Below are positions 1-64,000 of a DNA stretch of 64,000 nt, piece by piece. Numbering within the stretch: position 1 is the stretch's first letter; each line of letters opens with the position of its first letter. Position numbers and translations under genes: made by a program. The stretch comes from an uncultured Bacilli bacterium (GTDB lineage: Bacteria; Bacillota_I; Bacilli_A; RF39; UBA660). The notes below the pieces were generated by a model. That model did not search any database, had not been told where the DNA came from, and saw only the letters and a list, made by a program, of their open reading frames with translations. Location: NCBI GenBank assembly GCA_944332705.1, contig CALVKM010000005.1, positions 3,618 to 67,617 of the forward strand, given 5' to 3'.

Positions 1-23
1 TCATATTAGGTATCATATTTATA

Positions 24-995
24 TTGTTGGCTTTGTATTTTATTAATAATTTTAATTCTATTTCTGTTTATAAACTCACTTATAACACAAATGATGATAT
101 CAATATTCAAAGTGGATATTTTATTAATAGCAAGGTTAGAAATATTTTGATTATTGATAACATTGAAATAACTGACATAGATTATGAAATACAATCCACT
201 CAATTAGAATTATATACTTTAGTTAATGCCGATAAAATAGTTATTTATGAAAGTGACAACTTAGATGATATATTAATAGATGAATTAAAAGAATATCCAG
301 TAATCTTAGAACAAGATATAATTCATTATATGAAAAATAATTTACATTTAGAAATTACTATTACAGATACTAATAATACAGTACATAATTATAAAGCATT
401 AATTGTTCTTAAAGATTACTTCAGTAATAATAAATTAATATATGATTCATTTAAACCTGAAATAATAATGAATCAAATGCCTGAGTATATTAATCAAGTT
501 GCAGATAGTTTAACCAATAAATCTTATGCAACTTTTTTAATGACAGAAGAACCTAAAGAATTAAATGATGAAACTAACAATACAAATAAATTGCTATCAA
601 TTGGTTATACATATGATGACAAGACAGATACATATATAAAGATGGATGGGATAAAGGAAATAATTTATAATGATAGTGCTCGTTATATAAAAGTTGGTTA
701 TATATTGAATGATTCTGAATTTGTTATTAGCTACTATTATGAATCCAATAGAATTTTATTTAATCAAAATATTGATAATGAAATACAACTAAGATTTTAT
801 TATTATGTTAATACAAAAGAATTTGATTGTATCATCGGAGACTGCGAAAATTATCAATTAGAAATAGACTATATTCTTAAGGAATATCAAAGAATTCTAA
901 CAACTCTACAATCGTATAGTTGTTACTCTATTAATTTTCCGTTGCGTTTTTCTTTCGTTTTATATTACAATGTTCATGGAAACGGAAGGAGGTGA
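24..995 (+). CDS. hypothetical membrane-anchored protein; 5' end probably lies upstream of the window
   Basis: The frame stays open back to nt 3 (ILGIIFILLALYF hydrophobic anchor). TTG 24 is only the first in-window start. Long ORF ending TGA 993-995. No family recognised. Confidence 0.45.
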   Translation: MLALYFINNFNSISVYKLTYNTNDDINIQSGYFINSKVRNILIIDNIEITDIDYEIQSTQLELYTLVNADKIVIYESDNLDDILIDELKEYPVILEQDIIHYMKNNLHLEITITDTNNTVHNYKALIVLKDYFSNNKLIYDSFKPEIIMNQMPEYINQVADSLTNKSYATFLMTEEPKELNDETNNTNKLLSIGYTYDDKTDTYIKMDGIKEIIYNDSARYIKVGYILNDSEFVISYYYESNRILFNQNIDNEIQLRFYYYVNTKEFDCIIGDCENYQLEIDYILKEYQRILTTLQSYSCYSINFPLRFSFVLYYNVHGNGRR

Positions 996-1005
996 CAAAA
1001 ATTAG

Positions 1006-1822
1006 TGTGAGGAAAAATATTATAAGAGTGGCTTCTACTTTTATAATATTAACAACAATGGTATTTATAAGTAGTGTTAAAGCAGAAACAACAACGGAAG
1101 ATTACAACAAATTAAGAAGTATATTCTCAGAAGAACGTATATCTTTAATGAGTGAAGAAGAAAAAGCTATGTACACTGAAAATGAAGTCAACGTTAATGA
1201 AAAGCTTTATAAAGGAACTCTAACAGCAAATGGAACATACAGCTATGAAGAAATAGACCCAAGCTTAGAAGATGATATACGAAACAACGCCGGAGTAAGT
1301 ACATTAGATGTAACGTATTCAACAACTTATAAGAAAATATCATTAATTGATACTGCATTAAGCAACAATGGACATTATTTATCAGTATATACACAATGGC
1401 TTATTGTTCCCGCAACCCAATCTTTTGATGTAACAGCATTGCGCGTGGAAGATGCAACAATTGTTGAAGGTACTCAATATGGTCTTCAAGTATATATTAA
1501 AAATGGTACAACGGGCTCAGTTAACTATTCACCAAACGGAACAAACATTAGAAAAGCAGACAACGGATTTGGAATATCAATGAATTTAGTTAATGGCGCT
1601 TCATATTATGAAACAGAAATATCAGCTAATGTAATTGCAACTTCACAAAGTGCTAAAGCCTATGGAACATATCAACATGCGGTTACTGATTTAACACTAG
1701 ATGCTTCGCAAAGTTATACTATTTCTCATAATGGTTTTGGAAGAGTCTTGAATTTTGCAACTGGGGTACAAAACTATTATGATGGCATGAACGGAGTTTC
1801 GTTATCTTTAAGCTATTCTTAA
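1006..1822 (+). CDS. secreted protein of unknown function
   Basis: ORF 992..1822. GGAAGGAGG at 984-992 makes GTG 1006 the likeliest start. This gives the signal peptide VRKNIIRVASTFIILTTMVFISSVKA/ETT. No family recognised. Confidence 0.55.
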
Positions 1823-1833
1823 AAAATCGTATT

Positions 1834-1921
1834 TCTATAATTTCCATAACTGTTTTATATGTTAAGGATTAGATTAATCTATAATTTCCATAACTGTTTT
1901 ATATGTTAAGGATTAGATTAA
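1834..1921. repeat. perfect 44-bp tandem duplication (2 copies)
   Basis: TCTATAATTTCCATAACTGTTTTATATGTTAAGGATTAGATTAA occurs at 1834-1877 and again at 1878-1921, just after the upstream stop codon. Confidence 0.95.
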
Positions 1922-2211
1922 AGATAAGAACTTTATCATTGATAACAATGCTTATATCGGCGTATATATCTTTAGGTTATTCTTAATCATCTTCTTACAC
2001 ACTTATAGATTAAGAAATTAATTTAAAGGCATAGGCTTCATAAAAGAATATATCTTCACTTTTTAATAAATGTTAAATAATATAATTAATAAGGATTAAT
2101 TATATTAGGCAAATATTCTAAAAAATTATTCCTGAAAGTTCCTTGAGTATTTGTCATACATTTATATTAAGTAACATACTATTAATTAGATAAACGAAAG
2201 ATAGGTGTGTT

Positions 2212-3690
2212 ATGGAAAAAGAAAAAATAATATCTTCTATAGCAAAACGCGGCAACGGAGAAATATATCTCGGCGTTGTTGGAGCGGTAAGAACAGGGAA
2301 ATCAACTTTTATTAAACGTTTCATCGAGAACTTAGTAGTTCCCAATATCACAGATGAATACGAAAAGAAGCGTTGTTTAGATGAAATCCCTCAAAGTGCT
2401 CAAGGAAAAACAATCATGACAACAGAGCCTAAATTTGTTCCTAGTAATGGTGCAACAATTAAGGTTGGTGAATTTGAAACAAGCATTAAATTAGTTGATT
2501 GTGTCGGTTATGTGATACCGGATGCCAACGGATTTGTGGATGAAGATGGTAATCCAAGAATGGTTAAAAGCCCTTGGTTTGAGGATGCTATTCCTTTTGT
2601 TGAAGCCGCTGAAATAGGCACTGAAAAAGTGATAAAAGATCATGCGACAATAGGGATTGTAGTAACTTCAGATGGATCTTTTGGTGAAATCAAAAGAAAT
2701 TCCTATGTTGAAGCTGAAGAAAAAGTGGTGTCGGAGTTAAAAAATATTGGAAAACCATTTATTGTAATACTTAATACAGTACACCCAACTAATACGGAAA
2801 CAAGGGAACTGGCACAAAGTTTAAGTACATCATATGAGGTTCCCGTAATTCCTATTAGTGCTGAACTGATGAATGAAAAAGAAATAATGGAGATATTAAA
2901 AACAGCATTATATGAATTTCCAGTGCTTGATATTAAGGTTTCTATTCCTGAATGGGTTCATGTCTTACCTAATGAACATGCAATAAAAAAAGAATATTTG
3001 GAAAGAATTAGAGAAAGTGTAATAAGTGTTGATAAGATTAAAGATGTTGATTTTATTTTAGAACATTTTAATGATTCTTTATATATTTCTAATGCTTATA
3101 TTAGTGAATTAGATGCATCCACAGGAACTATTACAATTAATTTGGAATCTCCAAATGAACTTTACACAGAAACATTAAAATCTATTATGGGAGATACTGT
3201 TACAACAAAAGCAGGATTATTAAAAATTTTTGCATCATATACGGAAAATAAAGAGGAAATGGCCGCTTTAAAAGAAGCCATTAAAATGACTCAAACAACC
3301 GGTTATGGTATTGTATATCCACAATTAAAAGAATTAAAATTAGAAACTCCTGAGTTAGTTAAACAAGGAAGTAGATATGGCGTAAAATTAAAAGCAGTGG
3401 CTTCAAGTATTCACATGATTAAAGTTGATGTTGAATCAACATTCGAACCAATCATTGGTAGTGAATTACAATCAAAAGAATTAATCAAACATCTAATGAA
3501 AGATTATGAAGCTGATTCAGCTAGTATTTGGAAAAGTGAAATCTTTGGGCGCAGTTTAGAGACAATCGTCCAAGAAGGAATACAAGCTAAACTTAATATG
3601 ATGCCAGAAAATACAAGGTTTAAGTTAAAAGAAACACTATCTAAGATTATAAATAAGGGATCAAATACCTTAATTGCTATCGTAATTTAA
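2212..3690 (+). CDS. spoIVA: stage IV sporulation protein A (spore coat morphogenetic ATPase)
   Basis: 492 aa. The N-terminus MEKEKIISSIAKRGNGEIYLGVVGAVRTGKSTFIKRFIE carries the Walker A motif. Length and sequence are characteristic of SpoIVA. Confidence 0.93.
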   Translation: MEKEKIISSIAKRGNGEIYLGVVGAVRTGKSTFIKRFIENLVVPNITDEYEKKRCLDEIPQSAQGKTIMTTEPKFVPSNGATIKVGEFETSIKLVDCVGYVIPDANGFVDEDGNPRMVKSPWFEDAIPFVEAAEIGTEKVIKDHATIGIVVTSDGSFGEIKRNSYVEAEEKVVSELKNIGKPFIVILNTVHPTNTETRELAQSLSTSYEVPVIPISAELMNEKEIMEILKTALYEFPVLDIKVSIPEWVHVLPNEHAIKKEYLERIRESVISVDKIKDVDFILEHFNDSLYISNAYISELDASTGTITINLESPNELYTETLKSIMGDTVTTKAGLLKIFASYTENKEEMAALKEAIKMTQTTGYGIVYPQLKELKLETPELVKQGSRYGVKLKAVASSIHMIKVDVESTFEPIIGSELQSKELIKHLMKDYEADSASIWKSEIFGRSLETIVQEGIQAKLNMMPENTRFKLKETLSKIINKGSNTLIAIVI

Positions 3691-3704
3691 CGATAGTTTT
3701 TTTC
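3677..3704 (+). terminator. rho-independent terminator of spoIVA
   Basis: CTATCGT / ACGATAG 7-bp stem, 6-nt loop, then T7. Overlaps the stop codon. Confidence 0.7.
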
Positions 3705-3926
3705 TTAAATTTCTATAAGAGTAGTACAAAATTTATCAAATTATAGCTGAATTTAAATGTAATTTGAACGTAATATATGTCAAGTACTAGTAAAAATGGC
3801 TAAAAATCGTTAAATTTTTAATGTTTTGCGTATTTTTTCCTTGATTTTGTTTGGCATTTTTGCTAATCTTAATATGTAAGGACAATGTGCTTTACAAATA
3901 TTGACATATATGGGAGGTATGAAAAA

Positions 3927-4199
3927 ATGTCTAAAACTGAATTAGTAGAACTAATTGCCAAAGAAGCAGGACTTTCTAAAGCAGATGCTACTCGTGCATT
4001 AGATGCTACTTTAGCAGGTATTACTGCTGGTCTTAAAAAAGATGGAAAAGTTTCATTAGTTGGATTTGGAACATTCTCAGCTAAAAAAAGAGCTGCTCGT
4101 GAAGGAATCAATCCATTAACTAAAGAAACAATTAAAATTCCTGCTAAGACTGTGGCATCATTTAAAGCTGGAAGTAAGTTAAAAGATGCCCTTAACTAG
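3927..4199 (+). CDS. hup: DNA-binding protein HU
   Basis: 90 aa, MSKTELVELIAKEAGLSKADATRALDA...GFGTFSAKKRAAREGINP, HU/IHF family. GGGAGG RBS at 3912-3917. The upstream part of ORF 3885..4199 lacks an RBS. Confidence 0.93.
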   Translation: MSKTELVELIAKEAGLSKADATRALDATLAGITAGLKKDGKVSLVGFGTFSAKKRAAREGINPLTKETIKIPAKTVASFKAGSKLKDALN

Positions 4200-4218
4200 G
4201 CAAAAATGTAATTAAATG

Positions 4219-4249
4219 AAAAAGTTGATGAAAATCGACTTTTTCTTTT
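4219..4249 (+). terminator. rho-independent terminator of hup
   Basis: AAAGTTGAT-GAAA-ATCGACTTT hairpin followed by a T-rich run. Confidence 0.65.
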
Positions 4250-4290
4250 GGTTAAAATGGAGTATAATATAAAAAAGGATAAGGTATTTT

Positions 4291-5313
4291 ATGAAAAAGA
4301 TAATTGTATTACTTATAATTGGTATTTTATTTTTAATTATTCCTAATTTTTTTAATGCTTATAATATATTAAGGTTAATAAGTGTTCTTTTAGGTATAAT
4401 TCTTATTACCATTAGTTTGATATTTTCACCAAATAAAAATATTTATTTAATAGTAATTATGCCATTGTTTTTAATACTTTTATCGTATTCAATTGATATA
4501 TTTTTATATTCAAAATTTAATAGAATACCTATATATGTTTATGAAATAAAAAGTAATGATAATATTAGTACTTATAATAGTTTATTTTATCGTATTTATA
4601 ATTGTAATAATACATTAACTCTTGATTATAATTATCAAAAAAAATATGTTTGTGGAAATGATACTTTAGATGAAATAGATATTAATACATTTTTACTCAA
4701 TCCTAAAGAAAATTTTAAAATTTATAAAAATAAATTTGTTAAAATAATTGGTAAAATAAGTAAAATTAGTGGTAGAGAACTTATTGAATTAAATGCTTAT
4801 GATGAAACAGCTAATGCTTTAAATGGTTATGTAACATTTAATAATGATTATAAAATTGATGTTCATCTTGATGAAGATTTAAGTAATTATCGTATTTATG
4901 ATTATTTAACTGTTATTGGTCGGGTGGTTTCATATGAAAATGGCACAATTATTTTAGAAGATGCCTATACTATATCAAGTGATATATATGATGATTATAC
5001 TTATGAAGTAACAACTAATAATACAAAAAATTTAAAAATTCTTTTAAATAATTATTATTTATATGGAATTGATAGTATTAATGTGAAATATAGCAATAAT
5101 TCAATTTATGAGTTGAATTATGTACTAACTGATGGTAAAATTAACATAGGTGATATTATAAATAATATTGGTGGGGAAATATTAAGAGATTCAGAAAATA
5201 TAATAGTTGCCAAAAAATATGAATTAGATGATTTTAATATTATGGTATGTGAAAATGATAAAACAATATTTGCTAACAAGAATTATGAGTTAAATGCTAA
5301 TTTGTGTAATTAG
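4291..5313 (+). CDS. integral membrane protein of unknown function (about 3 N-terminal TM helices plus a soluble domain)
   Basis: 340-aa ORF with a hydrophobic N-terminus. The segment KFVKIIGKISKISGRELIELNAYDE...LTVIGRVVSYENGTIILE weakly resembles an OB-fold barrel. It sits immediately upstream of the pilin-like gene. Confidence 0.5.
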   Translation: MKKIIVLLIIGILFLIIPNFFNAYNILRLISVLLGIILITISLIFSPNKNIYLIVIMPLFLILLSYSIDIFLYSKFNRIPIYVYEIKSNDNISTYNSLFYRIYNCNNTLTLDYNYQKKYVCGNDTLDEIDINTFLLNPKENFKIYKNKFVKIIGKISKISGRELIELNAYDETANALNGYVTFNNDYKIDVHLDEDLSNYRIYDYLTVIGRVVSYENGTIILEDAYTISSDIYDDYTYEVTTNNTKNLKILLNNYYLYGIDSINVKYSNNSIYELNYVLTDGKINIGDIINNIGGEILRDSENIIVAKKYELDDFNIMVCENDKTIFANKNYELNANLCN

Positions 5314-5327
5314 AGGTGGTGTTTTTG

Positions 5328-7634
5328 ATGAATAAAAAAGGATTTACATTAGTTGAGTTACTTGGAGTTATTGCAATACTTGCAATAATAATAGGAATAT
5401 CTTTTGCAATCTATACAAGAGTGAGAAATGATGTATTAAATCAAGAATTAGCAAATGTTGTGTCATATATTGAAGCTCAAGCGGAAAATTATGCAAATGA
5501 TACTAATATAACTGTAGTAAGTGTGGAAGATTTAATACTTGATGGATATATTGAACCAGATGATGAGACTGATATCTATAGTCCAGTAACCGGAGAGAGT
5601 TTAAATTGTTATTTAGTTAGAAGTACTTATGAAGACGGTGAGTTTACTTCAGTTTTAGATTTTGATAGTCTACTAAATCGTGATGAAACAAGTGGTACAT
5701 GTGATATATATGCATCAGAAGTTCAAGCATTTATTGGTGTTCAAGAAATTACTGACGATGGTTCTGTTGAAGGTTTTCATAAACCTCAAAGCACTAATGG
5801 AGAAATAAAATGGTATAAAAATGACTTGTATTTAGCTCCTTTAGGAGAGAATAATTCTATCATCGATATCGATGGAGCTACCTATGAATGGCGTAACAAT
5901 TATGGCGAAATGTCCGATGAACAAATAATTAGAACAGAAGTATCTAATGGAACCATTGCCAATATTCCTTATACAGTAGCCATAAGATATATGGAAAACG
6001 AAAGTATGCAAGAAATAACAGCATCAGAAACAATTCATATTGATAAAGAAGCCCCAAGAATAATAGATATTGAAGTTCCAGAAAGTACAGAATGGACTAT
6101 CTCAAAGACCATAACTATCAAAGCAACTGATGGTTCAGGTTCTGGTATTGCAGGAATATATTACGGTTTAGCTGATGAACTATCTACTTGTACAGCTGAT
6201 TTAAATTATATTACAGATATTAATGGAGATACATTTAGTACTGATGTTATGACAAGTGGTATATATCGGGCTTGTGCTATAGATAAAGTGGGAAATGTCT
6301 CAGAAATTAGTGATGAATTTATAGTAAGTCGAGTAGATGGAGCAATAGATACATTAACTTTAACTGGTATACCTGAATTTGATATAGTTCGAAGTGTAGA
6401 ACTTCGTGGTCAAGCTCAAGATGATGGTGTTGGATTAGTAAACTATGGCCATTTTGATAATAACAAACCGACGTGGCAAAAGAATTTTGAAGCAACCAAT
6501 GAATTGTTTACTCTTGATAGAACAGTAAGTGAAAATGGATTGTATTATTTTTGTGCAATAGATGGTCTTGACAATGAAGTTTGTGTATCATATCGTGTAT
6601 CTAATATAGATAATACGGGACCAAACATAGATATAACTAAAAGTACAACAAATTATGCGACAAGTATTACATTAACCATAACTGCTAGTGATATATATGA
6701 AGAAGATAGTGATGGTAATGTGATAACTGCTGCATCGGGAATAGATGCTTATAGAGTGGTTACTCCATCAAGTTCAGGAAATTGGATAAGTGTTGATAAC
6801 ATAGATGACACGGAAACATTTACAACTAATATAACTGCTAATAATAATGGAACATATTATTTCTATGTTAGAGATAAAGCTGGTAATGAAACATCGAAAT
6901 CAATTAATGTTAATAATATTATAGTATTAACATCGCGAACTGTAAATTTATATAGTAGAGATGATGATTATATATCTCAAACATTTTCTCTAAGTGGTAT
7001 TATTCAATATGACCGTGCAACAATTGTAAGTGGTGGAGGAACAGTCTCAGGTTATAAATCTGGTAATGGAGTTAGACTCACTGTTAGTGGAGGTAATAAA
7101 TACACTGGTAAAGAATATCAAACATTTACGGAAAATCCTGATAGTTATCGGGCACACGAAGAAGAATATTGTTCTGGTTATTATTGTCCGAATGGTGGAG
7201 ATGTAAGTGGCAGTAGGTGTGTTGGTAGTGACTATTATCTTTATGGATGGAATGATTTAACTTGTCAATCTAGCGGTTGGTGGAATGTAACAGGTTATAG
7301 TGATCGATATTGTGAAGATCATTACTACAAAAATGATTTTGGTGGCGCTGCTTGTCCTACAGATCCTGGTTATTCATGTACAAGTTCGGTTGTTGGTGTA
7401 ACTGAAAGGGTTACGTGTCGTGCAACATGTGAATGGTTAGGAAATTACAGTGCAACATGTGAATATTATGATACAGAATATTATTGCAATCCTGGAGATG
7501 AACGTAGTGGAAGTTATTGTTATACTTGTACTAGAGGAGACTTCAATAGATATGGCGAATGTGAATATGAAACTTTAGTAAATTATGCATATTATGAATA
7601 TGATGTTATAATATATTATTATGTTTTAGAATAG
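5328..7634 (+). CDS. large modular type IV pilin-like protein (prepilin signal, Ig-like repeats, Cys-rich C-terminus)
   Basis: GAGGTGG RBS then ATG 5328. MNKKG/FTLVELLGVIAILAIIIGISFAIY is a class III (prepilin peptidase) signal with Glu at +5. Three repeats each end in D-x-(A/V/L)-G-N. The tail has about 14 Cys in about 130 aa. Confidence 0.75.
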   Translation: MNKKGFTLVELLGVIAILAIIIGISFAIYTRVRNDVLNQELANVVSYIEAQAENYANDTNITVVSVEDLILDGYIEPDDETDIYSPVTGESLNCYLVRSTYEDGEFTSVLDFDSLLNRDETSGTCDIYASEVQAFIGVQEITDDGSVEGFHKPQSTNGEIKWYKNDLYLAPLGENNSIIDIDGATYEWRNNYGEMSDEQIIRTEVSNGTIANIPYTVAIRYMENESMQEITASETIHIDKEAPRIIDIEVPESTEWTISKTITIKATDGSGSGIAGIYYGLADELSTCTADLNYITDINGDTFSTDVMTSGIYRACAIDKVGNVSEISDEFIVSRVDGAIDTLTLTGIPEFDIVRSVELRGQAQDDGVGLVNYGHFDNNKPTWQKNFEATNELFTLDRTVSENGLYYFCAIDGLDNEVCVSYRVSNIDNTGPNIDITKSTTNYATSITLTITASDIYEEDSDGNVITAASGIDAYRVVTPSSSGNWISVDNIDDTETFTTNITANNNGTYYFYVRDKAGNETSKSINVNNIIVLTSRTVNLYSRDDDYISQTFSLSGIIQYDRATIVSGGGTVSGYKSGNGVRLTVSGGNKYTGKEYQTFTENPDSYRAHEEEYCSGYYCPNGGDVSGSRCVGSDYYLYGWNDLTCQSSGWWNVTGYSDRYCEDHYYKNDFGGAACPTDPGYSCTSSVVGVTERVTCRATCEWLGNYSATCEYYDTEYYCNPGDERSGSYCYTCTRGDFNRYGECEYETLVNYAYYEYDVIIYYYVLE

Positions 7635-7651
7635 GAGATTATATAAGATTT

Positions 7652-8197
7652 ATGGAAAAGAAAAAGTGGTTTATAATTATTGGTGCTTTAATTTTACTAG
7701 TTTTAGTTGGAGTTTTAATAGCTGTATTTTTACTTAATAATAATAGTAGCAAATCAAAAACTGAAAATTTTGAAAATAGAATTATGACTTTATTTGATAA
7801 TAGTTATAAATATTACTACTATTTATATGGTGATATTAAAACTGGTGATGGTTATATTGAAGTTGATGGTGTTACTTATTATTATGTTGCTGAAGATTTA
7901 ATGTCAGTCAGAGAATTCAGAGAACTTGTTGAAGATACATTTTTAAATACTATGCTTGATAGTGTTCTTGAAGTTGAAAATACCAATGAATATATTAATG
8001 TTGATGATAAAATTTATGTTAAAAAAACAGAAAATCCTTGTAAAAATATTCATGAATATGATTTTAGTGATTTATATTATGATGGTGATGACGAAAAAAG
8101 ATATGCTTATTATAATCAAACAAGAACAGCTATATATAATGAAGATGGTATTTGGAAGTTAGGAAATAATATTTATGTTTGTGAATCAGAAGAATAA
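7652..8197 (+). CDS. N-terminally membrane-anchored protein of unknown function
   Basis: 181 aa with a MEKKKWFIIIGALILLVLVGVLIAVFLL anchor. No family recognised. Confidence 0.5.
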   Translation: MEKKKWFIIIGALILLVLVGVLIAVFLLNNNSSKSKTENFENRIMTLFDNSYKYYYYLYGDIKTGDGYIEVDGVTYYYVAEDLMSVREFRELVEDTFLNTMLDSVLEVENTNEYINVDDKIYVKKTENPCKNIHEYDFSDLYYDGDDEKRYAYYNQTRTAIYNEDGIWKLGNNIYVCESEE

Positions 8198-8254
8198 AAT
8201 CTTTTGATTTTTTCTTTATATAATAGGAAAGTTATACTTTTTTAAATAAAATTA

Positions 8255-8283
8255 TTGACATCCAAACGACTGTTTGGTATACT
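8255..8283 (+). promoter_or_regulatory. sigma-A type promoter with a palindrome in the spacer
   Basis: TTGACA (8255-8260), a 17-nt spacer, then TATACT (8278-8283). The spacer contains the perfect inverted repeat CCAAAC-gact-GTTTGG (8262-8277). Confidence 0.55.
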
Positions 8284-8307
8284 TGATTTACAAGGAGGAA
8301 ATTTGTT

Positions 8308-9790
8308 ATGGCTACTATTTAAGTCTAAATTGTTATATAGTTAGAAGTACTTATGAAGATGGAAAATTTACTGCAGAATTAAAATTAACTTCTGAAAATT
8401 ATATGGCAGATGAAAATGGAACTTGTACAAACTATGAAAAAGGTAGCGCTATTACGATTTATGCTTGTAAAAGTGATGGAACCTGCAAAGAGGTTGGAAA
8501 TAATTGGTATAATGAAAATGTGACTTTAGAAATTCGCTATCCTGATGGAAGTACTTTTCAAGAAGAAAATGCTACTTATGAATGGAAAACTAACCAAGGA
8601 ATAAATTATGATACTGCTACAGTTGCTACAAATGTCGCCGAAAATAATGCAATTACTTTACCATATACGGTAAATGTAACTTATCTAAAAGATGCTGAAA
8701 ATGTAATTGCTACTGTTAGTAAAAATGTTAAAATAGATATGCAACCACCAGAAATTTTAGAAACAATAATTAAAGATGAGGCAACTTGGACTAATACTGA
8801 AAAAGAAATAACTATAAGAGTAACGGATTATAATGGTTCAGGTGTTTATGGTATATATGTTGGAGATAAGGATTGTAGTTCACTTACAATTGAAGATTTT
8901 GAAAAGTTAAATGACAACAAATATATAACAACCAAAAATAATGGTACATATAATGTTTGCTTGAGAGATAATGCTGGCAATCAATCCGCAGGGGGGCTAA
9001 TAATTGGTATGTTGAAAATGTCAATTTAGTTTTAAACACCAGTGATGATGCAAGTGGAATATCTCAAAAAGGTATGTCTACTAGTAGCAAGGTTAATTAT
9101 AATAATGTCACTGCTAGTCTTCAAAGAAATACTAAAGGAACAACATATTATGGTTATGTCAAAGATGAAGCTGGGAATGTTGGATCTTGCAATTTAAATG
9201 TAAAAGTGGACTCGACACCACCAGAAATAAGTTTTAATATAAGTGGAATAGATACTGCTATAATGACATGTAGTGATGATACTAGTGGTATAAATGGTAA
9301 AACCAACTACAACCAAAGATTAACAGGAACGAGAGATTATACAGTAAATCAAACATGTACAAACAATGCTGGAGTTTCTGCAACTCGTAGCCATACATAT
9401 GATTATAGTAGTTGTGCAGATACTCATATTGAATGTAGACCAGGATGTGGTACTTATTATAGTGATTGTGCATCTGGATCAAATACTTGTCGTCCTGGAT
9501 ATGAACAAGTATGTACTGAGGTTTGTATTGGCGGTTATATTCAACATTATAATTGTTGTAGTAGTTTAAATGGTGGCAATTGTTTTGATTCAACTGTTAA
9601 TTATCCAAATGGTTATTGTGGTCCAACTTATAAAGAATGTAAAAAAAAGGGCCAATCTTGTACATCTGGAAGTTATAATCCATGTTATAGTGGCTCTAAT
9701 ACTTGTAAACCTGGTTATGTAACAGATCCAAGTACTTGTGATAGTTGTTATTATCGCGAAGAAGTTTGTGAAGGAGGATTTTTATATTGA
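8308..9790 (+). pseudogene. 5'-truncated, frame-disrupted paralog of the 5328..7634 pilin-like gene
   Basis: AAGGAGG RBS plus ATG 8308 gives only MATI-stop. Homology to the paralog starts at 8322, where 8322-8363 matches 5598-5639 at 38/42 nt. The frame breaks again in the overlap 8972-9027, which contains a G6 run (8991-8996). ORFs 8274..9029 and 9074..9790 are its two pieces. Confidence 0.7.
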
Positions 9791-10509
9791 AAAAAATAGA
9801 TTGGAAATTAATTATAATAATTATTTTAGTATTAGTGGCAATTATTGAAGGAATTTTATTGCTAAAAAAAGATTCTAATAACGAACCTTTAAAATCTGAA
9901 GAAAAAAGTACAGTTTATACTAATGATAATGTAGTATCCAAAGTATCAAATGATATCAATGTTGAATCTTTGATATATCGTAATGGTAAATCAATGCTAC
10001 TGAAATTAACTAGTTTGGAAAAAGATATAATGACATCTAATGTAACAGTTACTTTTAAAAATGATAATAATGAGGTCATAAATACTTTTTCAACACCAAC
10101 AGGATTTTTAGTTAAAGATGATCCATATGCCATAAATATAAATGTACCAGATATTACTAATGGTTATGCTGGAGATATAGAAGTAACTATAATGCCAACA
10201 TATTTAAATGAAGAAACATCATTTTATGATAAATCTTTAGTTAAATTAAATCATACTGAAACCAACAATGAAGATAATAGCATAACTATGAATTTAACTG
10301 GAATCAACCCTTTTGAAGGAGATATATCAATGATTCAAGGATTAATAATTTTAACAAACGATCAATTTGTTGTTCAAGTTGCTAATTTTGCTCAAAGTGA
10401 TATAACTAGTGGTAACGAAATAAATATAGATGTTGATATTGCTCCAGATGAAAACGGAAATTTGTTAACATATGATAATGTTGAAATAATTATAAATGAG
10501 CTATATTAA
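9787..10509 (+). CDS. N-terminally membrane-anchored protein of unknown function
   Basis: GAAGGAGG RBS then TTG 9787, which overlaps the upstream TGA. 240 aa with a KLIIIIILVLVAIIEGILLL anchor. Confidence 0.5.
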   Translation: MKKIDWKLIIIIILVLVAIIEGILLLKKDSNNEPLKSEEKSTVYTNDNVVSKVSNDINVESLIYRNGKSMLLKLTSLEKDIMTSNVTVTFKNDNNEVINTFSTPTGFLVKDDPYAININVPDITNGYAGDIEVTIMPTYLNEETSFYDKSLVKLNHTETNNEDNSITMNLTGINPFEGDISMIQGLIILTNDQFVVQVANFAQSDITSGNEINIDVDIAPDENGNLLTYDNVEIIINELY

Positions 10510-10539
10510 AATTGCAGAAAATTTACTGCAATTTTTTTG
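10509..10539 (+). terminator. rho-independent terminator
   Basis: ATTGCAG / CTGCAAT 7-bp stem, 8-nt loop, then T7. Confidence 0.75.
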
Positions 10540-10548
10540 CAATTATAG

Positions 10549-10577
10549 TTGCTTTAAACGAAATTTTATTGTATACT
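10549..10577 (+). promoter_or_regulatory. sigma-A type promoter upstream of the methyltransferase-rpoBC genes
   Basis: TTGCTT, a 17-nt spacer, then TATACT. Confidence 0.45.
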
Positions 10578-10608
10578 AAATATATGTCGGAGAAAAGGGG
10601 ACCTTTTA

Positions 10609-11208
10609 TTGGAACATTATTTTACAAATAACGAAAATTTAAAAAGTGAGATAAGAGAAATAACTTATCAAACAAATGATATTACACTTACATTTTTAAG
10701 TGATAATGGTGTATTTTCTAAAAATAAAATAGATTATGCATCTAAATTGTTAGTAGAAACATTTTTAAAGTATCACTCTAAATTAGATAGTGAACTAGTT
10801 TTAGATGTTGGTGGCGGTTATGGATTTATTGGAATTACACTAGCTAAATTAACTGGTGCTACTGTTGAAATAATTGATATAAATAAAAGAGCAATTCATT
10901 TATGTGAGAAAAATATAAAATTAAATGAAATAAATAATTGCAAAGCTTTTGAAAGTAATGTTTATGAAAATGTATTAAATAAATATAAATATATAATAAC
11001 AAATCCTCCAATTAGAGCTGGAAAAGAGATTGTATTAAAAATACTTATGGAGGCAAAAGAGTATTTAGATGAAGATGGAGAATTATGGTTTGTCATAAAT
11101 AAAGACCAAGGTGCTAAATCGACAAAAAAGGCACTAGAAAAGTGGTATAATATTGAAATAGTGGAAAAAAGTAAAGGTTTTTTTGTATTTCGTGCAAAAA
11201 TCAGTTGA
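10609..11208 (+). CDS. class I SAM-dependent methyltransferase (RsmC/YbxB-like small-domain rRNA methyltransferase)
   Basis: VLDVGGGYGFIGI SAM motif and IITNPPIRAGK (NPP) motif. It occupies the same position upstream of rpoB as B. subtilis ybxB. Confidence 0.8.
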   Translation: MEHYFTNNENLKSEIREITYQTNDITLTFLSDNGVFSKNKIDYASKLLVETFLKYHSKLDSELVLDVGGGYGFIGITLAKLTGATVEIIDINKRAIHLCEKNIKLNEINNCKAFESNVYENVLNKYKYIITNPPIRAGKEIVLKILMEAKEYLDEDGELWFVINKDQGAKSTKKALEKWYNIEIVEKSKGFFVFRAKIS

Positions 11209-11300
11209 CAAATTTCCATTTAGGATTTAGAATTTTAAATTGGTGGTATATTTGTTTTTTTAAATATATAGTCTAAAAAAATTGTGTATGGGGTGATATC

Positions 11301-14300
11301 GTGGCTTATAAAGTTAAAAAATTTGGTGACTATCGTGAAAGAAGAAGTTTTTCGAGAACGAAAAACGTTTTGGAGTTGAAAGATTTACTCGAAATCCAAA
11401 AGAAAAGCTATCAAGAATTTTTGGATGAAGGCATCAAAGAAATCTTTGATGATTTATTTCCTGTTGAAAGCTTTACGGGAAATATTTCTTTAGAATTTGG
11501 AAATTATTATTTTGATGAACCAAGATATTCTATTAAAGAAGCTAAAGAAAGAATGGTAAACTATGCTGCACCACTTAAGGTTGAGGCGCGTCTTTTCGTG
11601 CATGAAACTGGAGAAGTAAAGGAACAAACTATATTTTTAGGAGACATGCCTTTAATGACTGATGCTGGAACATTTATTATAAATGGGGCAGAAAGAGTTA
11701 TTGTATCGCAACTTGTTCGTAGTCCTAGCGTTTATTTCAAAAGAGAAATTGATAAAAATGGACGACACATTATTACTGGAGAATTAATACCTAATAAAGG
11801 TACATGGCTTGAATACGAAACTGATGCTCGTAATGTTTTGTATGTCAGAATTGATAGAACTAGAAAAGTAACTGTAACAACTTTGCTTAGAGCTCTAGGT
11901 TTATCAACAGATGAAGAAATAATTGAAGTTTTTGGTGATAATGAATATATAATAAATACTTTAGAAAAAGACAGTACTAATAATACTGATGAAGCTTTAA
12001 TTGAAATTTATGAAAAGTTAAGACCTGGTGAACCAGCAACCCTTGATTCATCAAAGAACCAACTTATTACCAGATTCTTTGATAGATTCCGTTATGATTT
12101 AGCCAAAGTTGGTCGTTATAAATTCAATAAAAAGTTAAATGTATTAGATAGGCTACAAGGCTTAACTTTAGCTGAACCAATAATTGATGGTAAAAAAGTA
12201 ATTGCTGAAGCTGGCAGTGTTGTAACTAAAGAATTAATTGAAACATTAAAACCATTATTTGCAAATGGCTTAAATGTTCATGACATAAAAATAAATGAAG
12301 AATTAGATGACTATAATAAAGTTCAAACTGTTAAAGTTGTAGATCCTCTTGATGCTAAAAAAACAATTACTTTAATTGGAACAGATGGATCTGTCGATGT
12401 TAGAAGACTTACAATACCTGATGTTTATGCATCCCTAAATTATTATATAGGATTACATTATGGTATTGGTTCAGATGATGAAATTGATAACTTAGGAAAT
12501 AGAAGAGTTCGTCAAGTTGGAGAATTAATTCAAAATCAATTTAGAATTGGTATGGCCAGAATGGAAAGAGTAATTCGTGAAAGAATGACTACACAAGAAC
12601 TTGAAACAGTTACTCCAAAAACTCTTATTAATATTCGTCCAGTAACTGCGGCCCTAAAAGAATTCTTTGGTTCATCTCAATTATCAAAATTCATGGACCA
12701 AATTAACCCAATCGCTGAACTTACCGATAAAAGACGGTTATCAAGCCTAGGACCTGGAGGACTATCACGTGATCGTGCTGGCATGGATGTTCGTGATGTT
12801 AACGCATCTCACTATGGTCGTATTTGTCCAATTGAATCACCAGAAGGTCAAAACATTGGTCTTATCACATCCCTTGCAGGTTATGCTAAAATTAATGAAT
12901 ATGGCTTTATCATGACTCCATACAAAAAAGTTGTTGGTGGTAAAGTAACTGATGAAGTAGTTTATATGACTGCTGATGAAGAAAAAGATTACTATATATC
13001 TCAAGCAACCATTGCTATAAATGAAAATAATGAAATTGTTGATGATGAAGTTATTGCTCGTTTAAATGGGGATACTGTATATGTAGATAGAATGCATGTT
13101 AATTATATCGATGTTGCACCTTCGCAAGTAGTTTCAATTACAACTAGTTGTATACCATTCTTGGAATATGACGATGCTAATAGAACTCTAATGGGTGCTA
13201 ACATGCAAAGACAAGCAGTGCCACTACTAGAAACTGAAGCTCCAATTGTTGGTACTGGTGTTGAATATATTGCAGCAAGGGATTCTGGTTCAACAATTGT
13301 TTGTAAAGCAGATGGTGTTGTAGAATATGCTGATGCTCTAAAGATTGTGGTAAAAGTTGCTAAAGGAACTGATACTTATAATCTTGCCAATTTTGAAAGA
13401 AGTAATGCTTCAAGTTGTATTAATCATCATCCACTAGTAAAAGCTGGTGATAAAGTTCATGCTGGTCAAGTTATTGCTGATGGTCCATCAACAGATGGAG
13501 GAGAACTTGCTTTAGGTAAAAATATGACTGTTGCCTTCATGACATTTAATGGCTATAACTATGAAGATGCAGTAATATTAAATGAAAGATTAGTTAAAGA
13601 TGATGTTTATACATCACTTCATATTTCCCATTATGATATTGAATGCCGTGATACAAAGCTTGGACCAGAAGAAATTACTAGAGATATTCCAAATGTTGGG
13701 GAAGATGCTCGTAAAAATCTTGATGCTGATGGTATTGTTAGAATCGGTACTGAAGTAAAAGAAGGCGATATCCTAGTTGGTAAAGTTACACCAAAAGGTG
13801 TTCAAGAATTAACTAGTGAAGAAAAATTATTACATGCTATATTTGGGGAAAAAACTCGTGAAGTTCGTGATACCTCATTACGCGTAGAACATGGTGCTGG
13901 TGGTATTGTTCACGATGTTAAAGTATACACTAAAGAAAATTCTGATGAATTAGGTGCTGGTGTATCTAAAGTTATCAGAGTATATATAATTCAAAAGAGA
14001 AAAATCCAAGTCGGAGATAAAATGTCCGGTCGTCATGGTAACAAAGGGGTTATCTCACTAATATTACCAGAAGAAGATATGCCTTACTTACCAGATGGTA
14101 GACCAGTTGACATCATGCTTAATCCTCTAGGTGTTCCATCTCGTATGAATATTGGTCAAATACTAGAAGTACACTTAGGTATGGCTGGTAAAAAACTTGG
14201 TGTTCATTATGCAACTCCAGTATTTGATGGTGCAACTTGGGAAGATATTTTAGAAGAAATGAAAGCTGCTGGTATGGCTGAAGATGGTAAAGTTGAACTT

Positions 14301-14903
14301 CGTGATGGTCGTACTGGGGAACCATTTGATCATCGTATCAATGTTGGGGTAATGTATATGGTTAAACTACATCACATGGTTGATGATAAATTACATGCTC
14401 GGGCAACAGGACCATACTCACTTGTTACTCAACAACCTCTAGGTGGTAAAGCTCAATTCGGTGGTCAAAGATTCGGAGAAATGGAAGTTTGGGCATTATA
14501 TGCTTATGGTGCTAGTCATGTTCTTCAAGAAATCCTTACAGTTAAAGCCGATGATATTGTAGGTCGTGTTAAAGTTTATGAATCATTAGTTAAAGGCAAA
14601 GTAATTGATCAAGCTGGTGTACCAGAATCATTCCGAGTATTAGTTAAAGAATTCCAAGCATTAGCTCTAGATGTTCAAATAATTGATCAAGATGATAACA
14701 TCTTAGAATTTAAAGAACTAGAAGAAGATGACGATGATTCTACGGCATTCAGAATAGATGAAATAGAAGTAACACCAAAAGATGTTGAGGCAAATAATGA
14801 ACCGGAGCCAGAACCAGAAATTGATGAATTTGCAGAAGAAGAAAAAGATTTAGATGATTTGGAATTTCCAGGTGATATAGATGAAGGGGATATAGGTGAA
14901 TAA
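11301..14903 (+). CDS. rpoB: DNA-directed RNA polymerase subunit beta
   Basis: 1200 aa with unmistakable RpoB sequence (e.g. [24 protein letters not shown]). GTG start. Confidence 0.98.
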
Positions 14904-14905
14904 AA

Positions 14906-17900
14906 ATGATAGATGTAAGTAAATTTAAAGGAATAAAGGTTAGTATTGCTTCACCAGAAAAGATTCGATCATGGTCTTATGGCGAAGTAAAGAAACCTGA
15001 AACAATTAATTATCGTACGCTTAAACCCGAACGCGATGGCTTATTCTGTGAAAAAATCTTTGGACCAACTAAAGATTATGAATGTAGCTGTGGTAAATAC
15101 AAAAGACTTAGATACAAAAATATAGTTTGTGATCGTTGTGGAGTAGAAGTAACTCTATCAAAGGTGAGAAGAGAAAGAATGGGGCACATTGAACTTGCTG
15201 CTCCTTGCTCTCACATTTGGTTCTTTAAAGGTGTACCATCTAAAATGGGCCTTGTCCTAGATATGTCACCAAGAGACTTGGAAGAAGTATTATACTTTGT
15301 TTCTTATGTTGTAATTGATCCAGGTTCTGCACCTTTAGAAGTAAAACAAACATTGTCTGATAAAGAATACCGGGCTTACTATGAAAAATATGGTAATACC
15401 TTCACTGTAGGTATGGGTGCTGAAGCTATTAAAGAACTACTTAAACGAGTAGATTTAGATAAAGAAATTGAAGATTTACGCGCTGAACTTGAAAATACTA
15501 CTGGTCAAAAAAGAATTCGTTTAGTAAAAAGACTTGATTGTCTAGTAGCATTCCAAGAAAGTGGTAATAAACCTGAATGGATGGTTCTAGATGTACTTCC
15601 TGTTATACCTCCAGAACTTCGTCCAATGATTCAACTTGATGGTGGAAGATTTGCCACAAGTGACTTAAATGATTTATATAGAAGAATTATCAATAGAAAT
15701 AATCGTTTAAAGAAATTACTAGAACTTGGAGCTCCAACGATCATTGTTCAAAATGAAAAGAGAATGCTTCAAGAAGCTGTTGACTCCCTATTTGATAATG
15801 GGCGTCGTGGCAGAAGTATTACTGCTGCAAGTAATCGTCCACTTAAGAGTTTATCTAGCATGCTTAAAGGTAAACAAGGAAGATTCCGTCAAAACTTGTT
15901 AGGTAAAAGAGTTGATTATTCAGGTCGTTCAGTTATCGTAGTTGGACCAAATTTAAAAATGTATCAATGTGGTCTACCTAAAGAAATGGCTATTGAATTA
16001 TTTAAACCACATGTAATTAATGGTATAGTTGAACGCGGTCTTGCTCATAACATTAAGGGTGCTAAAAAATTAATTGATGCTCGTGATGAAGCTGTATGGG
16101 ATATTGTTGAAGATGTAATTACCGAATATCCTGTCCTTCTAAACCGTGCTCCAACTCTACATAGACTTGGTATTCAAGCCTTTGAACCAGTTTTAGTTGG
16201 TGGTAAAGCAATTCGTCTTCATCCTCTTGTTTGTACAGCATTTAATGCTGACTTCGATGGTGACCAAATGGCTGTCCATGTACCATTATCTGAAGAAGCC
16301 AAAGCTGAAGCTAGAATTTTAATGCTTGGTGCTAATAACATCTTAAATCCTAAGGATGGAAAACCAATCGTTACACCTAGCCAAGACATGGTTTTAGGTA
16401 ACTGTTACCTAACCATTGAATATGCGGGGCTACCTAATGAAGGTCATGTTTATAAGAGCCCAAATGAAGCTTTGATGGCATATGAAAGAAGAGAAATAAC
16501 TCTTCATACAAGAATTGCTATTCCAGTTAGCTCATTTAAATATAAATTATTTACAGATGCTCAAAAAGATAAATATTTAGTTACAACTGTAGGTAAAATT
16601 AAATTTAATGAAATCTTACCTGATACTTATCCATATGTTAATGAAGGAACTAAAGAAAATATCGAAGGCATAACTCCTGATAAATATTTCTTACCAATGG
16701 GATCAAATATTCCTGAAGAAATAGCTAAAATGGAATTAGTACAACCATTTATTAAGAAAACTTTAGGACAATTAATTGCTCAAGTGTTTAAAAGATATAA
16801 AACAACTGAAACCTCAATCATGCTTGATAAATTAAAAGATTTAGGTTTCAAATATTCAACTGTTGCAGGTGTAACAGTATCAATTGCTGATGTTGTTAGA
16901 AGTGATGATAAACATGAAATTATCGAAAGAGCTAAAGCTAAAGTAGATAAAATTAATAAGCAATATCAAAGAGGTTTAATAACTGAAACTGAAAGATATG
17001 AAAATGTCATTAGTTCTTGGAATAAAGCAACAGATGAAATTAAAGATGAACTTGCAGAATTAAGTAAGAATAATTATGATAATCCAATTTTTATGATGAT
17101 GAATAGTGGAGCTCGTGGTTCAATTTCGAACTTCACCCAACTTGCAGGAATGCGGGGACTTATGGCTAGACCAGATGGTTCTACCGTTGAAATTCCGATT
17201 ACTTCATCATTTATTGAAGGACTAACAGTATCAGAATTCTTCTTATCAACTCATGGTTCAAGAAAAGGTTCTGCGGATACTGCTCTTCGTACAGCAGATT
17301 CTGGATACCTAACTCGTCGTTTAGTTGATGTAGCTCAAGATATAATAGTTAAAGAATACGATTGTGGTTCTGTTCAAGGTTTAGTAGTATATGATTTATT
17401 AAATGATAAAGATAATACTATAATTGAACCACTTGCTGAAAGAATTTTAGGTCGTTTTGCATCTAAGAGAATTGTTAATCCTGAAACAAAAGAAGTTATT
17501 GTTGAAGCTGGTGACATGATTACTGAAAATGCTGTTGCTAAAATTACTAAAGCTGGCATTAAACGCGTAGAAATTAGAAGTATTTTAACATGTAAATCTA
17601 ATAATGGTGTATGTCAAAAATGTTATGGTCGTAACCTTGCAACTGGTAACTTAGTTGAAAAAGGTGAAGCTGTAGGTATTATGGCTGCTCAATCAATTGG
17701 TGAACCAGGTACCCAACTTACCATGCGGACATTCCACTCAGGAGGGGTAGCCCATGGTGGAGATGCCGATATTACTCAAGGTTTACCAAGAGTTGAAGAA
17801 CTATTTGAAGCACGCATACCAAAAGGTAAAGCAACTATTGCGGAAATTTCTGGTAAAATCATTGGTATTGAAGAACAAAATGGTAAACATCTAATTACAA

Positions 17901-18592
17901 TTGAAAATGAAGCTGGGGTAAGAGAACATGTAACTAACTATAATATGAAAGTTCGTGTTAATGTTGGAGACACTGTTGAAGCTGGTGATAAACTTACTGA
18001 AGGTGTTATTTCACCAAAAGAATTACTTGCTGTAACAGATCCACTTACTGCTCAAGAATATATACTAAAAGAAGTTCAAAAAGTATATAAACTTCAAGGT
18101 GTTGACATTTCCGATAAACATATTGAAATTATTGTTAAGAGAATGATTAATAAAGTTCGTATTACTGATTCAGGAGATACTGACTTTGTTGAAGGTCTAA
18201 CTGTATCTTTAAGAGAATTTACTGAAGGAAATAAACCAGTCATTTTATCTGGTGGAGTACCTGCTAAAGGAAACCCAATCATGCTTGGTATTACTAAGAG
18301 TTCTCTTGAAACAGATTCCTTCTTATCAGCTGCTTCATTCCAAGAAACAACTCGTGTTCTAACTGATGCGGCAATTCATGGTAAAGTTGACTACTTGCAA
18401 GGTTTAAAAGAAAATGTTATCATTGGAAAACTTATCCCTGCAGGTACAGGTTATAAACAATATAGTGATTTAACTATAGAACTTGAAAAAGATGTTTTAG
18501 ATGATGATGCTAGTGAGATGTTAGAAGAAAAACTTATGGATGATGCGGATTTAAAAAATGACTTAGAAGAAGTTCAAGGAGATGCTGCTTAA
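14906..18592 (+). CDS. rpoC: DNA-directed RNA polymerase subunit beta'
   Basis: 1228 aa with the [12 protein letters not shown] catalytic motif and an N-terminal zinc finger CSCGKY...CDRCG. Confidence 0.98.
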
Positions 18593-18609
18593 GGGCATCT
18601 TCTTTTTGG
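18576..18609 (+). terminator. probable rho-independent terminator of rpoC
   Basis: AAGGAGATGC / GCATCTTCTT stem with a 9-nt loop, then a T-rich run. Overlaps the stop codon. Confidence 0.5.
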
Positions 18610-18665
18610 TTAATAATTTACAATTATATAAAAATATGATAAAATCAAAATGTAAGGTGATTAAA

Positions 18666-19424
18666 GTGCAAAATAAAAATAAAGCTTGTTTATTAATGGT
18701 AGCGATGATGATTTTAAATTCATCGTTTAATATTCCGCAAAAGAGTAATGCTCATCAAATAACTAAGATTGAAAAAAACCAAATAGAACAAGTACTTGAA
18801 ACACCAAAACCAGAAGATGTAGTTGAAATAACACTTCATAGTCCAGCTCCAACTTCTAATGTTCAGGTGGATTTAGAAAACATTGATATAAAAGAATTAT
18901 ATAATTTAGATTCCGAAACTATAAACCAATATTATGAATTATATGGCTATGAAAAAGCTATAGAATATATTTGTGAACATTATAATATAACATTTGAACA
19001 ATTTAAAGTAATTTGTGCCATTATTATGGCAGAAGGTAATCCAGATGTTACTTATCAATATAAAGAAAGTTATGCTGTAACAAATGTTTTATATAACAGA
19101 GTTCATAGTATATCATTCATAAATTTTGTTGATGCTTTTAATTATTACGACGGTCATAATATTTTTTATCAAGCAATATGTCCTAATCAATTTGAAGTTT
19201 ATCAAAATGGTAATTATTTAAACTTTTTTGGAGTTTTATCTGGAGATAGTTTCCGGGGAATAATTGATATGTTGATAAGTGAAAGAACAATGCATAATTA
19301 TTTAGAATACCGTTTTGCCAACAGTGACATTTTAGGAGAAACCTTTACTCCTAGAGGTAATATTTATTTTCATATTTTAACTGAAACGGATAAATATGAA
19401 AAAGATACTTTACAAACCAGATAA
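18666..19424 (+). CDS. SleB/CwlJ-family cell wall hydrolase domain protein (paralog 1)
   Basis: AIIMAEGNP...VTNVLYNRV...ICPNQFEVY matches the Hydrolase_2 pattern. AAGGTGA RBS precedes GTG 18666. The ORF track extends to 18582, with ATG 18636 as an alternative start. Confidence 0.6.
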   Translation: MQNKNKACLLMVAMMILNSSFNIPQKSNAHQITKIEKNQIEQVLETPKPEDVVEITLHSPAPTSNVQVDLENIDIKELYNLDSETINQYYELYGYEKAIEYICEHYNITFEQFKVICAIIMAEGNPDVTYQYKESYAVTNVLYNRVHSISFINFVDAFNYYDGHNIFYQAICPNQFEVYQNGNYLNFFGVLSGDSFRGIIDMLISERTMHNYLEYRFANSDILGETFTPRGNIYFHILTETDKYEKDTLQTR

Positions 19425-19470
19425 TTTATGATATTATAATCTCTTTTCTTGAAAGGAAAGGGATTATTTT

Positions 19471-20232
19471 ATGAATGAAAATTTAAAACTATATCTAATT
19501 ACGGCATTAATTGTATTATCTGGTATTAGTCTTAAACATTTTGGTAGCAATAAAACCTATAAAGTAGAAGAAATAAAAAGAGAAGAAATAGTTGTTGAAA
19601 CTCCTAGAAGTGCTAGTTCTAATTATGTTGAAAGTATGATATCGACATTAATCACTCCAATGCCAACACCAGAAGTAACTCCAACACCTATTACTTTAGA
19701 TATGTTATCAATTGAAGAATTATATGAATTTCCTACTGAAACTATTACATATTATTATGAAAAATATGGCTATGGGGCAGTAATTGATTATATTTGTACC
19801 AAATATAATTGGAGTTATGATACTTTTGTATCTTTAGCATCCATTGTTTTGTGTGAAGCGAGTAGTGATTATATTGATGGGTATTGGGTAGTAAATACAA
19901 TGTATAATCGAACGATAACCAAAAATTGGGCAGCGGCCCATGGTACTGATATGTATAATCAAGCTATTGCTCCAGGACAATTTGTTGTATTTGAATCTAG
20001 TAGTTATTATTCAGTTTATAATAACTTTACTAGTCAATTTACTGATCCGGCATTTCGGGGAATGATTGATTTTTTGGTTACTAATGTATCTTTACATAAT
20101 TATTTGAATTTCCATGCTAATGGAGTTCCTAGTGCTGGAGAAGAGTTAAGTTGTTCACGTGGTAATGTTTATTATAATGAAATAAAACCTGAAAATTTAT
20201 TAGATGAGCATCGCCGCACTTTAGCAAAATAA
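19471..20232 (+). CDS. SleB/CwlJ-family cell wall hydrolase domain protein (paralog 2)
   Basis: Same architecture as the upstream gene: an N-terminal anchor, then IVLCEASSD...VVNTMYNRT...IAPGQFVVF. Confidence 0.6.
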   Translation: MNENLKLYLITALIVLSGISLKHFGSNKTYKVEEIKREEIVVETPRSASSNYVESMISTLITPMPTPEVTPTPITLDMLSIEELYEFPTETITYYYEKYGYGAVIDYICTKYNWSYDTFVSLASIVLCEASSDYIDGYWVVNTMYNRTITKNWAAAHGTDMYNQAIAPGQFVVFESSSYYSVYNNFTSQFTDPAFRGMIDFLVTNVSLHNYLNFHANGVPSAGEELSCSRGNVYYNEIKPENLLDEHRRTLAK

Positions 20233-20430
20233 TATTATATTCTAAATTTTCTTGGAAAATTCTAGAAAAATTGCAAGTTGATAATGCTAGAGAAATAGTT
20301 AAGAACCAGCATAATTTAGTGGTTAGTTAATGACTAATTGGAATATCATTAATATATTTATGATATTGATTACTTAGTAAAAATTTGCTTTTTTTTCATA
20401 TTTAATATATAATTAAATTGGTGATTACTT

Positions 20431-21015
20431 ATGCAAATTGAAAAAGTATGTGAACCTATTATTGCTGTGAGAAGAAGTCAATATCCTACTGATAATTTAC
20501 CAGAGTTTTTACTTGTAGGGAGAAGCAATGTTGGTAAAAGTAGTTTTATTAATACTTTAATTGAAAGGAAGAACTTTGCTAAAACTTCTTCTAAACCTGG
20601 AAAAACCCAAACGCTTAATTTTTATTTAGTTAATGATTCTTTTTATTTAGTAGATGTACCTGGTTATGGTTATGCTTCTGTTAGTAAAGATAAACAAAAG
20701 AAATTTGGACTTATGATTGAAGAATATTTAAAAAATAGACCAAATCTTAGAAATGTCTTTTTGTTAATTGATTATCGGCATAAACCAACAGAAGATGATG
20801 TATTAATGTATGAATTTTTGAAATATTATAATTTAGATATTACGATTGTAGCTACAAAATATGATAAGATTAGTAAAAATAATCGATTGAAACAAGATAA
20901 GTTAATTAAAGATACTCTAAAAATTAGTGAAGATGATGAATTTATTACATTTTCAACTGTTACAAAAAAAGGCCGTAGTGAAATATTAGATATTTTAGAA
21001 AGTAGGATAAAATGA
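20431..21015 (+). CDS. engB: ribosome biogenesis GTP-binding protein YsxC/EngB
   Basis: [19 protein letters not shown]1 motif, DVPGYG G3 motif, TKYDK G4 motif, 194 aa. Confidence 0.9.
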
Positions 21016-21467
21016 AGAAAAAAGGGTTTACATTAATTGAGTTACTAGCAGTTATTGCAATTTTAGCAATAGTTATAACTATTGCTCTTATTAGTGTTAC
21101 GAGAATTAGAGAAAATGCTTTATTAGAGGTTGTTGAAACCAAAAAAGCTCAAATAGAACAAGCGGCGATTCTTTATGGCCAAGATTATCCAAATGAATTT
21201 ACTACTAATGATACAGATTGTAGTGGCAAAGAAATAACTACAACTAATAATGAAGGAAGAGATACAAATTATACAATTAATTTTTGTGTTGTAAAGAATG
21301 CGGGAGATTTAATTGATGGTGGTTACTTTGATAGTGGTTACTTAGATGAAGTAAATGGCAAGCAAGATTTAATTAATGATGTAACTGGTGAGAGTATGCG
21401 GGGAGAAGAAGTTATAATATACCGGAGAAATAACCGAATTTATTCAATACTTATGGAAAAAGTATAG
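21012..21467 (+). CDS. type IV pilin-like protein (prepilin-type N-terminal cleavage/methylation domain)
   Basis: [29 protein letters not shown] with Glu at +5. Its globular part shares the DLIDGGY...VTGESM signature with the N-module of 5328..7634. ATGA overlap with the engB stop. Confidence 0.8.
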
Positions 21468-21480
21468 AATGGGGGATAAA

Positions 21481-22782
21481 ATGAAGACAGTATGTTTAAT
21501 AGGTAAACCTAATGTAGGAAAAAGTAGTATATTTAATAGATTAATAAAAGAAAAGAAAGCTATTATTATGGATACTCCAGGTATTACTCGAGATAGAATT
21601 TATGGAAAAGTAGAATATAATGGTAAATCTTTTCATTTAATTGATACTGGAGGAATATCTTTAGAAAATAATGATTTTGATAAAGAAATATTGATGCAAG
21701 CAGAGCTTGCTATAGATGAAGCAGATATTATTTTATTTGTAGTTGATGGTTTAAGTGAACTTGATAGAACAGATTATTATATTAAAGATTTATTACATAA
21801 ATCTGATAAAGATGTAATAGTAGTTGTAAATAAACTTGATAATACTAAAAGGATGGATAATATTTATAATTTTTATGAACTGGGTTTTAGTAAAGTTATG
21901 GGGGTAAGTGCTGAACATAATAAAGGATTTAAAGAGTTACTTGATGAGGTAACTAAAGACTTGGAAGAAGAAGTTAAAGATGAAAATAAAACTCTTAAAT
22001 TTTGTATTGTAGGAAGACCCAATGTTGGTAAGAGTAGTTTAGTTAATGCCCTAATAAATGATGAAAAGGCAATAGTTAGTGATATTGCAGGAACTACAAG
22101 GGATGCCATAGATACTACTTTTAAATATAATCATGAGGAATATACCGTTATTGATACGGCGGGGATGCGTAAAAAAGGCCGAATTTATGAAAGTGTAGAG
22201 AAATATAGTTTAGTAAGAAGTCTAAAAGCCATTGATAGAAGTGATGTGTGTGTTGTTGTAATTAATGCGGAGGAAGGCATTATTGAACATGATAAACATA
22301 TTATTTCTTATTGTTTGGACGCCGGCAAGGGATTAGTTATTTGTGTTAATAAATGGGATACTGTTAAAAATCCTGATCAAGATATTAAAACTTGGAAGGA
22401 ATTAATTAAACATGAACTGCAATTTATTCCTTATGCTAATGTTGTATTTTTAAGTGCACTAACCAAAAGAAGAATTAATACATTAATGCCAGAGATTATT
22501 AATGCTTATGAAAATAACAAAAAAGAAGTTAAAACATCAGTGTTAAATAATATTATTATGGATGCAGTATCAATTCATCAACCACCTTCTTATAAGGGAA
22601 AAAGACTTAAAATATATTTTGTTCATCAAGTTGATAATAAACCTCCGAAATTTGAATTACAAGTAAATGATAAAAAATTAGTGCATTTTAGTTATGAAAG
22701 ATATTTAGAAAATAAATTAAGAGAAAATATTGATTTTAGTGGAACACCAATAATATTACAGTTTAAAAATAAGGGTGAGTAA
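21481..22782 (+). CDS. der: ribosome biogenesis GTPase Der (EngA)
   Basis: Two GTPase domains (GKPNVGKSSIFNRL and GRPNVGKSSLVNAL) plus a KH-like C-terminus. GGGGGA RBS precedes ATG 21481; ATG 21469 is an alternative. Confidence 0.93.
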   Translation: MKTVCLIGKPNVGKSSIFNRLIKEKKAIIMDTPGITRDRIYGKVEYNGKSFHLIDTGGISLENNDFDKEILMQAELAIDEADIILFVVDGLSELDRTDYYIKDLLHKSDKDVIVVVNKLDNTKRMDNIYNFYELGFSKVMGVSAEHNKGFKELLDEVTKDLEEEVKDENKTLKFCIVGRPNVGKSSLVNALINDEKAIVSDIAGTTRDAIDTTFKYNHEEYTVIDTAGMRKKGRIYESVEKYSLVRSLKAIDRSDVCVVVINAEEGIIEHDKHIISYCLDAGKGLVICVNKWDTVKNPDQDIKTWKELIKHELQFIPYANVVFLSALTKRRINTLMPEIINAYENNKKEVKTSVLNNIIMDAVSIHQPPSYKGKRLKIYFVHQVDNKPPKFELQVNDKKLVHFSYERYLENKLRENIDFSGTPIILQFKNKGE

Positions 22783-22821
22783 CTCTTATTTTTTCTAACA
22801 TATAATATATTGGGTGATTTA

Positions 22822-23064
22822 ATGAAATTTGGTGATGATTTTTTTAAAAAAGTGGAAAAGAAAACTAATGTAAATAAAGAAACAATATTAGGACTAGCAC
22901 AGAAGCTTCAAAATGGAAATATGAAAGATGAAGCAACAATTAGAGAAGTTATTGATACATTAAGTGTTATGACAGGGAAGAAAGTTAATAAGGAATTAAG
23001 TGATAAAATAGTTAGTAAGATAATTAATGATAAAGTACCTGATAATGTGGATAAAATGTTTTAA
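22822..23064 (+). CDS. stage VI sporulation protein F-like
   Basis: 80 aa. MKFGDDFFKKVEKKTNVNKETILGLAQKLQNGNMKDEATIREVI...ELSDKIVSKI fits my recollection of the SpoVIF family pattern. Confidence 0.55.
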   Translation: MKFGDDFFKKVEKKTNVNKETILGLAQKLQNGNMKDEATIREVIDTLSVMTGKKVNKELSDKIVSKIINDKVPDNVDKMF

Positions 23065-23124
23065 TTGACGAATGCTTTAAAATGTGATACAATAATCTCT
23101 TCATTAAAAAGAGGAGTTGAGTTT

Positions 23125-23676
23125 ATGAAGAATGTAAATGAGCAAAGACATTTTTTAGCGTTGCTTAGAAGACCTGGGGACTATGTATTTATTGATACAT
23201 CTAAGTTAGATATATGTGGTAATTATTTAATTAGTTTAGAGAATATTGATGATTTTACTATGAAATATACTAAAGAAGAAATTATAGCTTCTATAAAAAG
23301 AGCAAATATTGCTGATGATACTTATTTAAATGGAGTGTTAGTTATTCAAGATAATCAAAAGCATAATCCGCTTCCTGTAATAGATAAAGATTTTTATGGA
23401 GATTTTAATGTATATTCTTATTTGAAAGAAAAAATAGATGATAAAAATAAGATAAGTAATATTATAAATAAATTTAGTGCTATAATAAAAGATGAAAGAA
23501 TAAGTAAAGATTTTAAAGAATATTTAAAAAGTGGTAATATAGAGATAGCATTAAATATATTATTTGATTTACCTTATTTAAATATTAGAAAATTTATTAT
23601 ATATTTAGTAGAAGAAAGAGCAAAAGAACAAGTTTTAGAAATTGAACCGGAATTAGTTAGAGATAAAGCAGCATAA
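23125..23676 (+). CDS. hypothetical protein
   Basis: GAGGAG RBS precedes ATG 23125 (ORF track 23065..23676). No family recognised. Confidence 0.5.
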   Translation: MKNVNEQRHFLALLRRPGDYVFIDTSKLDICGNYLISLENIDDFTMKYTKEEIIASIKRANIADDTYLNGVLVIQDNQKHNPLPVIDKDFYGDFNVYSYLKEKIDDKNKISNIINKFSAIIKDERISKDFKEYLKSGNIEIALNILFDLPYLNIRKFIIYLVEERAKEQVLEIEPELVRDKAA

Positions 23677-23734
23677 AGTTGCTTTTTTCTGTTAAAATTA
23701 AAGAAATTGTATTATAATATATAAAGGAGGTACT

Positions 23735-24895
23735 ATGTTTAGGAAAAAAAATAATATTGATACTGATGGATTGAATGAGATAATTTATTTAAGTAAAAAT
23801 ATTTTGAAGTTACTTTTTATTGTATTAATTATAAGTATTGTGCTTGTAGCTTTTATGCTTTGTAGAGAAATTGGAATATTTCGTTTTATTGGTAATGTCT
23901 TAAGTGTTATTTCGCCATTATTTATTGGGTTCGTTGTTGCTTGGTTATTTAATCCCTTAGTTAATAAAATGACTAAAAAAGGAATGTCGAGGATAATTGC
24001 TTCAATTATTGTTTATGTTATATTTATTTTATTTTTAGTAGTATTTTTTCGAGTTTTCATTCCGATTATTTATAAAGAATTAAATGAACTTATTGGAACT
24101 ATTCCATCAATTATAAGTGATATTACTAACTTTATTAATGATTTATTTACTAAAATAGATGATGTTGATGGCTTTGATATTGCAGCAATTAAAGATGGAA
24201 TACTTGATGCTATAACCGCTTATGGGAATAGTATATCATCTAACTTACCAACAACTATTATGAATATTATGGGTAGCTTATTTAGTGGACTCGGAAGTAT
24301 ATTCTTTGGACTTATAATCGGCCTTTATATGCTATTTGATTTTGATAATGTTACAGTTTTATTTTTAAAACTTATTCCAAGTCGTCATCAAATGGAAATT
24401 GCTGGTCTGCTCGATAAAATAGGAATAGAGGTAAGAAAGACTGTTAATGGAACACTGCTTGTTGCTTGTATGGTTTTTGTTTGTGATACAATAGGTTTTT
24501 CAATTATTGGTTTAAATTCAGCTCTTTTGTTTGGATTGTTCTGTGGAATTACCGATTTAATTCCTTATATTGGACCGTGGCTGGGAACTGCAATTGTAAC
24601 TATTGTTGGTTTAACTCAAAGTCCATTAGTAGGTCTTGGAGTATTAATAATTGCTGTAATTGTGCAAATGATTGAATCATATGTTTTACAACCAGTTGTT
24701 ATGAGTAAAGCAACAAATTTGCATCCAGTTACTATTATTTGTGGTTTGTTAATTTTTGGACATTTCTTTGGTATAGTGGGAATGATTTTAGCAACACCAA
24801 TTATGTCTATTATTAAAGTTATTTGGCATTTTTTAGTAGACAAATTTGATTTATTTAGTAAAAATAATATACAAAAAGTTGAAGAATCAGTGTAA
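23735..24895 (+). CDS. AI-2E family transporter (UPF0118/PerM-like)
   Basis: 386 aa, multi-pass, with the characteristic ITDLIPYIGPWLGTAIV motif. Confidence 0.8.
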   Translation: MFRKKNNIDTDGLNEIIYLSKNILKLLFIVLIISIVLVAFMLCREIGIFRFIGNVLSVISPLFIGFVVAWLFNPLVNKMTKKGMSRIIASIIVYVIFILFLVVFFRVFIPIIYKELNELIGTIPSIISDITNFINDLFTKIDDVDGFDIAAIKDGILDAITAYGNSISSNLPTTIMNIMGSLFSGLGSIFFGLIIGLYMLFDFDNVTVLFLKLIPSRHQMEIAGLLDKIGIEVRKTVNGTLLVACMVFVCDTIGFSIIGLNSALLFGLFCGITDLIPYIGPWLGTAIVTIVGLTQSPLVGLGVLIIAVIVQMIESYVLQPVVMSKATNLHPVTIICGLLIFGHFFGIVGMILATPIMSIIKVIWHFLVDKFDLFSKNNIQKVEESV

Positions 24896-24946
24896 CTGTG
24901 ATATATTATTGTTGTAGTCGTTGAATTAAGATGATAAATAATTGTT

Positions 24947-25100
24947 TTCCTAGAGATTTAGTGGTTGGTGGAAACTAAAAAGATGGTTATTTATTTGCTG
25001 CTTAAGGAGACTAAACGTGGGGCCGCGTTAAGGTAAATTAAGTTAAATAAAGGATGGTACCGTGCTTTAGCACTCCTTGTACTTTCCTTTTTTGTTTTTT
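24947..25100 (+). promoter_or_regulatory. T-box leader (probably Ala-specific) with terminator
   Basis: Stem I start TAGAGATTTAGTGGTTGGTGGAAA and T-box AAAGGATGGTACCGTG at 25049-25064. Terminator GGATGGTAC...GTACTTTCC plus a T-run at 25088-25100. GCU-G at 24997-25000 is a candidate specifier. alaS lies downstream. Confidence 0.8.
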
Positions 25101-25114
25101 GAAAGGGTGAATTT

Positions 25115-25660
25115 ATGAAAATATTTGTTGTTGGGGGTAAAAGTGGCTCTGGCAAAGGTGAAGTTGCTAAAATGATTGAAGAATATTACATTTATAAATT
25201 GAAAAAATGTGTTATTACGGAATTTAGTAAATATTTAAAAAATTTTGCTAAGGAACTAACTGATTGGGATGGAGTTAGTCAAAATAAACCACGAGATTTT
25301 TTGCAAAGCTTTGGTTCAACTATTAGATCGTATGATAAGTATTTTTTTACTAAAAGAATGATTGAAGATATTAATATTTATGCTTTAGCAAGTATTGATG
25401 TTGTAGTTATAGCTGATGCCAGAATGCCAGAGGAATTTGAAGAAATGAAAGAAAATTATGATGATGTTTATAGTATTTTAGTAGAAAATCAATTTGCTAA
25501 AAGCAAGTTAACAGTTGAACAACAAGCCCATATTACCGAAACAGCTTTAGAAGATTATAATGAGTTTGATATAACTTTAGCAAATGATAATTTAGATTTA
25601 TTAAAACAAAAAGTATTTAAATTTTTAGATGAGGTGGAAAGTAATGAAACAATTAACTAG
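25115..25660 (+). CDS. P-loop kinase, phage-type deoxynucleoside-monophosphate kinase-like
   Basis: GGKSGSGKG Walker A. RDFLQSFGSTIR and VVIADARMPEE resemble the dNMP kinase pattern (R..LQ..G...R and D.R..NE). Confidence 0.5.
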   Translation: MKIFVVGGKSGSGKGEVAKMIEEYYIYKLKKCVITEFSKYLKNFAKELTDWDGVSQNKPRDFLQSFGSTIRSYDKYFFTKRMIEDINIYALASIDVVVIADARMPEEFEEMKENYDDVYSILVENQFAKSKLTVEQQAHITETALEDYNEFDITLANDNLDLLKQKVFKFLDEVESNETIN

Positions 25661-27422
25661 TAGGGAATTAAGGGATTTTTATTTAAAATTTTTTGAAAGT
25701 CATAACCATGCTATTATTCCGTCATCTTCAATTGTTCCTGAAAATGATCCAACAGTGTTATTTACAACTGCAGGAATGCATCCACTTGTTCCATACTTAC
25801 TTGGTGAACATCATCCCGCTGGTAAAAGATTATGCGACTGTCAAAAATGTATAAGAACTAGTGATATTGATGAAGTAGGGGATGCATCACACTTAACTTT
25901 TTTTGAAATGCTAGGTAACTGGTCTTTAGGGGATTATTTTAAGAGTGAAGCTATTGCTATGAGTTATGAATTTTTAACAAGTAAAGATTATTTAAATATT
26001 CCTAAAGATAAATTATATTTTACTTGCTTTGCTGGTGATGAAGATGCTCCAAGGGATGAAGAAAGTTATAATATATGGAGAAGTTTAGGTGTTGCTGAAG
26101 ATCATTTATTTTACTTACCTAAAGAAAATAATTTCTGGATTTTAGGTAGTGGTGTTGGTCCATGTGGTCCAGATACCGAAATGTTTTATGATACCGGCAA
26201 ACCTAAATGTAAAGAGGATTGTAGTCCCGCTTGTGATTGTGGTAAGTATTTAGAAATTTGGAATGATGTATTTATGGAATACTACCGTGATGAAAATGGT
26301 AACTTAACTAAACTTGCTCAACAAAATGTTGATACCGGTATGGGATTAGAGCGAACAATTACAGTACTTAATGGTTTAGAATCAGTATATGACTCTGATG
26401 TATTTGCTAATTTAAAAGCAAAACTAGAAGAATTATCTGGTAAAAATTACGAAGATAATAAAAAAAGTTTTCGTATTATCATGGATCATGTAAGAACTTC
26501 AACATTTATTTTAGGGGATGATTACGCTATTACACCATCGAATGTTGGAGCAGGTTATGTTTTAAGAAGACTAATAAGAAGAGCTATTAGACACTTAAGA
26601 AAGCTTGGTTTAATGGAAGATGCTTTAGTAAAACTTGCTGATGTAGTTATAAATGATTATAAAGATATCTATAATGAACTTGAACGCAATAAAAAATTTA
26701 TTCATCACGAATTAGAAAATGAAGGTATTAAATTTGGTAAAACCATTAAAGATGGTGAAAAATTATTTTATAAAGTTATCAAACATTTAGATGGTGATAC
26801 CATTAGTGGAGCTGATGCTTTTAAATTATTTGATACTTTTGGTTTCCCTTTAGAAATGACTGAAGAATTAGCCCACGAAAATAATCTCACAGTTGATGTT
26901 GATGGTTTTAATGAAGCATTTAAGGAGCATCAAGAAAAATCAAGAACTATTGATGCCGGATCATTTAAAGGTGGCCTTGCTGATAGCTCTTATGAATCAA
27001 CTAAATACCATACACTTGCTCATCTTATGCTTGCGTCTTTACAACAAATGTATGGACCTGATATTATTCAAAAGGGTTGTAATATTACAAGTGAACGAAT
27101 TCGTTTTGATTTTAATTTAGATCATAAGATGACTGATGAAGAAAAGTGCGAATTAACTAAAATAGTTAATGAAAAAATAAATGAAGGTATTCCTGTAACT
27201 ATGGAAGAAATACCTTATGAAGAAGCTAAAGCCAAGGGTGCTCATGGTACTTTTGAAGATAAATATGGTAGCATTGTTAAAGTATATTCTATTGGAGATT
27301 TCTCTAAAGAAATTTGTGGGGGACCACATGTAAGTAATACAAATGAACTTGGTACATTTAAAATAATCAAAGAAGAATCATCATCGGCAGGTGTCAGAAG
27401 AATTAAAGCAGTATTAGAATAA
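25644..27422 (+). CDS. alaS: alanine--tRNA ligase, compact form lacking the C-Ala domain
   Basis: N-terminus MKQLTSRELRDFYLKFFESHNHAIIPSSSIVPENDPTVLFTTAGM, editing-core motifs HTLAHL and CGGPHV, ends at GVRRIKAVLE. GAGGTGG RBS precedes ATG 25644. Confidence 0.88.
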   Translation: MKQLTSRELRDFYLKFFESHNHAIIPSSSIVPENDPTVLFTTAGMHPLVPYLLGEHHPAGKRLCDCQKCIRTSDIDEVGDASHLTFFEMLGNWSLGDYFKSEAIAMSYEFLTSKDYLNIPKDKLYFTCFAGDEDAPRDEESYNIWRSLGVAEDHLFYLPKENNFWILGSGVGPCGPDTEMFYDTGKPKCKEDCSPACDCGKYLEIWNDVFMEYYRDENGNLTKLAQQNVDTGMGLERTITVLNGLESVYDSDVFANLKAKLEELSGKNYEDNKKSFRIIMDHVRTSTFILGDDYAITPSNVGAGYVLRRLIRRAIRHLRKLGLMEDALVKLADVVINDYKDIYNELERNKKFIHHELENEGIKFGKTIKDGEKLFYKVIKHLDGDTISGADAFKLFDTFGFPLEMTEELAHENNLTVDVDGFNEAFKEHQEKSRTIDAGSFKGGLADSSYESTKYHTLAHLMLASLQQMYGPDIIQKGCNITSERIRFDFNLDHKMTDEEKCELTKIVNEKINEGIPVTMEEIPYEEAKAKGAHGTFEDKYGSIVKVYSIGDFSKEICGGPHVSNTNELGTFKIIKEESSSAGVRRIKAVLE

Positions 27423-27907
27423 TGAATTATTTAGGTAGTAAAAAAATTGTTACTAAACGTTTAGAATTAAGACCCCAGATGATGGATGAACAAAAATACT
27501 TGTGGGATTTATTGATGATTCCAGAGGTTAATAGATATTTTCTATCTGTTCCAAGAAAATTTAGAGAAAAAATCAAAGATTGGTCTATTCAAGAGGGTAT
27601 TTATCAAGAAAAGATGAAACATGCAAATGATTCTAATGTATTTGAATGGAGTATCTTTTTAAAAGATACCAATGAATGTATTGGTAGAATAGTATGTCAA
27701 GAAATTGATTCTAACTCTCCTGATATTAGAGATGTCGGTTGGTTAATTGATCCAATTCATCAAAATAAAGGTTATGTTACGGAGGCTGCCACATCTATGC
27801 TTGAATTTATGTTTAATGATTGTGATATTACTGCAATTCATACTGGAGCAGCTATCGAAAATCCTGCCTCATGGAAAGTTATGGAAAAATTAGGGTTTAT
27901 TAGATAA
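27422..27907 (+). CDS. GNAT N-acetyltransferase (RimJ/RimL-like), truncated by an in-frame TAA
   Basis: KRLELRP...GYVTEAATSMLEFMF...NPASWKVMEKLGF. The frame continues after TAA 27905-27907 for 31 more codons to TGA 28001-28003, with a GNAT-like tail. Confidence 0.7.
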   Translation: MNYLGSKKIVTKRLELRPQMMDEQKYLWDLLMIPEVNRYFLSVPRKFREKIKDWSIQEGIYQEKMKHANDSNVFEWSIFLKDTNECIGRIVCQEIDSNSPDIRDVGWLIDPIHQNKGYVTEAATSMLEFMFNDCDITAIHTGAAIENPASWKVMEKLGFIR

Positions 27908-28012
27908 GATGAAATAGTTTGGTATGATTATACATTTTTAGATGAACCAGTACAAGGTTATAAATATTATTTTACTAAAGAACAATTTTTAAATAGGATG
28001 TGATGTTTTTTA

Positions 28013-28387
28013 ATGGAAAGGGAAAATAATCTGAAAATTTTAACACGATACGAAATTGAAACTGCTTTAGCTAAATTGATTTTTTATTTGCTAGCATCGT
28101 CAAAATATGAACCATATAAAGAATATAAAAATAAGTTTGAAGAAATGTTAGAAATTGTAATGTTATGGGTTAAATATTATGTGGATAACGACAATTTACT
28201 TAATATGACAGATGATGAGGTAATAAGTATTCAAAAATTAATGGATGAAATACCAAATGATGCTTGGAATGGAGATTATTTTGAAGAAGTAGATATATGG
28301 TTAAGCACAGTTATATTTTATGGTAGTTGCCCAGTTAATCAAGAATATGATGAAAGTAAAATAATTAGAAAAGGAAAAGTAACTTAA
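28013..28387 (+). CDS. hypothetical acidic protein
   Basis: 124-aa ORF followed by a terminator. No family recognised. Confidence 0.45.
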   Translation: MERENNLKILTRYEIETALAKLIFYLLASSKYEPYKEYKNKFEEMLEIVMLWVKYYVDNDNLLNMTDDEVISIQKLMDEIPNDAWNGDYFEEVDIWLSTVIFYGSCPVNQEYDESKIIRKGKVT

Positions 28388-28407
28388 TGTTACCTTTTCT
28401 TTTTTTG
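28373..28407 (+). terminator. rho-independent terminator
   Basis: GGAAAAGTAAC / GTTACCTTTTC stem with one bulge, then T7. Confidence 0.65.
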
Positions 28408-28411
28408 AAAT

Positions 28412-28463
28412 AAAATTCCTGGAATCGTGAGAAATTGGCACTTCAAAATTCTTGGAATCGTGA
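28412..28463 (+). repeat. two 19-nt direct repeats upstream of rsgA (candidate regulator site)
   Basis: AAAATTCCTGGAATCGTGA at 28412-28430 and AAAATTCTTGGAATCGTGA at 28445-28463. They match at 18/19 nt and are 33 nt apart. Confidence 0.6.
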
Positions 28464-28524
28464 TTTTGTATTGTACTTTTAGCAAAATACATGATAAAAT
28501 ATTTCTTGAAAGGTATTTAGGTCT

Positions 28525-29589
28525 ATGGCTCACTATAATTCTTATGAAAGCTTTAAAACTAAAAAAAGTATTAAAAAGAAGGAACAAGCAAAAAATAAAT
28601 CTTTGGTAAAAACTAAAGATGATTTTGTAGTTTCTAAATCTTCAAATTATGGTATAGTTTTAGAAGTTAAATATAATGATATCTTTGTAATTTATGAAAA
28701 TGTTGTAGTTAAAGCAACTTTAAGAAAAGATTTAAATGAAATAGCTAATCAAGTTTTATTTGTGGGAGATAAAGTAGAACTTATTAAAGATGATGATAAA
28801 TATATAGTAAAACATTTAATTAAAAGAAATAGGGTATTATCTAGAACTAAAAAAGATAGTACTAAACTTGATGATATAGGGAAATCGGGGGTTATTGCCA
28901 CCAACATAGATATAGCAGTAATTGTAGTAAGTTGTAAGGAACCACCTTTACATCCTAAATTTATTGATAGATATTTAATGATTTTACAAAACTCTAATAT
29001 ACCAGCAATTATCTGTTTAAATAAATGTGATTTAAAAACTTTAGAAGAAGAGAAAATACTAGATATATATCGTAAGTTAAATATAATAGTTATTGAAACA
29101 TCTACTTACAAAATGCTAGGTATTGATGAATTAAAGAAATATTTAAAAGGGAAACAAGCTATATTTGTTGGTAATAGTGGAGTTGGTAAATCATCACTTA
29201 CTAATGCTTTATTAAGTGATGATTCTATTAAAACTGGTAATGTTAGTGATAAAAGTAAAAGAGGAAGACATACTACAACTTCATCTAAATATTACTTATG
29301 GGATAATAATTCATCAATAATTGATACTCCAGGAATAAGAAGTTTAGATGTATCAAATTTTAAGCCAATTGAAATTCAACAGTATTTTCCGGAATTTAAA
29401 AATAGTAATAAATGTAAATATAGTGATTGTTTGCATTTTCATGAACCAATTAATAGTTGTTTTATAAAACAAGAAGTTATTAATGGATATATAAATATAA
29501 ATAGGTATATTAGTTATTTAAGAATAATGAGTGATATATTAAATGAAGAATATATAGATATCTTAAATGAAATAAGTAAGGAGGATTAA
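28525..29589 (+). CDS. rsgA: ribosome small subunit-dependent GTPase A (RsgA/CpgA/YjeQ)
   Basis: Circularly permuted GTPase (NKCDL, then GNSGVGKSSLTNAL, DTPG) and a C-terminal zinc knuckle CKYSDCLHFHEPINC. Confidence 0.9.
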   Translation: MAHYNSYESFKTKKSIKKKEQAKNKSLVKTKDDFVVSKSSNYGIVLEVKYNDIFVIYENVVVKATLRKDLNEIANQVLFVGDKVELIKDDDKYIVKHLIKRNRVLSRTKKDSTKLDDIGKSGVIATNIDIAVIVVSCKEPPLHPKFIDRYLMILQNSNIPAIICLNKCDLKTLEEEKILDIYRKLNIIVIETSTYKMLGIDELKKYLKGKQAIFVGNSGVGKSSLTNALLSDDSIKTGNVSDKSKRGRHTTTSSKYYLWDNNSSIIDTPGIRSLDVSNFKPIEIQQYFPEFKNSNKCKYSDCLHFHEPINSCFIKQEVINGYININRYISYLRIMSDILNEEYIDILNEISKED

Positions 29590-29918
29590 TGGAATACTGG
29601 GATATTTATGATGAATTTAAAAATAAAACTGGTAAAGTCTTAAAAAGGGGAGATAAGCTAAATGATGATGAATATCATTTAGTTACTAATGCGTGGATTA
29701 AAAATAGTAAAGGAGAATTTCTAATTACTCAAAGGTCTAGTACTAAAGCTCATCCTTTAATGTGGGAATGTACTGGTGGTTCAGCAGTTTTAGGAGAAGA
29801 TACTTATATGGCAGCAATGTGGGCAAGTAGTGATAAAATAAGAATACTTTATGATAATAATATGTTTGAAGCTAATGCTTATTTTGAAGACATAGTTTTT
29901 GGTAGTAATAATGAATAG
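29589..29918 (+). CDS. Nudix-family remnant lacking the Nudix box (internal deletion)
   Basis: The N-terminus MEYWDIYDEFKNKTG...GGSAVLGEDTYMAAM matches Idi-like Nudix proteins. The sequence then jumps to a C-terminal-like WASSDKIRILYDNNMFE, and no REUXEEXGU is present. Confidence 0.5.
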   Translation: MEYWDIYDEFKNKTGKVLKRGDKLNDDEYHLVTNAWIKNSKGEFLITQRSSTKAHPLMWECTGGSAVLGEDTYMAAMWASSDKIRILYDNNMFEANAYFEDIVFGSNNE

Positions 29919-30456
29919 TGGTTTAGTTACTTTAAGAAGATTAAAAAACGATATTAAAGATTATGAACTACTGACTAAATGGTATCAGAAAGAAGAAATA
30001 TATACTCATTTTGAACAGAGAAAATTATCTTTGGATGAAATAAAGAAAAAATATTATCCAAGAACTTTGGATAATGCAAAAGTTCCTGTTTATATGATTG
30101 AATATCAAAATAAACCAGTAGGTATAATTCAATATCAATTAATTGATGATGATAATAAAAATTTATATGGAATAACAAATGACAATTGTTATGAAATAGA
30201 TATTTTTATCGGAGAGATATCATTACATAACCTTGGTATTGGTAAAACTGTTATTGATTTAATAAGTGATTATTTATTTAAAGAAAAGAATGCTAGCCTT
30301 TTAGTTATGTGTCCTTTAGAAGATAATATTAATGCTATTAAATGCTATAGTAAATGTGGTTTTAAAATAATAAGGGAATTTGAAACAGAAAATACAATTG
30401 GAATAATTAAAAAATATGTATTGATGATAAAAAAATTAAATAAAAAAGGAAGATAA
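29911..30456 (+). CDS. GNAT acetyltransferase resembling aminoglycoside 6'-N-acetyltransferase AAC(6')-Ie type
   Basis: LRRLKNDIKDYELLTKWY..., MIEYQNKPVGIIQYQ and YEIDIFIGE...GIGKTVIDLISDYLFKEKNASLLVMCPLEDNINAIKCYSKCGFKII parallel the AAC(6')-Ie domain as I recall it. Confidence 0.6.
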   Translation: MNSGLVTLRRLKNDIKDYELLTKWYQKEEIYTHFEQRKLSLDEIKKKYYPRTLDNAKVPVYMIEYQNKPVGIIQYQLIDDDNKNLYGITNDNCYEIDIFIGEISLHNLGIGKTVIDLISDYLFKEKNASLLVMCPLEDNINAIKCYSKCGFKIIREFETENTIGIIKKYVLMIKKLNKKGR

Positions 30457-30458
30457 TA

Positions 30459-30995
30459 ATGATTAAAGTAATTGCTTTTGATTTAGTAGGTGTCTTAATA
30501 ACCGAAAAAGATATAATTTTAAATGATACTGAAGAAAAGATAGAAAGATTATTCGGAGCTAATGAAAGTGATGAAGATTATATAAATAAAGCAAAACTTA
30601 TTACTAACGAAAATATTATAGATATTACTAAAAATATAATTAATAAATTATATGTTGTAAAAGATAGAGATATTTTTAGAAAAATTAAAGAAAAGTATCA
30701 AGTAAAAATAATTATAGCTACTAATCATGTATTCTTTATTAAAGATTACATTGTAAATAATTTGGATATTGAAAATATTGATGATATAATAATATCAGCA
30801 AAGATTAATAAAATAAAACCTAATAAAGATTTTTATGAGTACATATTAGATAAATATAATATAAAAAATAATGAATTATTATTTATTGATGATAATATAA
30901 AAAATATTAATGCCGCAGCAAGTATGAATATAAATACAATAAAAGTAAATAAAGATACAGATATATTATTAAGTATTAAAAAATATATGGAGTAA
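30459..30995 (+). CDS. HAD-superfamily hydrolase with atypical motif I
   Basis: Motif I reads FDLVGVL, with Val in place of the second Asp. Motif IV FIDDNIKNINAA is present. Confidence 0.65.
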   Translation: MIKVIAFDLVGVLITEKDIILNDTEEKIERLFGANESDEDYINKAKLITNENIIDITKNIINKLYVVKDRDIFRKIKEKYQVKIIIATNHVFFIKDYIVNNLDIENIDDIIISAKINKIKPNKDFYEYILDKYNIKNNELLFIDDNIKNINAAASMNINTIKVNKDTDILLSIKKYME

Positions 30996-31000
30996 TAGTT

Positions 31001-31537
31001 ATGAATAAATTATATATAATTAGACATGGTAAAACTGATTGGAACAATTTAAGACTTATGCAAGGAAGAGTAGATATTCCCCTAAATGAAGAAGGAAGAG
31101 ATGATGCTGTTAAACTTGCTTCAAGTATTAATTTGAGTGATATAGATATTTGTTTATCATCTCCTCTTAAGAGGGCTCGAGAAACAGCAGAAATAATTGT
31201 CCAAAATAAATTAAAAATTATTTATGATGATTTATTAATTGAAAGAAATTTTGGAGATTATGAAGGATGCGAAGTTAATTTTGATTTAATACAAAAACAG
31301 TGGGATTATAATTTAAATGATAAAAGTGGTAATATTGAAAGTATTAAAGAGTGTTTAAATAGAGCTAAATTTTTTTTAGATAAACTAAAAAAAGATTATC
31401 CTAATAAAATCATATTAATAATATCACATGGAAGTTTTATTAAAGCATTACATTTTAATATTATAGGATATGATGAGAATACAGACTTTTTATCTTTTAG
31501 ACCCGCAAATACAAGGATTTATGAATATGATTATTAG
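31001..31537 (+). CDS. histidine phosphatase family protein (phosphoglycerate mutase-like)
   Basis: IIRHGKTDWN catalytic RHG motif and a downstream ISHGSF. Confidence 0.85.
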   Translation: MNKLYIIRHGKTDWNNLRLMQGRVDIPLNEEGRDDAVKLASSINLSDIDICLSSPLKRARETAEIIVQNKLKIIYDDLLIERNFGDYEGCEVNFDLIQKQWDYNLNDKSGNIESIKECLNRAKFFLDKLKKDYPNKIILIISHGSFIKALHFNIIGYDENTDFLSFRPANTRIYEYDY

Positions 31538-31546
31538 AGGTGTAGT

Positions 31547-31861
31547 ATGAATAGTGCTAAATTTACAATGATTGATGAGAATTTTAAGTGTGTAGTCTGT
31601 GGCAAAATGGTAGAAAAATTAGGCTACAGTGCAAGAGATCATTGCCCATATTGTTTATGCTCTTTGCATGTAGATATTAATCCTGGAGATAGATTATGTG
31701 ATTGTTTGGGAGTGCTTGTTCCTATTGGAGTAGAAAAGGGTAGGAAAGACACTTTAAAAATAGTCTATAAATGTAATAAATGTGGAATGATTAAAAGAAA
31801 TGTTGCAACCAGAGATGATAACTTTGATAAAATATTAGAGATAATGAAAGGTGTAAAATGA
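31547..31861 (+). CDS. RNHCP domain protein (zinc-ribbon, unknown function)
   Basis: CVVCGK...RDHCPYCLCSLHVD...CDC...CNKCG matches the Cys/His pattern of the RNHCP domain. Confidence 0.65.
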   Translation: MNSAKFTMIDENFKCVVCGKMVEKLGYSARDHCPYCLCSLHVDINPGDRLCDCLGVLVPIGVEKGRKDTLKIVYKCNKCGMIKRNVATRDDNFDKILEIMKGVK

Positions 31862-32265
31862 ATGGAAATAGAATTATAGTTCATGGATTAATTAAAGTAG
31901 ATGAAAAATATTTAATTATTAAAAGGTCAGTTAATGAGACATCATATCCGGAATTTTGGGATATCCCCGGCGGACTTGCAGAATTAAAAGAATTACCCAA
32001 AGAGGCATTAATTAGAGAGATAAAAGAAGAAATAGGGTTAAAAGCCTTACCTATTAAAATAATTCATGAAGATAGTAATCTTGATGAAAACAAAGATATG
32101 ATTTTTATTAGACTCGTATACTTATGTAATTTAGAAGATGATATTAAAAATATTAAATTAGATTTAAATGAACATTCTGAATATAAATTAATTGATAGTT
32201 TAATGAGTTTAGAAAATGAAAATGTTTTACCATATTTATTAGATATATTAAAGGAGTTATTATGA
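31858..32265 (+). CDS. Nudix hydrolase
   Basis: Perfect Nudix box GLAELKELPKEALIREIKEEIGL. ATGA overlap with the upstream gene. Confidence 0.85.
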   Translation: MNGNRIIVHGLIKVDEKYLIIKRSVNETSYPEFWDIPGGLAELKELPKEALIREIKEEIGLKALPIKIIHEDSNLDENKDMIFIRLVYLCNLEDDIKNIKLDLNEHSEYKLIDSLMSLENENVLPYLLDILKELL

Positions 32266-32377
32266 GACAGCCACATCAAATATTAGCATTTCCCTATAAT
32301 AAAGATGATTAAGGTAGTAATAAAAATGCTTTATGGGAATTAAATTATAGATTGTTAAATAATAAAATGGAGTGAGT

Positions 32378-33376
32378 ATGATTGAAGAGAGTGTTTTAAC
32401 CAATGAATTAATAGCGGATATAATTAAAAAACAATATAATATAGATGTTATAAAAATAGAAAAAATAAATAAAGGTAGTGCTAATTTATATTCACTTAAT
32501 AATAATACTTATGTGTTAAAAGAATTTCAAACTAAATATAGTGAAGAAGATATAAAAAGAGAAGTATTAGTTATTAATCATTTAAAAAAAGATAATATTC
32601 CAACTTCAGAATATATTAAAACAATTGATAATAATTATTGCTTTAAATATAATGGTAAAGTAATAATCCTACAAAAATTTATTGAGAGATATACAATGAT
32701 GCCAAATACCGCAGATTATAATCAATTATTAGAATCGGCAACATATTTAGGTAAAATTGTGGCATCTTTAAAGACATTAAAAACAGATTTACCACTTAAA
32801 GATATAACTTGTTCTAAAGAAGAGATAGATAAAGGAATTTTAAAACATAAGAATTTATTAAATAAAACTAATAATGAAAATATAAAAAATGATATATTAG
32901 AAAAAATAAAAATGTTAGAAGAACTTAAGAACAAAATAAATTATAATGATATAAAAAATATGTCAATTATGAATACCCATGGTGATTATAGTGTTATGCA
33001 ATTTATTTATAAAGATAATAAAATAAATGCTATAATTGATTTTGTATCAGCTTGTAAAACTAAAATATCATGGGAAATTATAAGATCATATAGTTATATT
33101 GATTCTAAATCTAAAGAAGGTATTATTGATATAAATAATTTAATAAGTTATATAAAAGAGTTTAGTAAATATGTTAAATTAAATAAGTATGATATTAAAT
33201 ATATGCCATATTTATATTTAGTAAAATTATTAACTAGTACTTATGGTTATAAAGAATATATTAATGATAATACTAAAATAGATTTATTAGAATTTGCGAT
33301 ATTTAGAACAAAATTATGTAGATATTTATTTGATAATGCAAGTGATATTTCTATTAAGTTAATGGAGGCCTTATGA
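32378..33376 (+). CDS. aminoglycoside/choline-kinase-family phosphotransferase (APH-like)
   Basis: HGDYSVMQF catalytic loop and IIDF (DFG-equivalent). GGAG RBS precedes ATG 32378. Confidence 0.65.
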   Translation: MIEESVLTNELIADIIKKQYNIDVIKIEKINKGSANLYSLNNNTYVLKEFQTKYSEEDIKREVLVINHLKKDNIPTSEYIKTIDNNYCFKYNGKVIILQKFIERYTMMPNTADYNQLLESATYLGKIVASLKTLKTDLPLKDITCSKEEIDKGILKHKNLLNKTNNENIKNDILEKIKMLEELKNKINYNDIKNMSIMNTHGDYSVMQFIYKDNKINAIIDFVSACKTKISWEIIRSYSYIDSKSKEGIIDINNLISYIKEFSKYVKLNKYDIKYMPYLYLVKLLTSTYGYKEYINDNTKIDLLEFAIFRTKLCRYLFDNASDISIKLMEAL

Positions 33377-33852
33377 ATAAAGATATTGTAATAAATAATG
33401 ATGATTTTGTATTTAATTTTCGAGTTGCGTCAGTAATTAGAAATAAAGATAAAATATTAGTTCAAGTAAATAAAAAGGCTGGGCATTTAACACTACCGGG
33501 AGGTAGATGTGAAATAAATGAAGATACAATAAATACAAGTATTAGAGAATTTAGAGAGGAAACAGGTATAGATACTTTATTTGTTAAATCTTTAGGTATA
33601 ATTGAAAACTTTTTTGTGTCTGCATTTTATAATAAAAAGTTTCATGAAATCTTAATGGTTAATGAAATTAAATTTAAAGATAAAAGTAATTATTTATTAG
33701 ATGAAATAGTAAATATTGAAAATAAAAAACAAAATGATATAAAATTTATATGGAAGAGTATTGATGAATTAAAAGATTTAAATTTTAAACCTAAAGTATT
33801 ATTTAAGGTTATAGAATCTAAAGAATTTATTCATTTAATAAATAGGGATTAG
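33373..33852 (+). CDS. Nudix hydrolase
   Basis: Perfect Nudix box GRCEINEDTINTSIREFREETGI. Confidence 0.85.
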   Translation: MNKDIVINNDDFVFNFRVASVIRNKDKILVQVNKKAGHLTLPGGRCEINEDTINTSIREFREETGIDTLFVKSLGIIENFFVSAFYNKKFHEILMVNEIKFKDKSNYLLDEIVNIENKKQNDIKFIWKSIDELKDLNFKPKVLFKVIESKEFIHLINRD

Positions 33853-33865
33853 AAAGGATGGTATT

Positions 33866-34981
33866 ATGAATATAGTAAAACCAGATTATAATAGAAGTGT
33901 ACTTTCAATATCTTCATCAATTATGAAGTATTATAATGTTGATAGTAATTATAAAAGTTTAAAAGAATTAGATGATATATTAAATAAAGAATATCGAAAT
34001 ATTGTCTATTTAATTATTGATGGTATGGGATTTAATATAATGCGTTCTACTTTAAGTGATGATGCTTTTTTAAATAAACATACATTAACAAATGTTACAA
34101 CAGTATTGCCTTCATCAACTGTACCAGCAACAACAGCTATTCATTCTGGTTTATCACCACTAGAAAGTGGTTGGGTAGGTTGGATGCAATATATAAAAGA
34201 AAAAAATTGTATGATTGAAATGTATTCAGGAAGAGATTATTATACTAGAAAAGTAATTAAAGATATATCTTATAAAGAAGACTTAAAATATACTAGAATA
34301 TATGATTTAATATGTTCTAAAAATAGTGATATTAACTTCCACTTGCTTTTTCCGGCGTTTGCTCCGAATGGTTCTAAAACATTTGAAGAATTATGTGAAA
34401 AAATTGAGTATGCTTGCAATAATGAAGGTAAAAATTTAATATCGGCTTATTGGGATGAATTTGATACTACAATGCATCACTTTGGAGTTGGTAGTAAAGA
34501 AGCTACAGAAGTTTTAACAAAAATTAATAAAAATTTAGAAAAACTTGCTAAAGAATTAGATGACACTTTAATAATTATTACTGCAGATCATGGTCAAGTT
34601 AATATAAAAGAAGTATATTTAAATGATTATCCAGATATTGATGCTTGTTTAAAAATGCCACCATCTATAGAATTTAGATTTGTAACATTTTTTATTAAAG
34701 ATAATATGCATGAAGAATTTGTTAAATCTTTAGATAAACACTTTAAGGGTAAATATATTTTATATACTAAAGAAGAATTTTTAAATTGTGGTTTGCTTGG
34801 TATGGGAGTTAAACATAAAAGAATTGATGATTTCTTTGGTGATTATGTACTTATTAGTACATCAGATTTATCATTTAGTTATACTACTACTGGTAAGAAA
34901 GACAAACCTATAGTTGGTAATCATGGTGGTATGACAGAAGATGAAATGTTAGTGCCAATTATATGTATTGAATGTAAATAA
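33866..34981 (+). CDS. alkaline-phosphatase-superfamily protein (nucleotide pyrophosphatase/phosphodiesterase-like)
   Basis: LIIDGMGFN, LPSSTVPATTAIHSG, ADHGQ and GNHGG metal and nucleophile motifs. Confidence 0.65.
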   Translation: MNIVKPDYNRSVLSISSSIMKYYNVDSNYKSLKELDDILNKEYRNIVYLIIDGMGFNIMRSTLSDDAFLNKHTLTNVTTVLPSSTVPATTAIHSGLSPLESGWVGWMQYIKEKNCMIEMYSGRDYYTRKVIKDISYKEDLKYTRIYDLICSKNSDINFHLLFPAFAPNGSKTFEELCEKIEYACNNEGKNLISAYWDEFDTTMHHFGVGSKEATEVLTKINKNLEKLAKELDDTLIIITADHGQVNIKEVYLNDYPDIDACLKMPPSIEFRFVTFFIKDNMHEEFVKSLDKHFKGKYILYTKEEFLNCGLLGMGVKHKRIDDFFGDYVLISTSDLSFSYTTTGKKDKPIVGNHGGMTEDEMLVPIICIECK

Positions 34982-34982
34982 A

Positions 34983-35017
34983 AATATGAAAAACAACTTT
35001 GCTTTTTCATATTTTTT
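34983..35017 (+). terminator. rho-independent terminator ending the rsgA-led gene string
   Basis: AATATGAAAAA / TTTTTCATATT 11-bp stem followed by a T-run. Confidence 0.7.
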
Positions 35018-35029
35018 ATTGCAATTAAA

Positions 35030-35479
35030 ATGATTAAAGTTTATAATTTAGATATGAAAGAAAAATTGTTAGAAGTAAAACTATATGAGTTAGGATATTG
35101 TAGTGAGTCAGAATATACAAGAGTTGTTTGTGTTTGTAAGTATAAAGACAAATTTGTTTTTTGCTACAATAAAAAAAGAAATGGTTATGAAATACCTGGA
35201 GGACATATTGAAGAAAATGAATCTTGGCGAGATGCGGCAGTAAGAGAAATGTGTGAAGAAATTGGAGCAACCAAAGTAGTACTTACTCCAATATGTGTTT
35301 ATAAGATAAGTACTTTTGCATTGCTTGTCTCTTGTGAAGTATTAGAGATGGGTAATTTACCAACAGGTTATGAAACATCTAGTATTTTACTATCTGATGA
35401 TTTACCAGATAATCTAACATATCCTGATACTTATATAAAATTATTTAGAAGAGCAAAATCTTTTTTGGAGGATGAATGA
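35030..35479 (+). CDS. Nudix hydrolase
   Basis: Nudix box GHIEENESWRDAAVREMCEEIGA. Confidence 0.85.
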   Translation: MIKVYNLDMKEKLLEVKLYELGYCSESEYTRVVCVCKYKDKFVFCYNKKRNGYEIPGGHIEENESWRDAAVREMCEEIGATKVVLTPICVYKISTFALLVSCEVLEMGNLPTGYETSSILLSDDLPDNLTYPDTYIKLFRRAKSFLEDE

Positions 35480-36036
35480 AGCAAGTTACTATGGTTACTG
35501 GCAATATTGGTAAGTGGCAAGTTGCTAGTGAAATATTTAAAAAATACAATGTTGAATTATTACATGAAAAAATGGATACTTTTGAGATTCAATCGCATGA
35601 AGTTGAAGAAGTATCTAAATATTCGGCTTTTTATGCCGCGGAAAAACTGGAGAGGCCAGTAATAAAATCGGATGTTGGTTATTTTATCGAATCTCTAAAT
35701 GGATTTCCTGGTCCATTTTTAAGATATATCAATGATTATTTAACTAGTGAAGAAATATTAAAATTAATGGAAGATAAAGAAAATAGAACAATTCTTTTAA
35801 AAGAATGTTTAACATTTGCAACTCCAAATGGCGAATGTATTCAATTTGTAAGTATTGAAAAAGCCAGTATTTCTAAAATTTCTATGGGCAGTGGTACTAC
35901 TTTTGATAGAATAGTCATATTTGACGGGTATGATAAACCAAAATCTATGAATAGTGAAGAGGATAATATTAAACACTTTGAAAAACAATTAGATATATAT
36001 GATAAAATGGCCAAATATTTAGAAAGTAGGGAATGA
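35476..36036 (+). CDS. non-canonical purine NTP pyrophosphatase (Ham1/RdgB/ITPase family)
   Basis: N-terminal VTGNIGKWQVASEIF (TGN.GK..E signature), 186 aa. Confidence 0.7.
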   Translation: MKQVTMVTGNIGKWQVASEIFKKYNVELLHEKMDTFEIQSHEVEEVSKYSAFYAAEKLERPVIKSDVGYFIESLNGFPGPFLRYINDYLTSEEILKLMEDKENRTILLKECLTFATPNGECIQFVSIEKASISKISMGSGTTFDRIVIFDGYDKPKSMNSEEDNIKHFEKQLDIYDKMAKYLESRE

Positions 36037-36587
36037 TAGTGATAGATAAAATTCAAAAATATTTTATCAAAGAATCTTTAGAATATGAAAATAAAAGTGG
36101 TTATAACTATTGGGATAATCATGTAAAATATGTTGTTGATATAGCAGAGAATTTAGCAAGTAGAGTAAATGCCGATAAAGAAATAGTAGTAATTAGTGCT
36201 ATATTACATGATATAGCTAAAGTTTTAGAAAAGGATATTGATAAACCTCATAACCTAGTTGGAGCCAAGATAGCAGAAGAATTATTATTAAAAGAGGGTT
36301 ATGATAAAGAAAAAATAGAGAAAGTAAAACTTTGTATTATACATCATAGTGGTTCTTTAGATACGGAAATATCTAAAGAAGAATGGTGTGTTAGAAATGC
36401 TGATATTATTTCAATGTTTAATAATATTACCATATTTTATTATCTAGCTATCAATGAATATAAATTAAATTATAATGAAGCTAGAAAATGGGTAAAAGAT
36501 ATGATTTCATCTAAATATGAAAATTTAGATGAAGATCTAAAGAGAGAATATGATAATTTATTTGATACAATTTATAATGCTATTTAA
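36033..36587 (+). CDS. HD-domain phosphohydrolase
   Basis: ILHDIAK and IIHHSG metal-binding His/Asp motifs. Confidence 0.75.
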   Translation: MIVIDKIQKYFIKESLEYENKSGYNYWDNHVKYVVDIAENLASRVNADKEIVVISAILHDIAKVLEKDIDKPHNLVGAKIAEELLLKEGYDKEKIEKVKLCIIHHSGSLDTEISKEEWCVRNADIISMFNNITIFYYLAINEYKLNYNEARKWVKDMISSKYENLDEDLKREYDNLFDTIYNAI

Positions 36588-36641
36588 TTTTTAATAAAGA
36601 TATGGTATTATATTTTAAATGAGAAAGTTAGGTGATTATCA

Positions 36642-37157
36642 ATGAAAGAAATTTTATATAATTATGATAATTTGAGTAAAGAGCAAATAGATGAGACAAT
36701 TATTAGGACTAAAGCTGTTATTGTTAATAATAAAGATATTATTTTAGGATATTCACATAAAACTTTTCAATTTCCAGGAGGACATTTAGAAGATGGAGAA
36801 ACATTAGAGGAATGTTTAATAAGAGAAATAAAAGAAGAAACGGGAATAAATGCTATTAAAGAAAATTGTACTTTATTTGAAAAAATAATTTATTTTAACA
36901 AAAATTATCACAATTCAGGAAAAAATCGTTGTAATGAAATATATTATTTTATTGTTAAAACAAATGAAAATTTTGATAATAATAAATTAAAATTAGATGA
37001 AAAAGAAAAAAAAGGTAATTTTAAAGTAATAGCTATTCCTTTGAAAAATATTGAAGAAGTATTAATTAAAAGTATTCCCGATAATCCAATAAATGAGATT
37101 ATTGTAGAAGAAATGCTTGATATAATAAAAGAATATAAAAAAATAACAAGTAAATAA
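36642..37157 (+). CDS. Nudix hydrolase
   Basis: Nudix box GHLEDGETLEECLIREIKEETGI. Confidence 0.85.
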   Translation: MKEILYNYDNLSKEQIDETIIRTKAVIVNNKDIILGYSHKTFQFPGGHLEDGETLEECLIREIKEETGINAIKENCTLFEKIIYFNKNYHNSGKNRCNEIYYFIVKTNENFDNNKLKLDEKEKKGNFKVIAIPLKNIEEVLIKSIPDNPINEIIVEEMLDIIKEYKKITSK

Positions 37158-37195
37158 ATGTTGATTAATGTTATAGTAGATTATATTATGTATAT

Positions 37196-37370
37196 TATAG
37201 AGAGTTTATGGTTGGTGAAAATAAACATATAATATAATTGAATTACCCATTATGAGTTTATAGGTGGTTACTTTATAGCCAAATAAAGTGTATGAATTTT
37301 TATTCATAAAATAAGGTGGTACCGCGGATTAATTCGTCCTTATAGGAAGAATTAACTGCGGTTTTTATTT
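37196..37370 (+). promoter_or_regulatory. T-box leader (Tyr) with terminator
   Basis: Promoter TTGATT-17-TATTAT at 37161-37189. Stem I start TAGAGAGTTTATGGTTGGTGAAA. Canonical T-box AAGGTGGTACCGCGG at 37313-37327. Terminator CGCGGATTAATTC...GAATTAACTGCG plus T5. UAC (37244) and UAU-A (37259) are candidate specifiers. Confidence 0.85.
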
Positions 37371-37390
37371 TAAAGGAGGAGAGAATTTTA

Positions 37391-38587
37391 ATGAAAAGAG
37401 AAGAAAAAATTGATTTGGTTTTGAGGAGAACAGTTGAGGTTTATAATAAAGATACTTTATTAGAAAAATTAAACAGTGGTAGAAAGTTGGTAGTAAAATT
37501 AGGAGCGGATCCCTCAAGACCTGATTTGCATTTAGGACATACTGTCCCCTTAAGGGCTTTAAAAATATTACAAGAATTAGGTCATGAAATAGTCTTTGTT
37601 ATTGGAGATTTTACTGCTATGATAGGGGACCCATCAGGAAGGTCTAAAACAAGACCGGCATTATCTTTTGAAGAAACTAAAAAAAATGGTGAAACTTATT
37701 TTAAACAAGTCTCTAAAATATTAGACCCATCAAAAATAAGAATTGTTTATAATTCTGAATGGTTAGGCAAGATGACATTTGAAGATGTGGTTAAATTATG
37801 TGGAAAATATACAGTGGCCAGAATTCTTGAACGAGACGATTTTAGTACAAGATTTAAAAATAATATTCCTATTGGAATACATGAATTTTTATATCCTTTA
37901 ATGCAAGGTTATGATAGTGTTGCTTTACATGCTGATATTGAAATTGGTGGAACTGATCAAACCTTTAATTTATTAGTAGGAAGAGAATTACAAAAAGATT
38001 ATGGCCAAGAACCTCAAGATGTAATGTGTTTTCCTTTACTTGTAGGTATAGATGGTAAAGAAAAAATGAGCAAATCATTAGGTAATTATATTGGTATAGA
38101 TGAATCTCCAGAAATAATGTTTGAAAAATCTATGAGAATACCTGATGATGTATTGTTTGATTATTTTAGATTAACAACTGATATGGATTTAGATAAAGTA
38201 AAAGTTGAAATGGAAAAAGATATAGTTGAAGCTCATAAAATTTATGCTAGAGAAATTATTAAAATGTATCATGGCGAAGAATTTATTGAATATGCTGAAG
38301 AAAGATATGCAACTGTTGCTAAAGGTGGCGTACCAGAAAACATTGATGTTTATGAACTTGATAAGACTTCTATAGATAATGGAATTCTAATAACAGATTT
38401 ATTAGTTAAATCAGGTATTGTTCCATCAAAATCTGAAGGCAAGAGAATGATTGAACAAAATGGAATAAGCATAAATGGTATTAAAGAAACTAATTCTTCT
38501 AAAATGATTACTATTAACGATTTTGTAGATAATGAAATAATTATTCAGAAGGGTAAAAAAAGTTTTAAGAAAGTAGTATTAGTTTAA
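37391..38587 (+). CDS. tyrS: tyrosine--tRNA ligase
   Basis: PDLHLGH (HIGH) and KMSKS motifs and a C-terminal S4 domain, 398 aa. Confidence 0.93.
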   Translation: MKREEKIDLVLRRTVEVYNKDTLLEKLNSGRKLVVKLGADPSRPDLHLGHTVPLRALKILQELGHEIVFVIGDFTAMIGDPSGRSKTRPALSFEETKKNGETYFKQVSKILDPSKIRIVYNSEWLGKMTFEDVVKLCGKYTVARILERDDFSTRFKNNIPIGIHEFLYPLMQGYDSVALHADIEIGGTDQTFNLLVGRELQKDYGQEPQDVMCFPLLVGIDGKEKMSKSLGNYIGIDESPEIMFEKSMRIPDDVLFDYFRLTTDMDLDKVKVEMEKDIVEAHKIYAREIIKMYHGEEFIEYAEERYATVAKGGVPENIDVYELDKTSIDNGILITDLLVKSGIVPSKSEGKRMIEQNGISINGIKETNSSKMITINDFVDNEIIIQKGKKSFKKVVLV

Positions 38588-38593
38588 TTAAAG

Positions 38594-38624
38594 AAATAGC
38601 CAGATTCTATCTTGGCTATTTTTA
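38594..38624 (+). terminator. rho-independent terminator of tyrS
   Basis: AAATAGCCA...TGGCTATTT hairpin then T5. Confidence 0.7.
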
Positions 38625-38715
38625 GTGTTATTGTTACAATATTATATAAAAAGTGTCTTAATTTTGTTTAATTGATATGCTATAATATTTGTAGTTAGTT
38701 GTATTTAAATATTAA

Positions 38716-39174
38716 AGGAAAGGATTAAATAAGAGAATATCAAGCCGAGCAATTATTTTTAAAGATAACAAAGTTGTATTAATTTATCGTAAGAGGGATT
38801 ATCAATAATACTATGTTTTTCCAGGTGGCAAAGTAGAAGATGGCGAAACAAACGAGGAATGTGTAATTCGTGAATGTAAAGAAGAACTCGGTATAGATAT
38901 TAAACCAATAAAGTATATTTATGAAGTGAAAGGTCCAGATTTTATTCAACATTTCTTTTTATGTGAGTGGGTATCGGGAGTATTAGGTACTGGAGATAAA
39001 GAAGAATATGATGTTAATCGCCAAGGGGGAGTACAAATTCCTATGCTTATAGATACAAAGTCATTAAAAAAACTTAATATTGTTTCTCCAGAAATAATAA
39101 CCGAGTTATGTATTGATATAAATAAGTTTGGTTTAAATTTAGATGATAATGTTAAAACAATTATTGAAAAATAA
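38716..39174 (+). pseudogene. Nudix hydrolase pseudogene (no start codon, in-frame TAA)
   Basis: The frame reads GKGLNKRISSRAIIFKDNKVVLIYRKRDYQ-TAA(38806-38808)-YYVFPGGKVEDGETNEECVIRECKEELGI. There is no ATG/GTG/TTG between RBS AAAGGAAAGGA and the stop. ORF 38926..39174 is its tail. Confidence 0.75.
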
Positions 39175-39202
39175 ATTTTAAATTGAAAGGATATTAAATA
39201 AT

Positions 39203-39688
39203 ATGAAAATAGAACAGGCAAAAATATCAGATGCTTCAAAAATAGTTGATATAAATATTAATGAATGGATTAATACTTATACAGGAATATTTCCAACCGA
39301 TTTTTTAAAAAAATTAAAAAATAAAAAAGAAGAAAGTATTGAAAAATGTAAAAATAAGATTAATGAATATGTTGTTTGTAAAATAGATAATCAAGTTATA
39401 GGATTTTTAAGATATGGAAAAAATAAAAAAGGATACTCTGATGAATATTGTGAAATTTATTCATTATATATAGATAAAAATTATCAACATAAAGGAATAG
39501 GTAGTGATCTAATTGCTTATGCATTTGAAATTTTAAAATCACAATATAAATATGTGTTAATAAGTACATTGGTTCAAAATAGTGCTAATGAGTTTTATCA
39601 AAAAATCGGTGGAGAGCTGTTAAAACAGATTGATTTCAAGTTAGAGAGCAATGTTTATCAAGAAAATTTATATTTATTTACTTTATAA
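39203..39688 (+). CDS. GNAT family N-acetyltransferase
   Basis: 161 aa with the acetyl-CoA binding motif QHKGIGSDLIAYAFE. Confidence 0.8.
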   Translation: MKIEQAKISDASKIVDININEWINTYTGIFPTDFLKKLKNKKEESIEKCKNKINEYVVCKIDNQVIGFLRYGKNKKGYSDEYCEIYSLYIDKNYQHKGIGSDLIAYAFEILKSQYKYVLISTLVQNSANEFYQKIGGELLKQIDFKLESNVYQENLYLFTL

Positions 39689-39943
39689 TTATTTCTTCTT
39701 AACCTTTTCAATTTTTATAGTATAACCAATTGGAGCAAGTATCTTAAGTAAACTAAGTATACTTGGAGATGAGTAGCCGGATTCTATTCTGGCTATTTTT
39801 TCGCGTGGAACATTAGAGTATTTAGAAAATAGTTCCTGAGTTAAATTATTTTCTTTTCTAAATTGAATAAATTCTTTAATAAATATTTCATTAAGCTCAA
39901 AAGCATCATAAATAGTTTCAATATAATTTTTATCATAATCCAT
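39689..39943 (-). CDS. XRE-family helix-turn-helix transcriptional regulator
   Basis: LTQELFSKYSNVPREKIARIESGYSSPS HTH. AGGTGA RBS precedes ATG 39943. The ORF track extends to 39970 without an RBS. Confidence 0.75.
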   Translation of the reverse strand: MDYDKNYIETIYDAFELNEIFIKEFIQFRKENNLTQELFSKYSNVPREKIARIESGYSSPSILSLLKILAPIGYTIKIEKVKKK

Positions 39944-39961
39944 TTGTATCACCTGACAATA

Positions 39962-39981
39962 TTGTATCATATTTGATACAA
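39962..39981. promoter_or_regulatory. candidate operator of the XRE regulator
   Basis: Perfect inverted repeat TTGTATCA-tatt-TGATACAA, with a third half-site TTGTATCA at 39944-39951. Confidence 0.5.
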
Positions 39982-39986
39982 AAATG

Positions 39987-40015
39987 TTGCTATTTTTTGA
40001 AAAATATACTATAAT
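39987..40015 (+). promoter_or_regulatory. sigma-A type promoter of the acyltransferase gene
   Basis: TTGCTA, a 17-nt spacer, then TATAAT. Confidence 0.5.
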
Positions 40016-40048
40016 AATGACGAATTTTGTATGTGAAAGGGGATAATT

Positions 40049-40996
40049 ATGAAAAATTATGGACTATTAAAGTTTAAAGATGTAGATGTAAATAATTTTA
40101 CTTCAGATATTGGAATGGATATTAGAAAAGCTATTAATCCAGTATTAAGACGAATTTTAAGAGTAGCTGTAAAAGGGGATGTAATAGTAGAAAGATATCC
40201 CAAATTAGAAAAAAATAAACCATATGTATTTGTTTCTACTCATAGGTTTGTAGAAGATACAATAACAAATTTATCAGTTATAGATAGAAATGCATATGTA
40301 TTATTTGGAACTACAGATCAACTTGAAAATAATAAACAAGTTTATGCCGCTTGGTTAAATGGTTTTATTTATGTTAATAGAGAAGATGCTAAAAGTAGAC
40401 ATGATGCTATACCTAAAATGAAAAGAGTTTTGGCTAATGGTAATAGTGTTTTCTTGTTTCCAGAAGGAGGATTTAATAACTCTGAAAATTTGCTTTGTCA
40501 AAGACTGTTTTCAAGCCCATATATTTTAGCTAGAGACATGGGAGTAGAAGTTGTTCCAATTGCCCCATTCTATGAATTTGGTAGTGATAAAATTTATGTA
40601 ACTGTTGGAGACCCAATTGATTTAGGTAAATTTGAAAATAAAGAAATTGCATTAGATTATTTAAGAGATGTTTTAGCAACAATGGTATATGCTAATCTTG
40701 TGAATCATTCTACTGAAATTATTAGAGAAAATTTAAGTGATGATCCAAGAATGGATTATATGGAAGAAAGAAGGGCAGAATACCTAAAAAATAAATGGAC
40801 TAGAGATGTTTGGGATGAAGAACTAATTCAATATCGCAATGCTGCCGAAAAAGAATATCTTGCTGTAAAAGAAAGTATGGATAATATAGAAATAACTCCC
40901 CAAAATGCGGGAATTATGGGACCAATTTTAGTTAGAAGACAAGAAGATAAAAAATACGATTTTAAAGATTATATGCATAAAACTTGGAATAAATAG
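40049..40996 (+). CDS. lysophospholipid (1-acyl-sn-glycerol-3-phosphate) acyltransferase family protein
   Basis: HRFVED (HX4D) and FPEGG motifs. Confidence 0.7.
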   Translation: MKNYGLLKFKDVDVNNFTSDIGMDIRKAINPVLRRILRVAVKGDVIVERYPKLEKNKPYVFVSTHRFVEDTITNLSVIDRNAYVLFGTTDQLENNKQVYAAWLNGFIYVNREDAKSRHDAIPKMKRVLANGNSVFLFPEGGFNNSENLLCQRLFSSPYILARDMGVEVVPIAPFYEFGSDKIYVTVGDPIDLGKFENKEIALDYLRDVLATMVYANLVNHSTEIIRENLSDDPRMDYMEERRAEYLKNKWTRDVWDEELIQYRNAAEKEYLAVKESMDNIEITPQNAGIMGPILVRRQEDKKYDFKDYMHKTWNK

Positions 40997-41007
40997 TAGA
41001 AAAATAC

Positions 41008-41049
41008 GATTATTATTTAGAATTTATTTAAATAATAATCTTTTTTTTT
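41008..41049 (+). terminator. rho-independent terminator
   Basis: GATTATTATTTA / TAAATAATAATC 12-bp stem then T9. Confidence 0.7.
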
Positions 41050-41097
41050 GATTCAGGCTATGTTATAATTTAAATATATGATAGGATTAGAGGTGCA

Positions 41098-42936
41098 ATG
41101 ATGTCGTTAGAGTTTGAATTACCTTTATTTTCTTTTATATTTATTGCTTTGCTTACAGCAGTATATTTTATTAAAAAGAAGGTTCCTTTAGTAGAAAATA
41201 AAATGTATTGTGCAATATTAATAGCGGCTTTAATTGCAGCAGCAGTTGATACATTTGTCCATTTAGTAAGTGCTTATAATACTTTAGATGCTTTAAACAG
41301 TGACTATTATTTAGTAATTGATTATTGCAATAAAATAATTTCAACGATGTTTGTAATCATTTTTTCGTGTTTACTTTCCTATACATTACTAATATCGTAC
41401 AAAAAAGTTATGAAAAACTATAAAAAATTGTTTATTTGCATAATTGGTTTTACAATACTCTTTTATATTGCCACCTGCTTTACAACTGTAGACATAATTG
41501 AAGTTGGTTCTGTGCGTAATGTTGTTGGTTCAACTATAACTATGGGCTATGCCGTAGTAGCTTTATTAATTGCAGCAAATATCATATTTACAATTATAAA
41601 CTTTAAAAAGGGAGATAAAAGATATTACGCAATTTTTATAATTCTAATTATGTTAATTGTTTTATATATTTTATCACTTATTTTTAAAGGATTAATCATC
41701 TATGATGTTATTATGGCACTTCTTTGTTACATAATGTACTTTACTATTGAAGACCCTGATATAAAAATGATTGAACAGTTAAATATTGCTAGAGACACAG
41801 CTGAAAAAGCCAATGAAGCTAAAACAGACTTTTTATCTAATATGTCTCATGAAATAAGAACACCTCTAAATGCTATTGTTGGTTTTAGTAATCTGTTATT
41901 AGAAGACGAATCTGTTCCTGATTCTGCTAAAGAAGAAGTTAAAGACATAGTAATGTCTGCAGATAACTTACTAGAAATAGTTAATGGTATTTTGGATATT
42001 TCAAAAATTGAAGCAAATAAATTAGAAATAGTTAATACGGAATATGTTTTTTCGAAAATGTGTAATGAGTTAGTTGCTTTGTCTATTGGTAGACTTGGTG
42101 ATAAACCGATAGAGTTTAAAACAAGTTTTGATCCATCAATACCTAAAGTTTTATATGGTGATGTAAGTAGGATTAAACAAATATGTGTAAATATATTAAC
42201 TAATGCTATTAAATACACTAAAGAAGGATGGATTGAATTTAAAATAAGTGGTGTTATTAAAAATAATGTTTGTAGATTAATAATATCAGTTGAAGATACG
42301 GGTATAGGAATTAAAAAAGAAAATATTGATAAGTTATTTAATAAGTTTGAACGACTTGATTTAGAAGAAAATGTAACAATCGAAGGAACTGGTTTAGGTT
42401 TAGCTATTACTAAAAAACTAGTAGAACTTATGAATGGAAAAATAGTTGTTCAAAGTGTTTTTGGCAAGGGTTCTAAATTTACAGTTAGTATTGATCAAAG
42501 AATAGTAAAAAATCCTACAATTAAGTTAGAAGAAACAGAAGAGTTGGGCGAAAAAGTAATAACTCATAATAAAAAAGTGTTACTGGTTGATGATAATAAA
42601 ATTAATTTAAAAGTAGCTGAGAGATTGCTTGAATCATACGGAATTGACACTGAAAGTGTCGAAAGTGGAGCTGCGGCTTTAGAAAAGATTCAAAATGGCG
42701 AAAAATATGATATGATATTATTAGATGATATGATGCCTAAAATGAGTGGGGTAGAAACACTTAAAAAATTAAAAGAAATCCCAGGCTTTAAAATCATCAC
42801 AATTGCTCTAACTGCCAATGCCCTAACGGGAATGCGCGAAAAATATTTAAGTGATGGTTTTGATGATTATTTAGCAAAACCAATTAATAAAAATGAGCTA
42901 AATAAAGTAATTAATAAATATTTAAATGATGATTAA
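41098..42936 (+). CDS. hybrid sensor histidine kinase/response regulator
   Basis: Multi-TM N-terminus, H-box SHEIRTPLNAI, N-box NILTNAIKYT, G-boxes DTGIGI and GTGLGLAI, and a C-terminal REC (LLDDMMPKMSG, AKPI). Confidence 0.9.
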   Translation: MMSLEFELPLFSFIFIALLTAVYFIKKKVPLVENKMYCAILIAALIAAAVDTFVHLVSAYNTLDALNSDYYLVIDYCNKIISTMFVIIFSCLLSYTLLISYKKVMKNYKKLFICIIGFTILFYIATCFTTVDIIEVGSVRNVVGSTITMGYAVVALLIAANIIFTIINFKKGDKRYYAIFIILIMLIVLYILSLIFKGLIIYDVIMALLCYIMYFTIEDPDIKMIEQLNIARDTAEKANEAKTDFLSNMSHEIRTPLNAIVGFSNLLLEDESVPDSAKEEVKDIVMSADNLLEIVNGILDISKIEANKLEIVNTEYVFSKMCNELVALSIGRLGDKPIEFKTSFDPSIPKVLYGDVSRIKQICVNILTNAIKYTKEGWIEFKISGVIKNNVCRLIISVEDTGIGIKKENIDKLFNKFERLDLEENVTIEGTGLGLAITKKLVELMNGKIVVQSVFGKGSKFTVSIDQRIVKNPTIKLEETEELGEKVITHNKKVLLVDDNKINLKVAERLLESYGIDTESVESGAAALEKIQNGEKYDMILLDDMMPKMSGVETLKKLKEIPGFKIITIALTANALTGMREKYLSDGFDDYLAKPINKNELNKVINKYLNDD

Positions 42937-42947
42937 GGAGGATATTC

Positions 42948-43727
42948 ATGAAAGATGTAAATTTATTAATTGAAAATGGAGCTAATGTTAAGAAAGCTTT
43001 AGAGTTATTCGGAGATATGGAAACTTATGATGATACTTTAAGTACCTTTCTTGCAGAAGTACCAGATAAGTTACAAAAAATTAAAAACTACAAAGAAGTT
43101 GGAGATATGGCTAATTATGCAATTCAAGTGCACTCTCTAAAAAGTGATGCCCGTTATTTTGGTTTTGAAAAATTAGCAGAAATTGCTTATGAACATGAAC
43201 TTAAGAGTAAAGCAAATGATATGTACTTTGTTACAGAACATTTTGATGAATTAATGATTGAGGCCAACAGAATAGTAAATTTGGTTAAAAAATATATGGG
43301 TATTGGGGGAGTAACTGAAGAAGAGTACCAAAAACCAACTAATCATGATAAAGCAATACTTGTTGTAGATGATTCTAATATAATTAGAAACTTTATTTTA
43401 AAAATATTTAAAGATGATTTCAAAGTAATTGTAGCAAATGATGGTAAGGAAGCTCTAGATATTATTAATGATCCTGAGAAAAATACTAAAATTAAAGCTA
43501 TGTTACTTGATTTAAATATGCCAAATGTTAATGGTTTTGAAGTACTTGATTATTTTAAAGAACACGATTTATTTACCAAATACCCAACAAGTATAATTAC
43601 TGGCGTTGATGATAAAGAATCAATTGAAAAAGCTTATAAATATCCAATTATTGATATTTTACTTAAACCATTTAATGAAAGAGATGTTAAAAAAATATTA
43701 GAAAAAACTCTAAATAATATTATGTAG
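42948..43727 (+). CDS. Hpt domain - receiver domain fusion protein (phosphorelay, no output domain)
   Basis: Hpt motif HSLKSDARYFG, then a REC domain (VVDDSNII, LLDLNMPNVNG, LKPF). Confidence 0.85.
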   Translation: MKDVNLLIENGANVKKALELFGDMETYDDTLSTFLAEVPDKLQKIKNYKEVGDMANYAIQVHSLKSDARYFGFEKLAEIAYEHELKSKANDMYFVTEHFDELMIEANRIVNLVKKYMGIGGVTEEEYQKPTNHDKAILVVDDSNIIRNFILKIFKDDFKVIVANDGKEALDIINDPEKNTKIKAMLLDLNMPNVNGFEVLDYFKEHDLFTKYPTSIITGVDDKESIEKAYKYPIIDILLKPFNERDVKKILEKTLNNIM

Positions 43728-43728
43728 T

Positions 43729-44205
43729 ATGGAAGATTTATTAAAGTTTTTAGATATTAAGTATGCTAGTGTTACCCATAAACCAGTGTATACTTCTAAG
43801 GAAGCTCAGTTTATTAAAGAAAAAATAAATGGTATTGGTTGTAAAAATTTATTTTTAAAAGATAATTTAGGTAAATATTATTTATATGTATTTGAAGATA
43901 CTAATAAAGCTAATATCAAAGCATTAGAAAAGTTTTTAGAAGTTAAAAAACTACATTTTGGTAGTAGTGAAGAATTAGAAAATATTTTAAAATTAATACC
44001 TGGTGGAGTAACACCTCTAGGTATTATTAATGATACATCTAATTTAGTATGTATTATTTTAGATGAATCTTTAGTAAACAATAAATTATTAGTTCATTTA
44101 AATACTAATACAACAACTATAGCAATAGATTATAGTGATTTAATCAAATATATTACATATTTAAAACATGAATATAAAATATTTAAAGGAGATAACAATG
44201 AATAG
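43729..44205 (+). CDS. YbaK/ProX-type aminoacyl-tRNA trans-editing domain protein
   Basis: H.PVYTSKEA...CKNLFLKD...YYLYV...GGVTPLGIIND...NTNTTTIAI matches the prolyl-tRNA-synthetase-associated domain pattern. Confidence 0.7.
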   Translation: MEDLLKFLDIKYASVTHKPVYTSKEAQFIKEKINGIGCKNLFLKDNLGKYYLYVFEDTNKANIKALEKFLEVKKLHFGSSEELENILKLIPGGVTPLGIINDTSNLVCIILDESLVNNKLLVHLNTNTTTIAIDYSDLIKYITYLKHEYKIFKGDNNE

Positions 44206-45055
44206 ATATAAATCTGGAAAAATTGCTAGTATATTAGGTATACTTGGCAATCTTTTTTTGCTTATTATAAAAGGTATTGTTGGCATGCTTACTAAAAGTC
44301 AAGCAATGATTGCTGATAGTATTAATAGTGCTAGTGATATAATCTCATCAATTCTTACTTTTATAGGTAATAAAGTAGCTAGTAAACCTAGGGATGAAGA
44401 TCACCATTTAGGTCATGGAAAAGCGGAGTATATATATTCAATGCTTATAAGTGTATTAATTATTTTAGTAGCTATAACAGTATTTAAAGATTCAATTGTA
44501 TCTTTATTTGATCCAAGTAACTATAATTTCTCTATTTGGTATATTATAGTTTGTATTGTTACTATATTAGTTAAGTTAGGTTTATTTTTATATACTAATA
44601 AAGTTGCTAAAGTACATAATAATTTATTAATACTAGCTAATTCAAAAGATCATCGTAATGATATGGTAGTAACCTTTTTTACGCTCTTATCAGGAATATG
44701 CATGTGTTATAGTATTAGTTTTGTAGATAGTGTTGTGGGTATTGGTATATCTATATTTATATTAATTACAGGTATTAAAATATTTATAGCTAGTTATGAT
44801 GTTTTAATGGATAAAGCAATGAATGAAAATACTAAAAAGGAAGTTATGGATATAATAAAAAAATATAAAGAAGTAAAAAAGATTCAACATTTTAATGCAA
44901 CACCAGTTGGTTATTTATATCAAGTGTCATTTACTATATTTGTTGATGGCAACTTAAGTACTTTTGAATCTCACGATATTGCCAACAAACTAGAAGAAGA
45001 AATAAGTGCCCTAGATGATATTTATGTTACAATTATTCATGTTAATCCAATTTAA
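44198..45055 (+). CDS. cation diffusion facilitator family transporter
   Basis: ASILGILGNLFLLIIKGIVGMLTKSQAMIADSINSASD and HLGHGKAE motifs. AAGGAG RBS precedes ATG 44198. Confidence 0.85.
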   Translation: MNRYKSGKIASILGILGNLFLLIIKGIVGMLTKSQAMIADSINSASDIISSILTFIGNKVASKPRDEDHHLGHGKAEYIYSMLISVLIILVAITVFKDSIVSLFDPSNYNFSIWYIIVCIVTILVKLGLFLYTNKVAKVHNNLLILANSKDHRNDMVVTFFTLLSGICMCYSISFVDSVVGIGISIFILITGIKIFIASYDVLMDKAMNENTKKEVMDIIKKYKEVKKIQHFNATPVGYLYQVSFTIFVDGNLSTFESHDIANKLEEEISALDDIYVTIIHVNPI

Positions 45056-45109
45056 TACTTGTTATTTTGGCTGATTGTGTTAAAATAAAGAAGAAGTATG
45101 GTGATATAA

Positions 45110-45562
45110 ATGGATAGAAGACAAAAAAGTTTTATAATAGTATTAGCTATAATATTAATGATACTAATAATTAGTTTTATTTATGCACTTATCAAACAAA
45201 ATGAAGAAGAACAGGCCGAGATAAATAAATTACACACAGATTTATCACTTACAGAAATTATAAGAGTTGAAAATTATACTGTAGATGAAGAAGACGAAAA
45301 CGAAGCAATCTTATTTATCACTAATCCTGATGCAGTTGCTGATATTGTCGCATTAATAAATGATGCTCCAATTAAATCAATTAGTGCTAGTGATATAACA
45401 ACTCAAAGTGAAACAAGTAGCAATTACAGTTTAGAATTTTTAGATAGCGATAATAACACAATATTATTTCTTGATGGTGATATAATAACCTATAATGATA
45501 ATTTTTATCAGGTTACTTATAATTATGATTATCTATTAGAAATTATAGAAAGTGTAGAATAA
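45110..45562 (+). CDS. N-terminally membrane-anchored protein of unknown function
   Basis: 150 aa with a FIIVLAIILMILIISFIYALI anchor. Its last codons and stop lie inside direct-repeat copy 1. Confidence 0.5.
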   Translation: MDRRQKSFIIVLAIILMILIISFIYALIKQNEEEQAEINKLHTDLSLTEIIRVENYTVDEEDENEAILFITNPDAVADIVALINDAPIKSISASDITTQSETSSNYSLEFLDSDNNTILFLDGDIITYNDNFYQVTYNYDYLLEIIESVE

Positions 45563-45582
45563 AAATCTACATTTTTTTAAAT
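45553..45582 (+). repeat. 30-bp direct repeat copy 1, also a rho-independent terminator
   Basis: TGTAGAATAAAAATCTACATTTTTTTAAAT, with TGTAGA/TCTACA stem, 7-nt loop and T7. Identical to 51107-51136. Confidence 0.95.
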
Positions 45583-45650
45583 AACTATATTAATGTGAAA
45601 GATGATTGTGTGTTATAATATTATGTAATTAATTCGGAGGAGGTAGAAAA

Positions 45651-46241
45651 ATGGGAAAGTTGTCAAATATGATGTATATGATAGATTTATTAAATACAGG
45701 AAATATATATACATTAAAAGAGTTATCTGAAAAAATTGGAGTAACAGAAAGGATGATTCGCTATTATAAAAATGAAATTTGTAATAATGGAATTGTCATT
45801 GAAAGCTTTAAGGGGCCGAATGGTGGATATTTTATGATTGATAAAGTAAAAAATTATATTAATGTTAATAAATATGATATTCAATTATTAGAAAACATAG
45901 CTAATTTTTTATCCGAAAATAATTTTGAATACATGGATAAATTTAGTAAATTTTTAGATAAAGCCAAAAAAATGTATTCAATTTATGATGAGAAAAGTAA
46001 ATATATTTCAAATATAGATATTGATATACCAGGAGAAACAGAAAAAATAATTGAATCTGCAATCAGCAAAAATGAAAAAGTTGAAATTATATATAATGAT
46101 ATTGATGGCGGACAGTCAAAAAGAACAATTCATCCACTCCATTTGTTTAAATATAAAGATGATTTTTATATTACAGCATTTTGTGAGTTGAGAAATGATA
46201 TAAGACATTTTGAATTAAAAAGGATTGTTAATATAAAATAA
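45651..46241 (+). CDS. HTH-WYL domain transcriptional regulator (short YafY-like, no WCX extension)
   Basis: N-terminal wHTH YTLKELSEKIGVTERMIRYYKNEI. C-terminal WYL-like KVEIIYNDIDGGQSKRTIHPLHLFKYKDDFYITAFCELRNDIRHFELKRI. Confidence 0.75.
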   Translation: MGKLSNMMYMIDLLNTGNIYTLKELSEKIGVTERMIRYYKNEICNNGIVIESFKGPNGGYFMIDKVKNYINVNKYDIQLLENIANFLSENNFEYMDKFSKFLDKAKKMYSIYDEKSKYISNIDIDIPGETEKIIESAISKNEKVEIIYNDIDGGQSKRTIHPLHLFKYKDDFYITAFCELRNDIRHFELKRIVNIK

Positions 46242-46292
46242 TTAAGACGAAATATTTCATTTTGTTGTGATATAATATTTTCAAGGAGAAAA

Positions 46293-46814
46293 ATGATTAT
46301 GATGAATGATTATATTTTTATTGATTTTGATGGAGTTATTTTGAATTCGGAAGAGAGAATGTTACAGAGAAAATATGATTTGGGGCTACGAGATCATAAA
46401 AATAAAAATGAGTTTGACAAATATTTTGAATATACAAATTTAAATCCTGAAGAATGGGATTATATTATTAGAGAGGCCAATTCAATTAATGATTCTGTTG
46501 AAATAATAAAAGAACTTGAACAAATGAAAACAAAAATTGCAATTTTAACAAAAATTCACACTCTTTATGAAATGAAAGTGAAAATCGAGGATTTAAGAGA
46601 AAATAGAAACATTATGTGTCCGGTATTCTTTGTTCCGCCTGGAATAAAAAAGTATCAAGTTATTATACCAAATAATCAGTTACTTATTGATGATTCGGAA
46701 AAAAATATTAGAGAATGGATTGAAAATGGTGGTTCCGGTTTAATATTTGATTCTACTATTGATAAAGATACACATGGAAGAGTTAGGAGTTTAGAATTTT
46801 TAACTAAGAGGTAG
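46293..46814 (+). CDS. HAD-superfamily phosphatase, 5'(3')-deoxyribonucleotidase (NT5C)-like
   Basis: Motif I IDFDGVI and motif IV LLIDDSEKNIREW. The size (173 aa) is typical of NT5C-type nucleotidases. Confidence 0.6.
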   Translation: MIMMNDYIFIDFDGVILNSEERMLQRKYDLGLRDHKNKNEFDKYFEYTNLNPEEWDYIIREANSINDSVEIIKELEQMKTKIAILTKIHTLYEMKVKIEDLRENRNIMCPVFFVPPGIKKYQVIIPNNQLLIDDSEKNIREWIENGGSGLIFDSTIDKDTHGRVRSLEFLTKR

Positions 46815-46819
46815 TACAT

Positions 46820-49159
46820 ATGAGAAAAGAAGAATTATTGTTTAGAAATTATCAAAAATCTTTAAAACAAAAATATAATGCTGTTTGTTTTGATATTGAT
46901 GGTACTTTAACTGTTAAAGATTCAAAGTCAATTGATGATAGAGCGATAGAAATGATTATAAATTTATTAAGAAAAAAAATTCCAGTAGTATTTATTACTG
47001 GACGTGGTGAAACCGGACTGAACGATTTGAAAAATGACATATATGAAAGTGTTAAATATGCCAAAAATATAACTGATAATGATATAAAGAGAATATATGT
47101 TTTGACTAATGATGGGGCCAGATTATTTTATAGTAAAAATACATCTAAAGAAAAATTTTTAAATGAAAGTGTTTATATTTCTACAAAAGAAGAATTAAAT
47201 CAATTGTCAAACATAAATAAAATGATTGATAATATAAAAAAGAATTATTTATACGATGATTGTTTTAATGTTACATATTCTAAAGATTTAAAAACTGATG
47301 AAATTATAAATATTAGAATTGTATTTAATACAAATGAAAAAAAAGAGATAGATTTGGTGTTTGATAGTATTGAAACCTTTATACAAGATAATGATTTTCA
47401 TGAAATTCATTTAACTAGAGGTATGTATAAAAATAAAGCAGTTATTCAAATAGGCACCGCTACTAAAGATAAGGCTATTGAAAGAGCAGAAGAAATAATA
47501 GGTGTACCTAAGAATTCGATGATGAGAGTTGGTGATTGTGGTGATTTACGTGGAAATGATTATGCAATGCTTAATTGTAATCAGGGATATAGCGTAGATA
47601 AAACAAATGGTTCTATAAATTCTTGTTTTCCTGTATTTGATGAATATGGTAATATAATAAAAGGAGTAGATGCCACACTTCAGTTGGTAAAAAGTGCTAA
47701 AATTCTGCCTACAGTGTGTTTGGAAAAAGCTGATAAACTTACTTATCAACGACAATTTGCTAATATAGAAAAAAATATTGTTTTAGGCAGAAAGAAATTA
47801 TTAAATAAGTATAATGAAATTATTAATAAAAATTTTAATGAATGCAATGGTATAGATGATTTGTTTGATAAATTCAGTGGGAGTGTTAAAATACCAATGT
47901 ATGAATGGGAACTTTTAGAAAATAATTCCTTAAAAGAATTATGGAAGGCATCAATTAACGGGAATCAAATTTATTCAATTAGAGATGACAATAATTACCT
48001 TTTACGAGGATCTAGTACTTATTATTATTTTATATCAAATCGAATAAGTAATAATGGCGTTGATGTTACATCAAAAAATGATATATTGAATTGGCATCAA
48101 AATTATTTAATTTTTTTAAACAATTCAATACAGGCAGTTTCAATAGCCGATAATTTAAATAATCAAATTAATAAAAAAATGTTACTAGGTATTTTAGATA
48201 ATTGTAGAAATGTCCTACTTGTTTTGTTAAATCATAATTTATTTTCAAATTATTATGATAATAATATTTTGTTAGATATTTCTTCAAGTAATGAAAAACA
48301 AATTTTTAGTATTTATAATTCTTTATTTGAAGTTGATAAAATGATGAGTAAAATATGTTTTCATCCACAATATATTATAAGTAAAGATTGGATTATTGAA
48401 AATATAATTAATACAAAAATTGTTTTGGAAGATAATCTAAAAATTGAGATTAATAATGAAGAGAAAGTGGATTATTCAAAAGATTATAGAGCTTATAGAG
48501 AAATCGATAATTTTGGAGAAAACTATGTAGCGGTGTCTTTATATAAGGAGAAAAGCAACAATAATGAAGTTAGTAGTGCGTGCGGACTAAGTTATGGTGG
48601 CATAGAATTGCCAATATTAACTAAAATAATAAATCAAAACAAGGTCGAAAAATTATTTCTTTTAAAATTTAACAAGAAAGTATCTGGTTATACCAATAAA
48701 CAGCTTATTGATTTGAGGAATTTCAATATAAATGATTTTGGAGGATTAATAAATTCTGAATATTTTAAAGGATTAACTGTTGATTTGTTTGATGATAATG
48801 TTTTAACCGGTAAAACCTTACAATTAGCTATTAACTCTTTGTATGATTGTGATATTCATGTTAAAAATGTTTGTATTGTTAGATATCCTAGCATTAATAG
48901 AATTAATCAGATGTTTTTAGATAATCCAGCAGCCGTTGATTATCATTTGTTTTTTGATTATATATATGGTTTATGCTTTAATAGTCCTTATAGTTGGAAA
49001 GATAATGAATGGAAGTACGAAAATGGTACTATTAATTATACTGATACATTAGGCGTGTTTGATTTAAATAGAAAAAAGATAATAGAGTGTTTAGTAAAAA
49101 ATCATGATTTTAATGAATATAGTGAAGTTGGAGAATATAAAAGGAGATTAGTAAAATGA
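46820..49159 (+). CDS. fusion protein: Cof-type HAD phosphatase, unknown helical middle region, phosphoribosyltransferase
   Basis: HAD motifs FDIDGT (res 24-29), ITGR and GDCGDLRGNDYAM. PRTase PRPP-binding loop VDLFDDNVLTGKTL (res 653-666). Residues about 300-570 are unassignable. Confidence 0.7.
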   Translation: MRKEELLFRNYQKSLKQKYNAVCFDIDGTLTVKDSKSIDDRAIEMIINLLRKKIPVVFITGRGETGLNDLKNDIYESVKYAKNITDNDIKRIYVLTNDGARLFYSKNTSKEKFLNESVYISTKEELNQLSNINKMIDNIKKNYLYDDCFNVTYSKDLKTDEIINIRIVFNTNEKKEIDLVFDSIETFIQDNDFHEIHLTRGMYKNKAVIQIGTATKDKAIERAEEIIGVPKNSMMRVGDCGDLRGNDYAMLNCNQGYSVDKTNGSINSCFPVFDEYGNIIKGVDATLQLVKSAKILPTVCLEKADKLTYQRQFANIEKNIVLGRKKLLNKYNEIINKNFNECNGIDDLFDKFSGSVKIPMYEWELLENNSLKELWKASINGNQIYSIRDDNNYLLRGSSTYYYFISNRISNNGVDVTSKNDILNWHQNYLIFLNNSIQAVSIADNLNNQINKKMLLGILDNCRNVLLVLLNHNLFSNYYDNNILLDISSSNEKQIFSIYNSLFEVDKMMSKICFHPQYIISKDWIIENIINTKIVLEDNLKIEINNEEKVDYSKDYRAYREIDNFGENYVAVSLYKEKSNNNEVSSACGLSYGGIELPILTKIINQNKVEKLFLLKFNKKVSGYTNKQLIDLRNFNINDFGGLINSEYFKGLTVDLFDDNVLTGKTLQLAINSLYDCDIHVKNVCIVRYPSINRINQMFLDNPAAVDYHLFFDYIYGLCFNSPYSWKDNEWKYENGTINYTDTLGVFDLNRKKIIECLVKNHDFNEYSEVGEYKRRLVK

Positions 49160-51111
49160 GAGTAGTAAGTATTGGTGATTTAGTAGTTGATTATTATTAC
49201 AAAGATCAAAAATTATTGGGAATAAACGGAGGTATGACATCTCATAACATTATTGCTAATTTAGCAAAAATGAAAATACCTGTTTCAGTTTTTGGAGTAT
49301 GCGGTAATGATATTCAAGGGCAAATAGCAATTGAAAGTTTAAAAAAACTAGGTGTAGATATAGATAATATAAAAATGTTAGATAATGTTAAAACTCGTAC
49401 TTTTCATGTATCTTATTTTGATAATGATGGTAAGTTAACCTTTGTTTCCAAAAAAAGATGTCCATTTTGTCAAAATAAAAAATGGTATGAAGAAAGTTTA
49501 ATTGATATAAAAAACATTATTGATAATATTAAACATGACGATATTTTAATATTTGATAATTTAAATAATAAAAATCAAACAATTATTGATAAAACTGATA
49601 ATAAAAAAATAATTGATTTAGGACAGTATTTTGAATTTGAAGTCTTGTCTAATCAAGAGATAATTGATAAGTTAGCAAATAAGTTTGAAATAATTAATTT
49701 TAATGAAAGAGTTAGTAAATATTTGTTAAATAGATTAAAATTAAAGGATGATGTAGAGTTATATAATTTACTTAAACCGAGATTTATGAGTATAACTCGA
49801 GGTGAAAATGGTGCTACATTTATAGAAAGTGGTAAAGAGTATAATTTTGATTTGATTTATAAAGGAAAAGTTGTTGATTCTACTGGGGCGGGTGATGCTT
49901 TTATTTCTAGCATAATAAAAGATGCTATTAAAAATAATTTTAAATATGATAGTAATTTATTTAGAAAATGGTATGAAAATTCTAATAAATTAACTTCTAA
50001 AGTAGTATCTGTTATGGGGGCTAGAGGACATATTAATACATTGTTTAAAATTAAAAAAATGGATAATTGTTGTACTTGTGATAATTTAATTTATATAAAA
50101 AGAAAAACTATTAAAAGATGCAATATAAACATTAATAATTTGGAATCTAGGATTATTAATGCTCTTAATTCTTCTGCTAGTAAAATGGTGAATAATATAG
50201 GTTTTAATGAAAATGATAATTGTTTGTTTATTGGAACAGGTGGTTCCTATGCGGGAGCTTATTTTGCATCTAAAATTATTAATTTATTATATGGCTGTAA
50301 CACCTATGCTTTATATCCTAGGGATGTATTATATCGAAATAATCAAAATATAAATAAAGTTATTTTATTTTCTTATTCTGGCACAACTAATGATATTATT
50401 AATAGTGTTAAAGATTTTGATAAGAAAAACATGTATATTATTACTAAAGGAGATATTAAAAATATAGTTTTAAAAACAGGAATAACAAAGAAAAACATTT
50501 TATGTTATAAAACATCAACAAATAAAGGAAAAGAAAGAGGTTTTTTATCATTTGAGGGAGCAGTAGTACCTGCGGCAATATTTTTTAAATATTACTATAA
50601 TATAGTTGATAATACATTTGATATAAATAACTTTGTCAAAGAATCTATAACTTATTGGAAGAATTATTTGAATCAAATTTTGAACAAAGAAATTATAAAT
50701 GAAATAAAAAAACACAATTTAATAAATATTTTCCGAGGAGACTATACTGATAGTGCTTGTTATGATTTAGAGAGTAAAATTATTGAATCTGGTGTATTTA
50801 ATTGTATAATGCATGAAAAAAAGAATTTTTCTCATGGAAGATTCATTAATTATGAAAATTTAAATAATATACATTCCATTTATTTTAAACAAAAATTTAC
50901 TAGTAAATATGAAGTAGAATTAATTAAATATTTGAAAGATAAGAATTTAATTATTGAAAGTAGATATAATGGAATACTTGCGGAATTTGATCTTTTAATT
51001 GCATCACAATTTATCGTTTATTATATTGGTAAAATACTAAACATTGATGTATCAAAACCAAAATATTCTGATGATGCAATGAATATTTATTTTTATAAAG
51101 GGGAAATGTAG
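49156..51111 (+). CDS. fusion protein: PfkB-family sugar kinase plus GlmS-C/AgaS/FrlB-like double SIS domain
   Basis: PfkB motifs GGMTSHNIIANLA and DSTGAGDAF (res 241-249). SIS motifs GTGGSYAGAYFASK and LFSYSGTTND. A second SIS-like segment reads ESKIIESG...HEKKNFSHGRF. Confidence 0.7.
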   Translation: MRVVSIGDLVVDYYYKDQKLLGINGGMTSHNIIANLAKMKIPVSVFGVCGNDIQGQIAIESLKKLGVDIDNIKMLDNVKTRTFHVSYFDNDGKLTFVSKKRCPFCQNKKWYEESLIDIKNIIDNIKHDDILIFDNLNNKNQTIIDKTDNKKIIDLGQYFEFEVLSNQEIIDKLANKFEIINFNERVSKYLLNRLKLKDDVELYNLLKPRFMSITRGENGATFIESGKEYNFDLIYKGKVVDSTGAGDAFISSIIKDAIKNNFKYDSNLFRKWYENSNKLTSKVVSVMGARGHINTLFKIKKMDNCCTCDNLIYIKRKTIKRCNININNLESRIINALNSSASKMVNNIGFNENDNCLFIGTGGSYAGAYFASKIINLLYGCNTYALYPRDVLYRNNQNINKVILFSYSGTTNDIINSVKDFDKKNMYIITKGDIKNIVLKTGITKKNILCYKTSTNKGKERGFLSFEGAVVPAAIFFKYYYNIVDNTFDINNFVKESITYWKNYLNQILNKEIINEIKKHNLINIFRGDYTDSACYDLESKIIESGVFNCIMHEKKNFSHGRFINYENLNNIHSIYFKQKFTSKYEVELIKYLKDKNLIIESRYNGILAEFDLLIASQFIVYYIGKILNIDVSKPKYSDDAMNIYFYKGEM

Positions 51112-51136
51112 AATAAAAATCTACATTTTTTTAAAT
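51107..51136 (+). repeat. 30-bp direct repeat copy 2, also a rho-independent terminator
   Basis: Identical 30-mer to 45553-45582. It supplies the TAG stop of 49156..51111. Confidence 0.95.
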
Positions 51137-51171
51137 TAAGATTCATATACTTGTTTTGGGAGGACAAGCAT

Positions 51172-53728
<2,557 letters not shown>

Positions 53729-53730
<2 letters not shown>

Positions 53731-53754
53731 AAATTGCAAATTTGCAATTTTTTA
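53729..53754 (+). terminator. rho-independent terminator of the ATPase gene
   Basis: AAATTGCAAATTTGCAATTT palindrome followed by a T-run. Confidence 0.65.
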
Positions 53755-53829
53755 ATATTTTTATATATCTAAACGAACCCCCAACAGCGCTACTTTAATC
53801 AAAAATAAGCAAAGAATAAGCAAAAATGG

Positions 53830-53858
53830 TTGCATTTTTGCTCTTTGTGTAATATAAT
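53830..53858 (+). promoter_or_regulatory. sigma-A type promoter of the tRNA pair
   Basis: TTGCAT, a 17-nt spacer, then TATAAT, ending 21 nt upstream of tRNA-Arg. Confidence 0.55.
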
Positions 53859-53879
53859 TATAGTGCACCCAGAAATTCT

Positions 53880-53956
53880 ACGCCCATAGCTCAATTGGAT
53901 AGAGCGCTAGACTACGGATCTAGAGGTTGGGGGTTCGAATCCCTTTGGGCGTACCA
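53880..53956 (+). tRNA. tRNA-Arg (anticodon ACG)
   Basis: A manually folded 77-nt cloverleaf. Acceptor ACGCCCA/TGGGCGT, D-arm GCTC..GAGC, anticodon stem CTAGA/TCTAG with loop CTACGGA, T-loop TTCGAAT, encoded CCA. Confidence 0.9.
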
Positions 53957-53969
53957 TTTTTTAGGATAA

Positions 53970-54046
53970 CGAGAAGTAGCACAATTTGGTAGTGCACTTG
54001 GTTTGGGACCAAGGGGTTGCAGGTTCAAATCCTGTCTTCTCGACCA
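53970..54046 (+). tRNA. tRNA-Pro (anticodon UGG)
   Basis: 77-nt cloverleaf. Acceptor CGAGAAG/CTTCTCG, anticodon stem CTTGG/CCAAG with loop TTTGGGA, T-loop TTCAAAT, encoded CCA. Confidence 0.9.
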
Positions 54047-54188
54047 TTTTGAAATTTAAGTCCGATATGGGCTTTTTTTATACCCCAAACAAGTGTACAG
54101 TTTATTTTAATAATTTGTTAATACGCCCAAATGGTTATGTTGTGTTAAAATTATTAATATGATATACTTATTATGGATGGTGTCAAAG

Positions 54189-54998
54189 ATGGAAAAAAAG
54201 AAAAAAAGAAATATAAAAAAAGAAATTAAATATGAATTGAAACATCATAAAAAGGCATTTATTGTTTATTTTGTTTTAAGATTTTTAATATTAGTAACTT
54301 TAGTATTACAATTAATTCGTGGTAATTATGAACATGCCTTTTATTGTGTATTAACTTTAATTTTATTTTTAATACCAGGTTTTATTGAAAGAAAGTTTAA
54401 TATTGAGATGCCAGAAACATTAGAAATAGTTGTATTTTTATTTGTTTTTGCAGCGGAAATTTTGGGAGAAATGCAAAATTTCTTTAATTTGTTTTCGCAT
54501 TGGGATACAATTTTACATACAATTAATGGCTTTTTATGTGCGGCGATTGGATTTTCTTTGATTGATATTTTAAATCGAACAGAAAAGTTTCATTTAAATT
54601 TATCACCAATATTTGTAGCAATAGTTGGATTTTGTTTTTCTATGACTATCGGAGTATTGTGGGAATTTTTTGAATATGGAGTAGATGTATATTTTAAAAC
54701 TGATATGCAAAAAGATACTGTTGTTGAAAAAATATCTTCAGTTTCTTTAAATGAAACGGGAGAAAATGTGGCAATACATGTTGATGGTATTACAGAATCT
54801 AGTATTGTTACTAGTGATGGAACAACATATGTAATAAATGATGGATATTTAGACATTGGTTTAATTGATACTATGGAGGATTTAGCTGTTAACTTTATTG
54901 GGGCAATAATTTATTGTGTAATTGGATTTTTCTATGTTAAAAATAGAGATAAAGATAGTATTGCTTCTAAATTCTTACTTCGCATTAAGGAGGAATAA
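54189..54998 (+). CDS. multi-pass membrane protein of unknown function
   Basis: ATG 54189 (MEKKKKRNIKK), several hydrophobic segments, no family confidently recognised. Confidence 0.5.
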   Translation: MEKKKKRNIKKEIKYELKHHKKAFIVYFVLRFLILVTLVLQLIRGNYEHAFYCVLTLILFLIPGFIERKFNIEMPETLEIVVFLFVFAAEILGEMQNFFNLFSHWDTILHTINGFLCAAIGFSLIDILNRTEKFHLNLSPIFVAIVGFCFSMTIGVLWEFFEYGVDVYFKTDMQKDTVVEKISSVSLNETGENVAIHVDGITESSIVTSDGTTYVINDGYLDIGLIDTMEDLAVNFIGAIIYCVIGFFYVKNRDKDSIASKFLLRIKEE

Positions 54999-55654
54999 TG
55001 AAATTTTTTCTAAGATTTGGTCATCTTTTAGTATTATTCTTAATTTTGTTATTAGCTTTAATTTGTGTAAATGAACTTGGATATTTAGATAGGTGGAAGA
55101 CATCAAATATAGAAGTTTCCTTTATAAAAAGTGATGTTGATTATGATTCTGATGGAATAGATGATTATACTGATATTTTAAATGGGGCAAGAAGTTTTAT
55201 TGCAATGAATCCTAAATATAAAAGTGATTATTATACTGGAGGATATCCTGATGATGGTAATTACGTTTGTACTGATTTGATTTGGTATGCTCTTGAGGAA
55301 GCCGGATATGACTTTAAAGAAATGATTGATGAAGATATTCGGGAAAATCAAAGTGATTATGATATAGAGATAATTGATTCTAATATAGATTTTCGACGGG
55401 TTCGTAATATTCGAGTTTTTTTAGAGAAATATACGGAAAGTTTAACTGTTGATGCTCAAGATTATGAATCGTGGCAAGGTGGAGATATTGTTGTTTATGA
55501 AGACCATATTGGTATTGTAAGTGATAAAAGAAATAATGAAGGAATTAGTTATATAATTCATCATGATGGGTATCATAATTATGAAGAAGATGGTTTAACT
55601 CGTAAAAAAATAGTGGGCCATTATCGCTTTAATTTGAATACGGAGAGTGCCTAA
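54998..55654 (+). CDS. DUF1287-like exported protein
   Basis: YTGGYPDDGNYVCTDLIWYALEEAGYDF...IDFRRVRNI...GDIVVYEDHIGIVSD...IIHH matches the DUF1287 pattern as I recall it. Confidence 0.6.
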   Translation: MKFFLRFGHLLVLFLILLLALICVNELGYLDRWKTSNIEVSFIKSDVDYDSDGIDDYTDILNGARSFIAMNPKYKSDYYTGGYPDDGNYVCTDLIWYALEEAGYDFKEMIDEDIRENQSDYDIEIIDSNIDFRRVRNIRVFLEKYTESLTVDAQDYESWQGGDIVVYEDHIGIVSDKRNNEGISYIIHHDGYHNYEEDGLTRKKIVGHYRFNLNTESA

Positions 55655-56182
55655 TTGAATGATGATAAAGCTAGAAAAAAAGAAATAGTTAAAGATTTAT
55701 TGAAAGAAGATTTGAAAACTGATGATGAAGAAGAATTAATCGAAATGTTAATTGATGAACCTTTGGCAATTGATATTGATAAGTTAGAAGATGAAAAAAG
55801 AACTTTTGGGGATAAACTTGCAGATGTGGTTGCAGCAACTGTAGGTTCTTGGCCTTTTATAATTGTTTTTGTTCTTTTTTTATTCTTTTGGATGTTTTTA
55901 AATGAATATTTAAAAGGTTTTGATCCATTTCCATTTATATTACTTAATTTGGTATTATCTTGCATTGCTGCTTTGCAAGCTCCTATTATTATGATGAGTC
56001 AAAATAGGGAAGCTAAAAAAGATAGTATGCGTAGTAAAAATGATTATCGAATTGATTTAAAAAGTGAACTAATATTGGAAGTATTACATGAACAAATGAT
56101 GCAAATTACTAAAATAGAGCAAAAAATATTACGAATTTTGGAGGAAAATAATATAAATTTGCAAGATATTGACAAAAAATAG
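55655..56182 (+). CDS. DUF1003 family membrane protein
   Basis: FGDKLADVVAATVGSWPFI...FDPFPFILLNLVLSCIAALQAPIIMMSQNRE matches the DUF1003 signature. TTG start. Confidence 0.7.
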   Translation: MNDDKARKKEIVKDLLKEDLKTDDEEELIEMLIDEPLAIDIDKLEDEKRTFGDKLADVVAATVGSWPFIIVFVLFLFFWMFLNEYLKGFDPFPFILLNLVLSCIAALQAPIIMMSQNREAKKDSMRSKNDYRIDLKSELILEVLHEQMMQITKIEQKILRILEENNINLQDIDKK

Positions 56183-56240
56183 TTAAAAGTAGTTCAAAAA
56201 GTGTCCCAAAAGTGATATAATTTATAGACGTGAGGTAAAA

Positions 56241-56729
56241 ATGACATTAAAAAAAGAAATAGAATTTAATAATATTGTTAATGATATACTTAAAAATAAA
56301 GAGTTTATTGCATTAAAATATGAGATTCATCATGGCATTTCAAGACTTGATCACTCATTGAATGTAGCTAAGGTTACATATCAAACTTGCAAAAAACTAA
56401 AAGTGAAAAATTATGAAGAAATTACTAGAGCGGCATTATTACATGACTTTTTTAAAAATGATGAAGTTACAAATAAAGCGTTTTTAAATCATCCTGCTAT
56501 ATCTTTAAAAAATGCTCAAGATAATTTTAATTTAACTAAAAAACAAGCTAATATTATTGAATCGCATATGTTTCCATTTACTAGTGTTATGCCTAATAAT
56601 GTTGGAAGTTTTATAGTTACTAGTGCTGATAAATTTGTGGCTTTATATGAATGTGTTAAGTTTAAAGCACCGATTAAAGTGGGAGCATCTTTCCTATTTA
56701 TTTTAAACTTATGTTTTATTCAAAGATAA
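56241..56729 (+). CDS. HD-domain phosphohydrolase
   Basis: HHGISRLDHSLNVA and LLHDFF motifs. Confidence 0.7.
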   Translation: MTLKKEIEFNNIVNDILKNKEFIALKYEIHHGISRLDHSLNVAKVTYQTCKKLKVKNYEEITRAALLHDFFKNDEVTNKAFLNHPAISLKNAQDNFNLTKKQANIIESHMFPFTSVMPNNVGSFIVTSADKFVALYECVKFKAPIKVGASFLFILNLCFIQR

Positions 56730-56756
56730 ACAACTATAGAGTTGTTTATTTTTTTT
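56728..56756 (+). terminator. rho-independent terminator
   Basis: AAACAAC / GTTGTTT stem, 6-nt loop, T8. Confidence 0.7.
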
Positions 56757-56795
56757 CAGATTTATGGTATTATTAGAATACGAGGATGTGAAAAT

Positions 56796-58799
56796 ATGAG
56801 TAAAATTGATAATGAAGCTATTAATAGTATTAAAATGTTAGCAATAGACATGATTGATAAAGCAGGAAGTGGACATCCAGGAATAGTTTTGGGTGCTGCT
56901 CCAATTTTATATGCTTTATACAAGGATCATTTAAATGTTATACCTAGTAAACCAGATTGGGTAAATAGGGATCGTTTTGTAATGTCATCAGGACATGGTT
57001 CAGCATTACTTTATTCTATGCTTTATCATGCGGGATTTGATATTGATATTGAAGAATTAAAACAATTTAGATTTCTTAATTCTCTAACTCCGGGGCACCC
57101 AGAATACAAAGTTACTCCTGGAGTTGATGCAACAACTGGTCCGCTTGGTCAAGGTATTGGTATAGCGGTTGGTATGGCTATGGCAGAACGTTACTTAAAT
57201 GCTATTGCTAATATTGAAAAGAAAAATACCAAATTAATTGATTATTATACCTATTGTTTTTGTGGTGATGGTGATTTAATGGAAGGTATTAGTTATGAAG
57301 CATTATCTTTTGCTAGTACCCAAAATTTAAATAAATTAATTATTTTATATGATGCTAATCATGTAAGTTTAGATAGTGATACTGATATAACTTTTACTGA
57401 AGATATTGCTATTCGTTTTGAAGCACTAGATTTTGATATATTTGAGGTTAAAAATGCTAATGATTATAGTGAAGTTTCTAGGGCTATAAAACAAGCAAAA
57501 AAAAGTGATAGACCAAGTATTATAATATGTCATACTATAATTGGAAAAGATTCTGTGTTGGAAGGTACTAATAAAGTCCATGGAAAGCCTTTAAGTAAAG
57601 AAGATTTAAATAACTTAAGAGAAATTTATAAAATAACTAGTGAACCATTTACAGTAGATTTGAAATATAAAGATCATATATTAAATACTATTAATAAAAG
57701 AATGGAGGTTATTTTTAAAAATTGGGAAGAAGAATATACAGATATTAAAGAAACAAATAATTTTGGTTTAAATTCCTTATTTAATTTACTTGAACGTAAT
57801 GCTTTTGTAATTGATTTTGATGATACAAAATTTAAAATAAGTGATGAATATAGTGAATCATTAAGAGAAAGTAATCATAAAATAATGAATTTTATATCAC
57901 CAAAGAGTCCATTCTTTCTTGGTGGTTCAGCAGATCTTTCATCTAGTTGTAAAACAAATTTAGATAAATCAACTATTCAAAGTCCTGATAATCCAGTGGG
58001 TAAAAATATTTATTTTGGCGTTAGAGAACATGCTATGGGAGCAATTCTTAATGGTATGGCTTTATCAAACTTAAAGGTTTTTGGTTCGACATTCTTAAGT
58101 TTTAGTGATTATCACAAATCAGCGATACGGATGTCTGCTTTAATGAATTTACCAGTTACTTATATTTATACTCATGATTCAATATATGTAGGTGCGGATG
58201 GACCAACACATGAACCGGTTGAACAATTAACAATGCTTCGGAGTATACCAAATTTCATAACATTTCGTCCAGCAGATATTAATGAAATAATGGGTTCATG
58301 GGAATATATACTTAAAAACAACTGTCCAACTGCTTTAGTAGTAAGCAAAGAAAAAAGGAGTAAGCTTAAAAATACCAATGCTAAATTTGTTAAATATGGG
58401 GCATATATGATTAGAAAAGAAAAATTCCGTTTGGATGGTATAATTATTGCAACAGGTTCAGAAGTAGAAATGGCTATGGATATAAGTAAAGAGTTATTTG
58501 CTATGGGTGTTGATACAAGAGTAGTATCAATGCCTTCGATGGAGCTATTCTTAAAGCAAAATCCAAAATACGAAGAACAATTACTTCCAAAAGATATTCC
58601 AACATTTGTCATTGAAGCGGGTTCAAGTCTAATTTGGAATCGCTTTGCGACTCGTCCAGAGTATATTTTTGGTATAAATCGTTTTGGTATGAGTGGTAAA
58701 AGTGAAGATGTTGCCAAATATTTAAAGTTTGATAAAGCTACTATTTTAGCTAGTATTGCAAGTAATTTAACAAAAGATGTATCTATCGACATAATCTGA
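56796..58799 (+). CDS. tkt: transketolase
   Basis: MSKIDNEAINSIKMLAIDMIDKAGSGHPG, GDGDLMEG ThDP motif, 667 aa from ATG 56796. Confidence 0.93.
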   Translation: MSKIDNEAINSIKMLAIDMIDKAGSGHPGIVLGAAPILYALYKDHLNVIPSKPDWVNRDRFVMSSGHGSALLYSMLYHAGFDIDIEELKQFRFLNSLTPGHPEYKVTPGVDATTGPLGQGIGIAVGMAMAERYLNAIANIEKKNTKLIDYYTYCFCGDGDLMEGISYEALSFASTQNLNKLIILYDANHVSLDSDTDITFTEDIAIRFEALDFDIFEVKNANDYSEVSRAIKQAKKSDRPSIIICHTIIGKDSVLEGTNKVHGKPLSKEDLNNLREIYKITSEPFTVDLKYKDHILNTINKRMEVIFKNWEEEYTDIKETNNFGLNSLFNLLERNAFVIDFDDTKFKISDEYSESLRESNHKIMNFISPKSPFFLGGSADLSSSCKTNLDKSTIQSPDNPVGKNIYFGVREHAMGAILNGMALSNLKVFGSTFLSFSDYHKSAIRMSALMNLPVTYIYTHDSIYVGADGPTHEPVEQLTMLRSIPNFITFRPADINEIMGSWEYILKNNCPTALVVSKEKRSKLKNTNAKFVKYGAYMIRKEKFRLDGIIIATGSEVEMAMDISKELFAMGVDTRVVSMPSMELFLKQNPKYEEQLLPKDIPTFVIEAGSSLIWNRFATRPEYIFGINRFGMSGKSEDVAKYLKFDKATILASIASNLTKDVSIDII

Positions 58800-58845
58800 C
58801 AAATTTTTTAAGTTCCGTGTGTTATCATATATTTGGGTGATAATA

Positions 58846-59262
58846 ATGCGGACTTTTTATATTTTTAGAATTAATCGGGAAATGACATTACTTTTGAGGG
58901 AATCTCCTTATAATTTGTTCAAATCTTTAGAAGGGATATATTTACTTGATAAGGCTAATATTGGTTATGGAAAAGAAATGCTAGATGATTTAATTGTACC
59001 AATAGATAAATTAAAATATAATAGACTTATTTATGATAAAAATAAAGATAATGATTTTTATATGAAAATTGGTGATAATCATAAAATAGTTAATAAATAT
59101 CGCAAGGAAGAGACAAATATTTGGGTGCGTAATTCTCATATTTTACTTAAAACTAATATTATTAATAAAAATATTAGAAAATTTTTACCTCTTAATGAGC
59201 TATTTGCTTGTGATTTTGAAAATAAAGATTATTTTTGGTTAGAAGAATTAGTGAGATTATAA
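58846..59262 (+). CDS. sirA: sporulation inhibitor of replication SirA-like protein
   Basis: About 138 aa. The tail FACDFENKDYFWLE resembles the end of B. subtilis SirA. The tkt-sirA(yneE)-yneF gene order matches B. subtilis. Confidence 0.45.
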   Translation: MRTFYIFRINREMTLLLRESPYNLFKSLEGIYLLDKANIGYGKEMLDDLIVPIDKLKYNRLIYDKNKDNDFYMKIGDNHKIVNKYRKEETNIWVRNSHILLKTNIINKNIRKFLPLNELFACDFENKDYFWLEELVRL

Positions 59263-59296
59263 CACCTAAGATAGCACCTAAGATAACACCTAAGAT
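59261..59296. repeat. 12-bp tandem repeat x3
   Basis: AACACCTAAGAT / AGCACCTAAGAT / AACACCTAAGAT, starting at the stop codon of the sirA-like gene. Confidence 0.9.
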
Positions 59297-59416
59297 AATT
59301 TGATTTTTAATTAAAATGACTGATGAGAATAAACCAACAAGTAAAAATCAAAGATATTATAAAGAATAGTTGTTAAAATAGAGAATTTATAGTAAAATTA
59401 AAGTGAGGTGATAATT

Positions 59417-59626
59417 TTGGGACAACTTATATTATATTTAGTAATTGGCCTTGTTGTAGGTTTAATAATTGGTTTTTTTCTAGCAAGATATTTCTTGAAA
59501 AAACAAATTGATAAAAATCCACCGATTAATGAAAAAATGATTGAGGCGATGATGAGTAGTATGGGAAGAAAGCCAAGTCAAAAACAAGTTAAACAAGTTA
59601 TGCAACAAATGAATAGGTATAAATAA
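59417..59626 (+). CDS. yneF: UPF0154 family membrane protein YneF
   Basis: Single TM, then KKNPPINEKMIEAMMSSMGRKPSQKQVKQVMQQMN, the YneF signature. GAGGTG RBS favours TTG 59417 over GTG 59408. Confidence 0.85.
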   Translation: MGQLILYLVIGLVVGLIIGFFLARYFLKKQIDKNPPINEKMIEAMMSSMGRKPSQKQVKQVMQQMNRYK

Positions 59627-59686
59627 GCGAATGTTTTTGCTTATTTATTTTTCTAATGTAAGCGAACAAATATTTGCAAAAAAATA

Positions 59687-59715
59687 TTGACATTTTTTTT
59701 AAAGTATATTACAAT
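59687..59715 (+). promoter_or_regulatory. sigma-A type promoter of recA
   Basis: TTGACA, a 17-nt spacer, then TACAAT. Confidence 0.55.
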
Positions 59716-59744
59716 TAATTTGTATCAGAGTATTAGGAGGAATA

Positions 59745-60788
59745 ATGAAATCAGTTAAAGATGAAAAGAATAAAGATAAGGCACTAGAACAAGTTCTAGC
59801 AGATATTGAAAAACAATTTGGAGCTGGTGCTATCATGAAACTTGGGGATAATGAACATATTGAAGTGGATGTGGTATCTAGTGGTTCTATTGCAATTGAT
59901 GTTGCTTTAGGTGTTGGAGGTTACCCAAAGGGCAGAATTATAGAAATATATGGACCGGAATCAAGTGGTAAAACAACAGTTGCATTGCAAGCTATAGCAG
60001 AAGTACAAAAAGCTGGAGGTAGAGCAGCATTTATTGATGCAGAACACGCACTTGATCCTGTATATGCTAAAAATTTAGGTGTTGATATAAATGAACTTTT
60101 ATTAAGTCAACCAGATACTGGAGAACAAGCTTTAGAAATTTGTGATGCTTTAGTTAAAAGTGAAGCAGTAAGTTTAATTATAATTGACTCAGTTGCTGCA
60201 TTAGTTCCCCAAGCGGAAATAGATGGGGAAATGGGAGATTCTCATGTTGGTTTACAAGCTAGACTTATGTCCCAAGCTTTAAGAAAATTATCAGGTACTA
60301 TGAACAAAACTAAAACAACTGCGATATTTATTAATCAACTTCGTGAAAAAGTTGGAGTAATGTTTGGTAATCCCGAAACTACACCAGGTGGTAGAGCTCT
60401 TAAATTTTACTCAACAATTCGTCTTGATGTAAGAAAAGGTGAACAAATTAAAATGGGAGACCAAATAATTGGTAATAAAACCAATATTAAAGTAGTTAAA
60501 AATAAAGTTGCTCCACCATTTAAAACTGCTAGTGTAGATATTATGTATGGGGAAGGTATTTCTAAAGAAGGAGAAATTATTGATATTGCTAGTGATTTAG
60601 CAATTCTAGATAAAAGTGGAGCATGGTATTCATATAACGGTGAAAAAATAGGTCAAGGTAAAGAAAATGTTAAGGCTTATTTAAAAGAAAATACTAATCT
60701 TCGTGATGAACTTGAACAAAAGATTAGAGAACATTATGGTTTTGTAAAATCTAAAGATAAAAAAGAAGATAAAAAGAATGCAGAATAA
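59745..60788 (+). CDS. recA: recombinase RecA
   Basis: GPESSGKTT Walker [10 protein letters not shown] Walker B, 347 aa. Confidence 0.97.
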
Positions 60789-60812
60789 AAAAGGTCGTAA
60801 GACCTTTTTTTT
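60787..60812. terminator. bidirectional terminator between recA and the convergent permease gene
   Basis: AAAAAAGGTC-GTAA-GACCTTTTTTTT. Confidence 0.75.
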
Positions 60813-63800
60813 ATTCCACAGATTTTAATGAATCAATCATATTTACTTTTCTAAGGATAAAGTTAGTAATTATTTGAACAATTATAGTAAATATAATCAT
60901 AATTACAACTGTTAAAATATAACTTAAATAATGTATTTGTTTAATGAATATTATTTCATCAGTCTCGGCAACAGTTAAGACAAAGGCATTTAGACCAATA
61001 CCTAAGATTAAGCCAATAATTATACCAATAATAGTTAAAATAATTGTTTCTCTATAAACATACATAGATATTTCTTTATCATTAAAACCAAGGACTTTTA
61101 GTGTAGCTATTTCTCTAGTTCTTTCCGAAATATTAATAGTTGTTAGGTTATATAAAACTGTAATAGCAAGTACTGATGAGAAGCCAATTATTAAGAAAAC
61201 TATATGGTTCATACTATCAAAAATATCTTGCAGAGTTGAAACACTATCTTCTGTATATTGAATATTACTAAAATAATTACTTGCAAGAAGGGTATCACCT
61301 AAATCATTGATGTTAGCAATAATTGTGTTATAAGAGATATCCCCAAAAACTAAATTGTAATAGTTAATATTCATATAAACATAATTATTAATATAATTTC
61401 TACTAATTCCAGAAATTTTTATTACATATATTTCATTGTTATTGTCTCGGAGAGTTATGGTATCACCAACTGAAACATTTAATATATCAGCAATTTTTTC
61501 AGTAATTATTGCTCCTTCATCATCTAAAGATAAAGGATTGCCATCTAAATCTTTTAAGTCATAATAATTACTAATATCATTATCCATAAAGGCCATAGAG
61601 TAAACATCAATATTTTTGCTATTGGCAGCAAAAGTTAGTGTTTCCATGTGAGCATATAAGGGATTTTCAATATTATTATTTGCAAGTAAATTATTTATTT
61701 CAGTATTTTCTTCAGTAACCGATTCATTTAAGAATAACATGGAGTCATATTTTTCTATTTCTCCGTATTGTATATCAACAATTTTGGATATACTATCTTT
61801 TATACCAAAGCCTGTTAAAAGTAGGGCAGTACAACCAGATATGCCAATTAGAGTCATGATGATTCTTTTTTTGTATCTAAATAAATTTCTAATTGTAACT
61901 TTCCAAGAAAATGATATTCTTTTCCAAATAAAGTTGATTTTTTCAAGCAATACTTTACGACCATTTTTAGGACTAGCTGGTCTAAGTAGATTAGCAGGAC
62001 TGTTTTTAAATTTAACAGCTACAGCAATATATGTAACTAGAGCCATAGTAATTATACAAACTTCAATTATACTTATACATATTGGAATATTTGCATAAGT
62101 TTTTAATCCCGGAATAATGTATGATTGTGTGTATACATTGTATAAAACATGAGGTATTATTGTATAACCAATTGTTAGACCAATTAATAAACCAAGTAAA
62201 GTAGCAATTAAAACATAGAATATATAACTAAATATTATTTTAAATTTGCCAATTCCAAGGGATGTGAAAATACCAATTTCGGTTCTTTCTTCTTCAATCA
62301 TTCTAGTCATGGTATTTAGACACATTAGGAAGGCAACAGCAATAAAGAATATTGGAAATACTGCAGCAATTGAATCAATTTTAGTGGCTGATTCTAAGAA
62401 TGTTGTATATCCTGAATTATCTTCACGGTCAAATAAATACCATTCTGGTTTTTCGAGGGTTGCAATTTCCGCTTCAGCATCAGCGATTTGTGCTAAACCT
62501 TCATTGACTTTATTTTGAAATTCATTGTAGTTAGTATTGTATTCTTCTAAACTAGCATTTAGAGTTCTTTGTTGTTCATCTAAAGTCGCTTTATTAGAAT
62601 TTAGAGTATTTATTGTTTCATTATAGGTATTATTAAATTCATTGCGAGCATTAGTAATTTCTGTAAAACCATTCTTTATTTCATTTAAACTAGATACTAA
62701 AGTATTTAAATTATTAATAGTTTCCTTAGTTGTTTGATATTCTATACTTGCTGGATCAAGTGTTGCAAGTAAATTATTTAGGTTAGTAATCTCGGTATTT
62801 AGAGCAGTAATTGATTCATCTATGCTACTAGTGGTAATACCAAAATTTGTTAAGTTAGCATTAATGGTAGCTAAATTAGAATTAAGATTAGCTTCATTAG
62901 TATCAAGTTCTGTTAATACTTGAGTTCTTCTTGCTTCTAATTCTGCTCTTGCATCATTTATTTCTTTATAACCATTATCAATTTGTAATTGACCATTATC
63001 TAGTTCTTCTTTAGCATCTGCAAATTTTTCTTCATTTTCTTCTCTTAAGTTATTTATTTCTTCTCTGGCATCATAGATTTCTTCCATGGCTGCAGTTTTA
63101 ATTTCTTCATATCTGATTGTTTCTCTAATTGGTGCAAGTTCTTCAAGCTCTGCATTTAACTTTGTTATTATTTCTTCATAATCATCACGATAGCTTGTTG
63201 CATCAATACTTTCTTTAGCGATTAGATAAATTTCAGTGTAATATTCCATATTGAAATTTTCTTTATTTATATATATAACATTATCAAGTTTGCCATCTGA
63301 TACAGTAGATATACCAAGATTATTATAAATATACATACTACTATTTATGGTACCTACAACTTTATAAGTATTATTTTTTAAATAATCCCCATAATCTTCA
63401 TCTTCGATTATTATGGTATCACCGATGTTGTATGAGCCATCTAAAACTAAACATTCGTTATTTGCATCAGGCATTTTGCCATCAACTAAAATAACATTGT
63501 TGATATCATTAGTTATTCCATATATTTTAGTAGCATCACCAGCAATTACAGTTTCATAGGTGTAGTTTGCCTCAACAACTTCGGCATTATCCAAATTTTT
63601 AAGAGCAGTTAAGTCATCTTCCGTTAAGCCCATGGTACTAACAATGCGATAGTCCATTAACTTAGTTTCATCATAATATTCATCCATAGTGCGAATCATA
63701 TCGGATGAAGTTTCACGAACTCCGGCGAAAAATGCTGCCCCAATAGCAATAATTAAAATTAAAGTTATAAAGCGACCTAAGGAATGTTTGATTTTTCGCA

Positions 63801-63822
63801 AGGTATTTTTGAACATAAACAT
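60811..63822 (-). CDS. ABC transporter permease, FtsX/MacB type, with two FtsX domains and a long coiled-coil extracytoplasmic region
   Basis: About 1003 aa. N-terminal TM, large ECD with a Leu/Asn/Glu heptad-like region, and two 4-TM FtsX modules. ATG 63822 overlaps the upstream TAA (TAATG). Confidence 0.8.
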   Translation of the reverse strand: MFMFKNTLRKIKHSLGRFITLILIIAIGAAFFAGVRETSSDMIRTMDEYYDETKLMDYRIVSTMGLTEDDLTALKNLDNAEVVEANYTYETVIAGDATKIYGITNDINNVILVDGKMPDANNECLVLDGSYNIGDTIIIEDEDYGDYLKNNTYKVVGTINSSMYIYNNLGISTVSDGKLDNVIYINKENFNMEYYTEIYLIAKESIDATSYRDDYEEIITKLNAELEELAPIRETIRYEEIKTAAMEEIYDAREEINNLREENEEKFADAKEELDNGQLQIDNGYKEINDARAELEARRTQVLTELDTNEANLNSNLATINANLTNFGITTSSIDESITALNTEITNLNNLLATLDPASIEYQTTKETINNLNTLVSSLNEIKNGFTEITNARNEFNNTYNETINTLNSNKATLDEQQRTLNASLEEYNTNYNEFQNKVNEGLAQIADAEAEIATLEKPEWYLFDREDNSGYTTFLESATKIDSIAAVFPIFFIAVAFLMCLNTMTRMIEEERTEIGIFTSLGIGKFKIIFSYIFYVLIATLLGLLIGLTIGYTIIPHVLYNVYTQSYIIPGLKTYANIPICISIIEVCIITMALVTYIAVAVKFKNSPANLLRPASPKNGRKVLLEKINFIWKRISFSWKVTIRNLFRYKKRIIMTLIGISGCTALLLTGFGIKDSISKIVDIQYGEIEKYDSMLFLNESVTEENTEINNLLANNNIENPLYAHMETLTFAANSKNIDVYSMAFMDNDISNYYDLKDLDGNPLSLDDEGAIITEKIADILNVSVGDTITLRDNNNEIYVIKISGISRNYINNYVYMNINYYNLVFGDISYNTIIANINDLGDTLLASNYFSNIQYTEDSVSTLQDIFDSMNHIVFLIIGFSSVLAITVLYNLTTINISERTREIATLKVLGFNDKEISMYVYRETIILTIIGIIIGLILGIGLNAFVLTVAETDEIIFIKQIHYLSYILTVVIMIIFTIIVQIITNFILRKVNMIDSLKSVE

Positions 63823-64000
63823 TACCAATCAATCTCCTCAACACTTTTAGGCTTTTTGTGAATTATAATATCTTCAATAGTTCCATTTTTCACTTTTATA
63901 ACTTTATCAGCAATTTGTGCAATTACAGCATTGTGGGTAATAATAATTGTTGTTGTTTTAGTTTTGTGACAAGTGTCTTGTAATAACTTAATAATCATTT
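63822..64000 (-). CDS. ABC transporter ATP-binding protein, C-terminal part (5' end beyond the window)
   Basis: Manual translation gives ...MIIKLLQDTCHKTKTTTIIITHNAVIAQIADKVIKVKNGTIEDIIIHKKPKSVEEIDW-stop. The H-loop ITHN and the tail are typical of MacB/LolD-type ATPases. Confidence 0.75.
   Translation of the reverse strand, partial: MIIKLLQDTCHKTKTTTIIITHNAVIAQIADKVIKVKNGTIEDIIIHKKPKSVEEIDW

Follow-up and report, generated by a model that had tools for sequence, protein, structure and literature searches.

Genetic Organization and Mobility of the Cassette

The window analyzed here, the whole stretch of 64,000 nucleotides, carries a compact cassette of four genes, all on the forward strand, between two copies of a perfect 33-nt direct repeat on the same strand (45550..45582 and 51104..51136). 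The left copy forms a hairpin with a T-run that serves as the terminator of the upstream gene, and the right copy is likewise a terminator hairpin (RNA fold of the repeat, -10.1 kcal/mol). The first gene (45651..46241) encodes a 196-aa HTH-WYL transcriptional regulator (Pfam WYL, E 1.4e-15; HTH_11), and the second (46293..46814) a small, 173-aa HAD phosphatase with IDFDGV as motif I and IDDS as motif IV, which weakly resembles NT5C/5'-nucleotidases (sub-threshold Pfam NT5C match, E 8e-4). Searches of the PDB with individual small HAD sequences gave no match. After a gap of 5 nt follows the ORF at the center of this analysis (46820..49159), which encodes a 779-aa fusion protein and whose stop codon overlaps the start codon of the last gene (ATGA). 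The latter (49156..51111) codes for a 651-aa protein in which a PfkB-family kinase is joined to a double-SIS module resembling phosphosugar isomerases (Pfam PfkB, E 2e-16; weak SIS), with weak best matches in NCBIfam to ribose-1-phosphate kinase, fructokinase, ribokinase and PGI/PMI; the ribose-1-phosphate kinase model scores its PfkB domain at 50 bits, against a cut-off of 330.

The order HTH-WYL, small HAD, fusion and PfkB-SIS is conserved across 80 species loci with differing flanks, the regulator and the small HAD each being present in 69/80 and PfkB-SIS in 77/80. The pairing of fusion and PfkB-SIS is kept at 27% identity, as a full-length PfkB-SIS homologue adjoins a fusion that diverged to this extent. 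Optional inserts in the cassette are modify/unmodify pairs, either a CAT-like acetyltransferase with an esterase or an APH-type kinase with a DHH phosphoesterase, which fits small-molecule tailoring. The site bracketed by the repeats in the window is empty in the sister genome G002, and in G001 it is occupied by a different 8-kb cargo of ABC transporters and secreted proteins. Relatives were present in 4 of the 25 genomes of the host genus. The cassette is accessory and moves between chromosomal sites, and the fusion is its signature enzyme. Its base composition does not clearly mark it, and a promoter/terminator scan was uninformative in this DNA of 22-26% G+C (62 promoter-like sites for 57 expected by chance) and missed the A/T-rich flanking hairpins.

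Patchiness within the genus and a variable insertion site, along with a regulator that matches WYL models from defence contexts (PADLOC WYL model, E 3.8e-25), would also suit a WYL-repressed anti-phage or anti-competitor module whose induction would yield a toxic nucleoside analogue or deplete a pool of nucleotides or of PRPP-type compounds. We consider this quite unlikely. At E <= 0.1, the WYL regulator alone matches PADLOC-DB v2, whereas the fusion, the small HAD and PfkB-SIS do not; the cassette is not flanked by defence genes within the window, nor does the alternative cargo of G001 consist of such genes; and phage collections gave no homologue, for which reason a phage origin was rejected as well.

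Domain Architecture of the Fusion Protein

As judged from its sequence and from its AF2 model, the chain is a Cof-type HAD-IIB phosphatase followed by a new helical domain and a type I phosphoribosyltransferase (PRT)-fold domain. The preliminary description, made from the letters of the window, had placed a HAD phosphatase and a PRTase in this single 779-aa chain; motifs, profiles and fold comparison show that it read the architecture correctly, and its functional interpretation is partly supported. Pfam, NCBIfam and PADLOC returned only weak HAD matches for the fusion, and the Pfam scan at E <= 1 yielded two HAD families without a single PRTase family. Purifying selection acts on each of the three domains and is strongest on the PRT domain (dN/dS 0.06-0.15; helical domain, 0.13-0.25).

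The HAD-IIB domain (residues 1-289, 46820..47686) displays motif I (FDIDGT, residues 24-29, nt 46889-46906), motif II (ITGR, residues 59-62, nt 46994-47005) and motif IV (GDCGDLRGNDYAM, residues 238-250, nt 47531-47569), which contains GDCGDLRGND. A 9-sequence alignment with identity down to 31% shows no variation at D25, D27, T60, D239 or D247; the motifs had been called intact at the outset, and this holds for I, II and IV, including the catalytic Asp residues. The domain scores 41.4 bits against the NCBIfam HAD-IIB model TIGR01484 (cut-off 41.8), the distant homologues P0164, P0179 and P0204 score above the threshold of Pfam Hydrolase_3, and the family profile matches the Cof-type phosphatase YidA (1rkq) at E 3.6e-10.

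The middle of the protein (residues ~300-570) had been described as Asn-rich and without recognized match. It is indeed modestly enriched in Asn (15.5%, for 12.1% in the whole protein) and has no match in Pfam, NCBIfam, PADLOC or the PDB; residues 290-564 (47687..48511) are confidently modeled as a helical domain with a small beta element (AF2 pLDDT 93.6). The domain bears the conserved motifs RGSxTYYYF, LGxxDNxRN and K..R..REIDNF, as well as the family-invariant residues R396, D460, R560 and D563. The confidence of the model, the invariant residues, the dN/dS values and the modest size of the Asn excess together rule out low-complexity filler. Searched alone against the PDB with Foldseek, the domain produced weak HEPN-like or generic helical-bundle matches, none of them significant (best E 0.8). 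The HEPN structures Csm6, Csx1, 2hsb and 7ae8 were matched at E 0.8-3; as the family is devoid of the Rx4-6H motif, the domain is not assigned to HEPN. The helical domain probably constitutes the acceptor-binding "hood" of a transferase.

The PRT domain (residues 565-779, 48512..49159; AF2 pLDDT 94.3) shows in its model the five-stranded parallel alpha/beta core of the PRTase-like clan. The best 50 of its 880 Foldseek matches in the PDB are all type I PRTases or PRT-fold regulators, with a probability of about 1 and TM-scores normalized to the target of 0.18-0.51. Structure and profile both give a type I PRT fold for the C-terminal region, the point on which the earlier reading had made itself dependent. 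The PRPP loop announced there exists, although 3 nt downstream of the position first given (nt 48776-48817): VDLFDDNVLTGKTL occupies residues 654-667 (nt 48779-48820) and combines a hydrophobic run, two adjacent acidic residues and T-G-x-T. Among the sequences read, N660 is invariant, D658 and T666 are nearly so, and position 659 is D or E. The PRT profile matches PyrR at E 2.6e-4, aligning this loop with VILVDDVLYTGRT of PyrR, and the conserved Tyr624 of the flexible-loop region with the Tyr in the LYRDD loop of that protein. The loop past the first strand (YGGxELP; here YGGIELP, nt 48584-48613) lacks basic residues and contains a Glu that never varies, an uncommon composition for a pyrophosphate loop. 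Pfam PF00156 does not match the fusion at E <= 1, and a whole-genome PF00156 search misses it as well; one distant family member, P0291, carries a precomputed PF00156 match. The domain is a candidate for phosphoribosyl transfer from PRPP.

PyrR regulators are the closest PDB sequence relatives, PurR and ppGpp-bound PRT folds are found among the best 50 of the 880 Foldseek matches, and the host is apparently without PRPP. The domain could hence be a non-catalytic sensor as in PurR, binding PRPP, (p)ppGpp or a nucleotide and regulating the fused HAD. This is very unlikely considering that many polar residues are invariant in both the helical and the PRT domains, that the PRT domain is the most constrained portion of the fusion, and that the module made of these two domains also occurs alone, or fused to other enzymes, without HAD-IIB.

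Distribution of the Family and Genomic Contexts of Relatives

The family comprises 376 clusters at 50% identity and was detected in genomes from no fewer than 124 species; the small mobile operon with the fusion as its signature enzyme occurs in more than 100 species of uncultured gut bacteria. The preliminary description had conceded that a frequent, already annotated family of known function would undo its reading. The family is frequent, yet without known function, and no name for it was found in databases. A word-index search with alignment of HAD-less relatives (helical and PRT domains) gave 11 matches, all unnamed or labeled "hypothetical protein."

The contexts of these relatives bear on which phosphatase acts with which partner. 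A small HAD of NT5C/HAD_2 type was found near the PRT module in every other context read, and PfkB-SIS was absent from 6/6 contexts read of PRT modules without HAD-IIB. Since the small HAD pairs with the PRT module whereas the fused HAD-IIB travels with PfkB-SIS, the fused phosphatase need not dephosphorylate the product of the PRT domain.

HAD-less relatives adjoin small HADs and CAT-like acetyltransferases, some adjoin APH kinases, and for some a TrpRS/TyrRS-like paralogue is either the neighbor or a fusion partner. Two of them sit in biosynthetic-looking, antibiotic-like clusters: a Bacillus cereus plasmid locus with BtrH_N-like, aminotransferase, CatA-like, ACP, PLP decarboxylase, adenylating-enzyme and ABC-transporter genes, and a second locus (L105) with a similar set that is devoid of CAT and transporters. 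Some relatives are neighbored by NADAR, NUDIX and a YgjV (PnuC-like) transporter. A distant Metallophos-fused relative adjoins a dGTPase-like HD protein, an AAA_14 protein and a reverse-transcriptase-domain protein, a neighborhood in keeping with the defensive module considered above, as are the tRNA-synthetase genes near relatives, which would suit self-resistance.

One metagenomic relative is fused to a PRAI-like barrel. An alternative tryptophan-pathway reading, suggested by this barrel and by the TrpRS-like partners, was dropped, the other genes of the pathway being absent.

Comparison with Known Systems

Contrary to the initial statement that no characterized enzyme of this architecture was known, the gPRT-PRP ribofuranosyltransferases and CrpP-CriT, a part of Haemophilus influenzae Bcs3, are characterized precedents in which one chain performs PRPP-dependent phosphoribosyl transfer followed by HAD dephosphorylation (PMC11194591, PMC10299916). 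The former stem from Klebsiella O-antigen synthesis and from Thermobacillus composti (Kelly et al., 2022, as cited in PMC11194591 and PMC11127046). Like the fusion, these enzymes unite a HAD phosphatase and a PRPP-type transferase in one polypeptide, and Bcs3 even shares its module order, in which HAD precedes helical bundles and a PRTase-like alpha/beta core (PMC10299916). Gram-positive bacteria also have ribofuranosyltransferases (PMC11194591), so that the fusion might be imagined to decorate a cell-envelope polymer, teichoic acid or capsule, with ribofuranose. We find this extremely improbable. None of the 80 cassette loci holds glycosyltransferase, polymerase or export genes; no ribofuranosyltransferase is named among the PDB profile matches listed or in the best 50 of the 880 Foldseek matches, and no sequence relation to gPRT or CriT was detected there (profile matches at E <= 10 and E <= 1). 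The fusion keeps the canonical adjacent DD motif whereas CriT draws its two acids from separate loops, and instead of lying in a glycan-synthesis locus it belongs to a cassette that encodes a dedicated transcription regulator alongside soluble enzymes for sugar phosphates, including the kinase-isomerase.

With the classical type I PRTases and PRT-fold regulators (PyrR, HPRT, APRT, OPRT, PurR), the fusion shares its core fold, and both the PRPP loop and the Tyr of the flexible loop can be aligned. It differs from them by a 275-residue helical N-terminal domain in place of the usual small hood, by the invariant Glu of loop 1 (YGGxELP), by the invariant Asn after the acidic pair, and by lying below PF00156 detection. 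Among nucleoside antibiotics, the PRT and HAD steps of toyocamycin are carried out by ToyH and ToyI. Those of angustmycin involve AgmE and AgmB, alongside the sugar-phosphate epimerase AgmD and the pyrophosphokinase AgmC (PMC8599513). Both pairs resemble the route that we propose, in which a remodeled sugar phosphate, type I PRT transfer and HAD dephosphorylation would lead to a nucleoside; unlike the fusion cassette, they are made of separate proteins with no PfkB-SIS partner, and such pathways include or rely on a pyrophosphokinase, which both cassette and host lack. Anantharaman, Iyer and Aravind reportedly predicted in 2012 a Ter-system-linked module of PRTase and HAD for a "nucleoside-like metabolite," which shares with the cassette the predicted PRTase-plus-HAD route and its location in accessory gene clusters; the cassette is set apart by having no ATP-grasp, TerD or CitE-like partner genes. 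BtrL/BtrP of butirosin was rejected as a homologue: BtrL is grouped with UbiA-type polyprenyl-phosphoribose synthases and not with type I PRTs (PMC11194591), and the pair is thus only a functional analogy.

Supply of the Phosphopentosyl Donor

PRPP synthetase (Prs) is not detectable in the host genome, a MAG rated 84% complete, in 21 of the 25 genomes of its genus, or in 25 of the 35 cassette-bearing genomes. The host genome has no Pribosyltran (PF00156) or UPRTase (PF14681) match either, and a Pfam-recognized type I PRTase occurs in 0/21 of the Prs-lacking genomes of the genus. With no PRTase of these two families detected in the host or most of its genus, a canonical PRPP pool is doubtful as far as genome searches can tell, and a simple "PRPP in, riboside out" scheme is not acceptable at face value. 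The channeled phosphoribosyl transfer and dephosphorylation imagined in the preliminary description has one-chain precedents, but its PRPP supply is doubtful and the fused HAD may not be the post-transfer phosphatase.

A lineage devoid of PRPP synthetase could instead profit from a bacterial counterpart to the pentose-bisphosphate pathways of archaea, in which the PRT domain would run in reverse, converting NMP and PPi or Pi into a base and PRPP or ribose-1,5-bisphosphate, and HAD, SIS and PfkB would then channel the pentose phosphate to central metabolism or onto another base. Hosts with neither Prs nor Pfam-recognized type I PRTases, ribose-1-phosphate kinases as the best, though weak, NCBIfam matches of the PfkB domain, and the NADAR, NUDIX and YgjV neighbors of some relatives all argue for such salvage. 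Like the cassette, FrlD/FrlB kinase-deglycase pairs and the haloarchaeal non-carboxylating pentose bisphosphate pathway associate a PfkB-family kinase with a phosphosugar isomerase-type enzyme, the haloarchaeal kinase being a PfkB-type R1P kinase and that pathway also including a HAD phosphatase that acts on ribose-derived phosphates (PMC9700705). Neither system has a PRT-fold enzyme, unlike the cassette. The isomerase of the haloarchaeal pathway belongs to the eIF2B-like family, not to SIS, and no known SIS domain isomerizes a C1-phosphorylated sugar. PRT equilibria favor nucleotide formation, which counts against the reverse direction. Also at odds with it are the location of relatives in clusters of plainly biosynthetic type, which contain ACP, an adenylating enzyme and exporters, the presence of partners unsuited to catabolism (CAT-like, APH and TrpRS-like), and the accessory nature of a cassette with relatives in few genomes of the genus. 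On balance, we deem a catabolic role unlikely.

Proposed Function and Significance

Glycoside synthesis is the reading that we favor, with a probability of roughly 0.45. The helical and PRT domains would together link a small-molecule acceptor through a glycosidic bond to C1 of a 5-phosphopentosyl donor (PRPP itself or a closely similar compound), after which a HAD phosphatase would strip the remaining sugar phosphate to yield a riboside-type product. Catalysis itself, the order of the steps, donor, acceptor and the direction of the reaction are points that we infer. Together with the fused HAD-IIB, the kinase and isomerase portions of PfkB-SIS probably represent a kinase-isomerase-phosphatase sub-route that would prepare the sugar partner, whereas the small HAD would dephosphorylate the product of the transfer. 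By analogy, the logic is most likely the same as that of the PRPP-dependent ribofuranosyltransferases, ToyH/ToyI and AgmE/AgmB.

A bolder and rather improbable proposal is that the helical-PRT module and PfkB-SIS support a route independent of PRPP synthetase, in which the PRT domain would consume or generate ribose-1,5-bisphosphate or would restore PRPP through nucleotide pyrophosphorolysis, or alternatively that the module lies at the heart of a chemical conflict system of a new kind, resting on such chemistry. If true, the Prs-independent route would represent a previously unknown way of making or breaking nucleotide-type glycosidic bonds, in a bacterial family without canonical Prs.

The large, strongly conserved and nameless family to which the fusion belongs defines a compact, regulator-controlled cassette that is mobile among uncultured gut Bacilli, and has relatives in antibiotic-like clusters of the Bacillus cereus group. 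With its substrate worked out, the fusion would represent a third lineage among the recently discovered enzymes of PRPP-dependent glycosylation, and its presence in genomes without PRPP synthetase poses a concrete biochemical puzzle over its donor substrate. The identity of its substrates could ultimately lead to a gut-made metabolite of riboside or nucleoside-like type that is new.

Domain organization of the fusion protein

The gene at 46820..49159 on the forward (+) strand is an uninterrupted open reading frame of 779 residues, in which a HAD-IIB domain (residues 1-289) precedes a helical domain (290-564) and a phosphoribosyltransferase (PRT) domain (565-779). The sequence features named in the preliminary description were all recovered in its translation, namely the HAD motifs FDIDGT (residues 24-29), ITGR (residues 59-62) and GDCGDLRGNDYAM (residues 238-250), and the PRPP loop VDLFDDNVLTGKTL (residues 654-667, nt 48779-48820), which starts 3 nt downstream of the position first assigned to it. 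Single-sequence domain scans detect the N-terminus only, with Pfam HAD models at E 0.0025-0.011 and the NCBIfam HAD-IIB model TIGR01484 at 41.4 bits (cut-off 41.8). When a 66-sequence family profile was searched against the PDB, the Cof-type sugar phosphatase YidA (1rkq) was retrieved with E 3.6e-10, followed by a string of Cof-type HADs and HAD-IIB phosphomannomutases, and distant homologues of the fusion exceed the Pfam Hydrolase_3 cut-off. The catalytic residues D25, D27, T60, D239 and D247 are invariant in the alignment of homologues down to 31% identity.

Residues 290-779 were modeled by AlphaFold2, from an input including 66 diverse homologues, with a mean pLDDT of 94.3 and a pTM of 0.95. 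The best 50 of 880 Foldseek matches in the PDB are all type I PRTs or PRT-fold regulators (APRT, HGPRT, OPRT, XPRT, PurR, PyrR; E 5e-3 to 2.4e-2, probability ~1). Moreover, a profile covering the last 229 positions matches PyrR (E 2.6e-4) and HPRT (7e-3) in the PDB, and its alignment with PyrR pairs GllYGGiELP of the fusion family with GIktRGiyLA, slYkdk with tLYRDD, and iLlDDNilTGkT with iLVDDVLYTGRT. The Foldseek matches and the PyrR alignment therefore bear out the type I PRT fold that had been proposed from the loop. Nevertheless, judged from its sequence, this domain is atypical: Pfam PF00156 gives the fusion no score in either the protein scan or the whole-genome search, and the family alignment reveals an invariant Glu in the first loop, where a basic residue is usual, and an invariant Asn directly after the acidic pair of the PRPP loop.

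The middle region, unrecognized at first reading, remains blank in domain scans. Modeled alone, residues 290-567 form long helices with a small beta element (pLDDT 93.6), for which Foldseek finds nothing significant in the PDB (best E 0.8), the sub-significant matches being scattered HEPN-domain and generic helical-bundle structures. Residues ~290-564 are not a mere linker. In sequences down to ~20% identity, R396, D460, R560 and D563 are invariant and E362, G397, Y401, R463, E561 and N568 nearly so, and dN/dS against three relatives is 0.13-0.25. Since the middle domain was never found apart from the PRT domain, both are treated here as a single helical+PRT module.

A widespread family without a functional name

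Exhaustive searches gathered 376 clusters at 50% identity (E <= 1e-3), 230 of them with E <= 1e-10. Full-length HAD-helical-PRT proteins of ~780-830 aa were seen down to 25% identity. Other architectures comprise the helical+PRT module only (~470-580 aa), Metallophos-HAD-helical-PRT (~1200 aa), helical-PRT joined to a TrpRS/TyrRS-like domain (~900 aa), and HAD-helical-PRT joined to a PRAI-like barrel (1417 aa). The last is a single metagenomic protein (P0179, locus L088, 1506-5759), which carries, besides its PRAI-like (TrpF-like) barrel, a second barrel of the ribulose-phosphate-binding type. No source gives any member a functional name, named entries being 'hypothetical protein'; the family is thus frequent yet unannotated, and the preliminary description, against which a frequent, annotated family of known function would have spoken, stands on this point.

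A cassette at a variable site

The fusion gene is the third of a co-directional (+) set that domain scans resolve into an HTH-WYL regulator (45651-46241), a small, weakly NT5C-like HAD (46293-46814), the fusion, and a 651-aa protein that joins a PfkB kinase to a double-SIS module (49156-51111). The small HAD and fusion genes lie 5 nt apart, and the fusion gene overlaps the PfkB-SIS gene by ATGA. Between the WYL and small HAD genes (46242-46292), the 10-nt palindrome GAAATATTTC and an extended -10 are reported as a possible operator.

Surveying one genome per species, we found at least 124 relatives and fetched 80 loci, all from uncultured gut Bacilli or MAGs labelled 'Tenericutes' (human, rabbit, chicken, ruminant). 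By tblastn, the fusion was present in 80/80 loci, PfkB-SIS in 77/80, and the regulator and the small HAD in 69/80 each; the genes flanking the cassette in the window recur in its nearest relatives only. Even a metagenomic fusion at 27% identity precedes a full-length PfkB-SIS homologue, likewise at 27% (E 2e-68). Additional genes separate fusion and PfkB-SIS in 25 loci, and the 19 gaps that were read hold a CAT-like acetyltransferase with an alpha/beta esterase, a DHH phosphoesterase with an APH-type kinase, or the esterase only.

Relatives occur in only 4 of the 25 genomes of the genus. In the window, the cassette is framed by two identical copies of a 33-nt direct repeat (45550-45582 and 51104-51136), both of them terminator-like hairpins. 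Once joined in silico, the flanks give one continuous match, 80% identical, in the sister genome G002, which is an empty site. The variable site is the junction of a 150-aa gene and a P-type ATPase gene (45110-45582 and 51137-53730 in the window; also L101 in G001:C12 and L102 in G002:C8). In G001, it instead harbors an unrelated 8-kb cargo encoding two fusions of the ABC transporter/FtsX type, three proteins that are secreted or membrane-anchored, and part of a transposase.

Relatives in other genetic contexts

A cassette of a second type, found in genome G009 and two metagenomic contigs (L006, G009:C24, 1947-8270; L089, 7027-12489), occupies the interval between rel and tyrS. It encodes an APH-type kinase, the helical+PRT module, a TrpRS-like paralogue, a CAT-like acetyltransferase, a HAD_2/5'-nucleotidase and a YgjV transporter; the paralogue is highly divergent, and is fused to the helical+PRT protein in some contigs and separate in others. 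On the Bacillus cereus plasmid pRML02 (L094, NZ_CP011157.1, 99718-115042), a helical+PRT homologue annotated as hypothetical sits in an unannotated, biosynthetic-looking cluster, next to a divergently oriented extra metG: BtrH_N/DUF6005, aminotransferase, helical+PRT, CatA-like acetyltransferase, NT5C-type HAD, ACP, PLP decarboxylase, adenylate-forming enzyme and ABC transporter. The extra metG could be a self-resistance gene. The CAT of pRML02 is clearly homologous to that inserted in gut cassettes (29% identity, E 3e-36). Other contigs combine HAD_2, the helical+PRT module and a PLP decarboxylase close to ArgRS; one places the module in an ACP/AMP-binding/carbamoyltransferase/BtrH_N/PLP-decarboxylase cluster; in another, its gene overlaps a NADAR gene, adjoined by NUDIX and NT5C-like genes.

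A role of the cassette in a conflict system was also considered. In L093 (1-11606), a dGTPase-like HD/HD_assoc gene directly precedes a 1201-aa Metallophos-HAD-helical-PRT relative. Its neighbourhood, possibly a defence island, also has an AAA_14/DUF4143 gene and a gene of 1044 aa whose reverse-transcriptase-domain match is weak. For the cassette itself, we regard such a role as improbable.

A small HAD lies near the helical+PRT module in every context read, whereas PfkB-SIS accompanies only forms with a fused HAD-IIB, being absent from 6/6 HAD-less contexts; the gene after P0129, a full-length relative, is a different one. This partition suggests two sub-modules, one of transferase and small HAD, the other of kinase, isomerase and HAD-IIB.

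Precedents, PRPP supply and proposed function

The preliminary description knew of no characterized enzyme with this architecture, and here it has to be amended. In dual-domain ribofuranosyltransferases, a PRPP-using glycan phosphoribosyltransferase (gPRT) is joined to a phosphoribose phosphatase of the HAD family (PMC11194591; PMC11127046), a precedent for the proposed transfer followed by HAD dephosphorylation. In Bcs3 of Haemophilus influenzae type b, the HAD phosphatase CrpP precedes CriT, a PRTase-like alpha/beta core ringed by helical bundles, with two separated acidic residues in place of DD (PMC10299916); the domain order is identical to that of the fusion. However, no homology was detected between the fusion and these enzymes, none of which is named among the listed PDB profile matches or the best 50 of 880 Foldseek matches, and its loci lack glycan-assembly genes. 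On these grounds we class it as a putative functional analogue, which would work like them from outside their families. Nucleoside-antibiotic pathways follow the same PRT-then-HAD order but with separate proteins, such as the type I PRT AgmE and the HAD AgmB of angustmycin, downstream of sugar-phosphate remodelling (PMC8599513).

The supply of PRPP is less straightforward. Whole-genome searches of the MAG containing the window, rated 84% complete, revealed neither a PRPP synthetase (Prs; PF13793, TIGR01251) nor any PF00156 PRTase or UPRTase; Prs/PRTase searches gave matches in 14/14 control genomes. No Prs was detected in 21 of the 25 genomes of the genus, the same 21 being without a PF00156 match above cut-off and without UPRTase, or in 25 of 35 cassette-bearing genomes. 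Canonical Prs is absent from all 81 genera of the family surveyed; in 35, the Prs-like protein is only a divergent one of ~370 aa, of which the copy scored (G014) passes the TIGR01251 cut-off. Cassette and divergent Prs do not occur together in any of the 25 genomes of the genus. By this pattern, the bacterial family seems to have dispensed with canonical PRPP metabolism, and for most cassette hosts a canonical PRPP pool is doubtful.

The donor may be short-lived PRPP from nucleotide pyrophosphorolysis, drawn forward by the phosphatase, or a different compound, e.g., ribose-1,5-bisphosphate, considered because the best, though weak, matches of the PfkB domain are ribose-1-phosphate kinases. 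The enzyme may also run in the catabolic direction, which would resemble archaeal pentose-bisphosphate pathways (PMC9700705). A reverse, salvage-type role of the fusion is the stronger of the two main rivals, yet still unlikely. We tentatively favor (probability about 0.45) a two-step transfer-then-dephosphorylation enzyme acting on a small-molecule acceptor within an accessory, WYL-regulated tailoring cassette. The reading frame, motifs and fusion first described thus stand, while channelled transfer and dephosphorylation is only partly supported, given the doubtful PRPP supply. The family would constitute a third, sequence-distinct lineage of predicted HAD-linked PRT-type transferases, marked by a helical domain that is new and by a kinase-isomerase partner that is conserved.
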